Made by a program: the position numbers and the translations under genes. From Candidatus Undinarchaeales archaeon (GTDB taxonomy: Archaea > Undinarchaeota > Undinarchaeia > Undinarchaeales > JALTGF01): 54,917 nucleotides of DNA. The stretch covers positions 1 through 54,917 of the forward strand of contig JAWOEA010000008.1 of NCBI GenBank assembly GCA_046483005.1, written 5' to 3'. Shown piece after piece: positions 1 to 54,917 of this stretch (positions are counted from its first letter, which is position 1; every line of letters begins with the position of its first letter). Under the pieces are notes generated by a model. The model saw only the letters and a list, made by a program, of their open reading frames with translations. It ran no database searches and had not been told where the DNA came from.

Positions 1-14
1 GGAACGTGAACCGC

Positions 15-689
15 TTACCACGATCTCCTTCCCTGTGGAATTGAGCCGACTGGGACGCATGAGTCCGCAAATGCAGTTGGCGAACGTTGGAAATGCTTGA
101 TTCTTTCAAAAACATTTTCTAATTTGGACTCATACTCAAAAACTGCATCGTGTTCTTTTAAAATTACTTCTGCCTCGCTTTTATGTCTTGAAAAGGCGCT
201 TTTATTATCAATAAATAGAACACGAGGAATTGCTGAAATAAATATTGAAAATGCTTTGAAAAAATTTACATCGCCTTTATTTTCTTTTTTGATATCCTCT
301 TTAAAAATATATTGCCTTATTTTATTCTTGATTTTAGGATATATTTTACCAAGGTCCTTGTCTTTTGAAAAATCCTTAATTTCTTTTAAAAGCCGTTCTC
401 TTGAAGTACTGCTGCATACATAAAAAAGAGGATCAAAATCTTCATTTCTGAGAAGATAAATTAAAGATAAACCTCCTTCTTTTAATTTAGAACCTCTAAT
501 AGTATAATCAGTGAAAATTATATGCGGCCTGAAAGATTTTGCTGCCTTAAGCGCTTCATCGTGGTTTGAAGTATATTTGACATTAAGCCCATATATATCT
601 AATTTTTTAAGATAATGCCTATACAAATCTCTATCATTTGGTTCGTCGTCTGCAATTAATATCCTAAGTCCTCTCTCTGACATAAACAA
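15..689 (-). CDS. Response regulator, CheY-like receiver domain with uncharacterized C-terminal domain
   Basis: N-terminus 'LRILIADDEPNDRDLY...' and 'IIFTDYTIRG' match the receiver-domain acidic pocket and phospho-acceptor Asp pattern. The C-terminal half has no motif I recognise. Confidence 0.7.
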   Translation of the reverse strand: MFMSERGLRILIADDEPNDRDLYRHYLKKLDIYGLNVKYTSNHDEALKAAKSFRPHIIFTDYTIRGSKLKEGGLSLIYLLRNEDFDPLFYVCSSTSRERLLKEIKDFSKDKDLGKIYPKIKNKIRQYIFKEDIKKENKGDVNFFKAFSIFISAIPRVLFIDNKSAFSRHKSEAEVILKEHDAVFEYESKLENVFERIKHFQRSPTAFADSCVPVGSIPQGRRSW

Positions 690-716
690 TTAAGTCAATT
701 TCAAACTTTATTAACT

Positions 717-1466
717 TTACTGAACTGTCCAGCCGCCGTCGACTACGATTGTCTGACCAGTCATGTAGTCGGAATCATCTGACGCCAGGAAAAGTACAGG
801 CTTTGCAATATCTTCCGGCTTTCCGGCTCTGCCCATTGGAATTCCTTTCAGGAGATTTTTTCTCTGTTCCGGAGTTTCCATCATGCCTTCCGTCATTGAC
901 GTTTCAATTAAACCGGGAGCAATTGCATTTACATTTATATTCTTGTCTGAAAATTCAAGAGCTGCTGTCCTTGTAAGTTCAATAACCCCTCCCTTTGAAC
1001 TTGAATAATGTGCCAGTGTCGGATAACCGATTAGTCCAGCAATTGATGCAGTGTTAATTATTTTTCCGCCGTTTCCCTGTTCAATCATCTGCTTTGCTGC
1101 GTGTTTGACTCCAAGAAAAACGCCTTTTAGATTTACATCAATTATTTTATCCCAGCTTTCCTCTTCTAGTTCAGTTAGAGGTGAAAAATTCAAAATTCCG
1201 GCGTTATTTACCATTATGTCCAGTTTTCCGAACTTTTCAACTGTTTTTTCAATTAAATTTTTAACTTGTCCTTCTTTTGAAACATCAGCTGAAATTCCCA
1301 CTGCTTCTCCATTGCCTTTGATTTCAGAAGCAACTTTTTCGCATTTCTCCTGCTTAGTGGAATTTACTACAACTTTTGCTCCTTCTTTAACAAATAGCTC
1401 GGCTATGCCTCTGCCGATGCCTGTGGTGGAACCTGTTATTATTGCAACTTTGTTTTCCAATTTCAT
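717..1466 (-). CDS. Short-chain dehydrogenase/reductase (FabG / glucose-1-dehydrogenase-like)
   Basis: Rossmann motif 'ITGSTTGIGRGIA', 'NNAG', catalytic 'YSSSK' and 'PG.I.T' are classical SDR signatures. Confidence 0.85.
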   Translation of the reverse strand: MKLENKVAIITGSTTGIGRGIAELFVKEGAKVVVNSTKQEKCEKVASEIKGNGEAVGISADVSKEGQVKNLIEKTVEKFGKLDIMVNNAGILNFSPLTELEEESWDKIIDVNLKGVFLGVKHAAKQMIEQGNGGKIINTASIAGLIGYPTLAHYSSSKGGVIELTRTAALEFSDKNINVNAIAPGLIETSMTEGMMETPEQRKNLLKGIPMGRAGKPEDIAKPVLFLASDDSDYMTGQTIVVDGGWTVQ

Positions 1467-1507
1467 TTTGCAGTTGTTTAATCTCTCCAGTATTTAAAAG
1501 TTTAGGT

Positions 1508-3208
1508 TTATTTATGAGTTAATATGCCTGCTATCTTTTCTTCGGCTCTTTCAATCTTTACAAAACCAAATCTTTCAAACTGAACAATGTCTCCTTCTTT
1601 TAGTTTTTTTGCGGATTCTTCTACATACCCATGAACAGAATGAAGTTTTTCCGGCTTTATTCCTTTGTCTTTTAGAAGGATTGTCGGCTTGAGTATTTCT
1701 GCCTCATAATAGTTGTCAGTAACCCACTGAATTTTTGCAGAATCTTTAATTACTTCTTTTGAATGGAATTTGGCTTTTCCGTCGCCGAGATATTTTACAT
1801 TATACAAATCTTTTAATCGGAATACTTCTCCTTTTTTGAAACCGTCTGCATCTGATTTTGGAATGTAGAATTTTCCTTTAGTTTCTATCTTTCTTGTTCC
1901 TCTTTCTGGATAGTCCGGATGGTTCTTTAGCTCGGCAGTTTCTTTTTTAACGTTTTCAACTTCAAGTTCTACCGGATTTGGAACAAAGAAATATCTGTCT
2001 GCCTGTTCATCAATAAATTTTGAATTTATCCCTGCAATCTGATCCCAGCTGATTGTTGTTGAGCCGGAAGTCATTCTTACTTCATGAGCAAGCTCTTTAA
2101 TTGTTTCAGAGAGGATTCCTCTTCGCCTCAATCCTTTTACTGTTGCCAGTCTTGGATCGTCCCATCTTTCAATGAGTCCTTCTTCAATCATTGACTTTAT
2201 TTTTCTCTTTGAGGTAGGGGTTCCTTCAACATTTATTCTTGAGTATGAAACCATTTCAGGATTTTTCAGTCCTAATAATGTTCTAATTTTATTTTGTAGA
2301 GGCTCCCTCTGTAAAAATTCATTCGACCTTAAAACATGAGTGATTCCGCATTCAGCATCTTCAACAGCATTTGCAAAATCATACAAAGGCCATACCCTGT
2401 ATTTGTCTTTTTGCAAAGGATGGGGCTCCTCTATGATTCTGAAAAGAGTAGGATCGCGCATGACAGCGTTTGTATCTTCCAAATTTCCCTTCAATCTGAT
2501 GACGGCACTTCCTTCCGACATATCTGTGTGCATTTTTTCCCAAATTTCAAGATTTTCTTCAACTGTATTTGACCTGCATTCACATGGTTCTCCTTTAAAT
2601 CTTAAATCTCTCATTAAATCAACTGGACAGGTGCAGGCATATACTTCTCCGTCATTCAGAAGTTTTTCAGCATACTTATAGAAAAGCTCCATGTCATCTG
2701 AATTATTTTTTCTTTCAGCATAATCGAGACCGAGCCATTCAATATCTTTGACAATTGATTCATAAAATTGTTTCTCTTCATGTTCAGGATTAGTATCTTC
2801 AAATCTTAGAATAAGCTTTCCATCATATTTTTTTGCATAGTAGTGGTTGAAATAGAATGAAATTGCATGACCTATATGTAGATGTCCGTTTGGTTCAGGA
2901 GGAAGTCTTGTAACTACTTTTCCTTTTTCTGCATTTTTAAGTTCGGGGAGCTCTTTTTGTTCTTCTTCTGACTCTTCTTCAAAAAATCCAGGATGTATTT
3001 TTTCAAGCTCCTGCTTCTGCTTTTTCTCCTTAAAAGAATTAACTTTCTTCACAGTTTTAGCAATTTCTTTCTGTAGTTTTTTAATGTCTTTTTTAAGTTC
3101 CGGTTTTTCTCCCAGAACATGGCCAATTACAGCCCCAGCTGTTGCCTTTCCTCCATGTGAGTAGGCGTTTGCCAAAGTATGCTTGTAAATAAGGTCTTTT
3201 TCCTTCAT
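1508..3208 (-). CDS. gltX: Glutamyl-tRNA synthetase (archaeal type)
   Basis: Class I HIGH motif 'PEPNGHLHIGHA', 'LRFEDTNPE', 'WDDPR'. The 566-aa length is typical of archaeal GluRS. Confidence 0.9.
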   Translation of the reverse strand: MKEKDLIYKHTLANAYSHGGKATAGAVIGHVLGEKPELKKDIKKLQKEIAKTVKKVNSFKEKKQKQELEKIHPGFFEEESEEEQKELPELKNAEKGKVVTRLPPEPNGHLHIGHAISFYFNHYYAKKYDGKLILRFEDTNPEHEEKQFYESIVKDIEWLGLDYAERKNNSDDMELFYKYAEKLLNDGEVYACTCPVDLMRDLRFKGEPCECRSNTVEENLEIWEKMHTDMSEGSAVIRLKGNLEDTNAVMRDPTLFRIIEEPHPLQKDKYRVWPLYDFANAVEDAECGITHVLRSNEFLQREPLQNKIRTLLGLKNPEMVSYSRINVEGTPTSKRKIKSMIEEGLIERWDDPRLATVKGLRRRGILSETIKELAHEVRMTSGSTTISWDQIAGINSKFIDEQADRYFFVPNPVELEVENVKKETAELKNHPDYPERGTRKIETKGKFYIPKSDADGFKKGEVFRLKDLYNVKYLGDGKAKFHSKEVIKDSAKIQWVTDNYYEAEILKPTILLKDKGIKPEKLHSVHGYVEESAKKLKEGDIVQFERFGFVKIERAEEKIAGILTHK

Positions 3209-3261
3209 TACTATTAAATAGTAAAAAGTAATTTATATAGTCTGCAATTATACTTGATATC

Positions 3262-3762
3262 ATGGAAAATACAAGAGAACATAAAAGATACAAATTCATA
3301 CTTGAAAGGTCCAGTAAAGAAGAATTTGAGGAAATGAATGAAAAGAACAGAGAGTATATCGAATTCTTTATGAAAGAGACCAGCGTTCTTGCAAACGAAG
3401 AGTCTGAAACAGGAAAAGGTAAGGAGCTTTTGAGGAAAGAAATAAATTATGAACTTAAAAAGAAAGCTCTTGAACTTGGAATGGACAAACACATTGTTAT
3501 AAGACACCCTACTGCAGGAAATATAAGATTTGAAAGATTCAGGGTAAAAATTGAAGAATTCTACAAATTTGAGAAATGGGAGCATGAAGGATACAAACCT
3601 TCCTTTGAAGACTTTACTGTTCCTGAACTAAGGAAAATTGCAGAATACGAGGACGTTGAAGTAAAGACCAGTTATAGAAAATCCAAATTAATTAAGACCC
3701 TAAAAAAGAAAAGGGTCAGAAAAAAGGACCTCCTCAAAATTGCCAGAAGACTGAAATTATAG
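3262..3762 (+). CDS. Hypothetical charged protein with SAP/Rho-N-like C-terminal helix pair
   Basis: The ORF fills the gap between gltX and the next ORF. 'FTVPELRKIAEYEDVEVKTSYRKSKLIKTLKK' resembles SAP/Rho_N motifs. No other recognisable family. Confidence 0.45.
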   Translation: MENTREHKRYKFILERSSKEEFEEMNEKNREYIEFFMKETSVLANEESETGKGKELLRKEINYELKKKALELGMDKHIVIRHPTAGNIRFERFRVKIEEFYKFEKWEHEGYKPSFEDFTVPELRKIAEYEDVEVKTSYRKSKLIKTLKKKRVRKKDLLKIARRLKL

Positions 3763-3763
3763 T

Positions 3764-4045
3764 ATGGGTATTAAACAGGAAATAGAAAACCACCTTAAAT
3801 ACAAATTTTCTATAGGAGACCGGACTATAGAGAAACTTGCAGAGCTGTATAAAAGAGATAAGGAATATGTTAAAACTTTTTTGAAACTTGCTGAAAAATT
3901 AAGATATGGAGATGAGAAAAAAAGAAGACATATTAATGAAAAGATGAAAAAGAAATCAGCAGGTAAAAGGCACATAATTAAAATTAAAAAACCAAGCGGC
4001 AAAACTGAAAAATACAAAAGATATCAAATTAGAATCAGTTATTAA
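3764..4045 (+). CDS. Hypothetical small basic protein
   Basis: Starts 2 nt after the stop of the preceding ORF. Lys/Arg-rich, no recognised motif. Its 3' end overlaps the convergent rnj by 11 nt. Confidence 0.35.
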   Translation: MGIKQEIENHLKYKFSIGDRTIEKLAELYKRDKEYVKTFLKLAEKLRYGDEKKRRHINEKMKKKSAGKRHIIKIKKPSGKTEKYKRYQIRISY

Positions 4046-5378
4046 AAATCTTTTTCTGTCCGTTTCTTAATAGATGTATATTATCCCCGAGCTTGTAATT
4101 TTCGCCGGTATTTTGATTATATTCTTCAGAAGCTAAATCAGCATAAGCAGCAAGTTTTTGGATGTCGCCGTGACAGGGAATTAAATTTTTAGGATTCAAC
4201 CTTTTAATTAAATCTCTGTGGTCTTCTCTGTCAGCATGTCCTGAAACATGAACATCTCTGAAAACTCTTCCACCCTGTGAAATTATGTTTTCTTCAAGTT
4301 TATGCCTGTTTTGTATGTTTATTGGAGTAGGAATTGTTCTGCATGAGAAAATAACCTGATCTTCTCTTTCTATTTTATAAGAATAATCTCCATTGACAAT
4401 TCTGGAAAGAATTGCTCTGGGCTCGCCCTGTCCTCCTGTAACTACAATTAAATGGTCCTGTTTATTTTTTGCAGCTTTTTTGAAAACCTTTTTCATTGCT
4501 TTTTGTCTTCCCATTACATCTAAATTAGGGAATTTTTTGATTCCAACAGCTTCTGCAACTTTGATATATTTTGCAAGAGACCGCCCGCAGAAAGAAACTT
4601 TCCTGTCCAGTTTTTTAGCTGCCTCCTGAATTGAATTTAATCTTTCAATATGAGATGAAAAACTTGTTACTAAAATTCCATTAGTATCATTAATAGTAGT
4701 TGTAAGTGTATCTTTAAGCATCTCTCTTGCAATCACTTCACCGGGGGTTTTATTGTATTCTTCTGAACCTACCGATTCAACAATTGCAACCTCAACTCCT
4801 TCTTTGCCAAGTTTCTTCATTCTTTTATAGTCAGGAGGTTTTGTGAGAGCCTGACTGTTGTCAAATTTGAAATCAGAAGCATAATAAACAATTCCTTCCG
4901 GTGTATGCAGAGCAGTATGAACTGTTTGGGGAGTTGAATGAGTTAAATGAACAAATTCAACTTCTGTTTTTCCTACATCTACTTTCTCTCCGGCTTCCAT
5001 AGTAACTGTATTAATTCTGTTGAATTTTTTATGAGGCATTGAATTTCTTAAAAATTCCATTGTAAATGGAGTTCCTATAACCGGGGCATCGTAGCGTTTT
5101 GCCATATATTCAACAGCTCCGCAGTGGTCTAAATGAGCGTGAGAAATTACAATTGCTTTAACATTGTCCTTCATTTTTTGAATTGGTTTATCGTCGGGAA
5201 GAACGCCTTCATTTGTTAAATTTGGTTCCTCTGGTTTCAGGCCTTTTTCCTCAAGAGCCATAAGAGGATCCAAATGAATGCCCATGTCAAGAAGAATTAT
5301 TTCATCATCTACCTTGACTGCAGTCATATTCTTTCCGACTTCTTCATATCCGCCTAGTGAGTAAATTTCTATTGTCAT
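4035..5378 (-). CDS. rnj: Archaeal RNase J (metallo-beta-lactamase / beta-CASP ribonuclease)
   Basis: MBL motif 'ISHAHLDHCGA', beta-CASP-type C-terminal motifs ('VHVSGHADRED', 'PCHGD'). The 447-aa length without KH domains fits aRNase J. Confidence 0.85.
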   Translation of the reverse strand: MTIEIYSLGGYEEVGKNMTAVKVDDEIILLDMGIHLDPLMALEEKGLKPEEPNLTNEGVLPDDKPIQKMKDNVKAIVISHAHLDHCGAVEYMAKRYDAPVIGTPFTMEFLRNSMPHKKFNRINTVTMEAGEKVDVGKTEVEFVHLTHSTPQTVHTALHTPEGIVYYASDFKFDNSQALTKPPDYKRMKKLGKEGVEVAIVESVGSEEYNKTPGEVIAREMLKDTLTTTINDTNGILVTSFSSHIERLNSIQEAAKKLDRKVSFCGRSLAKYIKVAEAVGIKKFPNLDVMGRQKAMKKVFKKAAKNKQDHLIVVTGGQGEPRAILSRIVNGDYSYKIEREDQVIFSCRTIPTPINIQNRHKLEENIISQGGRVFRDVHVSGHADREDHRDLIKRLNPKNLIPCHGDIQKLAAYADLASEEYNQNTGENYKLGDNIHLLRNGQKKIFNN

Positions 5379-5486
5379 TTTGTTTCGTTTCTGCGCGTAG
5401 CGCAGGTTTTTTGATCAAACTTTTTTTCGAAAAAAGTTTGTCCGGGTTCTTCATATCCGCCTAGTGAGTAAATTTCTATTGTCATT
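5340..5486 (-). repeat. Composite element E1: perfect 40-bp direct repeats (5340-5379, 5447-5486) flanking a 67-bp two-hairpin insert (5380-5446). Candidate micro mobile element / engineered leader
   Basis: Both copies read 'ttcttcatatccgcctagtgagtaaatttctattgtcatt' and cover position -1 to codon 13 of rnj. The insert has the GC hairpin ctgcgc-gta-gcgcag (5391-5405), the core TTTTGATCAAACTTTT (5409-5424) and the hairpin caaactttt...aaaagtttg (5416-5440). Confidence 0.9.
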
Positions 5487-5537
5487 GTTTGTATTTTTAT
5501 TATTGATTTGAATACTTGTTTTTTTGCGTATATAAAT

Positions 5538-6362
5538 CTACTTGAAAAGAATGGAAGCGTATCCTACCACTGAAGATTTGTCTCCTGTTGCATCTCCCGA
5601 AGTTGCATGCTTCAGGATTTCAGCTTTTTTTGCTCCTTTTTCCTTTGCAAATTCTGCAGAGGCAACTATTGGTCCAACTCCGCAAGCCCCTTTTTCTTTC
5701 ATTGTTTTTTCATAGAACTTTTTAGTATCAAGTTTCTTCAAAGGTTTTAAATTTTCAAGGTCCTTTTTCTTTACTATTTGAGGGGGCTGATAATGCAGTA
5801 AATCTGAACTTGCAATTACAGCTGTCTTTTTATCTGAAACAGAGGCTATTACTTTCCCTATTTTCTTTGAAATATCATAGTCCTGCATCCCCATGCATAC
5901 TGGCACTATTTTAAAATCATCCTGAATAAACTGGAGAAAAGGAAGCTGTACTTCAATTGAATGCTCTTTGAAGTGGGCCATATCTCCCGCAGAAAAATGT
6001 TCTTCTTTCTGTATTATTTTCTCTGCAAGCTCCTGATTTATTTCTACCTGACCGAAAGGCATTGCCCATGCACCTTCTTTCATTATTGAAATCGGAGCTC
6101 CTAAACCAGTATGACTGGGACCTAAAATTATAAAATTATCAATCTTATTTGACTCTGCAACCTCTTTATATAAATAAGCTGCCACTGAACCGGAATAAGC
6201 ATATCCGGCATGAGGTGCAACACCGGAGATAAAATTTTTATCTTCCTTTTTACCGGGCATTCCCGGACCCGTCTCTTTTTCAAAACTCTTTTTGATAGAT
6301 TCCTCTAACTGCTCCTTATTCAAAGGGTAAAAAGTTCCCGCAACTGCAGGAGTTCGTATCAT
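5538..6362 (-). CDS. MEMO1-family protein (AmmeMemoRadiSam system protein B)
   Basis: 'R.PAVAGTFYP', 'GVAPHAGYAYSG', 'ILGPSH' are typical of the MEMO family. It sits in the usual archaeal position next to rps2 and eno. Confidence 0.8.
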   Translation of the reverse strand: MIRTPAVAGTFYPLNKEQLEESIKKSFEKETGPGMPGKKEDKNFISGVAPHAGYAYSGSVAAYLYKEVAESNKIDNFIILGPSHTGLGAPISIMKEGAWAMPFGQVEINQELAEKIIQKEEHFSAGDMAHFKEHSIEVQLPFLQFIQDDFKIVPVCMGMQDYDISKKIGKVIASVSDKKTAVIASSDLLHYQPPQIVKKKDLENLKPLKKLDTKKFYEKTMKEKGACGVGPIVASAEFAKEKGAKKAEILKHATSGDATGDKSSVVGYASILFK

Positions 6363-6982
6363 TTTCTCTTTGATTCTGCCTGGAAGTCCTCTACTTTTAA
6401 AGTGAAATCAGAGTTGTCCTTTATTTCATCTCTTGCTTTCAGAACTTCTCTTGCAAGTATCCAGAATATTAGCGCCAGCGACTTCTTTCCTCTGTTATTT
6501 ACAGGAACAAGCAGATCAATATTTTGAGTCATATTGTTACTGTTTACCAGAGAAACAATTGGAATATTCATGTTAATTGCTTCCTTTACAGCCTGTTTAT
6601 CTGCTCCGGGGTCAACTACAAACAAAACTTCCGGCTCAATATGTTTTTCAAAAGCAGGATTCGTTAAAGAACCCGGCATGAATCTTTTAATTATTGCCTT
6701 TGCACCGATTGTTTCAGCAAACTTTCTTGCCGGTTTCTTTCCGACGTCTCGTCCTGAAACCACCATTATTTTTTCCGGTTTAAATCTTGCCAGAAACTTT
6801 GCAGCTGTTTCAAGTCGTTCATCAATTGCAGAAACATCTAGAACAGCCAGCCCGTCCGGTCTAGTCTTGTAAATAAACCGATCCATATCATCTAGTGCCC
6901 TTTGAGTTCCAATATGGATTCCGGTCGCCAGATACTTGTCCAGCGGAACTAATGTGTCTTTTTTAGTTGATTTTTTTGTCAT
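6359..6982 (-). CDS. rps2: 30S ribosomal protein S2 (uS2)
   Basis: 'LLATGIHIGTQ' type N-terminus, 207 aa. Start overlaps the eno stop (ATGA-type junction) in the conserved eno-rps2 order. Confidence 0.9.
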   Translation of the reverse strand: MTKKSTKKDTLVPLDKYLATGIHIGTQRALDDMDRFIYKTRPDGLAVLDVSAIDERLETAAKFLARFKPEKIMVVSGRDVGKKPARKFAETIGAKAIIKRFMPGSLTNPAFEKHIEPEVLFVVDPGADKQAVKEAINMNIPIVSLVNSNNMTQNIDLLVPVNNRGKKSLALIFWILAREVLKARDEIKDNSDFTLKVEDFQAESKRK

Positions 6983-8202
6983 TATAAAGTTGAAAGTTTT
7001 AAATTTTCTCTGTCTTCAATTCTTATGAGTTCGTTAAGTTTCGCAATTCTTTCTCCTCCGACTGTTCCTGTTTTTATTACAGGAATTGAGAAGCCGACAG
7101 ATATATGTGAAATTGAAACATCGGTTGTCTCCCCTGACCTGTGTGAAACCATAGGAGTTATTTCTTTCTCTTTCGCTTGGTTTATAACCTTTTCTGTTTC
7201 TGTTAAAGAACCAATTTGATTCGGCTTAATTATGACTGCATTGATTGATTTTTTTTCTACTGCTGTTTCAAGTCTGTCTGAATTTGTTGTAGTTAGATCA
7301 TCACCGACAACTAACGTATTTCCTTTAAGTTTATTATTTAGTTCTGCAAATGAAGTGAAATCCTCTTCATAAAAAGGGTCTTCAATTGAGAATATTTTGA
7401 ATTTCTTGCAGAGCTGGTCAAATAAATCAATCTGCTCTTCTGCAGTTATTTTTTTATGTTTATAAATATATTTTTCTTCTTTCTTATCATAAAATTCTGA
7501 AGCGGCTACATCTAAAGCAGGCTTTATTTCAATTCCCAGTTCATCTGATGCTCTTTCGCATGCAGAACTTAAAATATCAAGAGCACTGACTGAATCTAAT
7601 TTTGGAGCCCATGCTCCTTCGTCATTTCTCCCTCTTGTGAAATTTGAAACCTGGTCTGAGAGCATACCTCCTGCAATTTTATGGACTCTTGCATTTGCAA
7701 ATGCTGCTTCTTCAAAGCTTCCTGCTCCTACCGGTATTGAAAGAAATTCTTGTATTTGGGGAGTCCCTTTTCCTGCATGTACTCCTCCTCCAATTATATT
7801 TCCCAGCGGAAACGGAAGAGTGAAATTTTCATCTGCAAAAAGTTCAAACATACTGATTTCAGAAACTTTTGCATGTAGTTTTGCAGCTGCAAGGGAAACA
7901 GCAATTGAGAGTGACGCACCATATTTTTTATGTTCCGGGTCAATCTCCTGCATTAAATTATCTATTTCATGATAGTTTGATTCTTCTCCAATAAATCGTT
8001 TTATCTTAGATTCGAATTCTTCAATTGTTTTTGAAGCATCTCCAAGTGGATAAGCAGGAACTTCGTGTTTTCCAACTGAGGCTCCGGACGGAGCTGAAGC
8101 TTTTGCAGTTATATCATTAGCTGTAAATTCTGCTTCTATTGCTCTGCTTCCTCTGGAATTAAGAATAGTTCTTAATTTAAGATTTGTAATTGCCATTCTC
8201 AA
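6982..8202 (-). CDS. eno: Enolase
   Basis: 'ILNSRGSRAIEAE', 'APSGASVGKHE', 'SHRSGETTD' enolase signature. Confidence 0.9.
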   Translation of the reverse strand: MRMAITNLKLRTILNSRGSRAIEAEFTANDITAKASAPSGASVGKHEVPAYPLGDASKTIEEFESKIKRFIGEESNYHEIDNLMQEIDPEHKKYGASLSIAVSLAAAKLHAKVSEISMFELFADENFTLPFPLGNIIGGGVHAGKGTPQIQEFLSIPVGAGSFEEAAFANARVHKIAGGMLSDQVSNFTRGRNDEGAWAPKLDSVSALDILSSACERASDELGIEIKPALDVAASEFYDKKEEKYIYKHKKITAEEQIDLFDQLCKKFKIFSIEDPFYEEDFTSFAELNNKLKGNTLVVGDDLTTTNSDRLETAVEKKSINAVIIKPNQIGSLTETEKVINQAKEKEITPMVSHRSGETTDVSISHISVGFSIPVIKTGTVGGERIAKLNELIRIEDRENLKLSTL

Positions 8203-8405
8203 CAGAAATAGTAAAAAGAGTTATAAATAGTTAATTGATAGATGTTTGACAATCGATTATGGACGATCGACAATAGACAATTGATAGAGTCTGCTGCATA
8301 TGATCTACCTAAGTATTCTAACATCGAACACTTATCAACGATACAAACCTTTTTATACCCTGCTTGACATCATGTATGCTACAAATGGAAACAGAGGTGA
8401 ACTAA

Positions 8406-8693
8406 ATGAAAGGAACAGTAAAGTTTTTTAACAGAATGAAAAACTTTGGTTTTATTGAACCTGATGAAGGCGACGATGATCTTTTTGTACACAGATCAGA
8501 TGTTGAAAATGAAGTAGACCTTCACGAAGGCGACAGAGTAGAATTTGACGCAGGACAGGGCGACAAAGGACCAAAAGCAGAAAATGTTAAGAAGGTATCT
8601 GAAGAAGCAGCAGAAGCAGAAACTGAAGAAGAACCAGAAGAAGCTGAAGAAGCATCAGAAGAAGACGAAGAAGCTGAAGAAAAATCTGAATAA
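8406..8693 (+). CDS. Cold-shock domain protein with acidic C-terminal tail
   Basis: '[29 protein letters not shown]' matches the CspA RNP1/RNP2 pattern. The last ~32 aa are almost entirely E/A. Confidence 0.8.
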
Positions 8694-8876
8694 GATTATT
8701 TCTAGAGTAAATTAACAGCGTTTCTTGACTTAATTGCTAAGGACTACGCTTATGTTACTTAACACAGCCGGGTGGCTGTTTCAAAGCAGACTCTGCCACC
8801 CAAAACCTTTATAAACCAAATCTCCTATCAATATACCGAACTTAATTGTACTGATTCTAACAATGAGGTGGATGAA

Positions 8877-9518
8877 TTGGACGCCAAAAAAATAGACGAA
8901 AATTTAAAGAAATATTTGAAAGGAACAACTACAGTCGGAATAGTATGCGACGAAGGAGTAGTCGTGGCCAGCGACAGCAGAGCTACTATGGGCTTCATGA
9001 TTTCTGACAAAGAAGCAAGAAAAATATACAAGATTAATGACAAACTTGCAATGACAACTGCAGGTATGGTCGGAGACAATCAAACATTAGTCAGGATAAT
9101 GAGAGCTCAGTCAAATCTTCAGAAAATGGAAGGAGACGGACTTTCAGTAAAAATGGCTGCAACTCTTCTTGCAAACATATTAAATCAGCAGAGATACTTC
9201 CCGTTTTTGGCTCAGGTTATTATCGGAGGACATGACAAAAAGGGAGGCCATGTATTTGAATTAGATCCTGTAGGCGGAATTTCTGAGAAAAATGTCGCAT
9301 CAACAGGTTCAGGATCACCGGTTGCATATGGTGTTCTTGAAAGGGAATATAAAGAAGGAATAAGCATTGAAGAAGGAAAGAAAATGGCCGCACATGCAAT
9401 TAATTCAGCTCTTGAAAGGGATGCTGCAACTGGAAACAATGTCAGAATTGTAGTTATTGATAAAGACGGATACAAAGAAGTTGAAGAAAAAGAAATTAAG
9501 AAACTTCTAAGTGAATAA
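8877..9518 (+). CDS. psmB: Proteasome beta subunit (start uncertain: TTG 8877, GTG 8868 or GTG 8772)
   Basis: Propeptide followed by active-site 'G|TTTVGI'. TATA-like 'ctttataaa' (~8806) and SD-like 'tgaggtg' (8864-8870) favour the internal start. The track ORF begins at GTG 8772. Confidence 0.85.
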   Translation: MDAKKIDENLKKYLKGTTTVGIVCDEGVVVASDSRATMGFMISDKEARKIYKINDKLAMTTAGMVGDNQTLVRIMRAQSNLQKMEGDGLSVKMAATLLANILNQQRYFPFLAQVIIGGHDKKGGHVFELDPVGGISEKNVASTGSGSPVAYGVLEREYKEGISIEEGKKMAAHAINSALERDAATGNNVRIVVIDKDGYKEVEEKEIKKLLSE

Positions 9519-9575
9519 AAAATTTAGAATTATTTTGTGAAAAACCTGAAAATCAATTGAAAAAGACTAACGATT

Positions 9576-11483
9576 ATGAAATTCTTAGAACAATTAAAGA
9601 AAGAACTGCCTGATAAAGCAGAGGTAGAGGATATTACCCTTGAAGGGAGCAAGATAGTTATCCTTACCAAAAATCCAGACTTTTTCAGGAAGAACTCTCA
9701 TTTTATAAAGGAGACTGTAGATAAATTTAAGAAAAGAGTAGAAATCAGGACTCATTCATCTATATTGATGGATCAGGAAGAAGCTGAAGAGAAAATTAGA
9801 GAGATAGTTCCAGAAGAGGCAGATATTAAAAATATAATATTTTTAACCGAACTGAGCAGAGTTATTATTGAGGCCAGAAAACTGGGACTCGTCATAGGTA
9901 AAAACGGAAGCACCCTGCATGAAATTAAAAATAAAACTAAGTGGACCCCAAAAATTGAAAGAATGCCGGTTATTAAATCTCAGATTACGGATATAATCAG
10001 ACAAGTTCTCTATAATAATGTAGAAGACAGGAAAAAATTCCTAGAAGAGCTTGGAAAAAAGATACCTCCTAAACTGAACGGAAAAGAAACGGAAGATGAA
10101 ACTTGGGTTCGTTTAACATCACTAGGAGGATTCCGAGAAATAGGAAGAACTTCTTTACTTGTACAAACTCCGGACAGTAAAATATTGATTGACTGCGGAG
10201 TAAATGTAGCAACAGAAGGAAATGGAGCATACCCTTATTTAGCTGCTCCGGAATTTAATATTAAAGAGCTTGATGCAGTTTGTATTACACACGCACACCT
10301 GGATCATAGTGGATTTCTTCCCTATTTATTCAAATACGGGTATAAAGGACCAGTATATTGCACCCCTGCTACAAGGGACTTAATGACTCTCTTACAGCTT
10401 GATTATGTTGATATTGCTCAGAGAGAAGGTAAGAAGGTGCCTTACACGAAGAGGGACATAGAAGATGTAATAAAGCATACAATTACGGTTGATTGGGAGG
10501 AAGTTACAGACATTACAAAGGATACCAGATTAACATTATATAATTCAGGGCACATTCTTGGCGCTTCGCAGGTTCATTTACATGTAGGAGAAGGTCTGCA
10601 CAATTTGATTTATACGGGGGACGTTAAAACAGTCAATACTAATTTATTCCAGGGAGCGACTTCTAAATTTATGAGATTGGAAACATTGATAATGGAGGCA
10701 ACCTACGGAGGAAAAAAAGATGACCAGCCTTCTTTGAAGGATGCAGAAGAACATTTTATTGGAAATATTAAAAAAACACTGGAGAGAGGAGGAAAAGCAC
10801 TTGTTCCTGTTCTTGCAGTAGGCAGAGCGCAGGAAGTGATGGTTGTTCTTGAAAAATATCACAGAGAGAATAAACTTCCTGAAGACCTAAATATTTACCT
10901 TGACGGAATGATATGGGATGCTACTGCAATTCATACTGCATATCCTGAAAATCTTTCCAAAAAATTGAGGCAGAGAATTTTCCATGAAGACGACAATCCA
11001 TTTATGTCTGAAATTTTCAACAGAATAGGCTCACAGAAAGAGAGAAAATCATTAATTGAAGATGGAAAACCTGCAGTTATTCTTGCAACATCAGGAATGC
11101 TTACAGGAGGACCAAGTATAGAATACTTTAGAAATCTTGCAGATGATAAGAAGAACAGTCTTCTATTTGTTTCATATCAGGCAGAAGGAACTCTCGGAGG
11201 CAGAATACAGAGAGGAAAGAGAACAGTTGCCCTTGAAGGTAAAAAAGGAAAAACAGAAGCAGTTGAAGTAGAATTAGATGTTGATACTATTGAAGGATTT
11301 TCAGGGCACTCAGACCGAAGTGATTTAATGAATTTTGTAGGCAGAATGAAACCAAGACCGAACAAAGTGCTTGTATGCCACGGAGAGAACTCAAAATGTA
11401 TTGATTTGGCAAGCTCATTATATAAAAAATATAATTTAGATACATACGCTCCAAAGAATCTTGAGACTATCAGACTTAAATAA
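9576..11483 (+). CDS. aCPSF1 / FttA (KH-KH + MBL + beta-CASP ribonuclease, transcription termination factor)
   Basis: 635 aa. N-terminal KH modules ('GLVIGKNGSTLHEI'), MBL 'ITHAHLDHSG', beta-CASP and C-terminal 'GFSGHSDRSDL', 'CHGE'. Confidence 0.9.
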   Translation: MKFLEQLKKELPDKAEVEDITLEGSKIVILTKNPDFFRKNSHFIKETVDKFKKRVEIRTHSSILMDQEEAEEKIREIVPEEADIKNIIFLTELSRVIIEARKLGLVIGKNGSTLHEIKNKTKWTPKIERMPVIKSQITDIIRQVLYNNVEDRKKFLEELGKKIPPKLNGKETEDETWVRLTSLGGFREIGRTSLLVQTPDSKILIDCGVNVATEGNGAYPYLAAPEFNIKELDAVCITHAHLDHSGFLPYLFKYGYKGPVYCTPATRDLMTLLQLDYVDIAQREGKKVPYTKRDIEDVIKHTITVDWEEVTDITKDTRLTLYNSGHILGASQVHLHVGEGLHNLIYTGDVKTVNTNLFQGATSKFMRLETLIMEATYGGKKDDQPSLKDAEEHFIGNIKKTLERGGKALVPVLAVGRAQEVMVVLEKYHRENKLPEDLNIYLDGMIWDATAIHTAYPENLSKKLRQRIFHEDDNPFMSEIFNRIGSQKERKSLIEDGKPAVILATSGMLTGGPSIEYFRNLADDKKNSLLFVSYQAEGTLGGRIQRGKRTVALEGKKGKTEAVEVELDVDTIEGFSGHSDRSDLMNFVGRMKPRPNKVLVCHGENSKCIDLASSLYKKYNLDTYAPKNLETIRLK

Positions 11484-11547
11484 ATTTTACTGGCTTGGAA
11501 TAAAAGACAGACTAAGAGCGCCCCTGTATAATTTCTATATTAAAAAT

Positions 11548-11967
11548 TTACTGGCTCTGGCTTCCAGGAGAAGATGCTTCCCCGGCCTTTGAGATTTCTG
11601 AGGATGCTCCTCTGTGGATTTTAACAGATGGAGGGGTTACAACAATTATGTCCTCTTTTACTCCGGCAATATCTCCGCCAATCGCAGTAGTTGTTCTCTG
11701 GATTCTCTTCAATGCTCTTTTGAGTTCCATTTTTTCCTGAACTAATCTAGGTTTTACCTTAATTATTAAGATATTGTTTCTATCCCTTAGATAATCCAGA
11801 ACATGTTCAACATCCTGAAACTCTTTAAGAGTAACTACTCGGATAAACTCTTTTGAGTCTTTGGATTTACCGGACCAGTCTACTTCTACATATTTAGGTT
11901 CTTTAGAAACTGATGTAGGCGTTTTCGAAAGTTTCTTTGGTTTTAAGATGTCATTAAGTACTCCCAT
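11548..11967 (-). CDS. sepF: Cell division protein SepF-like
   Basis: C-terminal DUF552-like core 'VVTLKEFQDVEHVLDYLRDRNNILIIKV...AIGGDIAGV..DIIVVTP'. Confidence 0.7.
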   Translation of the reverse strand: MGVLNDILKPKKLSKTPTSVSKEPKYVEVDWSGKSKDSKEFIRVVTLKEFQDVEHVLDYLRDRNNILIIKVKPRLVQEKMELKRALKRIQRTTTAIGGDIAGVKEDIIVVTPPSVKIHRGASSEISKAGEASSPGSQSQ

Positions 11968-12030
11968 ATTAAGTTTCCTCCTTCCCTTCTTAAATTATAA
12001 TCAGAGTTTAAATAGTTTTCTCAAAACTAA

Positions 12031-13014
12031 TCAGCTTGTTTTGCTTTTTACTTCTTTAATGAGATATTTGAACATTTCATTTTCTTTCCCTGTTTCAGGA
12101 CCATTTGCTCCGGCAGCTGTTGGGTGTCCGCTCCCTGAGCCTCCTATTATTTTAGCAATTCCCTGAATTACTTCTTTTCCTAAATCAATGTTTGTCTTTT
12201 TATAGAAATTTGAAGAAGCTCTCATACTTACTCTTGTTTCATTCTTCTTTTTTGAAGTTACAAGAGCTACATCCGCACCTGCTCTAATTAAAGCTCTTGC
12301 AGAAGAAGCCTCAAATGAGCCGATTGTTGACTGTGCAATGATGAAGTCTCCTATTCGCTTGTATTTTACTCTTTTAAGTGCCTTAATTCTCGCTATTCTT
12401 TCAGAAACATCAAGAGGAGTATTCAAAGTGTTAAGAATTTCAGGAAGCTCGATATTAAACTGCTCCATTAATTCAGACAGCATCTTAAAGTTGTTCAGTT
12501 TTGCATACCTCAAATGAGCAGTCTCCGCAACCATTCCAAATAAGAGCTCAAATGCTGTTTTTCTGTCCATTTCTATGTCAAGCTCTTTAAGGAGATCATA
12601 AACAAGTTCAACAGTTGAGCTTGCGTCCTCTAAAATGAGTTTTTTGTCTGCTTTTACTGGTTTTCCACTTTTAGGATGGTGATCTATAATTATCTTGTAA
12701 ATATCTGATTCTTTAATTTCTTTGTAAAAATTGCCAAGCGGTCCTCTGCTCGAAACGTCAAGTAATATTAAAGCGTCTGAATCTAAAGAAGGGTTAATTT
12801 CAACATTAACGTCTTCTTCTAAAATGTTTTTAGAAAGGGCGCTCACTGATTCAACAGCAGCTAATCTGGTCTTTATTCCAATCTTCTTCAGTAGTTTATA
12901 GAGAACAAGAGCACTGCAGAAAGAGTCAGGGTCTGCATTTTTATGAGACAGCAGAATAACTTCTTTTCCCTTAAAACCTTTCAGGGAATCAGCAAGTTCT
13001 TTAATTTTTTTCAA
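12031..13014 (-). CDS. DHH/DHHA1 family phosphoesterase (NrnA-like)
   Basis: 'LLSHKNADPDS', 'IIIDHHP', DHHA1 'GGSGSGHPTAAGA'. Confidence 0.75.
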   Translation of the reverse strand: MKKIKELADSLKGFKGKEVILLSHKNADPDSFCSALVLYKLLKKIGIKTRLAAVESVSALSKNILEEDVNVEINPSLDSDALILLDVSSRGPLGNFYKEIKESDIYKIIIDHHPKSGKPVKADKKLILEDASSTVELVYDLLKELDIEMDRKTAFELLFGMVAETAHLRYAKLNNFKMLSELMEQFNIELPEILNTLNTPLDVSERIARIKALKRVKYKRIGDFIIAQSTIGSFEASSARALIRAGADVALVTSKKKNETRVSMRASSNFYKKTNIDLGKEVIQGIAKIIGGSGSGHPTAAGANGPETGKENEMFKYLIKEVKSKTS

Positions 13015-13026
13015 TCTGCTCTCTCC

Positions 13027-13377
13027 TTATTTGCCCATTGAGCCTTGTAGTCTGTCCTGAATTCCTTTAAGCTTGTCTGTCAGCTTCTTTTCTTTTTCAC
13101 TCATAGATTTTAAACGAACATCCAGAGATTCAACTTTTTCAGAAAGTTCTTTTTCAACATCTTTCTTACTTGTTTTTATTAAAATTGAACCTACAGATTT
13201 GTGCACTTCTGCTTTGTCTCTGCCTTTGAGTTCGTCCAGTGCATTTTCAGCTTCTTTCTTTTCAACTTGAAGCTGCTGCTTCTGTGACATAAGCATTCTT
13301 GCTTTCTGCTGAGTTTCCTGATATTCAGCAAGCTTTTTCTGCATTTCAGGTGTCATTTGTTTATTCAAATTTATCAA
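13027..13377 (-). CDS. pfdB: Prefoldin beta subunit
   Basis: 116-aa coiled-coil/beta-hairpin/coiled-coil layout ('VHKSVGSILIKTSK') in the superoperon context. Confidence 0.8.
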   Translation of the reverse strand: MINLNKQMTPEMQKKLAEYQETQQKARMLMSQKQQLQVEKKEAENALDELKGRDKAEVHKSVGSILIKTSKKDVEKELSEKVESLDVRLKSMSEKEKKLTDKLKGIQDRLQGSMGK

Positions 13378-13591
13378 CCTCGTTTAATGTATTTATTAGT
13401 CTTAGATATGAATTTACCGCCGCTCTCATAGCTGTTAAATCATCGGCGTTAACTTTCAATATGATATGATCCTTTGAAGGAACGAGTTCAACTTCAAATC
13501 TAGGCGCTTTATCAATATCCGGCTCCAAAGCCGTAATTACCTGCTTAGGATTTTCAGCCTCTATTTTAATTTCAGCGCTTGTCTTCATCAA
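13361..13591 (-). CDS. KEOPS subunit Pcc1-like
   Basis: 76 aa, 'AVNSYLRLINTLNEV' Pcc1-type C-terminal helix. Usual neighbourhood with prefoldin and RpoP. Confidence 0.6.
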   Translation of the reverse strand: MMKTSAEIKIEAENPKQVITALEPDIDKAPRFEVELVPSKDHIILKVNADDLTAMRAAVNSYLRLINTLNEVDKFE

Positions 13592-13598
13592 AGAATAT

Positions 13599-13742
13599 TT
13601 ACTCCGCCTTTACTTTTCTTGCGACGGATTGTCTTACTTTGAAAAATATTTTGTGCCTGCACTTAGGACACTGTATGCTTCCACTAGAATCTCTAGGTTC
13701 TTCAACTACATTTCCGCAGTTTCCGCATTTATATTCCGGCAT
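13599..13742 (-). CDS. rpoP: DNA-directed RNA polymerase subunit P (Rpo12)
   Basis: Not in the ORF track (<60 aa). My translation is MPEYKCGNCGNVVEEPRDSSGSIQCPKCRHKIFFKVRQSVARKVKAE, with a CxxC...CxxC zinc ribbon. It starts directly after the L37Ae stop. Confidence 0.8.
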   Translation of the reverse strand: MPEYKCGNCGNVVEEPRDSSGSIQCPKCRHKIFFKVRQSVARKVKAE

Positions 13743-14015
13743 CTACTCCTCCACCTCTTCGGGCACTAATTCAGTTACTTTCTTTGAAACTGCAACTTTT
13801 GAGGAAGGTTTGTAGGAAGGTCCTGCAAATTTATTTCCACATCTGCTGCATTTCCATATACCGCTGGAAAGTCTCTTCACTCTGTCAGCGCCGCATTCGG
13901 AGCATTTGTAGTTCTTTTTACTCTGCTTTTCTATTTCCCGTACGCGAAGCTTTATTTTTCTTCCATATCTTGCACCAAATCTTCCAGTGCTTTTTACTTT
14001 TTTTGTTTTAGCCAT
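13743..14015 (-). CDS. rpl37ae: 50S ribosomal protein L37Ae (eL43)
   Basis: 'MAKTKKVKSTGRFGARYG' and a 'CSECG...CSRCG' zinc ribbon. I chose the internal ATG (14013-14015) over the extended track ORF. Confidence 0.9.
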   Translation of the reverse strand: MAKTKKVKSTGRFGARYGRKIKLRVREIEKQSKKNYKCSECGADRVKRLSSGIWKCSRCGNKFAGPSYKPSSKVAVSKKVTELVPEEVEE

Positions 14016-14088
14016 TTGATTAGTATTCAGGTAATCGGTATTCGGTTTGCGTATACCCAATACCAATACCTATTTACTCTCCTTTGCT

Positions 14089-14841
14089 TTATTTAAGTAG
14101 TTTTCGCAGTTCTTTTGTCGTATCTACTGCGACATCTACGCATTCCAGTACTTCATCTTTCATCCAATAACCGCTTCCGCCTTTCTGCATTGCACAGACT
14201 TTATTGTTGTCTTCGATTGCAATGGTAAGACGAGCATCAAGAACCTCTTCCTCTTCCTTTACAGGATCGAGAATTATGTGGTCATTGATTTTTGCAAATG
14301 TATTTGCAATTGGTTTTTTCTTTATTGGAAGCTTTCCGAAATCAGGAATTTCTGTATCCCAGAGTGCTGCTATTGCACCTAAAGCGGAAGTGTCCATAAA
14401 GTTTCCATCGTGGTCCAGTACATATGAATCAACAGCCACTGACATTACTTCTTCTCCTGGTGTGATGCATAGTTCGCTGAAGTCAATCGCTCCGCTTTCT
14501 CTGATTCCTCTGTCTACTACTCTAGCAAGTTCAATTGCTTCTTCTCTTGGAGGTCCTGTTTCAAACAGAGATGAAGCAAGTGGAACTAATTCTGCTCCTG
14601 ACCTTAGAATTCCTTCGTCAGGAGAGTCTGGATAAGGTTCACCAGTTCCGATTTTTACTCCGCAAGCTACCTGTGTATTGCCGATTTTTGCAATTGCAGA
14701 ACCTTCTGCTCTTCCAAGTTCGCCTGTTTTTATTTCAATATCTCTATATTCGTAAAAATCTCTTCCGTCGAGTCTTTCTCCTTCATCTAAAGCAGAAACG
14801 ACTGTTTTTCTCTGTAGTTTTGGAACTATTTGTTTTTTCAT
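14089..14841 (-). CDS. rrp42: Exosome complex component Rrp42
   Basis: RNase PH-like inactive subunit ('RLDGRDFYEYR'), downstream of and overlapping rrp41. Confidence 0.85.
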   Translation of the reverse strand: MKKQIVPKLQRKTVVSALDEGERLDGRDFYEYRDIEIKTGELGRAEGSAIAKIGNTQVACGVKIGTGEPYPDSPDEGILRSGAELVPLASSLFETGPPREEAIELARVVDRGIRESGAIDFSELCITPGEEVMSVAVDSYVLDHDGNFMDTSALGAIAALWDTEIPDFGKLPIKKKPIANTFAKINDHIILDPVKEEEEVLDARLTIAIEDNNKVCAMQKGGSGYWMKDEVLECVDVAVDTTKELRKLLK

Positions 14842-15554
14842 TCTTTATACCTCTCTTTCAATGCTTTCTTTTGTAATTTGTGCAATTCCTTGCATCCGTA
14901 GACTGCATAATCTACAGCTTTTTCAAATTCTTTTTTGGTTAAAAGACCGTCCATCTGAAGCATAGTTATCCTGTCATCATTTTGAGTATATGCTATCGGG
15001 ACATCAGCCTGTCCATAGTTGTCCTCTTTTCCGCATAAGTCGAGAACTACTTCTCCGCCGATTTTTCCGGCTGCACAAGACGCAACCATATCAGTCATTT
15101 CAATTCCTGCATCCGCCAAAGCAACTGAAGCTCCGGTTAAACCGGTAACTCTTGTTCCTCCGTCAGACTGAAGAATTTCCATGAAAACATCAATTACTGT
15201 TTTCGGATACTTTTCTAAAGGAATAACTGATTCCAGCGCCTGTCTTGTTACTTTTCCAATTTCTCTTGATCTTCTGTCAGGTCCTGGTCTTTTTCTGTCG
15301 TCAACTGAGAAAGGCATCATATCATACCTCATTCTCAAAACAGCTTTTGTTGGTTCAATTAAATGTCGCGGGTGCATTACTCTAGGGCCAATAACGCCTA
15401 CTATTGCATGTGTACCCCCTACTTCGATATAAGCTGAACCATCTGCCTGTTCAAGAACTCCTGCTTCAATTTTAACAGGTCTCAATTCCTTAGGCTTTCT
15501 TCCATCAATTCGTTTTCCGTCTTTTAACAAATCAATATCGCTTTTTCCTCCCAT
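14838..15554 (-). CDS. rrp41: Exosome complex exonuclease Rrp41 (RNase PH)
   Basis: 'RIDGRKPKELRPVKIE', 'GSAYIE.GGT', 'DGGTR' phosphate-binding motifs. Confidence 0.9.
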   Translation of the reverse strand: MGGKSDIDLLKDGKRIDGRKPKELRPVKIEAGVLEQADGSAYIEVGGTHAIVGVIGPRVMHPRHLIEPTKAVLRMRYDMMPFSVDDRKRPGPDRRSREIGKVTRQALESVIPLEKYPKTVIDVFMEILQSDGGTRVTGLTGASVALADAGIEMTDMVASCAAGKIGGEVVLDLCGKEDNYGQADVPIAYTQNDDRITMLQMDGLLTKKEFEKAVDYAVYGCKELHKLQKKALKERYKE

Positions 15555-15555
15555 T

Positions 15556-16413
15556 TTACTCTTCCTCCTTTACTTTCGTTGGTTTAAGCTTCTTCTTTTT
15601 CTTTGACTTCTTGCTCTTTTTTGATTTTTTAGACTTCTTTTTCTTTTTAGGTTTGGATTTCTTCTTTGATTTTTTCTCTTCTTTTTTCTCTGCGCCTTTC
15701 TTTTTTGTTTTCTTTTTCTTTCCTTTCTTTTTAAGCGCTTTTTCCATTTCTTTGTCAAGGAAGTCCTCAACCTTTTCAGTAAGTCCGGAAGTATGGGCTT
15801 CTTTTTCAATTAACCTGACAGCTCTTGTTGCTACTGTCGGATAATCTCCTTTGAGCCAGACGAATCCGTTTTGTCCGACAATGATTTTACAGCCGGTCTT
15901 CGACTTTATCATCTGAACCATCGTTCCTTTTCTTCCGATTACTCTCGGAACCCTTGCAGGATTTATTTCTATTAAACGGCCGTCTTTTAGCTTGTGAAGT
16001 CCTCTTTCTTTCATTGTCAATCCGACAACTGTCGCTTTTGAAACATCTAATACTTTCGCAAGGACAGTGTCTCCAACGCCGTAAATTTTTGAAAGGTCTT
16101 CGTCTCTTTCAACATATCTCTCTGTTGCATTTGATATATTCATATTTGCTGAGTATGCTGAATTCAAGTCTACAGACCATCTCGAAAAAGAAATATCCGT
16201 AACGACGCCTATCACAAGGTCGTTTTCTTTAGGCATATATCTCCCATTTAACGGGATTACCTTTATAAAATTCTTTTTCGCATCTACAAGACCCATTACA
16301 TTTGCATAGGCCTTTTCGCTTTTCTTAAATGCTCCTTCTCCGAGCAAACAATCTCCCTCGGCCAATAATTCGCCGGGGACTACTATTTCTCTATTTTTTA
16401 CTTTTAATTTCAT
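15556..16413 (-). CDS. rrp4: Exosome complex RNA-binding subunit Rrp4 (S1 + KH) with ~58-aa poly-Lys tail
   Basis: S1 ('GDLVIGVVTDISFSRWSVDL') and KH ('VIGRKGTMVQMIK..TGCKIIVGQNG') regions, then K/S-rich low-complexity tail. Confidence 0.85.
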   Translation of the reverse strand: MKLKVKNREIVVPGELLAEGDCLLGEGAFKKSEKAYANVMGLVDAKKNFIKVIPLNGRYMPKENDLVIGVVTDISFSRWSVDLNSAYSANMNISNATERYVERDEDLSKIYGVGDTVLAKVLDVSKATVVGLTMKERGLHKLKDGRLIEINPARVPRVIGRKGTMVQMIKSKTGCKIIVGQNGFVWLKGDYPTVATRAVRLIEKEAHTSGLTEKVEDFLDKEMEKALKKKGKKKKTKKKGAEKKEEKKSKKKSKPKKKKKSKKSKKSKKSKKKKKLKPTKVKEEE

Positions 16414-16424
16414 TTTTTTCCTCC

Positions 16425-17120
16425 TTAATTTTCGATTCTCTTAAATTGTGCTTCTCCTTTTGCTATTTCTCCAATATCATCATATAAGTCCTTTTCCACT
16501 CCCGCGGGGATTTTTACAACTGCTTTCAAGGTTCCATCGTTGAGCCAGTCCTCTTTCTGGACATTGTACTCTCGGATTTTACCATAAGCTTTTCCCGTAT
16601 ATGCGGGCGGGACTATAATTTCAATTTTTAATTGTTCAATGCTTATTGGTACGTATTCTCTGATAGCAGAGATTACATCCTCAACCTGCTCTTTGGCAGA
16701 TTTATTTGGATCTACAGAAACACCTGCCTCCTCCATCGCTCTTTCTATTCTTTCCGGTGGATTCGGCGCTTTTGTTTGTGGATTATAAGATTCTCGTGCA
16801 ATTATATTAACAACAGCTTTTCGGGTTTTCTTAACCATTTCTTTACGCTGTTCAGTCGTGTATTGAATTTTTCCTTTCTTCAGAATTTGCTTGGCAACTT
16901 CCATAAGATCAGTTGTTCCAAAAACTTCTTCCAAAGAACCTTCACCTGCTCTGTCTCCTTTTGAAGCATCCTTGAAAATATCTTCTACGGCAAGAATTTC
17001 TCTTATACCTATGTTTTTCCCATTTCTGAAACTTAGAGCTTTATCTGGGTCAACATAAATTTCAAAATCATGCCCTTCTCTTGAATAACGGGCTAAAACT
17101 GCGTCATCTATACTTACCAT
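16425..17120 (-). CDS. Ribosome maturation protein SDO1/SBDS
   Basis: 'ARYSREGHDFEIYVDPDKA', 231 aa, conserved position between rrp4 and psmA. Confidence 0.85.
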   Translation of the reverse strand: MVSIDDAVLARYSREGHDFEIYVDPDKALSFRNGKNIGIREILAVEDIFKDASKGDRAGEGSLEEVFGTTDLMEVAKQILKKGKIQYTTEQRKEMVKKTRKAVVNIIARESYNPQTKAPNPPERIERAMEEAGVSVDPNKSAKEQVEDVISAIREYVPISIEQLKIEIIVPPAYTGKAYGKIREYNVQKEDWLNDGTLKAVVKIPAGVEKDLYDDIGEIAKGEAQFKRIEN

Positions 17121-17132
17121 CTTATTTGCAAC

Positions 17133-17921
17133 TTATTTTTTCTCTTCTTTGCTTGGAGACTTCTTCTTTGAACTAGATGACTTTGATTTGCTTCCAGTAG
17201 CCATTTCTTTCTTAACTTTTGAAATGTGCTTTTCAAGTTCTTTATTATCTAGTTTCTCGAAGTCTTTGTCTTTTTCTATGTACGCAAGTTCCAGACTTTT
17301 TGCATTAAACCGCTCTTCTGTTCCGGAATAAAAAGCCTTTAAAGCAAGATCTGTTGCTTCTTCTCTTGACATTCCTTCCTTGTAATTCTTTTCAAGAATT
17401 TCTCTGACTTTATCGGAATTTTCTCCGATTGCTGTCGACTTATATTCCCAGAATGAGCCTGAAGGGTCTGTTTCAAACAAGTGCGGTCCGTTGTTTACGC
17501 CTGCTATTAACAGAGCAGTACCGAATGGTCGAACTCCTGCTATCTGTGTATGCATTTGTTCGTAATCGCACAAGTCTCTAGTAAGCTTTCCAACTGGAAT
17601 TGAGTTATCAAATGTCATCTTATGGGACTGTGCAATTACCCGCGCTTTATCCACGAGGGATCTCCCGTCCGCAACTAAACCTGATGTTGCAGTTCCAATA
17701 TGTTCATCCAGCGGGTATATTTTTTCAACTGAATCTGGAACCATAAGTTCGTCTGTGACATTCTTGTCTGCTCCCAGCAGAACTCCGTCTGAATATACTA
17801 TTCCTAATGAAACAGTTCCTTTTTTAACTGCTTCTCTTGCGTATTCCACTTGGTATAATCTTCCTTGTGGTGAAAAGACCGTTATCGTACGGTCATAACC
17901 AAGCATTTTAGATGGTTGCAT
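17133..17921 (-). CDS. psmA: Proteasome alpha subunit
   Basis: 'YDRTITVFSPQGRLYQVEYA' signature. SD 'gaggaggt' upstream. K/S-rich C-terminal tail. Confidence 0.9.
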   Translation of the reverse strand: MQPSKMLGYDRTITVFSPQGRLYQVEYAREAVKKGTVSLGIVYSDGVLLGADKNVTDELMVPDSVEKIYPLDEHIGTATSGLVADGRSLVDKARVIAQSHKMTFDNSIPVGKLTRDLCDYEQMHTQIAGVRPFGTALLIAGVNNGPHLFETDPSGSFWEYKSTAIGENSDKVREILEKNYKEGMSREEATDLALKAFYSGTEERFNAKSLELAYIEKDKDFEKLDNKELEKHISKVKKEMATGSKSKSSSSKKKSPSKEEKK

Positions 17922-18110
17922 TCTTACCTCCTCTTAATTTTATCTTTTTATCTCTTATACACTGACAAATAGTCAATATAATCTATATAAGGGTTCTGGA
18001 TGATTTAAATACTTTTGGATATTGTTTTGAATAAAAATAATTCTTTTCCATATGGATAATAATTAGAAAAAAACACTACCTATTGTCTGTTATCAATTAT
18101 CTATTGTCGA

Positions 18111-18452
18111 TTAATTAAAATGCTTCTTTTTCAGCTTCTTAATGGTTCCTGAAACGCCTAAAGTAGTTACTGACGCCTTCTTTTTGTTGATTGAAGTTAT
18201 TGCCGTCAATGCCCCGAGGACTTCTGTTAGGGCTTTATTTGAACATCTGAGAATTCCCTTTTTCTTTTCTTTATTGTAATCAATGAGCCAGACATTCGTT
18301 TCAGAGGCGCCGGCTTCGCCGAAAAGCTGGAGAATTGAAGAAGTTATAGTATGTATAATGTTATTTTTTGAAGGTTTTGCTTCTGAAAATACAGAAAAGG
18401 CTATATACCTCCATGTTTCCTTCTGTGTTGCCCTGACTTTGAATTTTACCAT
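18111..18452 (-). CDS. rnp2: RNase P protein component 2 (Pop5)
   Basis: 'WRYIAFSV', 'GILRC', C-terminal 'GVSGTIKKLKKK' are Pop5-like. Adjacent to rpp30. Confidence 0.7.
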   Translation of the reverse strand: MVKFKVRATQKETWRYIAFSVFSEAKPSKNNIIHTITSSILQLFGEAGASETNVWLIDYNKEKKKGILRCSNKALTEVLGALTAITSINKKKASVTTLGVSGTIKKLKKKHFN

Positions 18453-18569
18453 TGTTATAGCATTGCATAGATTGGGCCGAAGGCCGCCTTTTGATCAAAC
18501 TTTTGCGCGAAGCGGAAAAGTTTGCGACACGTTTCCTTCTGTGTTGCCCTGACTTTGAATTTTACCATT
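18415..18569 (-). repeat. Composite element E2: perfect 39-bp direct repeats (18415-18453, 18531-18569) flanking a 77-bp two-hairpin insert (18454-18530). Same family as E1
   Basis: Both copies read 'gtttccttctgtgttgccctgactttgaattttaccatt' and cover position -1 to codon 13 of pop5. The insert has the GC hairpin ggcc-gaa-ggcc (18475-18485), the identical core TTTTGATCAAACTTTT (18489-18504) and the hairpin caaactttt...aaaagtttg (18496-18524). Confidence 0.9.
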
Positions 18570-18572
18570 TAA

Positions 18573-19244
18573 TTATATTTTTTTCACTCCTTTTCCAACT
18601 GACTTTCTGCCTTTCCTTTTTCTATTTCTTTCAACTATTTTTTTAGGCGTCTTTAAAACTGCTTTTTTAGCTTCATCCGGTTTGAACCCGATAGATTCTG
18701 CGAAAGCAACAAGCTGTTTTGGGCTCCTCATTCCATACATATCTGAAGCTCCGGAAGTAAATATTAAAGGAGTGTTGTATTTTCTTGCCATCCTCAAATC
18801 AAACTTTATTTTTGAAATTAAATTCGCTCTTTTCATTCCATATGTTGAAAGAATATCTTTTAAATTGATTTCAAGAGCTATATTATTATCAGCGCAGTCT
18901 CTCGCAGCACTTTGATCTACAAAAGCATGTGAAATTATATCTACTCCCTTCATTTCAGGAGCGGCCCGCATTGCCCGATCATCTCTTGAACTTACAAAAA
19001 CAATATCAACCTGGTTTCTGACTTTGTCCAGCTGAGTTTTTATCTTTCCTTTTGTTTTCTTTGTTATTTCAACTGCTGAGATTAAGTCTATATTTGAATA
19101 TTCTTTTTCAAACTTTTCTTTTGCTTTTTCATACCTGCTCTTATTAAAATTATTTTTAAAAACAATACCCAGTCCTTTAACTCCTAAATTAGCTAAACCA
19201 TTTAATTCTCCATTTAAGACTGCTGTATTATGTAAATCGTACAT
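18573..19244 (-). CDS. rnp3: RNase P protein component 3 (Rpp30)
   Basis: 223 aa, N-terminal 'MYDLH'. TIM-barrel-type pattern and superoperon position. Confidence 0.75.
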   Translation of the reverse strand: MYDLHNTAVLNGELNGLANLGVKGLGIVFKNNFNKSRYEKAKEKFEKEYSNIDLISAVEITKKTKGKIKTQLDKVRNQVDIVFVSSRDDRAMRAAPEMKGVDIISHAFVDQSAARDCADNNIALEINLKDILSTYGMKRANLISKIKFDLRMARKYNTPLIFTSGASDMYGMRSPKQLVAFAESIGFKPDEAKKAVLKTPKKIVERNRKRKGRKSVGKGVKKI

Positions 19245-19247
19245 TTT

Positions 19248-19499
19248 TTATCTCCTATGAAGAAAAGTTCCGACGACTGCAAACATTAAAACTGCTCCAA
19301 TTATTAAAGAAGGCAGTGAATATAAACATGCTCCGGTTCCGAAACCTTCCGGCTGAAGAAATGCAGGGCACTGAACTCCGCCGAATCCAGACGACTGCAT
19401 TGGAATATAGATATAACCATAAATTCCATATGCAAGAAAACCTAAAGCAATCAAAATTAAAACTGCTTTAAATCCAGCTCCTCCTTTATTTTCTTCCAT
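19248..19499 (-). CDS. Small membrane protein (2-3 TM), hypothetical
   Basis: Hydrophobic segments 'AVLILIALGFLAYGIYGYIYI' and 'LIIGAVLMFAVVGTF'. Tightly packed between rpl15e and rpp30. Confidence 0.5.
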   Translation of the reverse strand: MEENKGGAGFKAVLILIALGFLAYGIYGYIYIPMQSSGFGGVQCPAFLQPEGFGTGACLYSLPSLIIGAVLMFAVVGTFLHRR

Positions 19500-19526
19500 G
19501 AGAAAGAATTAGTATTGACTATTTAA

Positions 19527-20060
19527 TTACTTTCCTTTCGTTCCTTTTCTGCCTTTTCTGAAGCCTCTAGTTTTCTTTGCAGAACTTGTTTTTCCTCTAT
19601 GGACTCTTCTCTTGTGCTGTTTCTCCGTAATCCAGTTTATATTAGAATCAGCTTTTATCTGAGGATGGTTTGGATCTACCAGAATTATTTCGTAGAACTT
19701 ATATCTTCCATCTTTTCCTACTGGATAAGAATTCAAAATCTCCAGATTTGGATATTTTCTCTGAACTCTTTCCTCTGCAATTGTCTGCAGGTTTTTTCCA
19801 GGAGTGAAATAAATTCCTGCTTTTGAAGGTTTTCTTCCTTTACTTGGTCTAGGTCGTTTCCTTCCTCCTCTTTTTATTCTTGCTCTTACAAGAACAAAAC
19901 CATCTTTTGCTTTATATCCCAAAGCTCTGGCTCTATCAAGCCTTGTAGGCCTCTCAATTCTGTTAAAACGAGGTTCTGCACGCCATTTAATATAGCGTTC
20001 TCTTTGTCTTTCTGTATTTGGCTTTTTCCAAGCCTCTCTTAGATATTTATAAAATCCCAT
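19527..20060 (-). CDS. rpl15e: 50S ribosomal protein L15e
   Basis: '[14 protein letters not shown]', '[19 protein letters not shown]' are canonical L15e. Confidence 0.9.
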
Positions 20061-20085
20061 TTTTCATCTCTCCTTTTTAGTTTTA

Positions 20086-20130
20086 GCTCAGGCTTTCGCC
20101 ATCATCACGCGGACGTATCCGCCAGTGGCA
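20086..20130 (-). promoter_or_regulatory. GC-rich structured leader / possible small RNA upstream of rpl15e (UACG hairpin plus K-turn-like GAAA hairpin)
   Basis: The minus strand reads tgccactggcGGAuacgUCCgcgtGAtGGCgaaaGCCtGAgc: GCGGA-UACG-UCCGC, then GGC-GAAA-GCC flanked by GAU/UGA. TATA-like 'tttttaaa' (RC of 20150-20157) lies ~20-27 nt upstream. Confidence 0.35.
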
Positions 20131-20166
20131 TTTAGTATGGAGAAGAGAGTTTAAAAAGGTTTTGAA

Positions 20167-20808
20167 TTACATCCAGCTATCTTCCCAGTCTTGAAATTCT
20201 TCATCGAACTCTTCATTTTCATCTCTGGAATGGTTATCTTTGAAAAGTAAGCCGTATTCATGTCTCAAGTAAACACCAACTGAAATTCCAAGAGCCATTC
20301 CAAACAAGTGAGCTGCCGATGCGATATTGCTTGGAACAAACAATCTCAATAAATCTCCTGCAGCCCAGACAACTGCCGCCATTATCATGGGCATCGGAAC
20401 CATTCCAACGAAAACTTTCATTTTAGGCTTTAAAACTGCGAGAGCTCCGAGAACACCCATAATTGCCCCGCTGGCTCCGAGAGCTGCATCGTAGAAAAAT
20501 GCCGCTCCTACTGATGCAAAAAGCCCGGCTGTAAAAAATAAAATTAAAAATCTCTTTGTTCCGATTAATTTTTCAAGTATGTAGCCGAAAAGGGCCAGAG
20601 CAAACATGTTGTAAAGCAGATGTTCAACCCCGCCATGCAGAAAAATGCTCGTCAGTAAAGTCCAGGGTCTTGAAGAAATTAAAGATGAATTTAAAAGAAA
20701 CATATCAGTAAAACCAGGAACAAAAGATTGAATTCCAAAAACAACAAAACAGATTCCAACGAGCCATAAGCTTGCATGCTGAATGTTTTTTGGTTTTATA
20801 GAAGCCAA
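20167..20808 (-). CDS. Rhomboid family intramembrane serine protease
   Basis: 'LHGGVEHLLYNM', catalytic 'GASGAIMG' and 'AHLFG' on multi-TM background. Confidence 0.85.
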   Translation of the reverse strand: MASIKPKNIQHASLWLVGICFVVFGIQSFVPGFTDMFLLNSSLISSRPWTLLTSIFLHGGVEHLLYNMFALALFGYILEKLIGTKRFLILFFTAGLFASVGAAFFYDAALGASGAIMGVLGALAVLKPKMKVFVGMVPMPMIMAAVVWAAGDLLRLFVPSNIASAAHLFGMALGISVGVYLRHEYGLLFKDNHSRDENEEFDEEFQDWEDSWM

Positions 20809-21377
20809 AGCAGAACACCTACCAGAATCGGTATTGTGAGATTGTCATCTATTTTCAAGGGGAGAGATTCAACAAAAGCTCCAAATAATGCAGTTATAAT
20901 TGCCATGAAATAAGGAAGTTGAGTGAATGCCCCGATAAATGCAAAAATGAAGAATGCAAATGTTCCTTCTGCTGTCTTGTTCCCATTATAAGGCAGTTTT
21001 TTGGTTCCGAACACTTTTCCAACAATGGTTGAGCTTGCATCTCCGAGGACAAGAACAAGCACTGCAACTCGAAATATTTCAAAAGATCTCGTAAATATTA
21101 AAACAGACGTTATGCCAATTAAAAAGAAAACGATACCTTTCAAAAAAAGATTGTCCCTTTCTTCTTTTCTGAGCCAGTCATCCAGAACCTTAATTCCAAG
21201 AAATCTTTTCAGAGGCAGAAAAATAAATGAAATGAATATCCCTGCAATCAGAATGTACAGGAATAGATAATAGGGAATAAAATAAGACATGACTACAAAG
21301 ACAAGTCCTCCGAAATGAAATAACTGCCTCCTTAACTCATTTATTAATTCGCTCATAAACAAGACATAAACAGACAT
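20796..21377 (-). CDS. Polyprenol/dolichol kinase-like membrane protein (CTP-dependent, CTP_transf_1 superfamily). Start trimmed to ATG 21375-21377
   Basis: 'GDASSTIVGKVFGTKKLPYNGNKTAEGT' resembles the dolichol/phytol kinase motif. The long track ORF overlaps the divergent gene and its promoter. Confidence 0.55.
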   Translation of the reverse strand: MSVYVLFMSELINELRRQLFHFGGLVFVVMSYFIPYYLFLYILIAGIFISFIFLPLKRFLGIKVLDDWLRKEERDNLFLKGIVFFLIGITSVLIFTRSFEIFRVAVLVLVLGDASSTIVGKVFGTKKLPYNGNKTAEGTFAFFIFAFIGAFTQLPYFMAIITALFGAFVESLPLKIDDNLTIPILVGVLLWLL

Positions 21378-21429
21378 ATTAAAATAACTTTCCGATAAAT
21401 ATAAAACCACGAGTATTCTATCAAATAAT

Positions 21430-22449
21430 ATGACAAGGCTTGACGAGAAAATAATTGAATTTGTTAAAAACAAGGGACCTTCAACCCCAATAGAAGTTGC
21501 ATCCAAATTTGGAACTAATTCTATTATTGTAACTGCAGTAATGATTGACGCCTGCTCCAACCAGAAGCTTAAAAGAACTAAAAGAAAAGTAGCAGGAAGT
21601 ATGAAGCTTTATTACATACCTGGACAGGAAGAAAAGATGAGAAAACGGATAAGCTCCACGCTTACACCGGAAGATAAAGAGCTTTTAGATAAGTTAATGG
21701 AAGAAAAAGTAATTGGAGAATTCGAGCTTGAACCGGCTGAAAAAGCTATTTTTTCAAATTTAGAGGACCTCATAAATGTTTCTATGCTAAATCACAATGG
21801 AGAAAGTCTGAGAACCTGGCATACTCCTGAAATAGATGAAGAAAAGGCAAAAAACATTGCAGAAGAAAAATTGAAAAGTACAGAAACAGGCGCAGAAAAA
21901 ACAGAAAAAGATATTGAAAAGACTGAAGAGAAAAACGAAGAAAAAGTTGAAGAAACTAAAAATAAATCAGAGGAAGCTGCAGAGGATGAGGAAACAAAAT
22001 CCAAAAAGGACGAAGAAGAGGAAAAACAGGAAAAGAAACCTGAAAATAAAGAAGAAAAAACTTCTGAAGAAAGTAAAAAGGAAAAGAAAGGAGAGCAGAA
22101 GCATCTTGGAGAACTAAAAAGCGAATTCAGGGAAAAGGTTCTCAGATGGTTTGAAAAACGAGAGATTACAGTTGAAAAGGAGAAAACAATTGAAGAAGGA
22201 AAAGAATATGAACTTCAGGCAAAAGTTCCTACGCCATTAGGAAGGCAGAATTACTTTGTGAAGGTTATGGATCTTGGAAAGAGAAAACTTGGAAGAAGCG
22301 TCCTGGAGCCGATTGCAATGGATGCAGTAGGAAAACGAACACCAGTAATAGTTATAAGCAAATCAGGTTTTGCAAAAAATGCAAGAAAATACAGAGATAA
22401 ACAGGTTGACGATCTTGTTAAACTTGTAAGTCAGGACGATTTAGAGTAA
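21430..22449 (+). CDS. Hypothetical protein: N-terminal winged-helix-like domain, E/K-rich linker, conserved-looking C-terminal domain
   Basis: 'EKIIEFVKNKGPSTPIEVASKFG' is wHTH-like. The central ~110 aa are E/K low complexity. The C-terminal ~100 aa are globular. I recognise no family. Confidence 0.45.
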   Translation: MTRLDEKIIEFVKNKGPSTPIEVASKFGTNSIIVTAVMIDACSNQKLKRTKRKVAGSMKLYYIPGQEEKMRKRISSTLTPEDKELLDKLMEEKVIGEFELEPAEKAIFSNLEDLINVSMLNHNGESLRTWHTPEIDEEKAKNIAEEKLKSTETGAEKTEKDIEKTEEKNEEKVEETKNKSEEAAEDEETKSKKDEEEEKQEKKPENKEEKTSEESKKEKKGEQKHLGELKSEFREKVLRWFEKREITVEKEKTIEEGKEYELQAKVPTPLGRQNYFVKVMDLGKRKLGRSVLEPIAMDAVGKRTPVIVISKSGFAKNARKYRDKQVDDLVKLVSQDDLE

Positions 22450-22514
22450 AAAAACAGAAAATTCTCGATAGATAAAGTTAATAAACTAAAATTATAATAA
22501 AGGATTGAGGTTAA

Positions 22515-23123
22515 ATGGGAGAAGAAACTTACGAAGTCGATGAAATAGTAGAAGAACTGGTTGAAAAAGGCAAAGGCGTTAAAGAACTTTTGAGAGAAAT
22601 GAAAAACGTCTCAGAGCTTATGGTAGACCTGGCTTATTCCGCAGTATTGTTCAACAATGACGAACTTGCTGAAGAAGTTAAAGAGCTTGAAGAAGAGATG
22701 AACAAACTCAGATACCAGATTGAAATCAGAACAATGGTTGCAGCCAGAGATCCGGAAGATGCCGGAAAACTTGAAGGAATTCTGAGAATAAGCGCAGCTG
22801 CCGAAAATATATCAAATGCCGCTGAAAATATGGCTGACATTGTTTTAAGGGATATCGGTCTTCATCCAGTTGTAAGAGATGCTTTGAAAGAAGCTGACGA
22901 AATCGTTGACAGAGTAATTGTAAAGAAGAGCTCAAAACTTGCAGAAAAAACAGTTGAAGATTTAAGAAAAAATGCAAAATACGGCATGGATGTAATCAGT
23001 ATTAAGAGAGGCAAAAACTGGATTTTCAAAGTTAAGGACTCGGAAGAGATTAAAGGCGGAGACACTTTGATAGTGTCCGGCTTTAAAGAAAATGTAAGAG
23101 CGCTTCAAAAAACAAAAGAATGA
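22515..23123 (+). CDS. PhoU-like domain + TrkA-C (RCK_C) domain protein
   Basis: PhoU-type helices ('LAYSAVLFNNDELAEEVKELEEEMNKL', 'AENISNAAENMADI'), then 'GKTVEDL...ISIKRG...I..GDTLIVSG', a TrkA_C pattern. Confidence 0.7.
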   Translation: MGEETYEVDEIVEELVEKGKGVKELLREMKNVSELMVDLAYSAVLFNNDELAEEVKELEEEMNKLRYQIEIRTMVAARDPEDAGKLEGILRISAAAENISNAAENMADIVLRDIGLHPVVRDALKEADEIVDRVIVKKSSKLAEKTVEDLRKNAKYGMDVISIKRGKNWIFKVKDSEEIKGGDTLIVSGFKENVRALQKTKE

Positions 23124-23653
23124 AGGCATTTTATGAAGATTTAGAGCTTGAAGTAGATTCCGGAGTATATCCTCCAAGAGAAGATACATTTTTGCTTGCC
23201 GAAAATATTGAAGCTGAAAAAGGTGAAAAGGTTCTTGAAATAGGAGCAGGATGCGGGATGCTTTCCATTTTATGCTCAAAAAAAGGAGCAGACGTGGTTT
23301 CAGTTGACATAAATCCAAAAGCAGTTGAATGTTCAAGAAAAAATGCTGAAAGATATGATTTGGATATTGAATTTAAGAAAAGCAACTTGTTTGAAAAAAT
23401 TGATGAAAAATTTGATTTGATAATTTTTAATCCCCCCTATCTACCAGGAAAAAGAGAATTCAAAGAAGATGAGTCGCTGGTTGATTCCGGCGAAATTAAG
23501 AAGTTTTTGAAAGAGTATAAAAATTATTTGAAACCGGAAGGAAGGGCTCTTTTAATTACAAGCAGTTTAACTGAAGAAAAAGTTGAAGGAGAAATTATAG
23601 CTGAAAAGAAGCTGGATTTTGAGAAACTATTTTTGTATAAATTAGAAGAATAA
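23120..23653 (+). CDS. SAM-dependent methyltransferase, HemK/Mtq2-like (NPPY)
   Basis: 'VLEIGAGCGMLS' SAM motif I and 'IIFNPPYLP' motif IV. Confidence 0.8.
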   Translation: MKAFYEDLELEVDSGVYPPREDTFLLAENIEAEKGEKVLEIGAGCGMLSILCSKKGADVVSVDINPKAVECSRKNAERYDLDIEFKKSNLFEKIDEKFDLIIFNPPYLPGKREFKEDESLVDSGEIKKFLKEYKNYLKPEGRALLITSSLTEEKVEGEIIAEKKLDFEKLFLYKLEE

Positions 23654-24190
23654 GTCTGCTAAAATTTTTGAATACAGTATAATTACTGCAGATATTAAAA
23701 TGAACAGACTGAAAATTGATAAATAATTTAGTAGATTTTCTATTTCAGGTTTGTTTTTATTCTTATACTTCTCAATTAAAAAATAGACAGGAATAAAGAG
23801 GAGCAGGATTAAGGCAGATTTCAACGTAGGCATTTTAAATAGGATATTTTCAGAGAACAAAATCAGACTGAAAGCGGAATAAGTCAGATAAGCAGTTCCC
23901 GCTCCTGCAAGCAATCCAGTAATAAATCTAAGATAGTTCCTGCTTTTCCTTAAATTGAAAAACTGGGTTAAGCCGTCTAAAGCCATTGGAATGAATAAAA
24001 GGAGAACCCAAAAAATCCGAATTCCAGCGGAAAAACCGGAATACAGGAAACTAAACCAGAAAAAGCTGATTAAGAATCCGAGATAAATTCCAAGGCACCT
24101 GGAGCAGATAAATAATGGGTCTTTAGAAAAATAATAGCACCTTTCTGGGATCTGATGGCAGAAGGGTTTGAATATTTTCTTTAAATTCAT
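23642..24190 (-). CDS. DUF2085-family membrane protein
   Basis: 'CHQIPERCY......ICSRCLGIYLG' is the characteristic N-terminal motif, followed by TM helices. Confidence 0.7.
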   Translation of the reverse strand: MNLKKIFKPFCHQIPERCYYFSKDPLFICSRCLGIYLGFLISFFWFSFLYSGFSAGIRIFWVLLLFIPMALDGLTQFFNLRKSRNYLRFITGLLAGAGTAYLTYSAFSLILFSENILFKMPTLKSALILLLFIPVYFLIEKYKNKNKPEIENLLNYLSIFSLFILISAVIILYSKILADLFF

Positions 24191-24202
24191 AGATAAACTT
24201 AA

Positions 24203-25288
24203 ATGCTTTTAAGAATAAATAAATTTGGCATGGTTGAAAGAGAAAAAGTTGAGAAATATCTTGAAAAAAAGTTTGGAAAGATTAAATTAAATAATTTTAA
24301 GGAGCTTGGAAAAGGCGTATACGGGACTGCATATCTCCTGGACTTTGATTTAGAAAACGGAAAAAACAAAAAACTTGTCCTGAAAAACATGAACAGAGGT
24401 GGTTTTGGACATGATTACAAGGCAGATATTGCCCATAACCTGATTTTAGCTCATAATACATTCAACAATTTGAAAAAACACATCAAAAGTTATGATGTCA
24501 TTGCTTCAAATGAAGAACTAAAATCAATTGGAGATGCGGAAGACTACTACATTCTTTTAGAAGAGGCTGAAGGAGAGGAATACAGCAAGGATTTGGACAG
24601 GATTTCTGAAACCGGAAAATTAGAAGAAAAAGACAGGAAAAGAGTAGTTAAACTTGCAGAATACCTCGCAGAAATACATGAAAGGATTGACAAGCCGGAA
24701 TTATATGTAAGGAGAGCCAGAGATTTAGTCGGGCATGGAGAGTATATCATGGGAGTCCTTGACGGCTATCCGGAAAATTCAATTAAATCTGAAAGAAGAG
24801 TTGAAATAGTCTGCAAATGCGTTCATTGGTGGGAAAAATTAAGAAATTATAAAGAAAGACTTTCAGTTATTCACGGAGATTATCACCCATTCAATATAAT
24901 GTTTAAAGGAGAGGATTTTGTTCTTTTGGACAGAAGCAGAGGAGAATATGGAGAGCCTGCAGATGATTTAACAGGTATGCTTGTAAATTATTTATTTTGG
25001 TCTTTAGTGAAATATGGAAAGTTGGATAATGAATTTAAAGAACTTTTTAAATTGTTTCTCAACACTTATCTTGAAAAAACAGAAGATAAAGAAGTTTTGA
25101 AAGTCATACAGCCGTTCTTTACTTTCAGAGCAGTGGTTGTTGCAAATCCGATCTTCTATTCAAATGACTGGTTTAGAAAGAGGGGCGCCGATCCGGATGA
25201 AATCAGAGATAAATTACTGAACCTTGCTGAAAATGTTCTTGATATTGAAAAATTTGAAATTGAAAAGGTGAATGAGTACTTAAAATGA
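24203..25288 (+). CDS. Aminoglycoside-phosphotransferase-like (APH/choline-kinase fold) small-molecule kinase
   Basis: Brenner motif 'VIHGDYHPFNIMF' and 'LLDRSRGEYGEPADDL'. The start may be the internal ATG at 24230. Confidence 0.65.
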   Translation: MLLRINKFGMVEREKVEKYLEKKFGKIKLNNFKELGKGVYGTAYLLDFDLENGKNKKLVLKNMNRGGFGHDYKADIAHNLILAHNTFNNLKKHIKSYDVIASNEELKSIGDAEDYYILLEEAEGEEYSKDLDRISETGKLEEKDRKRVVKLAEYLAEIHERIDKPELYVRRARDLVGHGEYIMGVLDGYPENSIKSERRVEIVCKCVHWWEKLRNYKERLSVIHGDYHPFNIMFKGEDFVLLDRSRGEYGEPADDLTGMLVNYLFWSLVKYGKLDNEFKELFKLFLNTYLEKTEDKEVLKVIQPFFTFRAVVVANPIFYSNDWFRKRGADPDEIRDKLLNLAENVLDIEKFEIEKVNEYLK

Positions 25289-25824
25289 CCTTTTGCATTT
25301 GGATAACCGGACTGCCGGGGAGCGGAAAAAGTACAATAGCAAAAAAAGTTAAAGAACTCTATTCAAAAGAAGTTGAAATTTTAAGACTGGACGAAATTAG
25401 AGATGAAATTAGAAAAGAAATTAAGAATCTTCCTGAAAAATATACTAAAAAAGAAAGGGAGTTGGTTTATTCTAAACTTGCAGAAAAGGCGGAAAAAGAG
25501 TATGAAAAAGGAAAGAACATAATCATAGATGCAACCGCTCATAAAAGGAAATGGAGAGAGTCTGCAAGAAAGAAAATTGGTAATTTTAAGGTAGTTTACA
25601 TCAAATGCCCTTTAGAAACAGCCATGAAAAGAGAATCTAAAAGAAAAGACAATTTAGTGGTCCAGGACCTCTATGAAAAAGCATTATCTGAAGATAAAAC
25701 AGTAAAAGGTCTGCCGGGAGTTGATGTTGAGTACGAAGAACCTATAAATCCTGAACTCATAATAAAATCTGATAAAATCAGCCCTGAAAAGGCTGCAAAA
25801 AGAATAATTGAGATGATAAAATGA
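25285..25824 (+). CDS. Adenylyl-sulfate (APS) kinase-like P-loop kinase
   Basis: 'ITGLPGSGKSTIA' Walker A and 'GLPGVDVEYEEPINPELII', resembling the CysC C-terminal motif. ATGA overlap with the upstream gene. Confidence 0.65.
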   Translation: MTFCIWITGLPGSGKSTIAKKVKELYSKEVEILRLDEIRDEIRKEIKNLPEKYTKKERELVYSKLAEKAEKEYEKGKNIIIDATAHKRKWRESARKKIGNFKVVYIKCPLETAMKRESKRKDNLVVQDLYEKALSEDKTVKGLPGVDVEYEEPINPELIIKSDKISPEKAAKRIIEMIK

Positions 25825-26639
25825 ACTGGGAAAAATTTTGTACAGAAACCGGAAGAGACATGGCTGGAAAGATTACTGAAGTATACGGCACTGATAAAGC
25901 TCATGTTGAACACGGAAGAGGAAAAGGCGGAGACATAACAATTGAAGGCGACAAAGTTTCAGAAGAAATACTTCTTGAACATTTAAAAAAATTAGATCAG
26001 AAAATATACCTCATTTCAGAGGAAGTGGGGCATTTAAAACTAGGTGATTTTGACAAACCGAATGATGCTGATTATACTATTTTAGTAGATCCTTTAGACG
26101 GCTCATTTAATTTCAGGAAAAGGATGGACCACTTTGCTGTTTCAATTGGGGTCCTAGATAAAAATTATGAACCGGTTGCAGGATATGTAAGAGATGTTCC
26201 AAAAGAAATTGAATACTATGCAGAAAAAGGAAAAGGAGCTTTTTCAGACGGCGAGAAAATTGAAACCAGAAAGGATTCAGAGAAGGCGAATATTCTTCTT
26301 GAGGCCTCTCCGAGAGCAAGCAGAGGAGATATTGAATTTTTATCAAAAGCCTTTCTTAATACAAGAAGAGCAAGAGCTTACGGTTCAGTTGCTCTGGACT
26401 TATGCAGGGTTGCAGACGGCACTTTCCATTCCTTCCTGTATGCGGGCTGTTCAAGGTATTTAGATATAACTGCCGGACTGTTTATTGTAAAGGAAGCCGG
26501 AGGAATTGTTACTGACTTTAATGGAAATGAACAGCTTACAAAAGGATATAATTTAATAGCTAAAAATATTTTAGCCAGCGGGAATAAAAAAGTGCATAAC
26601 AAGCTTTTGAAAAACAGACCTCTTTCAAAGAAAAAATAA
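25821..26639 (+). CDS. Inositol monophosphatase family phosphatase (SuhB/CysQ/FBPase-like)
   Basis: 'ISEE', 'LVDPLDGSFNF', 'ALDLCRVADG' are IMPase signatures. ATGA overlap with the upstream kinase. Confidence 0.8.
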   Translation: MNWEKFCTETGRDMAGKITEVYGTDKAHVEHGRGKGGDITIEGDKVSEEILLEHLKKLDQKIYLISEEVGHLKLGDFDKPNDADYTILVDPLDGSFNFRKRMDHFAVSIGVLDKNYEPVAGYVRDVPKEIEYYAEKGKGAFSDGEKIETRKDSEKANILLEASPRASRGDIEFLSKAFLNTRRARAYGSVALDLCRVADGTFHSFLYAGCSRYLDITAGLFIVKEAGGIVTDFNGNEQLTKGYNLIAKNILASGNKKVHNKLLKNRPLSKKK

Positions 26640-26640
26640 A

Positions 26641-29600
26641 TTAATCGTGATTATTCATTTCTTTCTGTCTTTTCTTTCTTAGGTTTTCTTCTTTTTTCTT
26701 CTTACGGGCTCTTTTCTTTTTAGCTTTCTTTTCGGCTCTTTTCTTTTTGAATTTCTTGAACCATGATTCTTTATTTTTAGTTTTCTTTGCTTTCTTCTTT
26801 GCTTTTTTATCTGATTTCTTTTGCTGTTTCTTTTCTTTCTTTTTCTCTACTTTTTGTTTCTTCCGCTGTTTCTTTCTCGCTTCTTTTTCTGATTTCTTTT
26901 CTGCCTTTTCTTTTTTCCAGTCTTTAAGTTTGCTGGATAAATTTTTAAATGGATTTTGTTTCTTTTCCTTGGATTTTCTCTGGATTTGGAGTCTTGATTT
27001 TCCTATTTTGGGTTTTTTCTTTCTGAACTTGAGTTTGTTTCTTAACCAGCCTCTTTCTTTGATTGCTTTGCCTGCTTCCTGGACTGCGAGTTCTTCTTCA
27101 ACTTCTGATAATCTCTTTCTTAAAGTGTTGATTCTATGCTTGTAGGCTCTTGTTTCGATTTTGTTTTCTTTCAGATATGCATTCTGGGTTTCTTTGATTA
27201 ACTGCATCAGTCTCTTTCTTTCAATTTCTGCTCTGTTTTCTGCCTTGAACAGGCTCTTATGAGCAATTCTTTCTGATTCGTAGGCAATTGATTTTTGTAC
27301 TGCTCCGGCCAGCTGTTCTTCATACTGGTTCATTGATGTTTTATAGTCGTTCATGCTCATTGTTTTTCTTTTGAACGTTTCTTTTTGGACTTCCTGCATT
27401 AAGCCTACTATTGTTTTTTGGTCTTCTCTTAAAGTGTCCAGTTTATGGTCTATGTACATCAGTTTTCCTTTCCAGTAGATTCCGAAGGCGGTAATTGATG
27501 CCAGAATTGAACCTAGAAGGACCTGTTTCCAGTTGATTAGAATGAATCTGAATAAATTGAATTCGCCTTTTGTTTCAACTACAAACAAATATTCTGCTTC
27601 TTCAATTCTTTCTAAAGCTGAATTGTAGTCTCCTCGTAGGAATGCTGCTTTTGCCAGGTTTAGTGTTTTTTCCGTTCTTGGAGTATTTACTCCTTCGTAG
27701 CTTGCTTGTTCTATTTTGTCTTCAAGTTCAGCTATTTTATCTTCTGAAGTGAAGGCTGCATCTCGGAATGCTTTTGCCTGTTCGTATTTTGCTTGGACTG
27801 CATCGTAATCGTGTTCTTCCATTAATGCTTTTGCTTCTTCTAATAATTCGGGCATGTCCTTGATTTTGAAGCCGCCTTCCTGCATTTCAGATATACTTTC
27901 GTTTAATCTTTCAATTGATATTTCAGCTTCATCTTCGCTTACGGTATGTATGAAAAGAGTGATATTTCTGTCTTCATCCATGTTGGTTGCAAGTCCGGGG
28001 ACATACGCCGTTCCTTTTATATTTAGGACTAAATCATGCTTTCCTGCTGTAAAGTATTCAGGAGCAGTAATGTAAATGAAGAAGCTTTCGCTTTCATTTA
28101 CTCCTATATGTTTGACTTCAGCAGGTTCAACTCGTAAGTATTGAGCTAAGAAGCCGGATACGTTTAGGGTTGTGTTTTTTAGTGGAGCGTAAGTGAATGG
28201 ATTTTCTACTTTCATTCTGAAGAAATTATCTTCTCCTCTTACAATGTCATACATTTCCTCCGTCTGGAAGACTTTCTGCCTTTCAGATTCTCCGAGACCT
28301 CCGCCTCCTCCTCCGCCGGATCCGGTTCCTCCCGTTGTCTCTTCAATTACAGTTTCTCCGGTTACAATATCAGTAGTTAAAGTTACATTTTTTGTTGAAC
28401 AGTTTTCACATCCTGCCACTAAATAATAAGTTACAGTATCTTCAGTTGCAGTGCTTGATACTGAAATAGTTATATTATTCCAGCTTATCTGGTCTACAGA
28501 CATAGAACCAATTGAAGTATCATTTAAATTTCCGCTTGTTAAACTGAATTCGCTGGGTAAATCCCAGTACAGCCAGGAACCGGTTGATGATTCGTTTCCG
28601 CTGTTTTTAACTGAGCCGTTTAGCAGTATACCGGTGTCTCCGGGGCTTACTGATAGAGGTGTTTCATAGTCTTGTATATACATGTAAGGTCCGCCTGCAG
28701 ATAAAATTGCTAATGCGCTTGATGATAAACTCGGCGTTGTTGTTGAATTTGCAGTTACTGTAAAGGATATATTAAACTGTATATCCGCATTAATTGGTTT
28801 GCCCCAGATTTCAATTACCCTTGAATTTCCGGCAGATAAATTGAATGAAGAATTATAACTCATTGTAATCTGCTGGGTCGGGGCGTCGTCTGAAATTGAA
28901 AACGCAAGCGTCCTGTCTCCGGTATTATTAATTGTTAAATTTCCAATTGAAGTGTTTTCGTCCTGTATTATAGTTACATCGCCGAAACTATTCGGGCTTA
29001 AAGTCCAGTTGTATTCCCAGGCAACTTCAATTGTCGTATTGCTTGAAGTATTTGAATTGCTTTCATTGTCTTCGGCATAAACTTTGTAGGTCCAGTTGTT
29101 TGCCTGATAAGGGTCAAGGGCGTAGTAATAGGAAGCCCAGTTGCTTCCGTTGTCATATTTAGTCATCGAGAAGTTGGACCAGGTGTCTCCTTCCTGTTTA
29201 TACACCAAATTAACAGTAGATAAAGTGCTGTACTCTGTTAAATTTGCAGTTACATTTACTTCAGTTCCGGGGTCTAAATTATCCGCGCCGGTTGGCGTAT
29301 GAGAAATTGAAGTGAATACAGGAGGAGTTGCGTCGGCAATATTCGTGCTGTTCTGGCTTGAAACTGAATTTGCGGCCAGGTCGTAGGCAGTCATATTGCA
29401 GGTCAAGTTTCCTGCTCCTGCGTCTCCGGCGTAAATACTTAAGTTCGCCCATGTACTTGATGCACCTACCTGTCTGGTTGTCTCATTATTTAAACCGCTG
29501 CTGTTTATTGTTATTAAAACATAATCCAGCTCTACATCATCTGAAAAGTTGGCTGAACAGGTTACATACTCAGTGTCAGTTACACTGCTGTCGTTGAAAG

Positions 29601-32600
29601 TTACATTATTTACTATGGTTGGATCCACTTCATCTAAAGTTTCCTCTGAACCTAAGCTGGAAGTTAAAGGATTGTCAAGTTTTACATACGTGTCGTTTAT
29701 TTCATTATAACTGTCTGTTGCTAAACCAGTTGTTCTTGCTAACTTAGTGTAGAAATAATCTCCTACAGAAGGCGTAAATGAGCCGGATTTCATTGCCCTG
29801 GTGTAATATTCGTATGATGCTGAATCATACACATTTGTCTGGACAGAGTAAGATAAACTCTGTTTTTGGTCCAGAAAGATGTCTCCCACAAAATTCTGTG
29901 TTGCAGGGTTATGGAACAACACCCAGGTTATATTTCCTACGTCCCCTGTATCTGCTCCGTCTCCTGAGCCGGCGGGCTGGGTTGCTGTCTGATTACTCTC
30001 ATTCATATATGAAATGTTTTCAAACGTTCCGTCCTGCAGGAATACTTTCCTATCATAATAAGTGGTCCAGTCAATTCCCTCTAAAGAAGTTGTATTTGTT
30101 TCAACAATTAGATAATCTCTAAACATTCTGTAAGTTATTGAATAGTTTATTGAACAGGGACTCATCAAACCGCTTGCTGTGTATTCTATTAAAATCGGAC
30201 CGGAATCAACTGAGATGTCTGGAGATGACTGAGAAGTAATTGAACAGGTCCTGTCCGGCCTCTGAACCTGAGGCGCCAGATTCATCGGGTCGTTTCCGCT
30301 TATGTTTGAATTTGTTCCTCTCTTTGCTTTGAACTGGTCTAGTATTCCTCCTGCGGAGTGGTTCGTCCTGAGCCATAGGTTGTCGTTCTCAAGTTCGGAA
30401 TAATTTGAATCTAATGCACTATTCAATAAAGTTGGATAATTCCTTTCAGTTAAATTTGAACTGCTGTAGTAAACATAATAATTTCTGGTTTCTGATTTGT
30501 TTAAACTTGCATAGAAAACTACATTTGCATTTGAAATAGTTGAACCGCTCCAGGTTCTGTTGTATATTTGGCTTGGTATTTCAATTAAATCAGTTGAGTT
30601 GTTTACAACTACCCTGACGCTTGAGTCGGAGGAGCCACTGCTGAAAGTTATTGGTATATTTGCAATATCTCTGTGCCTCTCGACCACTCCCGGTTCAGTT
30701 ATATTTAATTCCGCTCTGAACGGATAGCTCTGCCCGTCTGCATCCAGCGTCCTGTTCTGCCAGACCGCCCCCATATAAATTAAATGATTGAAGTTGACTT
30801 CGTGTATTGTTATGTTTGACCAGTTTGCTGAATTGTTTACAGTATAATTATATGAAAATATTCCGGATTCATTTGTCATTGCTGAATCGCTTACCCTCTC
30901 TCCGCCTGCATCAGTTATAGTTATATTCGGAATTACAGTGAAAACGCCTTCAATTTTTATAGTTGCGTTTGTTCCGTTTGCAAAGAACAGTCTTGGAAGA
31001 GAATTGCTGTAGCTTGTTTCGTTTGTTTTGAATGTCTTTATTTTCTGGACAACTGCTTTATCATTTGTTAACGGATGGTAGTCGCCTCCGGATGCAATGT
31101 TTGAGCTTGAATTGTATGGAGTTATTGAATCTCCTAATCCGTCGTTTGTTGTATCTACTCCGGAATAGTCGCCCCAATAGTTTCCTCCTAAATAAGCTCC
31201 TCCGATTATGTTTGTTCCTTTTGTTGCTGAGATATTCCAGTCATTCGTGCTTGAAGCATCTGAGTCGTAGGCATTTACTCCGTTGCCTGAAATCCAGTTG
31301 TTGTAGATTAGGTTGTTTTCTGAGGTTGAACTTATATTTATTCCTGCATTTGTATTGTTGAAGACTCTGTTGTTTGTAAAATTGGAATTGTCAAAATCAT
31401 ATAGATAAACACCCATAGAGTTGTTATAGACAGTATTATTCGTTATATTACCATAACCAACGGGTTCTTCAATCGAGCCCCCCTGTATTCCTGCTTCAGT
31501 ATTATTGAATATAGTATTATTGTAAATTAAATTATAATTAGAACTATCATCTAAAAGAATCCCATCCTGTAAGTTAATGTGAATAGTATTATTAGATAAT
31601 GTAGTATTGACGCTTCCAGCGGTTATGTGGATGCCATTATAAGTATTGTTGAAAACACTGTTGCCGATTATATTATTATTGTAAGTATGACGCAATTCAA
31701 TGCCATTCTGAGAGTTGTTGTAGACAGTGTTATTAATTAAATTATTTCGCTCAATAGCTATTTCTCCTCCTCTCACATAAATTCCGTTTTGAGCGTTGTT
31801 ATAAACCGAGTTGTTGGTTAGATTATTGTCATTGGCGTCGTCATGTCCGTAAAGATAAATTCCATATTGAGTATTATTGTAAATAGTATTATTAATCAGG
31901 CTGTTGTTTGAAGATCGATATACATATATTCCGTGGTTTGAATTGTTGTAAATTGTATTGTTTATTAAAATATGATTTGTTGCTTCATCTAAATATATAC
32001 CATCAGCAGAAATATTTTTGATGACGTTGTTTTTCACGGTATTGTTAGAATTGCCGGTATCCGAATCATAAAAAGCCAGCCCGTCGTCATTGCTATTACT
32101 TATAATATTACTTGAAAAGGTACTAGTATTAGTAGTTTCAATTCTAAGTGCGCGAGTTTTGAAAGTATACTTGAAGGTATTATTAGTGATATTAAGCCAG
32201 CTGCAATGTTCAGTATATAACCCAGTTGTTGCATTACCGACAGTATTGTTTTTTACAGATAGATTTGTTGAATATTTTGGATAGATAAGTGTTGAATAAT
32301 TACCAATAGTGCAGTCCTTTACAGTTACATTTTCCTGACTAGTTACATTAATTCCATATCCTGAATTATCTCCTCTTATGGTGGCTCCGCTGCAGTTCAG
32401 AGTGACATTGCTGGAATTGATTATTATAACTCCATCAAAGGTTTCAGAGTCGTTCATTAAGTAAGTGCCTGTACAAAGAGTAGTCGTTTCATTCATTATG
32501 TACTGATTTCCATAATCATAAGGATTAATACAAGTCGTATTTACTCTGATAGTGTAGTTTTCAGATTCATTTGAATTTGAGCCGTCGGTTGCATTTATCC

Positions 32601-34914
32601 AGAACCAGTAGAGGCCGTCTGACAGAGAGCTTGTAGTTAAGGTTGTTGCAGTATCATTTGAAACAGAAGAATTGAAACTTTCATTGTAAGTTGTTGCATC
32701 AGATGTATTGTACAAATATAAGGTTGCTGAAGTAGTGCTTACTGCATTATCTGTTACATTAAACTGGATATTTGCTCTAGGATTTGTTGTATTTGTCGCA
32801 TTTGCTGTCATTACATAGATGGTCGGCGAGGTTGCATCTATATGAATAGTATAATTCCCACTGGTTGCAGTATTATTTCCGTCCGATACATTTATCCAAA
32901 ACCAGAAAGTTCCTGACCCGCCGAAATCAATGTTGCTGAAGTTGCTTACCGTGTTGTTCTGTACTGAACCATTATAACTTGTATTTCCTGAGCCGGCAAT
33001 GTAAAATGTCGCCTGCAGTCCGGTTGCATTATCCGGGTCAGTAACATTGTAGTAGAATATATGCCCGGATGCAGATGAATTTGCTGAACCATTTGTGTAG
33101 TTAATTATCTGTACAGACGGAGCATTAGATGGAGCAGGAGCTCCTCCGCCTTCTTCGTTTCCTGAAACTTCTAATAAGGTTGGGCTTGTTGTTGCATCTC
33201 CTACAAAATAAGTTCTTACCTTGAAGTCGGAAGAAATGTTTGAAATGTTGCCGTGAATTGAAGTATTTGAAGAATCCAAAGTAATTGTTGTTCCACTTGT
33301 TGTTGTATTGTTGTATTTTGCATAAGTTCCTAAATAGATGTCTTCTACCTCATCTGCGGATAATGCTCTGTCGAATATTGCGATGTCGTCGAGTACACCG
33401 TTGAAATATTTATCCGCATCCAGTCTTGCACCTATAAACATACCTGTTTCTCCTGCAATGGTTGAGGGAGTATTTGTACCAGATTGAGCCACGCCATCTA
33501 TATATAATTGACCGGACGAAGAACCGTCAAAGGTGTAAGCAAAAAAATACCAAGTGTCAGTATTTATGCTTCCAGAAGACGCGCCCTGCCAACTGCCGTC
33601 ATAGAAAGCAGCTCTTAAATCTCCTGATATAGACGCAATACCAAATCTATTAGAATTTGACTTTTGGTGGTTCACTACTACTACAGAGCTGGTATCATCA
33701 TCAAGATTTATCCATCCAGTAAAAGTTAAAGGAGAACTCTCATCAATTTCGGCAATGGTTCCTCCGATGTCTATATAATCTCCCGTTCCATCAAAGTCGT
33801 ATGCCTGTCCGAATCTACCGCTTACTGCTGTTGCTCCATACACTGTTCCATCATTTAAGCCCAGTTCATCATCTGCGTTTCCTTCCAACCGCCAATAGGA
33901 TGTGAGGTTTGAATCATCTCTCAGATAGGTATTGTCCAAAGGCACCGTTGAACTCGTATTATTCAAAAATTTTATCTTTTCAATGTAATTGGTTGCATTC
34001 AAATCGGAAAAGTCCAGAGTTAAATTAGCCAAACTGGCCGAAATGCTTAAATTCCCTGATGTCCAGTAGCCGGTTGATTTATAGGCGTTTCCTGAGTTGT
34101 ATAAGTCGGAAATTTCTGAAGCAGATAAAACTCTGTCATATACTTTTATGTCGTCAATGATTCCGTCGAAATTTCTGCCGGTTGCTCCGCCGTCTGCAAC
34201 GGTAACTCTACCGACTGCACCTAAATCTGTAGCCGCATTTACATCACTGTCTTCATAAGTCCCATTTAAATAAAGAGTTACATTATGAGCTGAAGCATCC
34301 CATGAAGCACAAAGATGATAAGTTGTTCCAGTTGTAATTATTGCGTTTGCCTCTGTACTATCTGCATCTCTGTGTATAATTCTAAGCTCGCTTACTTCTG
34401 TATCTATAGCAATGAGAACTCCATACCAGGTATTAGTAGTTTGTTCATGATAAATTGCACTGTCTATCCCAACGCTCCCTCTGTCTATAAAACTTTCTGC
34501 ATTAAACCAAAAGCATGTTGTTCTATTGCCGGTAGGAAGACCGGACGGACTTGAATCGTAAAGATAATCTCCTGTTCCGTCAAAATCAAGTGCATCTCCT
34601 ACCATTCCGGAAACATTCTGCGGGTCTCCGCCCACGGTCAGATTATTAACTCCAAGCTCATCCGTCTGATTTCTTTCAAGCATCCAGTATGCAATTAAAT
34701 TATCGTCTTTTTCTCTGTGTGGAGCATCAAGAGCCAGAGTTCCGGATGGAATGCCGTACATATCGGTGTCTGAAGAAGTATTAACTTTTGTTCCAGTATC
34801 AAACTGCAGTCCGGTTGTTATATTAAAATCGGCTGCAAAAGCGGGCAGAGTAAATAGAATAAGCGTAATTAAAAAAACTGTAGATAGTATTGTTAGTTTA
34901 CTGCTGTAATCCAT
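26641..34914 (-). CDS. Giant (2757 aa) type-I membrane-anchored surface protein: signal/anchor, 2x LamG-like, Ig-like repeats, PbH1/NosD-type right-handed beta-helix, long Asn/Ser/Thr-rich ectodomain, one TM, coiled-coil and poly-Lys cytoplasmic tail
   Basis: Single uninterrupted ORF. 'DDIKVYDRVLSASEISDLY' and 'LDDIAIFDRALSADEVEDIY' are LamG_3-type. Repeated 'N.TI.NNS..GI.L' units are PbH1. TM 'VLLGSILASITAFGIYW' lies 274 aa from the C-terminus. Confidence 0.85.
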   Translation of the reverse strand: MDYSSKLTILSTVFLITLILFTLPAFAADFNITTGLQFDTGTKVNTSSDTDMYGIPSGTLALDAPHREKDDNLIAYWMLERNQTDELGVNNLTVGGDPQNVSGMVGDALDFDGTGDYLYDSSPSGLPTGNRTTCFWFNAESFIDRGSVGIDSAIYHEQTTNTWYGVLIAIDTEVSELRIIHRDADSTEANAIITTGTTYHLCASWDASAHNVTLYLNGTYEDSDVNAATDLGAVGRVTVADGGATGRNFDGIIDDIKVYDRVLSASEISDLYNSGNAYKSTGYWTSGNLSISASLANLTLDFSDLNATNYIEKIKFLNNTSSTVPLDNTYLRDDSNLTSYWRLEGNADDELGLNDGTVYGATAVSGRFGQAYDFDGTGDYIDIGGTIAEIDESSPLTFTGWINLDDDTSSVVVVNHQKSNSNRFGIASISGDLRAAFYDGSWQGASSGSINTDTWYFFAYTFDGSSSGQLYIDGVAQSGTNTPSTIAGETGMFIGARLDADKYFNGVLDDIAIFDRALSADEVEDIYLGTYAKYNNTTTSGTTITLDSSNTSIHGNISNISSDFKVRTYFVGDATTSPTLLEVSGNEEGGGAPAPSNAPSVQIINYTNGSANSSASGHIFYYNVTDPDNATGLQATFYIAGSGNTSYNGSVQNNTVSNFSNIDFGGSGTFWFWINVSDGNNTATSGNYTIHIDATSPTIYVMTANATNTTNPRANIQFNVTDNAVSTTSATLYLYNTSDATTYNESFNSSVSNDTATTLTTSSLSDGLYWFWINATDGSNSNESENYTIRVNTTCINPYDYGNQYIMNETTTLCTGTYLMNDSETFDGVIIINSSNVTLNCSGATIRGDNSGYGINVTSQENVTVKDCTIGNYSTLIYPKYSTNLSVKNNTVGNATTGLYTEHCSWLNITNNTFKYTFKTRALRIETTNTSTFSSNIISNSNDDGLAFYDSDTGNSNNTVKNNVIKNISADGIYLDEATNHILINNTIYNNSNHGIYVYRSSNNSLINNTIYNNTQYGIYLYGHDDANDNNLTNNSVYNNAQNGIYVRGGEIAIERNNLINNTVYNNSQNGIELRHTYNNNIIGNSVFNNTYNGIHITAGSVNTTLSNNTIHINLQDGILLDDSSNYNLIYNNTIFNNTEAGIQGGSIEEPVGYGNITNNTVYNNSMGVYLYDFDNSNFTNNRVFNNTNAGINISSTSENNLIYNNWISGNGVNAYDSDASSTNDWNISATKGTNIIGGAYLGGNYWGDYSGVDTTNDGLGDSITPYNSSSNIASGGDYHPLTNDKAVVQKIKTFKTNETSYSNSLPRLFFANGTNATIKIEGVFTVIPNITITDAGGERVSDSAMTNESGIFSYNYTVNNSANWSNITIHEVNFNHLIYMGAVWQNRTLDADGQSYPFRAELNITEPGVVERHRDIANIPITFSSGSSDSSVRVVVNNSTDLIEIPSQIYNRTWSGSTISNANVVFYASLNKSETRNYYVYYSSSNLTERNYPTLLNSALDSNYSELENDNLWLRTNHSAGGILDQFKAKRGTNSNISGNDPMNLAPQVQRPDRTCSITSQSSPDISVDSGPILIEYTASGLMSPCSINYSITYRMFRDYLIVETNTTSLEGIDWTTYYDRKVFLQDGTFENISYMNESNQTATQPAGSGDGADTGDVGNITWVLFHNPATQNFVGDIFLDQKQSLSYSVQTNVYDSASYEYYTRAMKSGSFTPSVGDYFYTKLARTTGLATDSYNEINDTYVKLDNPLTSSLGSEETLDEVDPTIVNNVTFNDSSVTDTEYVTCSANFSDDVELDYVLITINSSGLNNETTRQVGASSTWANLSIYAGDAGAGNLTCNMTAYDLAANSVSSQNSTNIADATPPVFTSISHTPTGADNLDPGTEVNVTANLTEYSTLSTVNLVYKQEGDTWSNFSMTKYDNGSNWASYYYALDPYQANNWTYKVYAEDNESNSNTSSNTTIEVAWEYNWTLSPNSFGDVTIIQDENTSIGNLTINNTGDRTLAFSISDDAPTQQITMSYNSSFNLSAGNSRVIEIWGKPINADIQFNISFTVTANSTTTPSLSSSALAILSAGGPYMYIQDYETPLSVSPGDTGILLNGSVKNSGNESSTGSWLYWDLPSEFSLTSGNLNDTSIGSMSVDQISWNNITISVSSTATEDTVTYYLVAGCENCSTKNVTLTTDIVTGETVIEETTGGTGSGGGGGGGLGESERQKVFQTEEMYDIVRGEDNFFRMKVENPFTYAPLKNTTLNVSGFLAQYLRVEPAEVKHIGVNESESFFIYITAPEYFTAGKHDLVLNIKGTAYVPGLATNMDEDRNITLFIHTVSEDEAEISIERLNESISEMQEGGFKIKDMPELLEEAKALMEEHDYDAVQAKYEQAKAFRDAAFTSEDKIAELEDKIEQASYEGVNTPRTEKTLNLAKAAFLRGDYNSALERIEEAEYLFVVETKGEFNLFRFILINWKQVLLGSILASITAFGIYWKGKLMYIDHKLDTLREDQKTIVGLMQEVQKETFKRKTMSMNDYKTSMNQYEEQLAGAVQKSIAYESERIAHKSLFKAENRAEIERKRLMQLIKETQNAYLKENKIETRAYKHRINTLRKRLSEVEEELAVQEAGKAIKERGWLRNKLKFRKKKPKIGKSRLQIQRKSKEKKQNPFKNLSSKLKDWKKEKAEKKSEKEARKKQRKKQKVEKKKEKKQQKKSDKKAKKKAKKTKNKESWFKKFKKKRAEKKAKKKRARKKKKEENLRKKRQKEMNNHD

Positions 34915-34991
34915 GTTATTCTGTTATAATATATAATAGTATATAAAGATTAAAGTTGAGCAGGACAAAAAGAACTGCAGAACTAATTTAT

Positions 34992-35048
34992 AACCTTTCG
35001 TTACAAATGAAGGTTTAGGGGCAAAACCTTTCATTACGATTAAAGGTT
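34992..35048. promoter_or_regulatory. Two tandem 24-bp inverted-repeat boxes (AACCTTT-N10-AAGGTT) upstream of the giant gene. Candidate operator
   Basis: 34992-35015 'aacctttcgttacaaatgaaggtt' and 35025-35048 'aacctttcattacgattaaaggtt', with starts 33 bp apart. Confidence 0.3.
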
Positions 35049-35189
35049 ATTTAAACAAATTAAGTATCTGCATTAACAGTGCATAAAAATAAGATAATTT
35101 TCGCAGTAATAATGCATAAAACCCAGTATTTCTCACATTACCAATAAAATTAAAATAAGTTTAAATAAAAATAAAAAGATCAAACTTCT

Positions 35190-36059
35190 TTACAAAGTAA
35201 AAGGTACTATTCCAGCCAAAAATGCAAGCAGTCCGATTAGTGCAGCAATTTTCACTCTTTTCTGATTTCTTTTAATCGTTTTCAGGGTTGAACGATGAGA
35301 AACAGAATACACTACTAAGCCCATTACAAGGTCTGCAACTACTGCAAAAACCATGTAATACAGAGACAAAAGACCAATTAAATAAGGGAGAGGACTGATT
35401 AAAACTGCAACAATTAAAAACGAATCAATGACTACAATTGTCTTCTTTTTGCTTCCAATAATCATTGGGAAAGTTTCTGCGCCGAACTCTTTGTCTCCTT
35501 TAATGTCTTCCAAATCTTTCAACAGTTCTCTGGATGCATTTGTGAAGAAAGCAACCACTGCCAGAAAGACGCCGATTAAAAGATTTCCAATAGCTGCCGC
35601 TCCGAAAATGAAAACTGATGCAACTAAGTAGCTGATTATAATATTTCCAAGGAACCCGCTTCTTTTTAATTCAGAAGCATACAGCCAGAGCAAAACTGAA
35701 TTAATTACAGCCAGAAATATGCATAAATAAGGGAGTAAAAAGGAAACTCCTATTCCTAAAGCAAATAGAATTATTGAAAAGTAAAGCATTTCGTTTTTCT
35801 TCAGCTTTCCGGAAGGCAGGGGCTTCTCCGGCTTGTTTACTTTGTCAATATCAATATCATAATAGTCATTAATTGAATTTCCAGCCGAAGAGATTGCAAC
35901 TGCTGCAATTAAAGCCGGAACAGTTATTCGTAATGAGCCAAGACTTTCCGTTCCAATTAAAATTGTAATTAAAATTCCTGCAGTGACCATGACAATATTC
36001 AACGGTCTTGTACTTTTGAAAAGATAAATCAGCTTCTCGAAAATGCCTGCTTCAGCCAT
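35190..36059 (-). CDS. UbiA-family prenyltransferase, likely digeranylgeranylglyceryl phosphate synthase
   Basis: 'NSINDYYDIDIDKVNKPEKPLPSG' (NxxxDxxxD), 8-9 TM, directly downstream of the isoprenoid genes. Confidence 0.75.
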   Translation of the reverse strand: MAEAGIFEKLIYLFKSTRPLNIVMVTAGILITILIGTESLGSLRITVPALIAAVAISSAGNSINDYYDIDIDKVNKPEKPLPSGKLKKNEMLYFSIILFALGIGVSFLLPYLCIFLAVINSVLLWLYASELKRSGFLGNIIISYLVASVFIFGAAAIGNLLIGVFLAVVAFFTNASRELLKDLEDIKGDKEFGAETFPMIIGSKKKTIVVIDSFLIVAVLISPLPYLIGLLSLYYMVFAVVADLVMGLVVYSVSHRSTLKTIKRNQKRVKIAALIGLLAFLAGIVPFTL

Positions 36060-37121
36060 TTAAAACGCCTTCCTCTTTAAATTTCGGGAATTTTTCCAGT
36101 CCAAAAGCTTTCCATATAAAACTGTTTCAGATTTCTTAAGTTCTTCAATATTTTTTGCTCCTGTTAAAAACAGGGTATTTCTAAGAGTTTCGGCAAGTTT
36201 TTCAATTTCCTTTACTACTGCATCCGAGCTTTTTTCAGCTGCCTTGAAAAATGGGTAAGCAAGCCCTCCTAAATCTGCCCCAAGAGCTATTGATTTTGCT
36301 ATATCCATTCCGGTTCTTAATCCGCCGGAGGCAATTAAAGGTATTTTTCCTGAAACCGACCTAACTTCAAGTATGCTTGCTGCAGTTGGAATTCCCCAGT
36401 CCCAGAATTCTTTTAAGTTTTCCTGCTCATCTCTAATAATTTCAACGGCGCTCCAGCTGGTTCCGCCGGCTCCGCCGATATCTATCCCAGTTATTTCCAA
36501 ATCAATTAATTTTTTAGCCGCTTCTTTTGAAATTCCGGCTCCTGTCTCTTTAATTATAATTGGGAATTTAGTTCCTTTGACTATTTTTTCAATTTCTTCT
36601 AAATAGGAAGAAGCATCGGTGTCTCCTTCAACCTGAATTATTTCCTGCAAATTATTCAAATGAATTGCAAATGCATCCGCCTCAATTGATTCAAATGCTT
36701 TCTTAACTCCGTTTACTCCGAACTCTTTCAGTTGAGGAACACCTAAATTTCCAATCAAAAGTATATCCGGAGCAGCATCTCTGACCTGATAAGTTTTAGT
36801 CAGTTTTTCATTTTCAAGCATTGCTCTCTGAGAGCCGAGGCCCATCGCAACTCCTGTTTTCTGGGCTGCTTTTGCAAGATTTTTATTAATTTTAGTGGCA
36901 CTTTTATGCCCTCCAGTCATTCCGCTTATTAAAATAGGATAGTTGAGTTTTTTTCCAAATATTTCAACTGACAAATCAATATCTTCTGCATTTATTTCAG
37001 AAACCGGCTGATGAACAAGTTCTACATTTTCAAAAAGAGTGGTTTTTGCTTTAGCCTGTACTTCTTCTTCAGACATTATTTCCAAATGCTTCCGTTTTCT
37101 GCTTTCAGTTTTCCGGCTCAT
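36060..37121 (-). CDS. fni: Type 2 isopentenyl-diphosphate delta-isomerase (IDI-2, FMN-dependent)
   Basis: 'ISGMTGG', 'GLGSQR', 'ETGAGIS', 'IDIGGAGGTSW', 'ASGGLR.G.D' TIM-barrel motifs. Confidence 0.9.
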   Translation of the reverse strand: MSRKTESRKRKHLEIMSEEEVQAKAKTTLFENVELVHQPVSEINAEDIDLSVEIFGKKLNYPILISGMTGGHKSATKINKNLAKAAQKTGVAMGLGSQRAMLENEKLTKTYQVRDAAPDILLIGNLGVPQLKEFGVNGVKKAFESIEADAFAIHLNNLQEIIQVEGDTDASSYLEEIEKIVKGTKFPIIIKETGAGISKEAAKKLIDLEITGIDIGGAGGTSWSAVEIIRDEQENLKEFWDWGIPTAASILEVRSVSGKIPLIASGGLRTGMDIAKSIALGADLGGLAYPFFKAAEKSSDAVVKEIEKLAETLRNTLFLTGAKNIEELKKSETVLYGKLLDWKNSRNLKRKAF

Positions 37122-37927
37122 TTTTTAATTAAAGTCCCGATTTCTTCCCCTTGAACTGCTTTCTTTAGGTTGTTCTTTTTTAAAATGTTTATTATCCTTA
37201 TTTCAGCGCCTTTTTCTGCAATTGAATAGAGTTCTTCAACCTTGTGAGTCATTCCTCCGGTTACATCAGTTGTTGAAGCTCCGGAAACTTTTTCAAGGAT
37301 TTCATCTTTGTTGCTTTCATTTATTTCTTTTATCAGTTCTGAACCTTCTTGTTTAGGGTCTTTTGTATAAACGCCGTCAACATCTGTTCCGATAATTATT
37401 CTTTTTGGACTGAGTTTTTCAGCTAAATATCTTAAAATCATTTCAGTTGATGCAATGGAGCATCCTTTTTCTAAATCAAAAACAACATCTCCGTAAATTA
37501 CCGGCACTAAATCAGATTCAGCCTGCATTTGCAGAGGTTTGTAACACATTTCTTTTATTTTGCCTGCTTCAAGGAGAGTGCATGCAGAAGTCTGAACAGG
37601 AACTGCCGGAACTCCGGCTGAAATTAAATGCTCAACAACTATGTTGTTTAGTGCATTTGCAGATTTTCTGGTTTCAACATAACCTTCTGAACCGCAGAAA
37701 TCAAGACCTTTCTGGACTCCGTATTTCTTTGCCGTCGGATGCCCGAAGCTTCCCGAACCATGGCCGATTATAATTCGGTAATCCTTTGACAGTTCTGCAA
37801 TTTCCTTTGAAGCCTGCTCTAAAATTTTAAAATTAACTTCATTCTTCTTGTCCTTGAAGGTTATTGCAGCCCCCCCAAGTTTAATGAAAACTAGCTCCTT
37901 ACTGGAAGGATTCCGGCGTTTTTTCAT
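37118..37927 (-). CDS. Isopentenyl phosphate kinase
   Basis: Amino-acid-kinase fold 'FIKLGGAAITFK', 'IIGHGSGSFGH', 'GDVV', 'TDVDGVY'. Confidence 0.85.
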   Translation of the reverse strand: MKKRRNPSSKELVFIKLGGAAITFKDKKNEVNFKILEQASKEIAELSKDYRIIIGHGSGSFGHPTAKKYGVQKGLDFCGSEGYVETRKSANALNNIVVEHLISAGVPAVPVQTSACTLLEAGKIKEMCYKPLQMQAESDLVPVIYGDVVFDLEKGCSIASTEMILRYLAEKLSPKRIIIGTDVDGVYTKDPKQEGSELIKEINESNKDEILEKVSGASTTDVTGGMTHKVEELYSIAEKGAEIRIINILKKNNLKKAVQGEEIGTLIKK

Positions 37928-38843
37928 CTCTAACGCCCCCCTGATGGGTTTTTACCATAAATGCTTCCGCGCCTTTTTCCTTCAGTGCATCAATAACTGG
38001 ATCGGGGTCTTCGGCGAGTGCAATTATACACCCTCCGCCTCCGGAACCGGTTATTTTTGCACCGTATGCTCCTGCTTCTCTTGCCGCTTCTACTAGATTT
38101 TCGAGTCTTCTTGAACTTACTCCAAGCTCTCTCAAATAATAGTGGTTCTTGTCCATTAATCTTCCAAGCTCAGGCAGGTTGTTTTCATGAATTGCCTTCT
38201 TTGCCTTTCTGACAATTGAACCGATAGTGAAAATATTGTATGCAACTCTCGGGTCTTCAACTTTCGACCTGATTTCGTCAACAATTTTTTTAGTATCTTT
38301 CTTAATTCCTGAATTTCCTACAATTACATTTAATGGTTCAGTTCTGACCTGCTCAACTTTTCCCTTCTGGAAGAGAATTGTTCCGCCGAGAGTTGTTACA
38401 GCAGTATTTATTCCGCTGTACTTGCCGTGTGTTGCCTTTTCGGCTTCGTATGCAATTTTTGCAACAGCTCCTCTTTCATTTTTTGAGCTGTCAAATAAAC
38501 TTAAAATTGAGGATGAAGCTGCAGTTACTGTAGAGGCAGATGAGCCCATTCCGACTGAAATTGGAATTCTTGAACTAATGTTTAGTTTAACTCCTGAATT
38601 TTTATTCAAGAATTTGAGAGTTTCCTGAGCTGATTTAACTACGGGATTGTCAGTTTCTTCCTTTAAATCTGAATGGATTGGTTCATCAAATTTTGAGCTT
38701 TCAACAATTATTCTCGGCTCGCCGAACTTTTCCGCTGTTACGAAAGCCCTCTTATTTACAGCTGTGGCTATTGCCGCTTCTCCGTAGACAACGGCATGTT
38801 CTCCAAATAAAATTAACTTGCCTGGTGCTGAAACTTTTACCAT
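37899..38843 (-). CDS. mvk: Mevalonate kinase paralog 1 (GHMP). Canonical P-loop but Asn at the usual catalytic-Asp position
   Basis: 'APGKLILFGEHAVVYG', 'PISVGMGSSAS', 'GSGGGGCIIAL'. It has 'HGKYSGINTAVTTLGG' where MVKs usually have SG.D. Confidence 0.75.
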   Translation of the reverse strand: MVKVSAPGKLILFGEHAVVYGEAAIATAVNKRAFVTAEKFGEPRIIVESSKFDEPIHSDLKEETDNPVVKSAQETLKFLNKNSGVKLNISSRIPISVGMGSSASTVTAASSSILSLFDSSKNERGAVAKIAYEAEKATHGKYSGINTAVTTLGGTILFQKGKVEQVRTEPLNVIVGNSGIKKDTKKIVDEIRSKVEDPRVAYNIFTIGSIVRKAKKAIHENNLPELGRLMDKNHYYLRELGVSSRRLENLVEAAREAGAYGAKITGSGGGGCIIALAEDPDPVIDALKEKGAEAFMVKTHQGGVRDEKTPESFQ

Positions 38844-38886
38844 TTTTAACTGTATTATTACTCCTTTGATATATATGTTCTCTTGC

Positions 38887-39285
38887 TTAGTCTTTCAAAA
38901 CTTCTACTGTTCCTTCGTCGGCGTTTACTTTTACTTTGTCGCCCGTTTTAATCTTTGAAATATCAACTTTGTCAACCATTGGGATTTCTGAAATTATTGC
39001 ACCTACTGCAACTATTGTTTCGGTTTCCTTGTTTATGATAGCTGCCGGAGCTTTTCCATTTTTCTTTAAGCTGTAAATAATATATGAACCAACTGTACTT
39101 CCCTTGCCTTGAGGAAAAACAAGAACTTTATCTGTAATTGATTTGTTTTCCAAAGGATGGCCTTTTTCAACAACCTTTCCTGTTTCAGGATCCACTCCGC
39201 CGTAGAAAGAAATTGGTTCGGGACTTACAATAGCTTCTGCTTCTGCTTTTCCTTTGAAAATTTTTCTGCCCTTCATTTTTTCCAC
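38887..39285 (-). CDS. Aconitase X swivel-domain subunit (DUF126), phosphomevalonate dehydratase small subunit
   Basis: 'GEAIVS.EPISFYGGVDPETG', 'VLVFPQGKGSTVGSY'. An ATGA-overlap alternative start is at 39276. Confidence 0.85.
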   Translation of the reverse strand: MEKMKGRKIFKGKAEAEAIVSPEPISFYGGVDPETGKVVEKGHPLENKSITDKVLVFPQGKGSTVGSYIIYSLKKNGKAPAAIINKETETIVAVGAIISEIPMVDKVDISKIKTGDKVKVNADEGTVEVLKD

Positions 39286-40469
39286 TCTCCTGTAATTGCC
39301 GCATTAATGCATTCTTCTAATGAGCCGATTCTTGGAAGCATGCCATGCTTTCCTCTGACGTAATAGCTTGCTTTTGCAGATGTTGTTGCACAGGTTTTGA
39401 ATCTTCCTTTTAGGGGGGCAACAACCATGCAGGTGTCGCATGCCATTTTTGCTCCGGAATTTTCAATTTTTTCAATGTAACCGAGCTTCTCTGCTTTTTC
39501 TTTTGTCGGTCTGGCGGTTGCTATCCATGTTTCAGCCTTTACTTTTTTGCCTTCCAAAAGTTTTGCAACTTTTTTCAGTTCATCTAAACTGGCATGAGGA
39601 CAGCCGATGCTGACAAAATCAACTTCAGTTCCTTTTCCAGATAAATCAGAATAAGCTTTATCAAATTCTTTCTGCGTAATTTTAACTGTCTTGGAAGGAG
39701 CTTCAAATTTACCTGCTTCCGGCGTGATTCCTTCCATATGGAAAAGAGGCTCGGAACCGTAAGTTACAACTGATGCTGAAAAAGTTTTCAGCTGGTCATT
39801 TGTTGCTTTTGAAATTCCAGATACGTACGGGATTTTTGCCTCGCAGTTCTTCCCAATAAATTCTCCGAGAGCTCCAAAGTCTGCAAGCGTTTTCAAATCA
39901 ACATCAACTTTGAAATGGATATCAGGTTTTCTGTTTTCATCTAAGTGGAGACCGTACTCCGGAGTTACTCCTGTCAATGCAGATGCAAGAGCGCTTGGTC
40001 CTCCTTCTCTGTTAGTATAAGCTCCGAGAACTGAGTTTGCATAAGTTACTGCTGAAGATTCTGCCCAGGCAATGTGGTCTCCTTTATTTGGTTTGTTTCC
40101 AATTAAGTAAGGAGTGCATGTACATGTAGTTTGAATTCCCATTTTTGCAAAGGAATCAATTACTCTGTTTTGTTTTTCAGCAAAGTCAGGAGAAATGCCT
40201 AGTGACTGCCAGTTTTCCCTGTCCATTCCGGCAGGGTTTAAAGTAGTCGGGACTTCTACTTTTCCGTCTTTTGCAAGTTCAGATAAATATTCAAGACCTG
40301 CTTCTCCTAAATTAGAATAAGAAACACCGGCAATCTGGACTGTTTTAACAGGAATCATTCTTTCTGCTCCGAAAATCTTTCCGAGGGCATTCAGAATGTA
40401 CATTGACTTTTTCTTGGCATTTCCATGTTTTCCTGAAAGCATTTCCTGTTCTTTTTCTGTAAGTTTCAT
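39273..40469 (-). CDS. Aconitase X catalytic subunit (DUF521), phosphomevalonate dehydratase large subunit
   Basis: 398 aa, 'LSGKHG', Cys-containing 'TCTCTPY' and 'GCPHAS' motifs typical of AcnX large subunits. Paired with DUF126. Confidence 0.85.
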   Translation of the reverse strand: MKLTEKEQEMLSGKHGNAKKKSMYILNALGKIFGAERMIPVKTVQIAGVSYSNLGEAGLEYLSELAKDGKVEVPTTLNPAGMDRENWQSLGISPDFAEKQNRVIDSFAKMGIQTTCTCTPYLIGNKPNKGDHIAWAESSAVTYANSVLGAYTNREGGPSALASALTGVTPEYGLHLDENRKPDIHFKVDVDLKTLADFGALGEFIGKNCEAKIPYVSGISKATNDQLKTFSASVVTYGSEPLFHMEGITPEAGKFEAPSKTVKITQKEFDKAYSDLSGKGTEVDFVSIGCPHASLDELKKVAKLLEGKKVKAETWIATARPTKEKAEKLGYIEKIENSGAKMACDTCMVVAPLKGRFKTCATTSAKASYYVRGKHGMLPRIGSLEECINAAITGEWKK

Positions 40470-40577
40470 TGTATTAGAGATAAATAAGGAGATTTAAATA
40501 AATAAGGGTTTTGGGAAGCGCATATTAGTTTAAATTCCATCAATACTTTTATAAATATTCAGTAAATAAATCAGATT

Positions 40578-40889
40578 ATGTTTGAATACACAATAATCTT
40601 GCTTGCGTTGTTATTAGTGGCATTAGTCCTGGAAAAGACACATCACATACATCTTTATCACAACAGAAAAGAGAGACTTGAAATAATTGGATTATTTTTT
40701 GTTATTGGAGTTATATGGGATACATTTGCTATCTGGAGAGGTCACTGGGCGTTTCCCCCTGGAAAAAATCTTGGGATTGTTATTGGAGTAATGCCACTTG
40801 AAGAATATTTGTTCATATTAATAATCCCTTATTTTATTTTAACAATCTACAAAATTATTGATTCTAAATTTAGAAAAAGTGCCAAGTAA
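40578..40889 (+). CDS. Lycopene-cyclase-domain membrane protein (single CrtYc/d-like domain)
   Basis: 103 aa, 3 TM, 'IWDTFAIWRGHWAF' and 'PLEEYLFILIIPY' motifs. Confidence 0.65.
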   Translation: MFEYTIILLALLLVALVLEKTHHIHLYHNRKERLEIIGLFFVIGVIWDTFAIWRGHWAFPPGKNLGIVIGVMPLEEYLFILIIPYFILTIYKIIDSKFRKSAK

Positions 40890-40931
40890 AATTCTTCTGA
40901 ATCACCCCAGATAATCGTTAAATCTAGTTTA

Positions 40932-41897
40932 TTAAACTCCTATCTTAGTTTTCAAAGCTTCATAACCTGCTTCTTCCATTGCCTCTGCAACTTTGTCCTG
41001 CAGTTCTTTTCCAGGAGTTAAAGCAAGCATGTATCCGCCGAGTCCGCCTCCGGTCATTTTTGCTCCATAAGCTCCATTTTCTCTGGCAATATCCACAAGT
41101 TCATCGAGTTTTGGATGAGAAACTTCAATTGCCTTAAGTAAAGTATGATTTTTGTTCATCAGCTTTCCAACTTCTTTAAAGTTTGAATTCAGGAGTTCTT
41201 CCTTTGCCTTTCCTACCAAATTTCTTGCCTGCTCGAAAAGTTTATTATATTTTTCAGGATTTTTCTCTTTTCTTTCCTTTACTCCTGCGACTGCTTTTGC
41301 TGTATCAGTCGTTAAACCGGTATTTCCGAGAACAATTTCAACCGGATTTTCTAAAGAAAGTCTGTCAATTTTTGATCCTTCATCTGTTTTTTCAAACCAA
41401 ATTAATCCGCCGAAAGTTGAAGCAGTGTTGTCAATTCCTGAAGGAGTTCCTGCATACGCTTTTTCCCCTTCATATGCAATTTCATTTATCTTTTCATCGT
41501 CAAAATCTAAATCAAATTTTCTGTTTAGGGCTCTTGCAACTGCAACGCAGATTGCTGCGCTTGCTCCTACCCCTCCGACTGCTTTCAGATTTCCGTTAAC
41601 TGTAATTTTAATGTTTTTATCTGTTGTATCAAAATCAACTGCTTTCAGAACTCTTTTAATTGAGTCCTTCTGCTGTTCAAGTTTCTTTTCTTTATAGCCC
41701 GGATTCGCCTCCCTATTATCTTCTAAAACCCAGCCCTCTCCTGCCATTGAACCTTCGTTTCCTGAAGGAGTTAAATCATCAGTAAGTTCAACTTCAGCTG
41801 TTGTCTGGTCATTTATTGCAGATGCAATTGCAGGTATTCCGTAGACTACAAAATGCTCGTTGAATAAGATTGTTTTGCCGTATCCGCCTTCTGCCAT
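40932..41897 (-). CDS. Mevalonate kinase paralog 2 (GHMP). Canonical catalytic 'PSGID' but atypical P-loop 'GGVGASAA'
   Basis: 'GKTILFNEHFVVYGIPAIASAI', 'GTPSGIDNTASTFGG', 'TGGGLGGYMLAL'. 2 nt downstream of the UbiD-like gene. Confidence 0.7.
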   Translation of the reverse strand: MAEGGYGKTILFNEHFVVYGIPAIASAINDQTTAEVELTDDLTPSGNEGSMAGEGWVLEDNREANPGYKEKKLEQQKDSIKRVLKAVDFDTTDKNIKITVNGNLKAVGGVGASAAICVAVARALNRKFDLDFDDEKINEIAYEGEKAYAGTPSGIDNTASTFGGLIWFEKTDEGSKIDRLSLENPVEIVLGNTGLTTDTAKAVAGVKERKEKNPEKYNKLFEQARNLVGKAKEELLNSNFKEVGKLMNKNHTLLKAIEVSHPKLDELVDIARENGAYGAKMTGGGLGGYMLALTPGKELQDKVAEAMEEAGYEALKTKIGV

Positions 41898-41899
41898 TT

Positions 41900-43132
41900 T
41901 TATTCCCCCTTAATGAAATCTTTTTTATCCTTGTCTTTTGGAATAGTACAGTCAAAAATAACTTTAGTTGTTTCCTGTCTGTCTTCAGTAGGTTTTGAGC
42001 TCGGATCAATACTTGAACCTCTTGATTTTGGATATGTATGCATGTCCTTATGAGCCTGAAATCTTGTTGCCATGGCCCATTCTCTTTCATCCGGATTGTA
42101 GATGTCAATGTCTGAATCATAAATGAATACATGCTTTACACTTTTGTGAGCTTTCATAACTTCTTCTCCTATTTCTTTCGGGTCTCCTTTCTCAAGTGAG
42201 ACTGCGCAGTGAAGCCAGTAAGTTCCTCCCTTTGTTAAAGCAACATCTTTAACATCCGCGGTTTTTGAAACTGCATTCAAAATGACGGGCTCTTTCGGGA
42301 AGCCCATTAAATAGCCGTGCTCGTCTTTTGATGAAACTAAAGCGTGATAAATCGGGTCTTTTTGAGTGTAAATTTTTTCTACATTTACTACCGGCTGCTG
42401 TCTTACCATATCAACTGTTCCTGTTAAATCAATGAAAGGTCCCTCGTCGTCTTCTTCCGGGAGTATTTTTGCAAGTATTACTATTTCTGCATCTTTTGGT
42501 ACATGAACTCCGTTTTCCATTTTTACAAGTTCTACCGGCTTTCCATCCAGCGCTCCTGCAATGCTTATTTCATCTATATCAGAGTCAACGCTTGTTCCTG
42601 CTGCAATTAAAAGAGAAGGGCTTAAGCCGATGCAGATTGCAACATCCAGAGTTTTTCCGGCTTCAGTATAGTATTTCCACAAATCTCTATGAGTTATCCT
42701 TGCAACCATCCTGTCCTTTCCGTCAATTCTTGTTCTATGATAAGAAATGTTTCTTCCGTGCTTTTCTGATTCTGCTATGTAAACTGAAGAAGTAAAATAA
42801 GGCCCTGCATCCGCCTTGAAATGAGTTAGTATAGGCAGTTTTGTCAAATCGGCGTCAATTTCAACAAAATTGTTTTCTTCGACAATTTTAGGTTCAATTC
42901 GGTTTTCTAGAGCATCAACCATTTTCTTTTTAACATCAAAACCAAGAAGCTGATTTACATTTTCTCTCAAACAAAGATTTGCTCCGACTTTCCAGCCGTT
43001 TACATTTTCAAAAATTAAAGGTTCTGGATGAGTAGAGATGTACTCTGCCAGTTCAGTATCAGGTTTGAATTCTTTTTCAACTCTTTTTGGGTTTACTTTT
43101 TCTAATGCTTCTTTAAATCTCATTTTTCCCAC
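41900..43132 (-). CDS. UbiD-family decarboxylase, likely anhydromevalonate phosphate decarboxylase
   Basis: 410-aa UbiD-like sequence. Overlaps ubiX and lies in an AcnX/IPK context. Confidence 0.8.
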   Translation of the reverse strand: MGKMRFKEALEKVNPKRVEKEFKPDTELAEYISTHPEPLIFENVNGWKVGANLCLRENVNQLLGFDVKKKMVDALENRIEPKIVEENNFVEIDADLTKLPILTHFKADAGPYFTSSVYIAESEKHGRNISYHRTRIDGKDRMVARITHRDLWKYYTEAGKTLDVAICIGLSPSLLIAAGTSVDSDIDEISIAGALDGKPVELVKMENGVHVPKDAEIVILAKILPEEDDEGPFIDLTGTVDMVRQQPVVNVEKIYTQKDPIYHALVSSKDEHGYLMGFPKEPVILNAVSKTADVKDVALTKGGTYWLHCAVSLEKGDPKEIGEEVMKAHKSVKHVFIYDSDIDIYNPDEREWAMATRFQAHKDMHTYPKSRGSSIDPSSKPTEDRQETTKVIFDCTIPKDKDKKDFIKGE

Positions 43133-43671
43133 CTTTTGTAAAGTTCGTGTTCTATTTCAAAACTATCTAATATTTTACCAATTATAAAGTTAATCATGTC
43201 ATCAAGAGTTTCAGGTTTGAAATAGAAAGCCATGTTTGCAGGAAGGATGGTTGCTCCTGCTTTCTTTAGAGTGAGCATATTCTTTAAATGAATGTAATTT
43301 AGTGGTGTTTCTCTTGGAACCAGAACCAACTTATTTTCCTGCTTTAAGCAGACATCTCCTGCCCTTAAAATTAGATTTTTGGAATAGCCGCTTGCTAAGC
43401 CCCCAAGAGTCTTCATTGAGCAGGGAACCACTACCATTCCGTCCATTTTAAATGAACCGGACGCTATTGATGCATCAATTTCATTTATTTCGTGAACTTC
43501 AGAAGCCAGACTCTTTAAATCAGAATACGAGATTCCCTCGTATTCCATTACTTTCTTTGATGCGTCCGAAGCAACTAAATGCGTTTCAACTCCCTTTTCT
43601 TTGAGAACTTCAAGAAGTCTTTTCGCCAGAACAATAGAAGAAGCTCCGGTAACCGCTATTGTCAATTTCAT
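43120..43671 (-). CDS. ubiX: UbiX flavin prenyltransferase (prenyl-FMN synthase)
   Basis: 'IAVTGASS', 'VVPCSMKTLG' flavoprotein motifs, 183 aa. Confidence 0.9.
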   Translation of the reverse strand: MKLTIAVTGASSIVLAKRLLEVLKEKGVETHLVASDASKKVMEYEGISYSDLKSLASEVHEINEIDASIASGSFKMDGMVVVPCSMKTLGGLASGYSKNLILRAGDVCLKQENKLVLVPRETPLNYIHLKNMLTLKKAGATILPANMAFYFKPETLDDMINFIIGKILDSFEIEHELYKRWEK

Positions 43672-43705
43672 TAAAAATCACTTGTTTTTTGCTTATATAA
43701 GGTTA

Positions 43706-44362
43706 ATGGTTGCCATTTATCCTTTAAAAATAGAAACTAAAAATATATTAATACCTATCATAAAAACTTCAGCCGTGGACATAATAATTGGCATCATCGT
43801 AATGTTTTATGTAGCGCAGACCATAGATTTGCTTATCCGAAAGCTTCTGGGTAAAGGTAAAAAATCAACTATGTTCCTGCTTATTCCAACCATACTTATC
43901 CCAGCAGCTCTCTTTGGACCAAAGGTTTTCTGGTTTACTTTTCTCTTTCTGGCAGTATACTGGAGCAACGTGTGCAGGTCTTCTGGATATGGTCTGAGCT
44001 ATCATCTTCCTCTGATAATAATTGCCGGAGTTGTATATGGTTCAGTTGGAGGATTTATTGTAGGCTTCCTTCCTTTCATGATAATTCCTTATCTAATGCC
44101 GGATAAAAAAGTTATAGACTATATTGTTTCCTCTGCACTTCTTGGAGGGATGGGCGCAGTCTCAGGTTTTTTCTCTGCGGGAAATCCATTGTTAATTCAA
44201 TTTGCAATTTCTGCACTAATAGTATATAATCTTCTGAGAGCGGCCCTTTTGTATGGGAAAACTCCGATTCACAAGATAACTTTTTACATTGTTGTTAATA
44301 TTGCAGTTAATTATTTCCTAATCCAAAACTATCTGATACAATGGATCGGTACAATAACATAA
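43706..44362 (+). CDS. Hypothetical polytopic membrane protein (start trimmed to ATG 43706)
   Basis: 6-7 hydrophobic helices. TATA 'gcttatataagg' immediately upstream suggests a short or leaderless 5' end. The track ORF extension overlaps ubiX. Confidence 0.5.
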   Translation: MVAIYPLKIETKNILIPIIKTSAVDIIIGIIVMFYVAQTIDLLIRKLLGKGKKSTMFLLIPTILIPAALFGPKVFWFTFLFLAVYWSNVCRSSGYGLSYHLPLIIIAGVVYGSVGGFIVGFLPFMIIPYLMPDKKVIDYIVSSALLGGMGAVSGFFSAGNPLLIQFAISALIVYNLLRAALLYGKTPIHKITFYIVVNIAVNYFLIQNYLIQWIGTIT

Positions 44363-44396
44363 ATACAATGAAAGAAAAAGTAAAGGTGGTGAAAAT

Positions 44397-45191
44397 ATGG
44401 GAGAAATAAAAAAGAAAGCAAAAGAGTACTATGACATGTACAGAATCTGGAGAAAGAGACCAGGCAGTACATTCAAAGAAATATCAGACATATACAGAAA
44501 AAGACCTATTCTGAATAAAGCTTACAAAAGTGCTCTTGAAATGCTTAAGAAAGATCAGGAAATGTTTGAGCACGTCTGTGATGCTCTTCTTTCTACAATA
44601 TCAAAAGAAAAGGTTTCAAAAGACGAAGATATTATCAAAAATCTTTCAAAAGAAGATGACGAAATAAATGAGTACGCAAGCGATGTAAGGAGACATATTT
44701 TGGAATATCTGGCGGAAAATTCTGCACCGGATGTAAAATCTTCTCTTGTTCTTACAAGCCTTATAATAGACCTTGAAAGACTTGGGGACTACACGAAGGA
44801 CTTGGCAAAGATAACTCTTTTTGACCCTGTCAATTTGTTTGACGGCGGTTATCTGGACATAATCAGAGAGTACAAAGAGCATCTGGTAAAAATGTTCGAA
44901 AACACGGTAGTGGCTTTCGGTCAGCATGACAAAGATACAGCCGAAAATGTCATGAAGATGAACAAGGAATTCCGAGAAAGAACAGACAAAATACTCCTTG
45001 AAGTAAATGAAGATTCAAGACTGAGAAAGAGAGATGCAATTACATACACATTGATGACTCGATATTTCAGAAGAGTGGCAGGACATTTAGAGAATATCGC
45101 ATCCAGTGTAATCTCTCCGTTCCCTTACATAGGATTTAAGAAAAGGGAGCTTGAAAAACAGAAAGGAAAAAGAGAAAAAGGTAAAAAGTAA
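44397..45191 (+). CDS. PhoU-family regulator-like protein
   Basis: Two PhoU-type repeats ('DDEINEYASDVRRHILEYL', 'LERLGDYTKDLAK', 'RYFRRVAGHLENIA'). Confidence 0.7.
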   Translation: MGEIKKKAKEYYDMYRIWRKRPGSTFKEISDIYRKRPILNKAYKSALEMLKKDQEMFEHVCDALLSTISKEKVSKDEDIIKNLSKEDDEINEYASDVRRHILEYLAENSAPDVKSSLVLTSLIIDLERLGDYTKDLAKITLFDPVNLFDGGYLDIIREYKEHLVKMFENTVVAFGQHDKDTAENVMKMNKEFRERTDKILLEVNEDSRLRKRDAITYTLMTRYFRRVAGHLENIASSVISPFPYIGFKKRELEKQKGKREKGKK

Positions 45192-45934
45192 TGCAGGAAT
45201 TCTTAATTCTGGGAATTATACAAGGTGTCCTCGAATGGATACCTGTAAGCAGCGAGGGTTTTTTAGTTATGGCTGGGACCTATTTTACTTTAGAAAACTT
45301 AATTCCTCTGGCTTTGTACCTGCATTTAGGAACTCTCTTTTCAGCTTCTTTCTACTTTAGAAATGATTTGAAAAAGATAACCTATGGAAAGGAGCCGGAG
45401 CTTCTGAAATTTTTAATCATTTCAACTGTGTGCACTTTTATTGTCGGGGGACCGATTTATCTGTTCATTCAGGAAAGTCAGTTCAGCGGAAGTTCAATTT
45501 TAGGAATTGTTGGAGCAGGTCTGCTCTTGACGGGCTGGCTTCTTGGAAAGAAAAAGAAACATTTTGGAGCTTCAAAAGTCAATGAAAAGGACGCAGTTCT
45601 TATCGGTCTTCTGCAGGGAATTGCTGTTCTGCCGGGAGTTTCAAGGTCTGGAATTACTACATTTGGGCTTCTTTCAAGAAATTATAGTCAGGAATCTGCC
45701 CTGAAAATTTCGTTCATAATGAGTATTCCGGTTGTTTTAATTGGAAATATTCTCCTTCATCTAACTGGTTTTGAATTTCAGCCCGGCTACTTGATTGCTC
45801 TGACAGCCTCATTTGTTATTGGATTTTTAACAATTAAGAGTTTAATTAAAATTTCAAAGAAAATTAATTTCAGATACTTCTGCTGGTTTTTTGGAGTTCT
45901 GGCTCTGATTGGATTTGGGATTTCTTTAATCTAA
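45191..45934 (+). CDS. uppP: Undecaprenyl-diphosphatase (UppP/BacA family)
   Basis: 'GIIQGVLEWIPVSSEG' and 'LPGVSRSGITT' motifs. ATG overlaps the upstream stop. Confidence 0.85.
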   Translation: MQEFLILGIIQGVLEWIPVSSEGFLVMAGTYFTLENLIPLALYLHLGTLFSASFYFRNDLKKITYGKEPELLKFLIISTVCTFIVGGPIYLFIQESQFSGSSILGIVGAGLLLTGWLLGKKKKHFGASKVNEKDAVLIGLLQGIAVLPGVSRSGITTFGLLSRNYSQESALKISFIMSIPVVLIGNILLHLTGFEFQPGYLIALTASFVIGFLTIKSLIKISKKINFRYFCWFFGVLALIGFGISLI

Positions 45935-45977
45935 TTATGCAAAGGTTTATGAAGAAAAGATGATAAATTAAAATAAA

Positions 45978-46265
45978 ATGGCAAATAAAAAATTAAAAAA
46001 GAAAAAAGACACTGCAGCCGATATTGGAAAAGATGCCCCGACTAACTTAAAATTTGGAATAATTATAGCAGTAGCAATATTCTGGGCAGAATTCTTAAGA
46101 TCTATAATGAACAGTTTATTTAGATTCGCTCTAAAAGGAGCATCTCCGATCGTGTCAAATTTTATAGTGGCAGCAAGTGCAACTTTCATAGGGTATATAG
46201 TTTTAATAAGTTACAAAAGAGTTAGATACAAATTAAAGAAAATAAGATTAAGGAGAAAGAGATAA
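45978..46265 (+). CDS. Small membrane protein, hypothetical
   Basis: Two TM helices between basic termini. No family recognised. Confidence 0.4.
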   Translation: MANKKLKKKKDTAADIGKDAPTNLKFGIIIAVAIFWAEFLRSIMNSLFRFALKGASPIVSNFIVAASATFIGYIVLISYKRVRYKLKKIRLRRKR

Positions 46266-46266
46266 T

Positions 46267-46551
46267 ATGAATAAACAAAATCCAGAAAACAAAGTATATA
46301 ACTTAAGAAAGCAGCTTAGTGAGGCAGTTGGAAGTGAAGACTGGAAGGATATAAAAGACATCTGCAACAGTCTCAACAATGCAATAGGAGATCTTGGAAT
46401 AGAAGGGAAAGCCAAAAATCTTCTTGTTAAGTATCTTAAAGATCTCAAAGATGGCGCAAAAAGTCAGGATAAACGAAAGTGCGTTACAAACTTCTATCTC
46501 TTTAATGCCAACTTGGTTGAATACAATATTGTAGAAGGATTAGTTCACTGA
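46267..46551 (+). CDS. Hypothetical small soluble protein
   Basis: ORF starts 1 nt after the previous stop. No motif recognised. Confidence 0.35.
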   Translation: MNKQNPENKVYNLRKQLSEAVGSEDWKDIKDICNSLNNAIGDLGIEGKAKNLLVKYLKDLKDGAKSQDKRKCVTNFYLFNANLVEYNIVEGLVH

Positions 46552-46609
46552 ATTTGACTTAGATGGGGGTCTCAAAAACCTTTTATAGAGTCAACACCAT
46601 ATATTATCT

Positions 46610-46668
46610 GTCGAATGAAGTACCGACATCGATCTGATTTGATGATGAGTGATGGGCGGACTGACGAC
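46610..46668 (+). ncRNA. Box C/D sRNA (2'-O-methylation guide)
   Basis: Terminal stem GTCG (46610-13) / CGAC (46665-68). C-like 'aatgaag' (46614-20), 13-nt guide, D' CTGA (46634-37), C' 'atgatga' (46642-48), 12-nt guide 'gtgatgggcgga', D CTGA (46661-64). TATA 'ttttatag' at 46581-88 lies ~25 nt upstream, and an oligo-T follows. Confidence 0.65.
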
Positions 46669-46679
46669 AACTTTTTAAA

Positions 46680-47540
46680 TCATTTATTTTTAATGTAGTA
46701 AAAAGTTTTCAAAATAAGTACAAAGGGATATAATATTAAAGAATACAAAATCAGATGCAATCCTTGGTTTACAACCAGTTCTGTAGTTTCACTTAAGAAA
46801 TAAGAAACCATCGTAGCTCCTGTTGACTGTACTATTCCAAAAGCCACATATATACCGACAACAAATAAAATTAAAAGAGCAACTCCTTCTATATTTTTCT
46901 TAATAAAAAAATAGCTTCCAACAAGACCTTCCCACGGCCCCACATTATCAAGCACTATGCTCTGGTTGGCGAAGAATGAAACTGCAATTAAAATTGCCAT
47001 ATAAACAAATAAAATAACTGTTGCAAGCAGAAATCCAAGTGCTCCAAATAGGATGACTGTCGGAATTATTACAACTATACTTCCCGCAAAGAATAGAAGC
47101 CAGATAATTAAATTCTTTCCAATGATTGCAGGCCCATGAATCATTGCTGAAAGACCGTCGGAAAGTTTTGCTTTATTGGTTGTAAGTTTTTTTGAAAGTC
47201 CGATGGCATACGCCTCCAGGAAGGAACTTAGAATTAATATAAAAATCCCGATTAAAATAAAAAATATCGAATACTGCAGAAAATTTTGAAAGAAGCTCTC
47301 GCTTATATTTTCAAGGAAAAGAAGTGACTGCATTCCAGTAAATTTAAAATTAGCAAAGCTTTCTCTCAAAAAAGTTTTCAAAATAAAGTTTATTGTATTA
47401 GTAACTGCCCCTAAAATTAAAAAAGGAACTATGATTACAGGATTGGTCAGATAAAGATCGAACGCTTTTTTAATTACATTTCCTGTTTTCATTGCCAAAT
47501 AATAGAGAGCAAGTATTAAAAAGGTTTGCTGTCTATTCAA
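46680..47540 (-). CDS. Hypothetical polytopic membrane protein
   Basis: 6-7 predicted TM helices. No catalytic motif recognised. Confidence 0.45.
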   Translation of the reverse strand: MNRQQTFLILALYYLAMKTGNVIKKAFDLYLTNPVIIVPFLILGAVTNTINFILKTFLRESFANFKFTGMQSLLFLENISESFFQNFLQYSIFFILIGIFILILSSFLEAYAIGLSKKLTTNKAKLSDGLSAMIHGPAIIGKNLIIWLLFFAGSIVVIIPTVILFGALGFLLATVILFVYMAILIAVSFFANQSIVLDNVGPWEGLVGSYFFIKKNIEGVALLILFVVGIYVAFGIVQSTGATMVSYFLSETTELVVNQGLHLILYSLILYPFVLILKTFYYIKNK

Positions 47541-47544
47541 AAGT

Positions 47545-47979
47545 ATGACTCAAATAAAAGAAATAATGAATTCAGATGTGAAAGTTGCCGAAAAAGGAAC
47601 AACTATTCTGAAAGCTCTGAAAAAAATGGATAAACATGAGATAGGGAGTCTGGTTATAGTTGATAAGAATGAAGCTGTTGGGATAATTACCAGCTCCGAT
47701 GTATTATACAAAGCAGTAGTTAAAGAAAAAGATATTAAAAAAATGAAAGTTGAAGAAATAATGAGCAAAGATCTTGTAACTATAGACCCTGATGCAAAAC
47801 TGGAAGAAGCGGCTGCAATTATGGCTGATTACAGTATTAAAAAACTTCCAGTCACTAATGAAAAAGATGAACTTTTAGGAATAATAACTGCGATGGATTT
47901 GCTTGCTCACAGCCCAGACTTCAGCAACATGCTTGTGAATATAGACCTCCCTCAACAAAATAAATTAATGGGAAGTTAA
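47545..47979 (+). CDS. CBS domain pair protein
   Basis: Two CBS repeats ('IGSLVIVDKNEAVGIITSSDV', 'IKKLPVTNEKDELLGIITAMDL'). Confidence 0.85.
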   Translation: MTQIKEIMNSDVKVAEKGTTILKALKKMDKHEIGSLVIVDKNEAVGIITSSDVLYKAVVKEKDIKKMKVEEIMSKDLVTIDPDAKLEEAAAIMADYSIKKLPVTNEKDELLGIITAMDLLAHSPDFSNMLVNIDLPQQNKLMGS

Positions 47980-48464
47980 TCAAAACCGTAGTGTCTTAAA
48001 GTATCTCTAAGCTTTCTGGAAAATTTGTTCTGGCCTTCATAGTGTTTTTCAATACCTCTTATTACGGTGTCTAATCCCAATAAAGCAATTTTCCCACTTG
48101 AATAACCATAGGCTTCAAAAGTCCATTTTTGGTTCGTTATGGCCCAGAATTCGTCTCTCTTCGGCTTGAACTCGCCGAGTTTTTCAAGTTTTTCAGTAAT
48201 TTTTATTATTTCATCGATGTCAAATTTTGAAATAATATCATTGGATTCTTCAAGGAAAACAAAAATTCGTTTTACAATTTCATCTTCTTCTTCAAAAGTT
48301 AAAAGAGTTGCAATTCTTATTTCATCTCCCTTTTTTGTTTTAAACTTAACTCCACTTTCTGCTTTTGCCCCTTTGAATTTTGCACTAAAAAGAGCTGTTA
48401 AAATGTGTTCTTTTTGAGAATCTTTTAGTTTTGAAAGTCCTTTCTTTGTTATCATGAATAGCAA
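47976..48464 (-). CDS. Hypothetical protein
   Basis: 162-aa ORF with coding-like composition. No family recognised. Confidence 0.4.
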   Translation of the reverse strand: MLFMITKKGLSKLKDSQKEHILTALFSAKFKGAKAESGVKFKTKKGDEIRIATLLTFEEEDEIVKRIFVFLEESNDIISKFDIDEIIKITEKLEKLGEFKPKRDEFWAITNQKWTFEAYGYSSGKIALLGLDTVIRGIEKHYEGQNKFSRKLRDTLRHYGFD

Positions 48465-48500
48465 TAGTTAAAAGAGAGTATTAAAAGTTTTCTTTTGGAA

Positions 48501-49778
48501 TTATGACAGTTTCTTCAAGAGTTTTTCCTCTGAAATCATTTCCTGCTCTCCGCTTTTCATATCTTTCAGAGTTACTTTACTTTCTTCAAGTTCATTATCT
48601 CCAATTAATATACAGTACGGAATTGAAAGAGAGTTTGCATAATTCAAAAGTTTGCTCGGACCTCTGTTCAATAAATCAACATCGGAAGAGATTCCTTTTT
48701 CTCTGAGTTTTTCAGTTAATTCAAAAGAATATGATTTTGCTTTTTCTCCTACTGGAATTACTAAAGCTTTTATCTTATTTAGTTCAGGGAACATCCTTTT
48801 ATCTTTCATTATTTCAAGAATTCTTTCTACTCCTATTGATAAACCGACTGCCGGCTGTTTTTCATTTCCATACATTCCAATAAGATTGTCATACCTGCCT
48901 CCGCCTGCAACTGAGCCGTACTTTTCCATTCCCTTTATTTTAATTTCATAGACAACGCCGGTATAGTAGTCTAAACCTCTTGCCAGGCTTAAGTCCAGGG
49001 TTAAATAGTTGTAAATACCGAATGACTTGGCTGTTTTGAAAAAGTTAAGAAGGTCTGAAATGGCTTCTTCCTTTTTAACTCTGTCTGAAACTTCAGATAA
49101 AATTTCTTCCGGTTTTCCTTCTTTCTTTAAAATGTCTAAAAAGTCTTCTGCTTTTGAAAAACCTTTTTCTTTTAGTTCTTCGATTACTGCTTTTTCTCCC
49201 TGTTTTTCGAGCTTATCAACTATTCTGAAAAGTTCAACCGATCTCTTTCTTTTAATTCCAATTGAATTTGCAAGCTCCTCCATTAAAGGTCTGCTGTTTA
49301 CTTTTACTTCGAAATCTCTGAACCCTAATTCCTTTAAAGCAGAGATTACTGCTGAAAGAGGGTCAACTTCAGACTCCGGTTCACTTGAACCGATAACATC
49401 GACATCTGCCTGCCAAAATTCTCTGAACCTGCCCGCCTGTGGTTCTTCATATCTCCATACTCTTCCTATTTGAGATCTTTTGAAAGGTTTTGGAAGGTCA
49501 GGATTTTTTGCTATAAATCTCGCCATTGGAACTGTTAAATCAAATCTAAGGCCCATTAACCTGTCGCCTTTGTCCTTGAATTTGAAAATTTCCTTGATGA
49601 CTTCTTCTCCTCCGCTTGATTTAGCTGAGAGGACATTCATTCTTTCAAAGGCAGGAGTTTCTAATGGACTATATCCGTATTTTTCATAGACAGACTGAAT
49701 TTTGGATAATACCCAATTTCTCCTGGCCATTTCTTCAGGACCAAAATCTCTTGTCCCCCTTGGTGTTTCAAATTTCAT
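48501..49778 (-). CDS. hisS: Histidyl-tRNA synthetase (start trimmed to ATG 49776-49778)
   Basis: 'PRGTRDF', 'RYEEPQAGRFREFWQ' (motif 2), 'GGGRYDNL' (motif 3). The 17-codon track extension would run into tRNA-His. Confidence 0.9.
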   Translation of the reverse strand: MKFETPRGTRDFGPEEMARRNWVLSKIQSVYEKYGYSPLETPAFERMNVLSAKSSGGEEVIKEIFKFKDKGDRLMGLRFDLTVPMARFIAKNPDLPKPFKRSQIGRVWRYEEPQAGRFREFWQADVDVIGSSEPESEVDPLSAVISALKELGFRDFEVKVNSRPLMEELANSIGIKRKRSVELFRIVDKLEKQGEKAVIEELKEKGFSKAEDFLDILKKEGKPEEILSEVSDRVKKEEAISDLLNFFKTAKSFGIYNYLTLDLSLARGLDYYTGVVYEIKIKGMEKYGSVAGGGRYDNLIGMYGNEKQPAVGLSIGVERILEIMKDKRMFPELNKIKALVIPVGEKAKSYSFELTEKLREKGISSDVDLLNRGPSKLLNYANSLSIPYCILIGDNELEESKVTLKDMKSGEQEMISEEKLLKKLS

Positions 49779-49790
49779 TTTTAGTATAAG

Positions 49791-49863
49791 GGCCCGGGGC
49801 GGGAATTGAACTCGCCTCAAAAGCTCCACAGGCTTCCATCATAACCACTAGACCACCCGGGCC
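49791..49863 (-). tRNA. tRNA-His (GUG) with genome-encoded G-1
   Basis: RC is GGCCCGGGTGGTCTAGTGGTTATGATGGAAGCCTGTGGAGCTTTTGAGGCGAGTTCAATTCCCGCCCCGGGCC. It has a 7-bp acceptor stem plus a G-1:C73 pair, anticodon loop CTGTGGA and T-loop TTCAATT. Confidence 0.9.
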
Positions 49864-50053
49864 AAACTTTTTCTTTTCTGTACTTGCAACATAAGTATTG
49901 CTAGCTTTTAAATTTATAGAAAGAGGGCTAAAACAAATCTTTTCCTTACCTGTGAAGACACTCACTTGCTTTCATTTTAGCAGAATAAATGTATCTGTCC
50001 CACTATTTAAAAGTTTAGATAGGTATTTAATTCATAAAATTATACATAAAAAT

Positions 50054-50971
50054 ATGACAGAAAAATATGATGTAATAATTATTGGCGCGGGATGCGCAGG
50101 GGCAGCTGCAGCCATATATACAGGAAGGCAGAACCTCAAAACTCTTTTATTGGATGCTCAGGGTTTCGGCGGACAGCTTTTATGGACAGACGAAATTGAA
50201 AACTATCCGGGATTCAAGCATGTTTCAGGACCGGAACTTGCTGAAAAAATGAAGGAGCATGTTGAAAAATTTGGAACTGACATTAAAATTGAAAAAGTAG
50301 AAAAAATTGAAGACGGAAAAATAAAGAAAGTTAAAACAGGAAGCAACGAGTATGAAGCAAAGGTCGTTATACTTTCAATGGGCGCCGACCACAGAAAGTT
50401 AAATGTTCCCGGAGAAAAAGAGCTTAGAGGAAAAGGCGTCAGCTACTGTGCAGTATGCGATGGAAATTTCTTTAAGGACCAGGATGTTGCAGTTATAGGC
50501 GGAGGGGCAACTGCTTTAGAGTATACAAAATACATGCAGAATTTGGCGAGCAAAGTTTATTTGGTTCATAGAAGAGATGAATTCAGAGGAGAAAAAGTTC
50601 TGATTAATGAAATCAAAAAAAGTGATGTTGAACTTGTTTTAGATTCGGAATGCACTGAAATTCTAGGAGATAATAAAGTTACAGGAATTAAGATAAAAAA
50701 CAAAAAAACAGATAAAAAGAAAGAACTTAATGTAACTGGAGTTTTCATTGCAATTGGTTTAATTCCAAATAATGAGCTTGCAAAGGATCTTGATTTAGAA
50801 ACAAATGAAAAAGGATACATAAAAGTTGATGACAGAATGAAAACAAACAAGGACGGAATTTTGGCTGCAGGAGATATCACTGGCTGGCTGGCGCAGATTG
50901 CAACAGCTGTAGGACAGGGAGCAGTAGCCGGCTTAGAGGCATATAATTACATAAAAAGTCAAAACCAGTAA
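50054..50971 (+). CDS. trxB: Thioredoxin-disulfide reductase (start trimmed to ATG 50054)
   Basis: 'DVIIIGAGCAGAAAA' FAD motif, redox 'CAVCDG', 'VAVIGGG' NADPH motif, 'GDI'. Confidence 0.9.
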   Translation: MTEKYDVIIIGAGCAGAAAAIYTGRQNLKTLLLDAQGFGGQLLWTDEIENYPGFKHVSGPELAEKMKEHVEKFGTDIKIEKVEKIEDGKIKKVKTGSNEYEAKVVILSMGADHRKLNVPGEKELRGKGVSYCAVCDGNFFKDQDVAVIGGGATALEYTKYMQNLASKVYLVHRRDEFRGEKVLINEIKKSDVELVLDSECTEILGDNKVTGIKIKNKKTDKKKELNVTGVFIAIGLIPNNELAKDLDLETNEKGYIKVDDRMKTNKDGILAAGDITGWLAQIATAVGQGAVAGLEAYNYIKSQNQ

Positions 50972-51016
50972 AAGGAAAGGTATTTAAATTAGTTAAATCA
51001 AGCCTGATTGATTAAA

Positions 51017-51169
51017 ATGGTAGAAGCATATTGTGTAAAATGCAAAAAGAAAGTAGAAATGAAGGACCCTAAAGAAGTTACCATGAAGAACGGAAGACCG
51101 GCAACTAAGGGAAAATGCCCAAACTGCGGTACCAAAGTCTTCAGAATTGGAAAAGCTAAAAAAGATTAA
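51017..51169 (+). CDS. Small zinc-ribbon protein (DUF5679-like), 50 aa
   Basis: Not in the track. My translation is MVEAYCVKCKKKVEMKDPKEVTMKNGRPATKGKCPNCGTKVFRIGKAKKD (CxxC...CxxC). It resembles a widespread small zinc-ribbon family as I recall it. Confidence 0.6.
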   Translation: MVEAYCVKCKKKVEMKDPKEVTMKNGRPATKGKCPNCGTKVFRIGKAKKD

Positions 51170-51209
51170 ACTTTTTTGAAAAATAAGGGTGTAAATTCGT
51201 TTTATCTAG

Positions 51210-52454
51210 CTAATAGCCTCTTTCATTTATTGCATCTGCTACTCTTTTAATTGCAATAGCATAAGCGGCGGTTCTCATTGAAATACCTTCATCTTCTTTC
51301 TTTGCATAAATGTCTTTGAATGCATTTGTCATCAATTTATCTAGTTTTTCATTAACTTCTTCTTCAGACCAGTTTTCTCCTTTTTTATTTTGAAGCCATT
51401 CAAAGTATGAAACAGTTACTCCTCCGGCATTTGCTAAAATGTCAGGGACAACCAAAACCTCTTTTTCATGAAGTATTTTATCTGCCCCAGGAGTCGTAGG
51501 TCCGTTTGCTATTTCTACAACAATTTTTGCACTAACATCTGGTGCATTTTCTTCAACCAGCTGGTTTTCAAGAGCAGCAGGCACAAGAATATCTACATCA
51601 AGCTCGAGAAGTTCTTCGTTGCTCACATGTTCACATGTCTTTTCATATTCTGTAACTGTACCCTTCTCTTTCTTAACTTCTGAAATAAGTTTAATATCAA
51701 GGCCTTCGTCAAGATTACATACAGCTCCTCTTGAGTCACTTACTGCAACTACTTTGTAATCGTTTTCATAAAGTAAGTTTGCAATAGTTGCTCCTGCATT
51801 TCCAAAGCCCTGAACTGCTACAGTTGTTTCTTCCGGCTTCATGCCGAGGGCCTTTACAGATTCTCTTACAATGAAAGATCCTCCCATTCCAGTTGCAGTT
51901 CCTCTTCCTTCTGAACCGCCTTCCTCAACTGGCTTTCCAGTTATAATTCCGGGAGCCTCGTGTCCGACAAGTTTTTCATATTCGTCCCTCATCCAGCCCA
52001 TTATTGTAGGATTAGTGTAAACATCAGGAGCAGGAACGTCAACATCTACTCCAATAAAATTGTAAATCTGTCTCATGAACCCTCTGCTCATTCTTTCAAG
52101 CTCTCCCTGAGACATTTCTTTTGGATTGCAGATAATTCCGCCTTTTCCTCCGCCGTAAGGAATATTGACAGTTGCGCATTTAATTGTCATCCAGGTTGCA
52201 AGAGCTTTGACTTCGTCTAAAGTTACGTCAGGATGATATCGAATTCCTCCCTTGCAGGGTCCTCTTGCATCATTATGCTGAACTCTGTATCCAGTAAACA
52301 TCTTTTGTTCTCCATTGTCCATTTTTACTGGAATTGAAACCTGTAAAATTCTCTGAGGGTTTCTTAAAATTTCATATGCGCCTTTGTCTATAGACGCTAC
52401 TTTTTGTGCCTCTTCTAATTGTTCTAAAGCATTTTCAAATGGATTTTCTGTCAT
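51210..52454 (-). CDS. gdhA: Glutamate dehydrogenase
   Basis: 'GPCKGGIRYHP', 'NIPYGGGKGG', 'QGFGNAG' motifs, 414 aa. Confidence 0.9.
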   Translation of the reverse strand: MTENPFENALEQLEEAQKVASIDKGAYEILRNPQRILQVSIPVKMDNGEQKMFTGYRVQHNDARGPCKGGIRYHPDVTLDEVKALATWMTIKCATVNIPYGGGKGGIICNPKEMSQGELERMSRGFMRQIYNFIGVDVDVPAPDVYTNPTIMGWMRDEYEKLVGHEAPGIITGKPVEEGGSEGRGTATGMGGSFIVRESVKALGMKPEETTVAVQGFGNAGATIANLLYENDYKVVAVSDSRGAVCNLDEGLDIKLISEVKKEKGTVTEYEKTCEHVSNEELLELDVDILVPAALENQLVEENAPDVSAKIVVEIANGPTTPGADKILHEKEVLVVPDILANAGGVTVSYFEWLQNKKGENWSEEEVNEKLDKLMTNAFKDIYAKKEDEGISMRTAAYAIAIKRVADAINERGY

Positions 52455-52558
52455 TCTGCCACCTAGAGATACGAATAAAGAAAAAGAATATTTAAACTTT
52501 ATGGAAAATTTAGAGATTCACAAAGTTTAAAAACAGATTATGACATATAGAAGTTGCA

Positions 52559-52729
52559 ATGAGTAAAAAAGAAAAGATTTCACTGCCTGGAAGCGGCGGA
52601 GGGATTTTCAGACCAACAAGCGGAGAAGGAAAAGGACTTAAGCTAACCCCGATACATATTGTAGGACTCTGTATAGTTGCAATTATCTTTGAGATTATGC
52701 TTCACCTATACGGAACTGCTTTGTTTTAG
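52559..52729 (+). CDS. Preprotein translocase subunit Sec61-beta (archaeal SecG), 56 aa
   Basis: Not in the track. My translation is MSKKEKISLPGSGGGIFRPTSGEGKGLKLTPIHIVGLCIVAIIFEIMLHLYGTALF. The Gly-rich N-terminus plus a single C-terminal TM matches Sec61-beta architecture. Confidence 0.6.
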   Translation: MSKKEKISLPGSGGGIFRPTSGEGKGLKLTPIHIVGLCIVAIIFEIMLHLYGTALF

Positions 52730-52745
52730 AAAACAGAAAACATTT

Positions 52746-53225
52746 TCAAAGTTTTAAATAATTGTTAGACTCTCCTTCAAATACGATTATCTCTGTTCTA
52801 GTTCTCTCTATACCTGGCAATTTCCAGAGGTCGTTAATTACAAATGAACCAACTTCTCTGTCATCTTTTCCGACAACCCTAATTACAATATCATCGTGTC
52901 CGGTCGTTGCATATGCATCTAAAACCTGCGGCATTTTTATCAGATTCTCCAGAGGTTTTGGCGCCTTTTGGGAATTTCCTTCTTCCTGGGCAACAAAATC
53001 CTGCTTTGCTCTAATGAAAACAAGTGCAGAAGAATTATATCCTATTTTTGTAGGATCTATTTTTGCATTATAACTTTTAATTACTTCATTTTCCTCAAGT
53101 TTTTTTATTCTATTGTGAATTGTTGTAGCCGGTATGCCAAGTTTGTCACTTAGTTGTCTGGATGAAAGCTTACAGTTTTTCTGAAGTTCGTTTAATATTG
53201 CTTTGTCTTTTTTATCGATTTTCAT
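52746..53225 (-). CDS. Lrp/AsnC family transcriptional regulator
   Basis: HTH 'LSSRQLSDKLGIPATTIHNRIKKLEE' plus a C-terminal RAM domain. Confidence 0.85.
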   Translation of the reverse strand: MKIDKKDKAILNELQKNCKLSSRQLSDKLGIPATTIHNRIKKLEENEVIKSYNAKIDPTKIGYNSSALVFIRAKQDFVAQEEGNSQKAPKPLENLIKMPQVLDAYATTGHDDIVIRVVGKDDREVGSFVINDLWKLPGIERTRTEIIVFEGESNNYLKL

Positions 53226-53340
53226 TTTTATATCTAATTAAACAATTGTTTCAGTATTTATATATTTTTGGTACATATGTTTAATAAAATTACCAAAGAT
53301 AATATAAACTTATAAGAATTATAGGCAGAGGGTGGTCCGA

Positions 53341-53568
53341 ATGGTTACTGCATTTATACTAGCCACAACTAAAAGTGGCAAAGGAAGAGAAGTACTGGAA
53401 CAGCTTACTGGAATAGATGAAATTAAAGAAGCCTACAATGTATACGGGGACTACGACGTTTTCATAAAAGCCGAAACTTCGAATTTAGACAACCTAAATG
53501 AGGTTATCAGCAAGAGGATCAGAAATGTGGAAAATGTCGCTATGACCACGACAATGATAGGGCTATGA
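53341..53568 (+). CDS. Stand-alone Lrp/AsnC ligand-binding (RAM) domain protein
   Basis: 'AFILATTKSGKGREVLEQL..I.EIKEAYNVYGDYDVFIKAE' is a RAM fold without an HTH. Divergent from the full-length Lrp. Confidence 0.7.
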   Translation: MVTAFILATTKSGKGREVLEQLTGIDEIKEAYNVYGDYDVFIKAETSNLDNLNEVISKRIRNVENVAMTTTMIGL

Positions 53569-53637
53569 AAATTCCAAAGTAATCCGGTACAAAAATAGAG
53601 ATGAGTCAGCTGCAGCTATTTTTAAAAATTGAATAAG

Positions 53638-53711
53638 TGGGGCTGCCCAGATTTGAACTGGGGACCTCCAGCTCCCAAAGCTGGCATCATTCCAAGCTAG
53701 ACCACAGCCCC
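53638..53711 (-). tRNA. tRNA-Pro (UGG)
   Basis: RC is GGGGCTGTGGTCTAGCTTGGAATGATGCCAGCTTTGGGAGCTGGAGGTCCCCAGTTCAAATCTGGGCAGCCCCA. It has acceptor GGGGCTG/CAGCCCC, anticodon loop TTTGGGA and T-loop TTCAAAT. TATA 'ctatataag' lies ~30 nt upstream. Confidence 0.9.
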
Positions 53712-53751
53712 GACAGGTTTTTTAAATCAGTTTGTTTTCTTATATAGTTTT

Positions 53752-54348
53752 TTAATCGTTTAAATCAAGATACTCAGAAACAGCTCTCCTTATTTCTTTT
53801 TGAACTACTGTTTTTCCTTTGCTTGCGTCAACCATTTTAAAATTATGTTCTTCAGCTAATTTTTTGTAATTCTTATTTACTTTTTTAAGAACTTCAAGCT
53901 CCTCAAATTTTTCTTCAGTCGTAGTTCTTTTCACTGCGATATCCGGTCTTAAACTCAGTAAAATGGTCAAATCCGGTTCAGGCGCAAAAGAATTTAAGTC
54001 GACGAGCCAGTCCCAGTCAAGGCCCTGTGCCGCCTGGTATGCAATCGTTGAATAGATATACCTTTCGCAGAGGACAATTTTTCCTTCATTAAGGGCAGGG
54101 TTTATCTCATTTTGTATATGTTCGGACCGGTCTGCTGTAAAAAGCAAAGCATCAACCCGTGGAGGAGCATCCATTTTTAAGTACTGCCTCAGAAGGACGC
54201 CGATTGGGCCTTTACTGGGCTCCTTTGTATGCAGTACATCCCGTTCTTTTCCCTTGAGCCATTTGGCTAATTTCTCTGCATGTGTGCTTTTTCCGCATCC
54301 GTCGACTCCTTCAAGTGCGACTAGAATACCCTTTTCATTTCCCGTCAT
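53752..54348 (-). CDS. tmk: Thymidylate kinase (start trimmed to ATG 54346-54348)
   Basis: 'VALEGVDGCGKST' P-loop, 'DRY' -like 'CERYIYST', LID region. Overlaps the upstream gene by 14 nt. Confidence 0.85.
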   Translation of the reverse strand: MTGNEKGILVALEGVDGCGKSTHAEKLAKWLKGKERDVLHTKEPSKGPIGVLLRQYLKMDAPPRVDALLFTADRSEHIQNEINPALNEGKIVLCERYIYSTIAYQAAQGLDWDWLVDLNSFAPEPDLTILLSLRPDIAVKRTTTEEKFEELEVLKKVNKNYKKLAEEHNFKMVDASKGKTVVQKEIRRAVSEYLDLND

Positions 54349-54901
54349 ATTCTTCTCCTTCTCCAACATCTTCATAAACGACAACACCTGGATGAATAAA
54401 TGCTCCTTTTCCGATTTTTCTTCCCGGATTTACAACTACATTTGAGCCGAATTTTACATCATCTCCTATAACTGCACCGAACTTTCTTCTGCCGGTATTG
54501 ACTAAATTGCCATTTACTCTTACCTTTATGTTTTTGTCGTCAAATCTTAAATTTGTTAAAACTGCTCCTGCGCCGAAGTTTATGCCTGAAGCAATAACTG
54601 AATCTCCTAAATAAGATAGATGAGGAACATAAGTATTGTCAAAAATTACAGTATTTTTCAGTTCAACTGAATTGCCTACTCTTACGCCGTTTCCAAGAGT
54701 TACATGATTTCTAATGAAACAGTTTGGACCGATAGTACAGTCTTTTCCGATCATTGCAGGGCCCTCAATGTATGCTCCGGATTTTATTCTGGTTCCTTTT
54801 CCTACACTTACTTTTCCTTTTATAGTTACATTATCTTCAATTATTCCTTCTTTTTCTTTATCATCTCTTACTATTTTGATCTTGAGGTTTGGATTTTTCA
54901 T
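54335..54901 (-). CDS. Left-handed beta-helix (hexapeptide-repeat) transferase, GlmU C-terminal-like
   Basis: Repeated [LIV]-G-x4 hexapeptides ('IGKDCTIGPNCFIRNHVTLGNGVRVGNSVEL'). Confidence 0.7.
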   Translation of the reverse strand: MKNPNLKIKIVRDDKEKEGIIEDNVTIKGKVSVGKGTRIKSGAYIEGPAMIGKDCTIGPNCFIRNHVTLGNGVRVGNSVELKNTVIFDNTYVPHLSYLGDSVIASGINFGAGAVLTNLRFDDKNIKVRVNGNLVNTGRRKFGAVIGDDVKFGSNVVVNPGRKIGKGAFIHPGVVVYEDVGEGEEYDGK

Positions 54902-54917
54902 AGTTCCATTCTTTCGG

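Follow-up and report, generated by a model that had tools for sequence, protein, structure and literature searches.

Rickettsia palindromic elements (RPEs) are 100-150 bp long and known only from Rickettsia. The GC clusters and byps of yeast mitochondria have flanking repeats of 2-3 nt and are skipped through ribosome hopping. Homology-facilitated illegitimate recombination is described in bacteria, usually with deletions. Gene-end duplications are not a known feature of REP sequences. Here we analyse a 54.9-kb stretch of archaeal DNA, hereafter the window, in which an insert between two copies of the RNase J gene start contains a tiny palindromic element, one of a family that is very widespread but has no name. 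Of this genome the analysis covered 55 kb, and of every other locus 2-14 kb.

The RNase J and Pop5 loci

Direct comparison of positions 5340-5379 and 5447-5486 gave 40/40 identical nucleotides at an offset of 107 nt, as the original prediction had claimed. Its further statements on this locus were also borne out: the repeat spans position -1 to codon 13 of the RNase J gene, whose ORF starts at 5378, the 67-nt insert between the copies contains two hairpins, and a TATA-like box lies upstream of the distal copy. Weaker likeness around the 40-mers reaches 5334-5390 versus 5441-5497. The proximal copy X (5340-5379, minus strand) is the 5' end of the full-length RNase J gene (4035-5378, minus strand, 447 aa), homologues of which have the Pfam domains Lactamase_B, RNase_J_b_CASP and RMMBL; an exact-sequence look-up found no record of the window protein. 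The distal copy X' (5447-5486, minus strand) lies on the native promoter and 5' UTR, and the sequence before it can be aligned with that before the empty RNase J site of a relative, L261. The TATA-like box atttatatac, read from the sequence (5528-5537, minus strand), directly follows the stop codon of a Memo-family gene; L122 and L261, relatives with an empty site, have this box at the same position.

The insert E1 (5380-5446) is composed of an 11-nt tail, the GC hairpin CTGCGC-GTA-GCGCAG (5391-5405), the sequence GTTTT, a core (5409-5440) and the 6-nt linker TCCGGG. The core consists of the head TTTTGATCAAACTTTT, which includes the 10-bp palindrome TTTGATCAAA, overlapping a perfect hairpin with an 11-bp stem, CAAACTTTTTT/AAAAAAGTTTG (5416-5440). 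With its two hairpins, E1 has a DNA fold z-score of -4.6 to -5.1. On the plus strand the GC hairpin is followed by a T run and looks like a terminator. A 36-codon open frame, uORF1 (5375-5485, minus strand; peptide MTIEIYSLGGYEEPGQTFFEKKFDQKTCATRRNETK), leads from the distal ATG through E1, and its TGA stop codon overlaps the proximal RNase J ATG (ATGA).

The second site is the start of the gene for Pop5 (RNase P Rpp14/Pop5; 18111-18452). Here 18415-18453 and 18531-18569 are identical at 39/39 positions, and at 41/42 if the flanks are included. The proximal copy X (18415-18453, minus strand) is again the 5' end of the gene. The distal copy X' (18531-18569, minus strand) adjoins the Rpp30 gene (18573-19244), beginning 4 nt past its stop codon. 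Between them lies the 77-nt insert E2 (18454-18530), with a 20-nt tail, a GC hairpin (18475-18485), a core (18489-18524) with a GCGAAGC mini-hairpin in its loop, and the 6-nt linker CGACAC. The frame uORF2 (18455-18568, minus strand; 37 codons, peptide MVKFKVRATQKETCRKLFRFAQKFDQKAAFGPIYAML) has its TAA stop codon 2 nt before the proximal Pop5 ATG. The predicted homologous element at 18415-18569 thus has the same architecture, but only the core of about 25 nt (TTTTGATCAAACTTTT, loop, AAAAGTTTG) is common to both inserts. Because no more than this core is shared, the supposed 67-bp element is not one conserved mobile unit.

Apart from the RNase J and Pop5 pairs, the window has no long direct repeats of unique sequence at short range. 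The pattern CAAACTTTT-N(2-16)-AAAAGTTTG has exactly two matches there, versus 0 in 100 shuffles, and the non-core parts of E1 and E2 have no source elsewhere within the window. The ORFs of the window are syntenic housekeeping genes. About 8 of its some 55 genes have a role in RNA processing.

The source is a single metagenomic contig, and the structure might be a chimeric or collapsed assembly join. However, two sites have the same architecture, which also recurs in independent assemblies. Homologous structures occur in many of these, including the isolate genomes of Methanosarcina sp. MSH10X1, Methanobrevibacter curvatus DSM 11111 and an Acutalibacter sp. Moreover, an independent Logan contig (L121; RNase J 85% identical) carries the same core variant at the same locus, upstream of RNase J. 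The chance of an artefact is close to negligible.

Empty sites in relatives

The original prediction had proposed a search for empty RNase J loci in relatives, and such loci were found. The RNase J insert is absent in L261 (protein 96% identical), L262, L263, L122 and L268, and the Pop5 insert in L265, L266 and L267. Because these orthologous sites are empty, the element was gained, or lost in the relatives, rather than created by an assembly slip.

The GC hairpin of E1 has a homologue in another lineage, L123, in the region before the RNase J gene. A hairpin there, 10 nt ahead of the ATG, matches it at 18/19 positions, and this orthologous place is the single best match in 1.8 Mb of DNA compared. 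In L123 and L269, a different perfect GC hairpin abuts a partial copy at almost the same RNase J position.

In another reading, the duplicated start and the hairpins are a locally evolved and maintained cis-regulatory device, and not primarily a footprint of mobility. It would be a leader peptide or an attenuator, possibly for autoregulation by RNase J or RNase P, and selection or gene conversion would preserve the identity of the repeats. Four of the seven RNase J lineages sampled (the window, L121, which was partly seen, L123 and L269) have an insert and a second copy of the start, the uORFs have been conserved as open frames that end at the ATG, the products of both window genes are RNA-processing nucleases, and a hairpin with a T run looks like a terminator. 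On the other hand, duplications accompany the same core at unrelated genes and at tRNAs in many phyla, the closest relatives do without the insert, and the coincidence of two nucleases is weak given the share of RNA-processing genes in the window. This reading is very unlikely; it is compatible with the recombination model given below and does not exclude it.

The core family

In the family core, a TTGATC head precedes a perfect hairpin of the form CAAAC-Tn-short loop-An-GTTTG, and the palindrome has a loop or spacer of 0 to 17 nt. Variants of the core are CAAGC..GCTTG and GAAAC..GTTTC. It is present in more than 240 public loci, in Methanosarcina, ANME-1, DPANN groups, Thermococcus, Oscillospiraceae and Aminicenantes. 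The cores occur in intergenic DNA, at tRNA ends, at the starts of tRNA introns and, in frame, inside the PurL gene, where the insertion is translated as QTFKKSLIKN and is a simple one without a large repeat. A general two-hairpin architecture was considered and rejected, as the left flank is no more structured than background in the archaeal copies.

The original prediction could name no described element with this architecture, and our searches agree. Rfam, searched with the window and 23 related loci, gave no match at either insert even at E-values up to 5, only tRNAs being matched. Literature searches for the core by sequence strings and keywords found nothing relevant, and collections of viruses, plasmids and phages gave chance coding matches only, or none. 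No recurrent ORF family of any kind, transposases, integrases and cas1-like genes included, and no autonomous transposase partner with the same ends, was found within 2.5 kb in 120 loci or between paired cores. The family, which is large, apparently undescribed and found in many archaea and some anaerobic bacteria, behaves as a selfish or REP-like micro-element would.

In all six intron-containing tRNAs that bear the core, the core opens the intron, 0-4 nt past the 5' splice site. One could therefore imagine an archaeal bulge-helix-bulge intron, with the tRNA splicing endonuclease removing the 107-nt unit and restoring one start region. However, there were 0 candidates for a canonical hBHBh' motif excising 107 or 116 nt in register at either site, the minimum-free-energy folds have local hairpins only, and bacteria have such elements too, as do the 3' ends of genes, where they are oriented the other way round. 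This makes an intron extremely improbable.

Duplicated gene ends

Similarity between the left and right flanks was seen in 57/266 core copies, about a fifth, versus 3 in the reversed-sequence control. It is always the GTTTG side that bears the partial copy, usually at a distance of 0-1 nt from the base of the hairpin; the intact gene is on the opposite side. The duplicated piece is 14 to more than 100 nt long across the family. The original prediction had proposed to test every hit for a duplication of some 39-40 nt anchored on a start codon. This is not the rule in the family: elsewhere, 14-26 nt of the 5' end of a tRNA, 21-23 nt of the 3' end of a tRNA, or 19 to more than 100 nt of the 3' end of an ORF, as far as the stop codon, are duplicated. 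In most cases the outer boundary of the duplication is the gene terminus within 0-2 nt. Among 428 short-range repeat pairs in general, 39 have a hairpin directly before the copy on the right, versus 17 in the control.

Repeat pairs resemble diverged coding sequences. In L239 the repeats have 8 synonymous versus 2 non-synonymous codon differences, in L178 and L011 the changes within the pair are synonymous and leave the peptide unaltered, and the L241 pair is comparable. Because pairs in several genomes differ mainly at synonymous sites, the duplication is not a target-site duplication of the ruler type. These differences and the range of lengths also contradict a cut of fixed stagger by an integrase or a Cas1-like enzyme, such as had been suggested for the 40-nt repeat.

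One rival explanation is true transposition with long, widely staggered target cuts. A trans-acting enzyme would insert the hairpin, gap repair would duplicate 14-110 nt, only the insertions that restore a gene end would survive, and the diverged pairs would stem from later spread between lineages with the repeat as a homology arm. The repeats at the two window sites are perfect, with lengths of 40 and 39 and the same outer boundary; empty sites exist, as do simple insertions of the PurL kind; and at one tRNA end (L053) successive different elements are stacked. But such variable lengths imply no ruler, and selection alone does not predict outer boundaries so close to the gene termini. Besides, the two window copies differ everywhere outside the core, though both would be recent, the arm of E1 is locus-specific, and no candidate enzyme is recurrent near the 260 copies. 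Transposition of this kind is unlikely.

Another possibility is a miniature integrative element, comparable to attL/attR of tRNA-targeting proviruses or to CIME-type remnants. A small circle bearing the hairpin as recombinase site and a copy of a gene end would undergo Campbell-type integration by an integrase acting in trans. In the family the gene end does form direct repeats: the gene itself is complete again and a partial copy has been displaced, as at att sites. The junctions in tRNAs fall within the T-loop region or the D-arm, or else 37-38 nt from the 5' end, accretion at one site is seen in L053, L105 and L219, and the coding-like pairs are diverged. In L184, two cores in direct orientation, with the same 45 nt after each, flank a 790-nt two-gene cassette. 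However, L184 is an exception: partial copies have hardly any long-range partners at distances over 250 nt. A circle of 53-250 bp would be too small to make double-stranded recombination plausible, no integrase was found within or beside the element among the loci examined, the spacer of the palindrome varies in length, and the sequence adjoining the junction in intact genes is unlike the core. We consider this quite unlikely.

Several other classes were tried and rejected. A MITE or IS element would have terminal inverted repeats, but the ends of E1 (TTGTTTCGTTT... and ...GTTTGTCCGGG) and those of E2 are not inverted, the sole inverted repeat being the internal hairpin; nor do repeats of 14 to more than 100 nt agree with a fixed short target-site duplication. 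The variable length and the lack of a recurrent cas1-like neighbour also speak against CRISPR/Cas1 and casposons. In an integron attC-like site, GTTTGAT would be a poor fit to GTTRRRY, and the junction is outside the arm. A guide RNA (scaffold plus 40-nt guide, TnpB/Cas12-like) disagrees with the lack of a nuclease gene, with the inconsistent orientation and with the mismatches in diverged pairs. A diversity-generating retroelement does not account for the L239 and L241 differences, which involve all four bases and are codon-synonymous, and the window repeats are identical. Finally, the transcription start site as the anchor at -1 was rejected for Pop5, where the distal ATG is so close to the Rpp30 stop codon, and is unlikely for RNase J, where the TATA box is about 42 nt upstream. 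Such an anchor does fit L269, L045 and L099.

Proposed recombination at the hairpin and re-initiation of translation

The explanation we prefer, with a probability of roughly 0.4, is that homology-anchored illegitimate recombination linked DNA bearing the hairpin, at the base of the latter, to a gene copy free of the element, and that the gene is now translated by re-initiation after a read-through uORF. The 40-nt repeat would then not be the footprint of a transposase. The donor DNA, from another allele or a related lineage, would have the order core, GC hairpin, short leader, ATG, and with its hairpin beside the gene start would recombine into an element-free copy of the locus. On one side there would be a homologous crossover inside the conserved 5' coding region. 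The other end, set by the hairpin as a block to exonuclease and polymerase, would be an illegitimate join about 40 nt inside the resident ORF. The product would contain, in this order, the resident promoter, the resident first 13 codons, the hairpin segment and the complete gene. The repeat would seem to end at the start codon, and elsewhere at the stop codon or tRNA end, because the likeness of the parents stops there.

In favour of the proposed origin are the empty sites in relatives, the restriction of the likeness between E1 and E2 to the core, the L123 hairpin and the L121 core variant, the upstream sequence of the empty relative retained by the distal copy, the one-sided partial copies of variable length, the diverged coding-like pairs, the hairpins next to repeat copies and the lack of a transposase or integrase as a recurrent neighbour. 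In the DNA compared, however, no donor allele turned up that had the exact arrangement of E1 or E2 and lacked the duplication, and the E2 arms had no match. The 6 nt adjoining the core are similar to the gene at only 3-4/6 positions. No recombination tract is visible in RNase J against L261, and none is resolvable in RNase J or Pop5 against the nearest relative. The Pop5 repeats are identical, yet the nearest relative differs at 4/39 positions; because of this, any donor must have been very close, or gene conversion has acted. The outer boundary shared by the two window sites (-1) and their lengths of 39-40 count against the model, as they look more like a measured reaction than like two independent joins.

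In the second part of the model, ribosomes would start at the native ATG, follow the open frame of 36-37 codons across the insert and terminate at, or right next to, the second ATG, from which the real protein would be made by termination and re-initiation. In 4/4 cases the uORF is open through the insert with its stop at or within 5 nt of the main ATG, and in 4/4 the length of the unit is 2 mod 3. The shuffle probabilities of the uORFs are 0.27, 0.29, 0.28 and 0.07, the statistics corresponding to three independent events. This gives statistical support to the suggestion that the arrangement is tolerated through re-initiation.

A bolder idea is that the core is a new non-coding mobile class of both domains, moving within genomes and from one to another, which by hairpin-dependent copy-choice or strand transfer copies the terminus of a neighbouring gene and uses the copy as a homology arm to spread further, a "homing by duplication". 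This is fairly unlikely. If true, the tRNA-intron, tRNA-end, ORF-start and ORF-end contexts would be outcomes of one mechanism.

If the family is confirmed, it would add a cross-domain palindrome of 25-35 bp, unannotated in hundreds of genomes, to the selfish and REP-like DNAs. Essential genes would then be able to absorb an insertion in their first codons by means of a duplicated start and a uORF coupled to the real start, which bears on translation re-initiation in archaea. It bears on gene calling as well, since in the genomes of DPANN archaea and methanogens start sites and spurious small ORFs are easily mis-assigned. Partial copies of the diverged, coding-like kind would be direct footprints of inter-lineage recombination at gene ends and possibly markers of gene flow, and the core at tRNA ends and at the first bases of tRNA introns provides a testable lead on the gain of archaeal tRNA introns.

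Comparison with known systems

Like the REP/REPIN-RAYT system, the family has a conserved short head and a palindrome, and is multicopy, non-coding, terminator-like and located mostly at gene ends. Unlike it, the core is conserved across phyla and both domains and occurs inside ORFs and tRNA introns, no inverted doublets were seen, and no HUH gene was found at the sampled loci. With the RPEs it shares a palindrome that stands in frame in protein genes and is translated, here in PurL, but the core is only 25-35 bp long, occurs in both domains and is linked to partial copies of gene ends.

Cas1-Cas2 repeat duplication, the target-site duplications of casposons and the variable repeats of IS1634 resemble our case in a flanking direct repeat far beyond ordinary IS duplications, and casposons also target tRNA and gene 3' ends. 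However, Cas1-type repeats are fixed in length whereas ours vary, and our inserts, unlike casposons and IS1634, have no terminal inverted repeats around the whole; neither Cas1 nor an IS1634-type transposase was found near any copy examined. The attL/attR duplications and CIME remnants likewise have an intact gene end by the insert with a displaced partial copy beyond it, stacking and diverged coding-like pairs. Here, however, the elements are 26-165 bp long and without an integrase, and the junction is at the base of a perfect hairpin.

The yeast GC clusters and byps are also tiny mobile hairpins, of intergenic, intron and coding DNA, that move by a mechanism not known and are tolerated through a translational trick. 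The difference is that in our case the 39-40-nt repeat including the start codon would permit re-initiation, with no hop needed. Finally, homology-facilitated illegitimate recombination in natural transformation also combines one homologous anchor with one illegitimate joint and involves DNA of a diverged relative. In contrast to it, the joints here recur at a hairpin, and the outcome is duplications, which would be filtered by translational coupling.

Results

Two gene starts in the window are duplicated around short inserts. Identical 40-mers occupy positions 5340-5379 and 5447-5486, 107 nt apart, confirming the original prediction of a two-hairpin insert within a perfect duplication of the RNase J start. 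As the RNase J ORF is at 4035..5378 on the minus strand, each 40-mer spans position -1 to codon 13. The 67 nt between them (E1, 5380-5446) fold into two perfect hairpins, as DNA or RNA and on either strand: a GC hairpin CTGCGC-GTA-GCGCAG (5391-5405), here called the arm, and the core hairpin with an 11-bp stem (5416-5440). DNA mini-hairpins with GNA triloops (GCGAAGC, GCGTAGC) are known to be stable. The predicted homologous element at 18415-18569 was also found: at the start of Pop5 (RNase P Rpp14), a 39-nt repeat (18415-18453 and 18531-18569) encloses a 77-nt insert (E2) in the same layout. No other long local repeats of unique sequence occur in the window. The pattern CAAACTTTT-N(2-16)-AAAAGTTTG has only these two matches in 54.9 kb, compared with none in 100 shuffles. 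Outside TTTTGATCAAACTTTT...AAAAGTTTG, the tail, GC hairpin, loop and 6-nt linker all differ between E1 and E2, and no template for these non-core parts was found elsewhere in the window.

The window derives from an uncultured archaeon. Its genes include those for subunits of the proteasome, exosome and RNase P, and the closest named matches of its RNase J come from DPANN-type MAGs. Positions 46611-46667 (plus strand) match archaeal C/D box sRNA families of Rfam below threshold (sR2, 26.4 bits; snoPyro_CD; sR12) and may encode an unannotated guide RNA of this type. A 2757-aa ORF at 26641-34914 (minus strand), with low-complexity T/C-rich repeats in its 3' end (26650-26920), resembles a large surface protein beside the syntenic region of a relative, L265.

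Sites without the insert exist in relatives (loci fetched from public data are denoted L). L261 (GCA_964574035.1) has an RNase J protein 96% identical to that of the window and conserved gene order. There the Memo-family stop codon is followed by a TATA box, then by a leader of 46 nt and one ATG...GAAGAA, uninterrupted by an insert; the distal RNase J copy of the window adjoins a leader alignable with this site. The insert is also missing in L262, L263, L122 (82% protein identity) and L268 (59%). The Pop5 site is empty in L265 (same MAG as L261), L266 and L267, where the stop of the upstream Rpp30 gene leads directly into the ATG. Nucleotide identity between this MAG and the window is 79-88% in these genes, so the insertion is recent only in a relative sense. 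Moreover, the first 40 nt of RNase J (window 5447-5486, L261 3444-3483) are 100% identical, all synonymous sites included, and thus the perfect repeat there is no proof of recency. The two window copies of the Pop5 repeat are identical, but 4 of their 39 positions are different in the relative. The string TCACTAGGCGGATATGAAGAA is almost invariant across five RNase J lineages, which suggests that something besides the encoded protein constrains the 5' end of the mRNA.

At least 120 core loci came from a pattern scan in which each species was represented by one genome, and a metagenome scan gave further matches. The matches listed, to which all counts refer, include, in the species scan, archaeal cores from Methanosarcina, ANME-1/Methanophagales, Methanocellales, Methanobrevibacter, Thermococcus, halobacteria, Woese-, Micr-, Iain- and Altiarchaeota and one contig labelled Nitrosotalea, and bacterial cores from Oscillospiraceae, Acutalibacter, Aminicenantes and Cloacimonadota. 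In nearly all of the 261 distinct copies the stem is perfect and 8-14 bp long, and the loop measures 0-5 nt. No conservation beyond the core was seen among archaeal copies. In a bacterial subfamily the core has AAAGTT to one side and GC hairpins to the other. In Oscillospiraceae, at loci such as L055, L051, L038 and L070, two covarying GC hairpins come after the core; CCGCAG is conserved in the loop of the second, and the unit ends in GAAAC. It resembles a structured RNA or a REP-like unit and has no Rfam match. Variant cores with compensating changes in the arms (CAAGCC..GGCTTG, CAAGC..GCTTG, GAAAC..GTTTC; L072, L097, L115, L053, L212) indicate that the family is wider than the search pattern. 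The claim of an undescribed recurrent element is upheld, as the core had no match in Rfam, in phage and plasmid collections or in literature searched by sequence.

Many copies are intergenic, and many lie 0-5 nt from tRNA 3' or 5' ends. No recurrent protein family was found near the copies in the loci examined. In all six core-bearing intron-containing tRNAs, from six lineages, CAAACTTTT..AAAAGTTTGATCAAAA opens the intron 0-4 nt past the 5' splice site. These introns (L007, L012, L037, L043, L090, L111, all archaeal) continue with GATCAAAA(C), an unexpected tRNA intron module conserved in sequence across phyla. That the window inserts are themselves BHB introns is unlikely. Two Methanosarcinales-like contigs carry the element within PurL, in frame and translated (..IGQT[QTFKKSLIKN]VSQI..), which adds 10 residues in L006 (2349-2374) and 23 in L080 (6653-6676) at a position where the solved homologue 3VIU has a gap and lacks the loop. 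L080 is labelled Nitrosotalea, yet its PurL is 82% identical to that of L006, and it may be mis-binned. Taken together, these positions mean that the element is capable of simple insertion into DNA; it persists wherever it is harmless.

Short tandem arrays of cores with 33-93-nt spacers occur in L061 (3723-4082, five 83-nt units), L004, L032, L072, L105, L119 and L238. They are superficially CRISPR-like, but their "spacers" consist of repeated pieces of flanks or gene ends. In L184 (797-1735) a segment of about 790 nt, with two small genes on the minus strand, lies between two directly oriented cores, and an identical 45-nt sequence comes after each core. These 45 nt specify a 20-aa ORF, M(S/P)(N/D)EESYLNESLRKIAKANF*, ending inside the core. 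This arrangement looks cassette-like.

Similarity between left and right flanks was observed in 57 of the 266 core copies among the matches listed, compared with 3 in the control. Reading from TTGATCAAAC towards GTTTG, the geometry is constant: the intact gene is on the left, and to the right stands the partial copy, which usually begins within 0-1 nt of the hairpin base and reaches the gene terminus. The duplicated segments are tRNA 3' ends (L005, L010, L105; 21-23 nt, beginning around the T loop), tRNA 5' ends (L045, 26 nt; L234, 23 nt; L099, 18 nt from -5; L053, 14 nt with two stacked elements), ORF 3' ends (L239, L241, L011, L178, L169) and ORF 5' ends (the window sites, L083). The core lies 38 nt from tRNA +1 in L045 and 37 nt in L234. 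Thus the suggested rule of a duplication of about 40 bp anchored on a start codon does not hold: the repeats are general in the family, yet they are not ruler duplications.

The RNase J locus is a recurrent junction. In L121 (85% protein identity) the same core variant lies about 60 nt upstream of the ATG, and the contig breaks inside the hairpin. In L123 (72%) a hairpin CCTGCGC-ttc-GCGCAGG, 10 nt upstream of the ATG, is the single best match to the E1 arm in all fetched DNA. Hence the arm is RNase J upstream sequence of another lineage and not cargo of a mobile unit. The L123 hairpin is followed by 182-nt units upstream of RNase J (9466-9885; ENA REYS20 scaffold_626), at least three in perfect tandem before the assembly is interrupted by a gap. 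Each comprises 54 nt of leader and start and an insert unlike E1 that opens with a perfect hairpin CGGCTG-tggt-CAGCCG; each carries a 60-aa ORF from the RNase J N-terminus, whose TAA stop overlaps the next ATG. L269 (66%) has one such unit, with a repeat from the ATG to +37 and 4-5 differences. An assembly artefact as the source of the duplicated starts is unlikely. A perfect hairpin abutting a partial copy is not tied to one sequence.

Frames from the distal ATG are open through the insert for 36 codons (RNase J) and 37 codons (Pop5). The stop TGA overlaps the second ATG in the former, and TAA ends 2 nt before it in the latter. The same arrangement is seen in L269 (ATGA overlap) and L123 (TAATG overlap). 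The four unit lengths, 107, 116, 119 and 182, are all 2 mod 3, and the proportions of shuffled inserts that stay open to this point are 27%, 29%, 28% and 7%. On this statistical basis, with three independent events, the genes are probably expressed by termination and re-initiation, and the pattern points to selection for it. Such a requirement would explain why only junctions within the first codons persist. In L083, also an ORF 5' end duplicate, the upstream frame stops early.

Discussion

The staggered integrase cuts suggested in the original prediction are not supported. The repeat copies of L239 differ by eight synonymous and two non-synonymous codon changes, and both copies in L178 and in L011 encode one and the same C-terminal peptide and stop, with different codons. 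These pairs evolved as coding sequence in different genomes and cannot be products of gap repair at a staggered cut.

An origin by recombination may be proposed instead. DNA carrying core hairpin, leader and ATG, from another allele or related lineage, would have met an element-free locus; one end would be exchanged homologously within the conserved 5' coding region, whereas the other would halt at the hairpin, its illegitimate joint falling about 40 nt inside the resident ORF. Homology-facilitated illegitimate recombination is a known process. The proposed event would account for arms specific to the locus, junctions at hairpin bases, repeats of variable length and coding-like divergence between the copies; the repeats would seem to end at start codons, stop codons and tRNA ends because parental similarity stops there. 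A donor allele was not found among the fetched loci, where the E2 arms had no match either. Further weak points of recombination are that the window events agree suspiciously well in boundary and length, and that movement of the bare core is outside its account. Long-stagger transposition, a miniature att-type integrative element and a locally evolved regulatory leader are other possible explanations.

Tiny palindromic selfish or REP-like elements are a known kind, among which the present ones form a new family that has an unusual and general association with partial copies of gene ends.

Follow-up and report, generated by a model that had tools for sequence, protein, structure and literature searches.

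Hairpin-element insertions duplicate the starts of rnj and pop5 in an undinarchaeal genome and may relay ribosomes to the authentic start codons through decoy open reading frames

Duplicated gene starts at rnj and pop5

The window (the whole stretch of Candidatus Undinarchaeales DNA that was analysed, 54,917 nt) holds two sites, here called E1 and E2, at which the beginning of a protein-coding gene is present twice: rnj in E1 and pop5 in E2 (Table 1). Both direct repeats are perfect (40 nt with a period of 107 in E1; 39 nt with a period of 116 in E2), and each begins 1 nt 5' of the ATG and covers about the first 13 codons. The orthologous sites of two relatives, L122 at rnj and L124 at pop5, are empty, and E1 and E2 are therefore insertions; the decoy upstream ORFs (uORFs) that precede the authentic genes are by-products of these events. 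In the empty site of L124 the stop of rpp30 and the ATG of pop5 share a base (TAATG), and through this overlap pop5 is natively coupled to rpp30. In the window, a Shine-Dalgarno-like GGAGTGA lies close to the 3' end of rpp30. At rnj, the TATA-like box lies immediately 3' of the stop of a Memo-family gene and upstream of the E1 decoy ATG; equivalent boxes occur in L122, L255, L257 and L258, and in relatives the native rnj transcript would be nearly leaderless, as the TATA centre lies 26-30 nt 5' of the ATG.

Table 1. Features of the two filled sites and their genes in the window
Feature	Position	Strand	Remarks
TATA-like box ATTTATATA	5529..5537	-	putative rnj promoter, from sequence reading
E1 distal direct repeat	5447..5486	-	rnj nt 1-39 preceded by A; decoy ATG 5485-5483; downstream of native TATA box; 40/40 identity to 5340-5379
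E1 insert, 67 nt	5380..5446	-	without counterpart in ortholog L122; in L121 with 24-nt indel
E1 proximal direct repeat	5340..5379	-	authentic rnj start; runs on into 447-aa RNase J ORF
Decoy ORF E1, 36 aa, MTIEIYSLGGYEEPGQTFFEKKFDQKTCATRRNETK	5375..5485	-	stop TGA (5377-5375) in ATGA, -4 overlap with rnj ATG (5378-5376)
rnj (RNase J, beta-CASP), 447 aa	4035..5378	-	Pfam domains and named homologs
rpp30 (RNase P p30)	18573..19244	-	upstream in the presumed coupled chain
E2 distal direct repeat	18531..18569	-	pop5 nt 1-38 preceded by A; decoy ATG 18568-18566; 39/39 identity to 18415-18453; 4 nt 3' of rpp30 stop
E2 insert, 77 nt	18454..18530	-	without counterpart in ortholog L124
E2 proximal direct repeat	18415..18453	-	authentic pop5 start; runs on into 113-aa Pop5 ORF
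Decoy ORF E2, 37 aa, MVKFKVRATQKETCRKLFRFAQKFDQKAAFGPIYAML	18455..18568	-	stop TAA (18457-18455), then CA; 2 nt 5' of pop5 ATG (18452-18450)
pop5 (RNase P protein component 2), 113 aa	18111..18452	-	PF01900 homologs

Both inserts follow one order. E1 runs from the filler CCCGGA through hairpin 1 (5440-5416, CAAACTTTT..AAAAGTTTG), the linker ATCAAAAAA and the GC hairpin 2 (5405-5391) into an A-rich tail; E2 runs from the filler GTGTCG through hairpin 1 (18524-18496), the linker ATCAAAA and the GC hairpin 2 (18485-18475) into a 21-nt tail that ends in TATAACA. No further copies or degenerate hairpins were found in the window besides these two.

A previous sequence-only reading had described both decoy ORFs with the ends given in Table 1, and we recovered both from the ORF listing and the sequence; equally, the core AAG-TTT-GAT-CAA-AA is read as KFDQK in E1 and in E2, as had been stated. 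That reading had also stressed that both decoys stop at the genuine start and read the core alike even though their inserts (67 and 77 nt) differ in length modulo 3. The lengths do differ in this way, but the shared frame needs no separate explanation, because the ATG-to-ATG distances of 107 and 116 are both 2 mod 3, the repeats themselves being 1 nt apart as well. A common KFDQK frame has a chance of about one in two, since two of the three core frames are open (the third contains a stop, AAA-GTT-TGA).

Related loci and chance expectation

We assessed chance levels by dinucleotide shuffles of the insert combined with a random frame, counting as a success any stop that fell in the interval -8..+1 relative to the real ATG. 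This outcome was reached with P = 0.23 for E1 and P = 0.074 for E2 (joint 0.017), and shuffled E1 and E2 inserts had no stop in the given frame in 50-59% of trials. The two window copies alone are thus only suggestive, because such TA/TG-poor inserts easily stay open, and it is the related loci that lend support.

L121 (85% RNase J identity) shares the insertion event of E1; its E1-type element is 24 nt longer (a 3 x 8 indel) and differs by numerous substitutions, and its uORF is open across the 26 visible codons in the same frame as E1 and ends in ATGA, with hairpin 2 destroyed and the ORF retained. At the rnj position of E1, two more distant relatives carry inserts of another family, the hairpin of which does not occur in the window. 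The duplication in L255 (66% relative), with 4 mismatches in 37 nt, is old and surrounds an unrelated insert, and the 40-aa uORF of L255 ends in ATGA; L123 (72% relative) has 60-aa uORFs ending in TAATG. The frames through these unrelated inserts are open over 40 codons in L255 (P = 0.076) and 60 codons in L123 (P = 0.026), and the two may go back to one shared ancestral event. All five ATG-to-ATG periods (107, 116, 119, 182 and 116) are 2 mod 3; in no other frame are ATGA- or TAATG-type overlaps possible. A stop within -8..+1 in at least four of five events has P = 3.7e-4 in the shuffle test, or 0.004-0.007 if L123 and L255 are merged.

The geometry is not universal. In L125, an independent element at pop5 with a repeat of 12 nt only, the uORF stops 20 nt upstream of the ATG; in L118, the only further ATG-containing repeat that an automatic search retrieved near the ~280 fetched element copies, the uORF stops early, at GTT-TGA within the core. 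These two loci contradict the expectation that the uORF stop always lies within ~5 nt of the real ATG. Nor is KFDQK a selected or conserved peptide: L125 reads the core as KRSIK, L118 terminates inside it, and most of the ~280 core copies are located between genes or in the introns and flanks of tRNAs. The duplication in L118 brings its own TATA box, and that in L123 brings its own Shine-Dalgarno sequence, so that the real ATG of L123 is independent of coupling; since L118 stops early and L123 needs no coupling, uORF geometry appears to track need.

Proposed translational coupling and its alternatives

At each site a short hairpin element that codes for nothing (the AT-rich hairpin CAAACTTTT..AAAAGTTTG, then the linker ATCAAAA, then a GC hairpin that varies) has been inserted, and the opening 39-40 nt of the target gene, its start codon among them, have been duplicated. 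We reasoned that the decoy ORF probably relays ribosomes to the real ATG by termination-reinitiation. The original translation start would stay with the distal copy (the promoter-proximal ATG for rnj, the ATG coupled to the rpp30 stop for pop5), and for this reason ribosomes would start at the decoy, pass through the element while melting both hairpins, terminate on the real ATG (E1) or 2 nt before it (E2) and reinitiate there. The real ATG would have no Shine-Dalgarno sequence of its own; on reading the sequence, no GGAGG/GGTGA-like motif was seen within 20 nt 5' of either real ATG in the window. We propose that stop-free inserts placing the decoy in the -1 frame are what we observe because only such versions would keep these essential genes expressed; the decoy peptide itself would have no function. 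A termination-reinitiation leader had been put forward in the sequence-only reading, and its geometry is borne out by stops at the ATG recurring in L121, L255 and L123, by periods of 2 mod 3 and by -4/-1 spacing; that the decoys are translated, and that translation of the real genes depends on them, we infer from these arrangements.

Experiments in archaea show that termination-reinitiation depends on a -4/-1 overlap or on a very short spacer (PMC6728339, PMC10666635), and in Haloferax coupling is almost abolished at a distance of 20 nt (PMC10666635); the stop distance of 20 nt in L125 counts against the coupling model. E1 and E2 resemble archaeal pairs coupled in this way (PMC6728339, PMC10666635) in their co-directed ORFs, in their ATGA/TAATG overlap or spacer of a few nucleotides, and in a downstream start before which no Shine-Dalgarno-like motif was seen; at the empty site of L124, rpp30 and pop5 natively form such a pair themselves. 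They differ in that the upstream partner is not a gene but a decoy of 36-37 aa made of a duplicated gene start and a mobile-looking insert, with the coupling presumed. Given the native TAATG coupling and no Shine-Dalgarno sequence before the real pop5 ATG, a coupled decoy would preserve the rpp30-pop5 chain. Why the duplications begin precisely at the ATG is left unexplained by the coupling model. A transcription start site as the left duplication boundary would suit L255, but neither the operonic pop5 nor L123.

Alternatively, the decoy ORFs may be accidental and the real ATG used independently, either by internal initiation without a Shine-Dalgarno sequence or from a transcript beginning in or after the insert, with the stop positions a coincidence helped by stop-poor inserts. 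The ease with which shuffled E1 and E2 inserts stay open and a joint P of only 0.017 are consistent with this, as are the two loci that break the stop-at-ATG rule (L125 and L118), and the TGA of E1, L121 and L255 comes from the gene's own ATGA and is free once the frame fits; moreover, archaea are capable of internal initiation without a Shine-Dalgarno sequence, and the real ATG might be used directly. We nevertheless consider such a neutral origin unlikely: the frame is the same in five of five periods and is preserved over the 24-nt indel in L121, the long open frames of L255 and L123 run through unrelated inserts, the uORF of L255 is still intact although its repeat is old, and no TATA-like box at a fitting distance was seen by eye within either insert.

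An attenuator-like switch, also raised in the sequence-only reading, would have decoy translation govern hairpin folding and thereby either termination (at the T-run of hairpin 1) or how accessible the real ATG is, making RNase expression conditional. E1 looks suited to such a role, its fold of -18.5 kcal/mol being far better than those of shuffles (z = -4.33) and its hairpin 1 containing a T6 run, and the repeated insertions at the same two RNA-processing genes across several lineages could reflect selection for regulation. E2, however, is no more stably folded than its shuffles (z = -0.83), and its longest T-run is T4; hairpin 2 is disrupted in L121 though the ORF is kept; the inserts of L255 and L123 are unrelated; the predicted folds show no alternative pairing that sequesters the real ATG; and the empty sites in close relatives imply that the device is dispensable. 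Attenuation leader peptides and eukaryotic reinitiation uORFs are alike in placing a short ORF before a main ORF that it influences, but the decoys have no conserved peptide or regulatory codons, it is their position and not their sequence that is conserved, and at their N-terminus they repeat the first 13 residues of the main protein. We found no specific support for the switch and regard it as very improbable.

Less probable still is a removal at the RNA level, in which decoy and element would be cut or spliced out (at a bulge-helix-bulge, by RNase P-like cleavage on the 3' side, or by bypass or frameshift): the same core does occur within tRNA introns and flush with mature tRNA 5' and 3' ends, an mRNA beginning at the real ATG would restore the native mode of the near-leaderless rnj, and A AAA ATG A in E1 would by its sequence permit a -1 slip into the rnj frame, but no bulge-helix-bulge was predicted across points 107 or 116 nt apart in the MFE and centroid folds of either leader, the repeat copies are identical to each other and not complementary, and neither the frame bias nor open uORFs would be predicted.

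The hairpin element family and its insertion sites

The insert core belongs to a hairpin-repeat family of archaea and bacteria that is enriched at tRNA gene ends and introns; scans found at least 240 core loci. Stem pairing is kept by compensatory changes (variants GACCTTTT/AAAAGGTC and AAACCTTT/AAAGGTTT), loop length varies between hairpin copies, and the inverted repeat of the element is an internal hairpin followed by a non-palindromic tail of 11-50 nt. Across loci the inserts measure 42-145 nt and are gene-less, the flanking repeats measure 12-85 nt, and the targets are many different tRNAs and protein genes. A UUCG tetraloop in hairpin 2 was considered, and a strict test found none, the loops being C-TTC-G triloops.

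The family is so far undescribed. With Rfam 15 only two tRNAs reached the gathering score in the window and no family covered the inserts, over which matches at E-values up to 10 had at most 16 bits and were spurious. Literature matches to the core on both strands were limited to an unrelated primer, and work on REP-like repeats in Methanosarcina and on MITEs in DPANN archaea held nothing corresponding. BLAST of the bacterial version gave one weak unannotated match among annotated plasmids and none among annotated phages, and a scan of viral contigs gave 8 matches only and thus does not indicate a virus-borne origin. All-against-all ORF clustering at 120 loci revealed no recurrent transposase near the copies, ABC ATPases being the only recurrent neighbour, and no Y1 transposase or RAYT gene recurred within up to 8-14 kb around each copy.

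REP/REPIN sequences and repeats derived from IS200/IS605 (PATEs) are like the element in being short, multi-copy, non-coding hairpins without a gene of their own, with lineage-specific flanks, compensatory stem changes and occasional tandem clusters; they have no long target duplications, whereas E1 and E2 are flanked by repeats of 39-40 nt, and a 22-nt core common to archaea and bacteria is not known for them. IS200/IS605-type insertion takes place at a fixed tetra- or pentanucleotide, and E1 and E2 share no flanking tetranucleotide; only a lake-metagenome subfamily has GTAA at both boundaries (TTAC on the other strand, an IS608-type target). Integrase integration into tRNA or other gene ends (att sites; Sugahara et al. 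2012, PMC3293823; casposons) likewise leaves a partial copy of the gene end on one side and the intact gene on the other, with the repeat boundary at the gene boundary and tRNA genes favoured, but such inserts span kilobases, encode a recombinase and use one specific att site each. Rickettsia palindromic elements (RPEs) are similar as small palindromic repeats tolerated within genes through the handling of the reading frame; they are translated in frame within the protein, whereas here the element is kept out of it by the duplicated start and the stop at the real ATG. Repeat length, insert size and the lack of genes led us to reject CRISPR-like, casposon-like and integrase-att readings; a CRISPR-like array or off-target spacer integration also conflicts with the common conserved core of the inserts and with the identical 'spacers' of the tandem arrays L056 and L234. 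A MITE was rejected on the grounds that the element does not end in terminal inverted repeats, that the flanking repeats of 12-85 nt are not of a fixed short length, and that no transposase of a related autonomous element recurred among the ORFs clustered at the 120 loci.

We tentatively suggest, as a wider possibility that we would not yet call likely, a tiny gene-less hairpin family in archaea and bacteria that integrates at exact gene ends (at start or stop codons, at either end of mature tRNAs, and in tRNA introns) in compact archaeal genomes, with duplications of 12-85 nt and by a mechanism unlike that of known transposases. The mechanism would be unusual because the target duplications are long and variable; insertion could possibly be based on recombination or on RNA ends, and hosts would spare their essential genes through decoy-ORF coupling or through Shine-Dalgarno sequences borne by the element. 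The cross-domain core, the attachment to tRNA ends and introns and the coincidence of duplication and gene boundaries raise the mechanistic question of how such small DNA moves and how new tRNA introns and leaders originate. If the coupling model is true, E1 and E2 would constitute a natural experiment in which a termination-reinitiation relay lets essential genes tolerate a selfish or neutral insertion among their first codons, and coupling would buffer very compact archaeal genomes against insertions.

Gene-start duplications around hairpin inserts

The starts of rnj (RNase J) and pop5 (an RNase P protein gene downstream of another, rpp30) are each present twice as direct repeats, with an insert of 67 nt (E1, at rnj) or 77 nt (E2, at pop5) between the copies. 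Both inserts run 5' to 3' from a 6-nt filler through an AT-rich hairpin (CAAACTTTT-loop-AAAAGTTTG), the linker ATCAAAA and a short GC hairpin to a tail. Folding of E1 is far better than that of its shuffles (z = -4.33); E2 folds no better than its own (z = -0.83). A search of the whole window returned no copies of the core beyond those in E1 and E2.

Features of the rnj and pop5 duplications and other repeats in the window
Feature	Position	Strand	Remark
rnj	4035-5378	minus	
pop5	18111-18452	minus	
E1 direct repeat	5447-5486 and 5340-5379	minus	preceding A and first 39 nt of rnj; 40/40 identical; copies spaced 107 nt
E2 direct repeat	18531-18569 and 18415-18453	minus	preceding A and first 38 nt of pop5; 39/39 identical; copies spaced 116 nt
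E1 decoy ORF	5485 to 5375		36 aa
E2 decoy ORF	18568 to 18455		37 aa
Core copies	5409-5440 and 18489-18524		
E1 hairpin 2	5391-5406		CCTGCGCTACGCGCAG
Between rpp30 stop and first pop5 ATG	18569-18575		TAATTAAATGG
Pyrimidine-rich low-complexity stretches	15590-15730 and 26650-26920	plus	long; repeat search, family D1
37-nt repeat	31558, 31699, 31858		three copies

Comparison with relatives shows that E1 and E2 are insertions. Four relatives of the window RNase J share 85, 82, 72 and 66% identity with it and others 57-59%; the closest that bear a name belong to Candidatus Undinarchaeales (DPANN; ~54-58%). The rnj site is empty in the 82% relative (L122), which carries a TATA box, AAGGAG and a single ATG, then ...TCACTAGGCGGATATGAAGAAGTTGG, and in two of the 57-59% relatives, where the TATA box is centred ~27-30 nt before the ATG, so that the rnj mRNA would be nearly leaderless. 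The pop5 site is empty in a 76% relative (L124), in which rpp30 stop and pop5 start overlap (gtaTAATGG) and pop5 is therefore natively coupled to rpp30, and likewise in L126 and L256; L124 and the 85% rnj relative (L121) come from one sample. A TATA centre 26-30 nt before the rnj ATG (L257 1160-1203, L258 1160-1203, L255 1-38) implies a leaderless or near-leaderless mRNA, and in the window this box lies ~46 nt before the decoy ATG.

Where the window carries TAATTAAATGG, the empty ortholog L124 (1630-1640) has TAATGG; the second pop5 ATG is preceded by TATAACAATGG, so TATAA may be a diverged piece of the duplication, and the rpp30 stop context may be the origin of the decoy's stop. The pyrimidine-rich stretches elsewhere in the window are probably the lysine/glutamate-rich tails of minus-strand genes.

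Decoy reading frames and the authentic start codons

The sequence-only reading had described two decoy leader ORFs, ending on or 2 nt before the authentic ATG, and the ORF listing of the window recovered both exactly, which confirms the observation: the E1 stop is a TGA inside the ATGA of rnj, and the E2 stop a TAA followed by CA and the pop5 ATG. The insert lengths do differ modulo 3, as it had said, but the shared frame does not arise in spite of this, because the repeat lengths differ modulo 3 too; both periods (decoy ATG to authentic ATG; 107 and 116 nt) are 2 modulo 3, hence the common frame relation.

Its proposed check, whether uORF stops elsewhere also fall close to the authentic ATG, came out positive in L121, L255 and L123 and negative in L125 and L118. 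The L121 contig starts within the same element as E1, here with a 24-nt insertion in hairpin 2 and many substitutions relative to E1; its KFDQK frame is nevertheless open throughout the 26 codons visible, up to an ATGA like that of E1. In L255 (66% relative), a 37-nt repeat beginning at the ATG, with 4 mismatches and therefore old, flanks an insert unrelated to E1/E2 (5' hairpin CGGCTGGTGTCAGCCGGCACC; period 119), and the 40-aa uORF ends in ATGA; its TATA box has its centre ~26 nt upstream of the first ATG, which would make the decoy the leaderless start. L123 (72% relative) carries this second insert family at the identical rnj position, with a repeat reaching 18 nt upstream (GGAGGG included) and at least four occurrences of a 182-nt unit, every 60-aa uORF ending in TAATG. 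L125 (55% Pop5 relative) has a variant of the first element before pop5 (GACCTTTTGCAAAAGGTCGATCAAAAG, the stem kept by compensatory changes), with a 12-nt repeat from the ATG and a period of 116; in its uORF the core is translated as KRSIK, and the stop lies 20 nt upstream of the authentic ATG. In L118 (a Methanosarcinales-type locus), the repeat extends ~29 nt upstream, with TTTAAG at the TATA position, and the uORF stops at GTT-TGA within the core. These exceptions are informative, as a repeat with its own promoter or Shine-Dalgarno sequence would not need coupling.

At rnj and pop5, each of the five periods determined is 2 modulo 3, the sole frame permitting ATGA or TAATG overlaps. In dinucleotide-preserving shuffles of each insert, read in a random frame, a stop fell within -8 to +1 of the authentic ATG with P = 0.23 (E1), 0.074 (E2), 0.026 (L123), 0.076 (L255) and 0.15 (L125); at least four of five such events has P = 3.7e-4, or P = 0.004-0.007 with L123 and L255 as one event. 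The stop-at-ATG rule is thus supported, mainly through relatives.

The second insert family (L123 9466-10040; L255 36-190), unrelated to E1/E2, joins a 5' hairpin, CGGCTG(G)TG(T/G)TCAGCCGGCACC, to a variable remainder, and follows GATA(T/C)GAAG of rnj in both; the L123 unit is amplified at least 4x across an N gap. A hairpin immediately before the first rnj copy of L123 (CCTGCGCTTCGCGCAGG, 9456-9472) is identical to E1 hairpin 2 (CCTGCGCTACGCGCAG) at 15/16 positions, so part of the E1 'insert' may be an older rnj leader element in the clade.

Probable translational coupling and its rivals

We consider termination-reinitiation coupling through the decoy ORFs to be the best reading, and a probable one. 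Ribosomes would start at the distal ATG, where the native initiation context is retained (the promoter-proximal ATG at rnj; at pop5, the ATG lying 4 nt downstream of the rpp30 stop and preceded by GGAGTGA), read 36-37 codons across both hairpins, terminate on or beside the authentic ATG, and reinitiate. The window has no Shine-Dalgarno-like motif before either authentic ATG. In Haloferax and E. coli experiments, such coupling requires overlaps of -4/-1 or spacers that are very short, and little of it is left at ~20 nt (PMC6728339, PMC10666635); the E1/E2 stop-start geometry matches these requirements. We infer that the decoy is translated and that the authentic gene depends on its translation.

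That the decoys are a neutral by-product, the authentic ATGs being initiated independently, we regard as unlikely. A regulatory attenuator, which the sequence-only reading had offered beside coupling, is improbable. That reading is partly supported overall: coupling, or an insert constrained not to abolish expression, is supported, and the attenuator and a conserved peptide are not. RNA-level removal or recoding is slightly less probable still.

The KFDQK peptide showed no sign of selection. Two frames of the core are open (KSLIK, KFDQK) and the third is closed (AAA-GTT-TGA), and two uORFs crossing it would share a frame by chance half the time; the alternative open frame is the one read in L125, the closed one that read in L118, and most core copies elsewhere lie outside ORFs altogether.

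A hairpin element family at gene ends

The pattern AAACTTTT-N(2-20)-AAAAGTTTGATCAA, slightly stricter for metagenomes, matched at least 120 genome stretches (L001-L120), at least 120 metagenome stretches (L135-L254) and only 8 stretches of the viral collection. The 22-nt core (AAACTTTT..AAAAGTTTGATCAA) occurs in isolates and MAGs of archaea (Methanosarcina, Methanobrevibacter, Micrarchaeota, Altiarchaeota, Thermococcus, ANME-1 and others) and bacteria (Acutalibacter, Oscillospiraceae, Aminicenantes, Cloacimonadota), the isolates including Methanosarcina sp. MSH10X1, Methanobrevibacter curvatus DSM 11111 and Acutalibacter sp. 1XD8-33. Among the matches listed, its flanks differ by lineage, some genomes hold many copies, and no protein gene recurs nearby; the insert and core match no Rfam family and nothing in literature searches. 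Tandem core arrays (L056 3920-4300, L234 13335-13460, L008, L011) have a period of 83 (Methanosarcina sp. MSH10X1), 62 (a Methanosarcinales contig) or ~133 (an Aminicenantes MAG); a CRISPR-like reading was rejected, the identical 'spacers' being repeats of one unit.

The archaeal core is strongly associated with tRNA genes: among the matches listed, 19 element-tRNA pairs lie at most 200 nt apart, 6 copies lie inside tRNA introns and several adjoin mature tRNA ends at 0-5 nt, far more commonly than the tRNA share of the genome predicts. Intron copies, including non-canonical T-loop positions, are found in L007, L010, L031, L038, L098, L117, L158 and L252, and copies against mature 5' or 3' ends in L030, L035, L042, L047, L084, L147, L193 and L216. 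The core also separates a partial from a complete copy of the tRNA 5' part (L040, L048, L089, L203) or 3' part (L005, L193, L222), of a protein gene's last seven codons (L162) and of a promoter region (L139). Flanking repeats are 12-85 nt long, with the junction in the conserved D-loop or T-loop in tRNA cases. Duplications start exactly at the ATG or 1 nt before it (E1, E2, L255, L125), and those of tRNAs at or near position +1; two different insert families have hit rnj at +37 to +40, and two independent insertion events have occurred at pop5. The window repeats are perfectly identical, yet E1 is shared with a relative differing at 4/39 positions, which implies that the insertions were independent, that gene conversion took place or that identity is under selection. 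Downstream of a tRNA in L203 (10650 region, minus strand), its 3' end TTCCCGGCTGGCGTAT is present three times around hairpin-rich inserts lacking the core, so gene ends duplicated around a small hairpin insert extend beyond one element family.

A lake-metagenome subfamily (L136, L149, L150, L159, L165, L183, L186, L187, L194, L204, L225, L247, L249) has the form GTAA/CC-hairpin-GATCAAAAGAAA..GAGGAA-N/GTAA, with GTAA at both ends, which on the opposite strand is TTAC, an IS608-type target. Elements of this subfamily lie directly behind stop codons, with their GAGGAA 8-10 nt ahead of the next gene's ATG, and would therefore supply a ribosome-binding site, a second route to continued downstream translation.

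Among known kinds, REP/REPIN and IS200/IS605-derived palindromic repeats come closest, but they lack the long variable duplications seen here. The gene-end logic is also that of integrase att duplications, which differ in size and in carrying genes. We conjecture that insertion might involve recombination at conserved tRNA segments, template switching mediated by microhomology, or a joining to RNA ends. The system is a variant of termination-reinitiation coupling and small palindromic repeats, both known; the element family harbouring the E1/E2 inserts looks undescribed.

Follow-up and report, generated by a model that had tools for sequence, protein, structure and literature searches.

A small hairpin element and a duplicated pop5 start at the rpp30-pop5 junction of an Undinarchaeales genome

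In the window analyzed here (the whole stretch of 54,917 nt), the junction between rpp30 and pop5 carries an insertion, termed E2, that is flanked by two copies of the pop5 start region. We consider it rather probable that E2 represents one copy of a mobile hairpin that is small, non-coding, and structure-dependent and that is comparable in function to REP, MITE, or Rickettsia palindromic elements. The family to which E2 belongs consists of tiny repeats that are apparently widespread, mostly archaeal, and undescribed. The features of E2 and of a sister copy, E1, at the start of the RNase J gene are listed in Table 1.

Table 1. Coordinates of E2, its neighboring genes, and the sister copy E1 in the window
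Feature	Position	Strand	Remarks
rpp30 (RNase P protein component 3), upstream gene, intact	18573..19244	-	PF01876
Upstream (distal) copy, pop5 start region -1 to +41	18528..18569	-	Adjoins rpp30 stop, like the pop5 start in relatives' empty sites
Upstream reading frame, 37 codons + TAA	18455..18568	-	Translation MVKFKVRATQKETCRKLFRFAQKFDQKAAFGPIYAML*
Inserted DNA, 74 nt (77 nt counted to 18530)	18454..18527	+	Missing in relatives
Family core, TTTTGAT tail + hairpin CAAACTTTT / AAAAGTTTG	18489..18524	+	Exact 16-mer and 9-mer common with E1
GC-rich mini-hairpin nested in the core hairpin apex, GCGCGAAGCGG	18505..18515	+	Fold
GC mini-hairpin ggccGAAggcc, GNA triloop, 3 nt upstream of core	18475..18485	+	Fold
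Filler between proximal repeat and GC mini-hairpin	18454..18474	+	Unique, no other match
Downstream (proximal) copy = real pop5 start, ATG 18452-18450	18412..18453	-	Continues into the 113-aa ORF
pop5	18111-18452	-	113-aa RNase_P_Rpp14/Pop5 ORF
E1, sister copy, RNase J start	5340..5486	-	Repeats 5340-5379 / 5447-5486, 40 nt exact
E1 insert, 67 nt	5380-5446		Core 5409-5440, GC hairpin 5391-5405

The identical 39-mers of the preliminary description, 18415-18453 and 18531-18569, agreed at 39 of 39 bases (GTTTCCTTCTGTGTTGCCCTGACTTTGAATTTTACCATT), and a repeat search of the window lengthened the pair to 42 nt with one mismatch (18412-18453 and 18528-18569, 41/42). The exact repeat spans pop5 positions -1 to +38, or to +41 when an ACA/ACG difference is included, and a 39-nt exact repeat at a spacing of 116 nt is far beyond chance. 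The distal copy retains the native rpp30-pop5 junction, in which the rpp30 stop TAA (18575-18573) is followed 4 nt later by the ATG (18568-18566) that opens the upstream reading frame. Within the insert, the core stem was predicted by folding on either strand, and the core was recognized by the family covariance model with a score of 37 bits (E = 6e-6). GC mini-hairpins comparable to the one at the apex of the core were also held in the core loops of three other copies (L014, L024, and L100), and the GC mini-hairpin upstream of the core probably belongs to the mobile unit. The left, filler parts of E1 and E2 had no second copy in the window or in 120 loci of the family; on the sense strand, the E2 filler supplies the TAA (18457-18455) that closes the upstream frame.

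Exact-protein look-ups with Pop5 and RNase J of the window gave no match, and relatives were reached by homology searches. In three related contigs (L121, L122, and L123), with rpp30 genes 74-77% identical to that of the window and pop5 orthologues containing PF01900, rpp30 lies directly before pop5; therefore, E2 is a lineage-specific insertion accompanied by a duplication. Alignment of the window with these contigs left a single 116-column gap, corresponding to the insert plus one repeat copy. This empty site is sequence-independent proof of the E2 insertion, and the comparison with related genomes suggested in the preliminary description found no E2 in three relatives with this operon. The ancestral order proposed there, with rpp30, its TAA, four nucleotides, and the pop5 ATG, was borne out in that E2 is a true insertion into the ancestral junction, but the four-nucleotide spacing was not ancestral: in L121-L123, 1 nt separates the rpp30 stop from the pop5 ATG or the two overlap, so this spacing is peculiar to the present genome. 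No core copies were found in about 80 kb of the relatives' loci, against two in the 55 kb of the window, and the window's lineage shows little sign of recent element activity.

That the E2 duplication was produced by faulty assembly has a negligible probability in our view. The species has no second, independent contig on record, and related contigs break or contain an N gap at such repeats (the start of L126, a gap in L128, and the end of L136), but a single read would span a repeat of 39-42 nt at 116-nt spacing, which also falls inside normal k-mer sizes. Moreover, the two copies differ by one base and enclose a unique spacer, and L129, L128, and L136 were independently assembled with the same architecture.

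E1 and E2 are members of one family, as had been claimed: they share the core, and their parts are ordered and oriented alike with respect to the gene. The shared 16-nt core sequence TTTTGATCAAACTTTT occurs exactly twice in the window (5409-5424 and 18489-18504), the shared 9-nt arm AAAAGTTTG lies at 5432-5440 and 18516-18524, and the two GC mini-hairpins were confirmed as ggccGAAggcc at 18475-18485 and ctgcgcGTAgcgcag at 5391-5405. In the 54.9 kb of the window, the core covariance model matched E1 and E2 only. GC mini-hairpins were found 51 times in the window, with about 22 expected; all but those of E1 and E2 look like ordinary coding sequence, and a separate abundant repeat of this kind was rejected.

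Judging from the contigs compared, the RNase J start duplication is old, occurs in relatives as well, and can be separated from the core. The spacer behind the duplicated RNase J start has no AT-rich core in L129 and in two units of L128, as far as the sequence can be read; therefore, core and duplication are separable at RNase J, and the duplication may arise by a separate step. The duplicated block in L128 takes in at least 26 nt upstream of the ATG. Repeat periods at RNase J were 107 in the window, 182 in L128, and 119 in L129, all equal to 2 mod 3, and no period was measurable in L126 because that contig starts inside the core. Between the window and L126, the orthologous E1 copies have a near-identical core and a diverged filler, and L127, with an RNase J 82% identical, is without the E1 arrangement.

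The family core can be written as TTTTGAT-CAAACTTTT-loop-AAAAGTTTG. The conserved unit consists of a single-stranded TTTTGAT tail and a 9-13 bp hairpin, N-AAACTTTT ... AAAAGTTT-N', usually preceded by a GC-rich mini-hairpin with a GNA loop. Species-representative genomes and metagenomes each contained at least 120 loci matching the exact search pattern TGATCAAACTTTT-N3-25-AAAAGTTTG, with a chance expectation of about 2 matches by our own estimate for uniform base composition. Among the first 80 titled genome matches listed, 63 were archaeal, including Methanosarcinales, Methanobacteriota, Micrarchaeota, Woesearchaeota, Iainarchaeota, Altiarchaeota, Undinarchaeota, Nanohaloarchaeota, Thermococcus, and Halobacteria, and the other 17 belonged to Clostridia or Cloacimonadota. 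Only 2 matches were found among 2.9 million viral contigs, and a viral origin was rejected.

The view that the structure of the long hairpin is kept while its sequence drifts was supported by a covariation test. Four of nine stem pairs had changed on both sides, the observed values were reached by none of 500 shuffles, and the closing pair occurred in all four Watson-Crick types (CG in 90 sequences, AU in 4, GC in 2, and UA in 2). The TTTTGAT tail is nearly invariant across the family, and the sequence of the second, GC hairpin varies from copy to copy, leaving one conserved hairpin. Dispersed copies with unrelated flanks included 27 copies of a roughly 51-nt unit, and two copies in the MAG JBDRKL01 were identical in exactly the GC mini-hairpin and the core and in nothing beyond. 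No terminal inverted repeats were found at the ends of the E1 and E2 inserts or of the 51-nt subfamily. Rfam searches of the window, both elements, and 19 loci returned only tRNA and rRNA at the gathering threshold and otherwise noise (E about 0.7 or higher) at relaxed thresholds. No description of the hairpin was found in the literature, whether searched by concept or by the exact sequence as DNA and RNA on both strands.

These properties resemble those of the bacterial REP/REPIN sequences mobilized with RAYT (Y1) enzymes, which likewise form short imperfect palindromes whose 5' foot bears a conserved single-stranded motif and whose stem covaries, occur as many dispersed non-coding copies, sometimes clustered or arrayed, and have no terminal inverted repeats. 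In contrast to the GC-rich REPs, the present family is mainly archaeal and AT-rich, and its copies also lie in PurL, in prephenate dehydratase, and in tRNA introns, whereas REPs are strictly extragenic. The high copy number typical of REPs also contrasts with the 2 copies in the 55 kb window, no RAYT-like gene was found near the hairpin copies, and a subset of copies has long flank duplications, which REPs are without.

Flank duplications were present in 25 of 129 and 14 of 126 copies in two collections (11-19%), with lengths from 13 to >48 nt, and about 80-90% of the copies were without any. The preliminary description had proposed targeting of start codons or transcript starts and had itself named copies without such duplications as evidence to the contrary. 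Because most copies have no duplication, and because copies lie at tRNA ends, in tRNA introns, and inside ORFs, start-codon targeting is unsupported as a rule. The duplications cover tRNA 3' ends, tRNA 5' ends, the 3' end of a gene (L069), intergenic sequence, and also gene starts. The duplicated block of L136 starts at the Shine-Dalgarno sequence instead of at -1.

Two points of the positional idea survive: copies show a strong enrichment precisely at the ends of structured genes, the tRNAs, and in E1, E2, and L112 the exact identity of the duplication ends at position -1. The GTTTG foot lies at the tRNA 5' end in 8 cases and at the 3' end in 9, with an offset of -3 to +6 nt, and the TTTT side of these copies is 1-74 nt distant from the tRNA. 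Where a duplication is present, its right copy starts 0-12 nt past GTTTG. Copies are also contained in the tRNA introns of L006 and L023, and 30-nt inserts lie in frame in PurL (L005) and prephenate dehydratase (L041), where they add the 10 codons QTFKKSLIKN; the copy in L104 is also in frame. In this respect, the family resembles the Rickettsia palindromic elements (RPEs), small palindromes found in frame in protein and RNA genes and tolerated as an extra peptide. The RPEs, though, measure 100-150 bp and are confined to Rickettsia, whereas the present core of 30-60 nt occurs across phyla and domains, and E2 lies outside the Pop5 frame, in a separate upstream reading frame.

The orientation of the copies relative to neighboring genes showed no bias, and neither strand of the hairpin has a following U-run; a promoter or terminator role was rejected on these grounds. 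The neighbors of 240 loci showed no functional theme either, and coincidence now looks likelier than meaning for the two ribonuclease hosts to which attention had been drawn.

In the reading that we prefer, the unit, together with about 20 nt of filler, entered the tightly coupled rpp30-pop5 junction in an ancestor of the window's archaeon, and the event duplicated 42 bp of the target (pop5 -1 to +41), as the empty-site comparison shows. Since the start codon lies within the duplicated block, pop5 is intact downstream. The foot of the hairpin (its GTTTG end) would be joined precisely to the target, and the other side would be imprecise, with filler and duplications of variable length.

Searches for a linked transposase were negative: among the genes within 3 kb of 269 copies, no protein family was recurrent, all-against-all clustering of the ORFs around 120 and then 240 loci gave housekeeping families alone, and tblastn with IS608/IS200 TnpA queries, a weak test, found nothing in 1.6 Mb around the copies. 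Besides these negative searches, several observations run against the mobile-hairpin reading: terminal inverted repeats are absent, duplications ranging from absent to >48 nt match no characterized transposase, the RNase J start duplication occurs without the core in L129 and L128, and copies are scarce in the window and the relatives' loci. In addition, the core is nearly identical across phyla, and likewise in the window and L126, which could instead mean a host function.

Spread of the hairpin by template switching during replication or repair, with no dedicated transposase, is a less probable account that we nevertheless take seriously. A nascent strand would quit its template, copy the hairpin unit elsewhere, be expelled at the hairpin foot, and re-anneal by 1-3 nt of microhomology; landing behind the departure point would yield a duplication. 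Such a route is consistent with duplication lengths from none to >48 nt, the tandem core-plus-flank arrays in L030, L077, L016, L038, L136, and L128, and overlaps of 1-3 nt between hairpin-foot junctions and tRNA termini. It also agrees with the gathering of mismatches in the first bases, at the core-proximal end of the duplicated copy (E1, E2, L004, and L206), with unique filler and small palindromes at junctions, with the lack of a copy-linked protein, and with the presence of the family in very small DPANN-type genomes. Nevertheless, a purely host-driven process leaves unexplained why Methanosarcina, Micrarchaeota, and Clostridia have all kept one tail and stem sequence and why same-genome copies have sharp ends on both sides.

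Mobilization as single-stranded DNA in trans by an IS200/IS605-type or RAYT-like Y1 (HUH) enzyme appears improbable, and more so than template switching. By this route, the tail beside the hairpin foot would guide cleavage, and the long duplications would be by-products of fork repair. The conserved 5' single-stranded tail, the covarying stem, the absence of inverted terminal repeats, and the many copies without target duplication are in line with it, as are copies in host hairpin loops (L198 and L222) and at the tRNA anticodon-loop position. In one subfamily, a left TTAC co-occurs with a right GTTAC in 13 of 14 copies, and TTAC is the known target of IS608. The IS200/IS605 elements and their miniature derivatives (PATEs) share with the family the recognition of hairpins, probable single-stranded substrates, and possible insertion beside a fixed tetranucleotide, and the host range of the family overlaps taxa rich in IS200/IS605. 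Against this, Y1 chemistry is not known to leave a target duplication, yet E2 has one of 42 bp and no TTAC-type motif; IS200/IS605 elements carry two subterminal hairpins, whereas the family has a single conserved hairpin and no pair of left and right ends. In addition, no Y1 transposase was found in the 1.6 Mb around the copies by the weak tblastn test, and same-contig copies show no consistent strand.

Other known insertion systems share some of these features. MITEs (Correia/NEMIS and archaeal SM) are also small, non-autonomous insertions with target duplications and can alter the expression of neighbors, but they have terminal inverted repeats and a fixed short duplication made by a DDE transposase, whereas the hairpin has neither, its duplications ranging from 0 to >48 bp. 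Integration by Cas1 in casposons and CRISPR likewise duplicates tens of bp of the target; in casposons, the duplicated part is the 3' end of a tRNA or protein gene, which stays intact, and the core-plus-flank arrays superficially resemble repeats and spacers. The Cas1 duplication is of fixed length (14-15 bp in casposons, the repeat length in CRISPR), in contrast to the variable duplications here, no cas1 is linked to the hairpin copies, and the inserted sequence is always the same hairpin. Target-primed reverse transcription of the non-LTR/SINE type would fit the polarity of the hairpin and the variable duplications; same-genome copies have defined ends on both sides, and no reverse transcriptase was seen near them.

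The precision of the junctions at tRNAs also bears on a route through RNA, in which the hairpin would be a mobile bulge-helix-bulge (BHB) intron, or a hairpin RNA that is joined to the ends of other RNAs and then returned to DNA as a copy, with E2 spliced from the mRNA; we judge this route very improbable. Canonical 37/38 tRNA introns hold copies with the 5' splice site exactly at the hairpin foot, the core arm of L023 forms the lower helix of a textbook BHB motif, junctions lie exactly at mature tRNA 5' and 3' ends, and the duplicated block of L206 equals tRNA nucleotides 1-34. On the other hand, the folded sense transcripts of E1 and E2 contain no BHB, a 4-bp helix between 3-nt bulges that would be needed at both boundaries for excision to restore the exon, and the self-complementary central helix in the repeat with matching outer helices that such splicing requires was absent in a hand check. 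Furthermore, duplicated tRNA 3' ends (L004 and L080) carry no added CCA, the duplications do not regularly have their inner edges in loops, both orientations occur, copies are also found in bacteria without the archaeal splicing endonuclease, and no reverse transcriptase is linked to the copies. A tRNA-fragment origin had looked attractive at L206, L004, and L080; the proposal that RNA fragments (tRNA halves or tRFs) set the duplications was rejected on the same evidence from inner edges and CCA.

E2 is probably tolerated because a short upstream frame passes ribosomes to the real pop5 start. In all gene-start cases, the frame from the upstream ATG crosses the insert and stops at the real ATG or within 5 nt of it. 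The E2 frame stops 2 nt before the pop5 ATG (TAA-CA-ATG), and that of E1 has 36 codons with a TGA overlapping the RNase J ATG. The ATGA overlap is also found at RNase J in L126, L128, and L129 despite different spacers, and the TGA of L136 lies 4 nt before the ATG. Among shuffled inserts, just 8-13% had a stop this close to the pop5 ATG, and the chance expectation per locus is 0.08-0.14. This stop-at-start arrangement suggests a relay by termination and reinitiation, based on where the frames end. Ribosomes ending rpp30 or starting at the upstream ATG would translate the 37-codon frame through the element, terminate at the TAA, and reinitiate, so that the essential pop5 would still be expressed. 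On the other hand, a plain 42-nt tandem duplication of pop5 -1 to +41 would alone yield ...ACG TGA ATG.

Tiny hairpins with comparable consequences are known as the mobile GC clusters, 'byp', and double-hairpin elements of fungal mitochondria, which also occupy AT-rich genomes and coding regions, have short direct repeats, and are neutralized at translation. They differ in genomes and sequences, and their neutralization involves ribosome hopping, whereas termination and reinitiation would be the simplest mechanism here.

Alternatively, E1 and E2 might be host regulatory leaders, either structured 5' leaders whose upstream frame tunes RNase J and Pop5 or sources of a plus-strand small RNA with a tail antisense to the gene start; we regard this as a slim possibility. 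At RNase J, the duplicated start, a hairpin-rich spacer, and a frame-conserved ORF ending in ATGA persist in several lineages, the core but not the filler is kept between the window and L126, and both host genes encode ribonucleases. A regulatory role is difficult to reconcile with a core that occurs hundreds of times by unrelated genes, in both orientations, and in ORFs and tRNA introns, or with the absence of E2 from three relatives with the same operon and of the E1 arrangement from L127 despite its 82% identical RNase J. There was no Rfam family match, and no archaeal TATA-like promoter was evident by eye on either strand of the E2 insert.

More tentatively, and with less confidence than we place in a mobile hairpin as such, the family might be a transposase-free selfish TTTTGAT hairpin distributed across Archaea and some anaerobic bacteria, which would enter structured or exposed DNA foot-first by means of universal replication, repair, or RNA-processing machinery, and whose start duplications could evolve into conserved relay frames. 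In this reading, it would target the ends of tRNA genes, the 37/38 intron position, the loops of hairpins, and gene boundaries.

Should the true spread of the family match what the two scans suggest, it represents an unannotated class of repeats in archaeal genomes. It breaks assemblies, as contigs L126, L128, and L136 end or gap there, confuses start-codon calling because the upstream ATG mimics a gene start, lengthens tRNA introns, and puts extra peptide segments into enzymes. With its sharp conservation, the core is a convenient probe for DNA exchange among methanogens, DPANN archaea, and anaerobic Firmicutes. The precise joining of a 30-nt hairpin to tRNA termini in some of the smallest known genomes poses a mechanistic question, and E2 offers a natural experiment in how an essential, translationally coupled operon may survive an insertion through duplication of the target and a relay frame.

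The insert E2 lies at the junction of rpp30 and pop5, two RNase P protein genes, in the window of a DPANN-like archaeon with a G+C content of 37%, where all genes around it are carried on the minus strand. The duplication of 39-mers reported in the preliminary description was accurate, and a repeat search allowing one mismatch extended the repeat to 42 nt (see the table). In the sense direction, the rpp30 stop TAA is followed by TTA, the upstream copy (A ATG ... GAA AC(G) TG), TCG, the hairpin CAAACTTTT-CCGCTTCGCGC-AAAAGTTTG-ATCAAAA, GGC with the short GC-rich hairpin GGCCttcGGCC (GC mini-hairpin) and 21 nt of filler, and finally the downstream copy (A ATG ... GAA AC(A) TG), running on as G AGG ... 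into pop5. E1, the sister copy at the RNase J start, has the same layout with an insert of 67 nt, and the 16-mer TTTTGATCAAACTTTT was found in the window at these two sites only; the common 16-mer and matching layout place both in one element family, as had been proposed. A covariance model of the core (TTTTGAT tail plus hairpin) found no copies in the window beyond E1 and E2.

Coordinates of features in the window and in loci from other genomes or metagenomes (L numbers)
Locus	Feature	Coordinates	Strand
Window	pop5	18111-18452	minus
Window	rpp30	18573-19244	minus
Window	E2, identical 39-mers	18415-18453; 18531-18569	
Window	E2, 42-nt repeats	18412-18453; 18528-18569	
Window	E1, 40-nt repeats	5340-5379; 5447-5486	
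Window	shared 16-mer	5409; 18489	
Window	nested mini-hairpin	18505-18515	
Window	AAAAAGTTTG	49863-49880	minus
Window	tRNA-His	49790-49862	
L128	RNase J start tandem units	9449-10037	
L005	PurL with in-frame core	1245-3575	
L041	prephenate dehydratase with in-frame core	4048-4947	
L104	Asn-synthase-like protein with in-frame core	3810-4646	
L068	tRNA with intron	6640-6830	minus
L198	element in inverted repeat	5040-5130	
L030	core array	3915-4285	
L069	SecE-like tandem units	1-340	

A homology search with Rpp30 retrieved relatives at 77% and 74% identity, and the nearest named relatives were Undinarchaeales (~53%). In the contigs of the 77% and 74% relatives (L121, L122, and L123), the operon was as in the window (L15e, a small ORF, rpp30, pop5, and proteasome alpha), with rpp30 and pop5 either separated by 1 nt or overlapping, and alignment left one 116-nt block present in the window only. 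This result indicates that the ancestral junction was tight and that E2 is lineage-specific, which upholds the earlier reading of E2 as an insertion, accompanied by a 42-bp duplication. The origin may also have been in two steps, a tandem duplication and then an insertion, because a plain 42-nt duplication alone would give ...TGA ATG.

E2 belongs to a family of structured hairpin repeats that are present in multiple copies and across phyla. A scan for the exact pattern TGATCAAACTTTT, 3-25 nt, AAAAGTTTG yielded at least 120 loci in species-representative genomes, at least 120 in metagenomes, and only two matches in viral contigs. Among the first 80 titled genome matches listed, 63 were archaeal (Methanosarcinales, Methanobacteriota, Methanomicrobiales, Methanocellales, Methanophagales, Halobacteria, and Thermococcus, as well as Micrarchaeota, Woesearchaeota, Iainarchaeota, Altiarchaeota, Undinarchaeota, and Nanohaloarchaeota), and the remaining 17 belonged to Clostridia or Cloacimonadota, including cultured isolates. 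No Rfam family matched the element, and a literature search found no description of it. In Clostridia copies (L001, L008, L050, and L113), the core sits within a longer repeat (150 nt or more), itself without an Rfam match, with an extra AAAAGTTT arm upstream, which makes alternative hairpins possible, and a GC hairpin downstream.

Beyond the pattern used in the scan, conservation was limited to the T-run before GATC. Weaker model matches at the same loci showed compensatory changes in the closing pair (GAT-C...G, GAT-T...A, GAT-G...C, and GAT-A...T) and deeper in the stem (CAAC/GTTG, CAAG/CTTG, and CAAAT/ATTTG). Both sides had changed in four of nine stem pairs, and none of 500 shuffles reached the observed values. 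These results indicate that the hairpin is a real structural constraint, in agreement with the suggestion that structure is conserved while sequence drifts, and the TTTTGAT tail is constrained in sequence. In L069, each of two tandem units combines the final 36 nt and the stop of a SecE-like gene with a spacer and a core. The core of the second unit differs in its stem, with compensation (CGTCGAAC gaa GTTCGACG), and follows an unchanged TTTGATCAAAC. GC-rich mini-hairpins of the GCGAAGC type (GNA triloop) were present at two places, upstream of the core and nested within its apical loop (the window, L014, L024, and L100), and may represent either an independent small insertion module or the outcome of palindrome-extending mutation.

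The ~51-nt unit TTCCTYAGTGTTTCTTTTGATCAAACTTTTCTTTTTAAAAGAAAAGTTTGG was present in 27 copies with unrelated flanks, two copies within one MAG shared exactly the GC mini-hairpin and core, and a larger composite recurred in methanogen-type MAGs (L015, L031, L032, L035, L074, L077, and L110). Family copies were mostly intergenic, without orientation preference (neighbours: 23 same-direction plus, 26 same-direction minus, 22 convergent, and 12 divergent). In-frame 30-nt inserts were found in PurL (between domains), prephenate dehydratase (inside the PDT domain), and an Asn-synthase-like protein, encoding 10 codons (QTFKKSLIKN/T or QTFHKSLIKN) in constant orientation and frame.

Twenty-seven of 269 copies lay within 6 nt of a tRNA or in a tRNA intron, the placements in L006 and L023 being confirmed by Rfam. 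The GTTTG foot, opposite the tail end, adjoined the mature tRNA 5' end in eight cases and the 3' end in nine, often overlapping by 1-3 nt, and the TTTT side was 1-74 nt away. In the tRNA introns of L023 and L006, the hairpin foot is exactly the 5' splice site; L023 also has a canonical bulge-helix-bulge motif whose lower helix is made by the core arm. By eye, L068 contained a tRNA, uncalled by ARAGORN and by Rfam, whose T-loop region is interrupted by a non-canonical intron holding two tandem cores with a GC mini-hairpin between them. In the window, AAAAAGTTTG directly precedes the mature 5' end of tRNA-His; it corresponds to the family hairpin's 3' arm, the partner arm being absent, and may represent a decayed copy.

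Flank duplications were significant in a minority of copies (25 of 129 and 14 of 126). The right copy begins 0-12 nt past GTTTG, and 0-109 nt of filler separates the left copy from the core. The duplicated blocks included tRNA 3' ends (L004, L018, L080, L091, and L120), tRNA 5' ends (L112 and L206), a gene 3' end (L069), gene starts (E1, E2, and L136), and some intergenic sequence. The proposed targeting of translation or transcript starts therefore does not hold: the preliminary description itself counted copies without a start duplication against it, and most copies lack one. Likewise, a boundary at -1 was not general (L136 and L128), and the choice of ribonuclease hosts found no support as meaningful. 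By eye, weak similarity continued past -1 in E1, E2, and L112, which suggests that their original duplications may have been longer than now. Tandem arrays of core and flank occurred in L030, L077, L016, L038, and L136; the first four were perfect, with one flank and a period of 55-120 nt, and resemble repeat-spacer arrays with identical spacers, so that miscalling as CRISPR is possible.

Comparison of RNase J loci indicates that E1 is old and that its duplication is separable from the core. in L130 (57% identity to the window), the start is unduplicated and of the leaderless type, a TATA box lying ~27 nt before it; L129 (66%) has a duplicated start of 37 nt with 4-5 differences around an 83-nt hairpin-rich spacer without the AT core; L128 (72%) carries the start region four times in tandem, the scaffold being interrupted by a gap behind copy three; L127 (82%) is an empty site; and the L126 contig (85%) begins within a core that lies just 5' of the ATG. 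L126 and L123, in which the pop5 site is empty, derive from one sample. The GC hairpin of L128 (CCTGCGC..GCGCAGG) is that of the window. Its tandem unit comprises the RNase J promoter-proximal region and first 13 codons, each copy starts a frame of 60 codons that terminates in ATGA on the following copy, and the 100-N gap falls exactly at the place of the hairpin core in the window. E1-type repeats were identical or nearly so within each genome and differed at synonymous sites between genomes, which implies concerted evolution or repeated re-duplication.

The repeat period was 2 mod 3 in the window (107 nt), L128 (182 nt), and L129 (119 nt), and the RNase J upstream-ATG frame was open and ended in an ATGA overlap with the real start in these loci and L126. 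The L136 block carries a Shine-Dalgarno sequence, ATG, and seven codons, its upstream frame stopping 4 nt before the next ATG, and the 37-codon frame of E2 terminates as TAA-CA-ATG. Shuffled inserts matched the stop-near-ATG arrangement in 8-14% of trials per locus. As the arrangement recurs across independent loci and lineages, these frames suggest that selection filters for, or maintains, a termination-reinitiation relay. At E2, pop5 would be left intact because the duplicated block includes its ATG, the upstream copy would retain the native coupling to rpp30, and ribosomes would be handed through E2 to the true pop5 start.

Two routes of arrival fit the data. A trans-acting enzyme recognizing single-stranded hairpins, with host repair completing insertion, is favoured by how strictly the tail and both ends of the unit are conserved, and template switching during replication by the presence of the element in minimal genomes. 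Both are consistent with the precise hairpin-foot junction, messy opposite junction, variable duplications, mismatches near junctions, and no linked enzyme; no recurring protein family was found near copies, and a weak test found no Y1 transposases there. Additionally, a 51-70 nt metagenome subfamily (L146, L147, L156, L163, L184, L190, L197, L207, L221, and L228) has a long form with TTAC as its left and GTTAC as its right boundary; the two occur together in 13 of 14 copies, and the TTAC boundary resembles the TTAC target of IS608-type elements. In L198 and around the core of L222, the element occupies the loop of an inverted repeat in the host, with mutually reverse complementary flanks, which suggests insertion into hairpin loops.

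The element is of the kind of REP, RPE, and MITE-like small repeats, but is set apart from these by a range that crosses phyla and is mainly archaeal, by junctions of the hairpin foot with tRNA ends, and by long duplications of variable length that come with relay reading frames, features undescribed in the sources searched. Most notable are the family as such and the precision with which it is associated with tRNA termini and introns.
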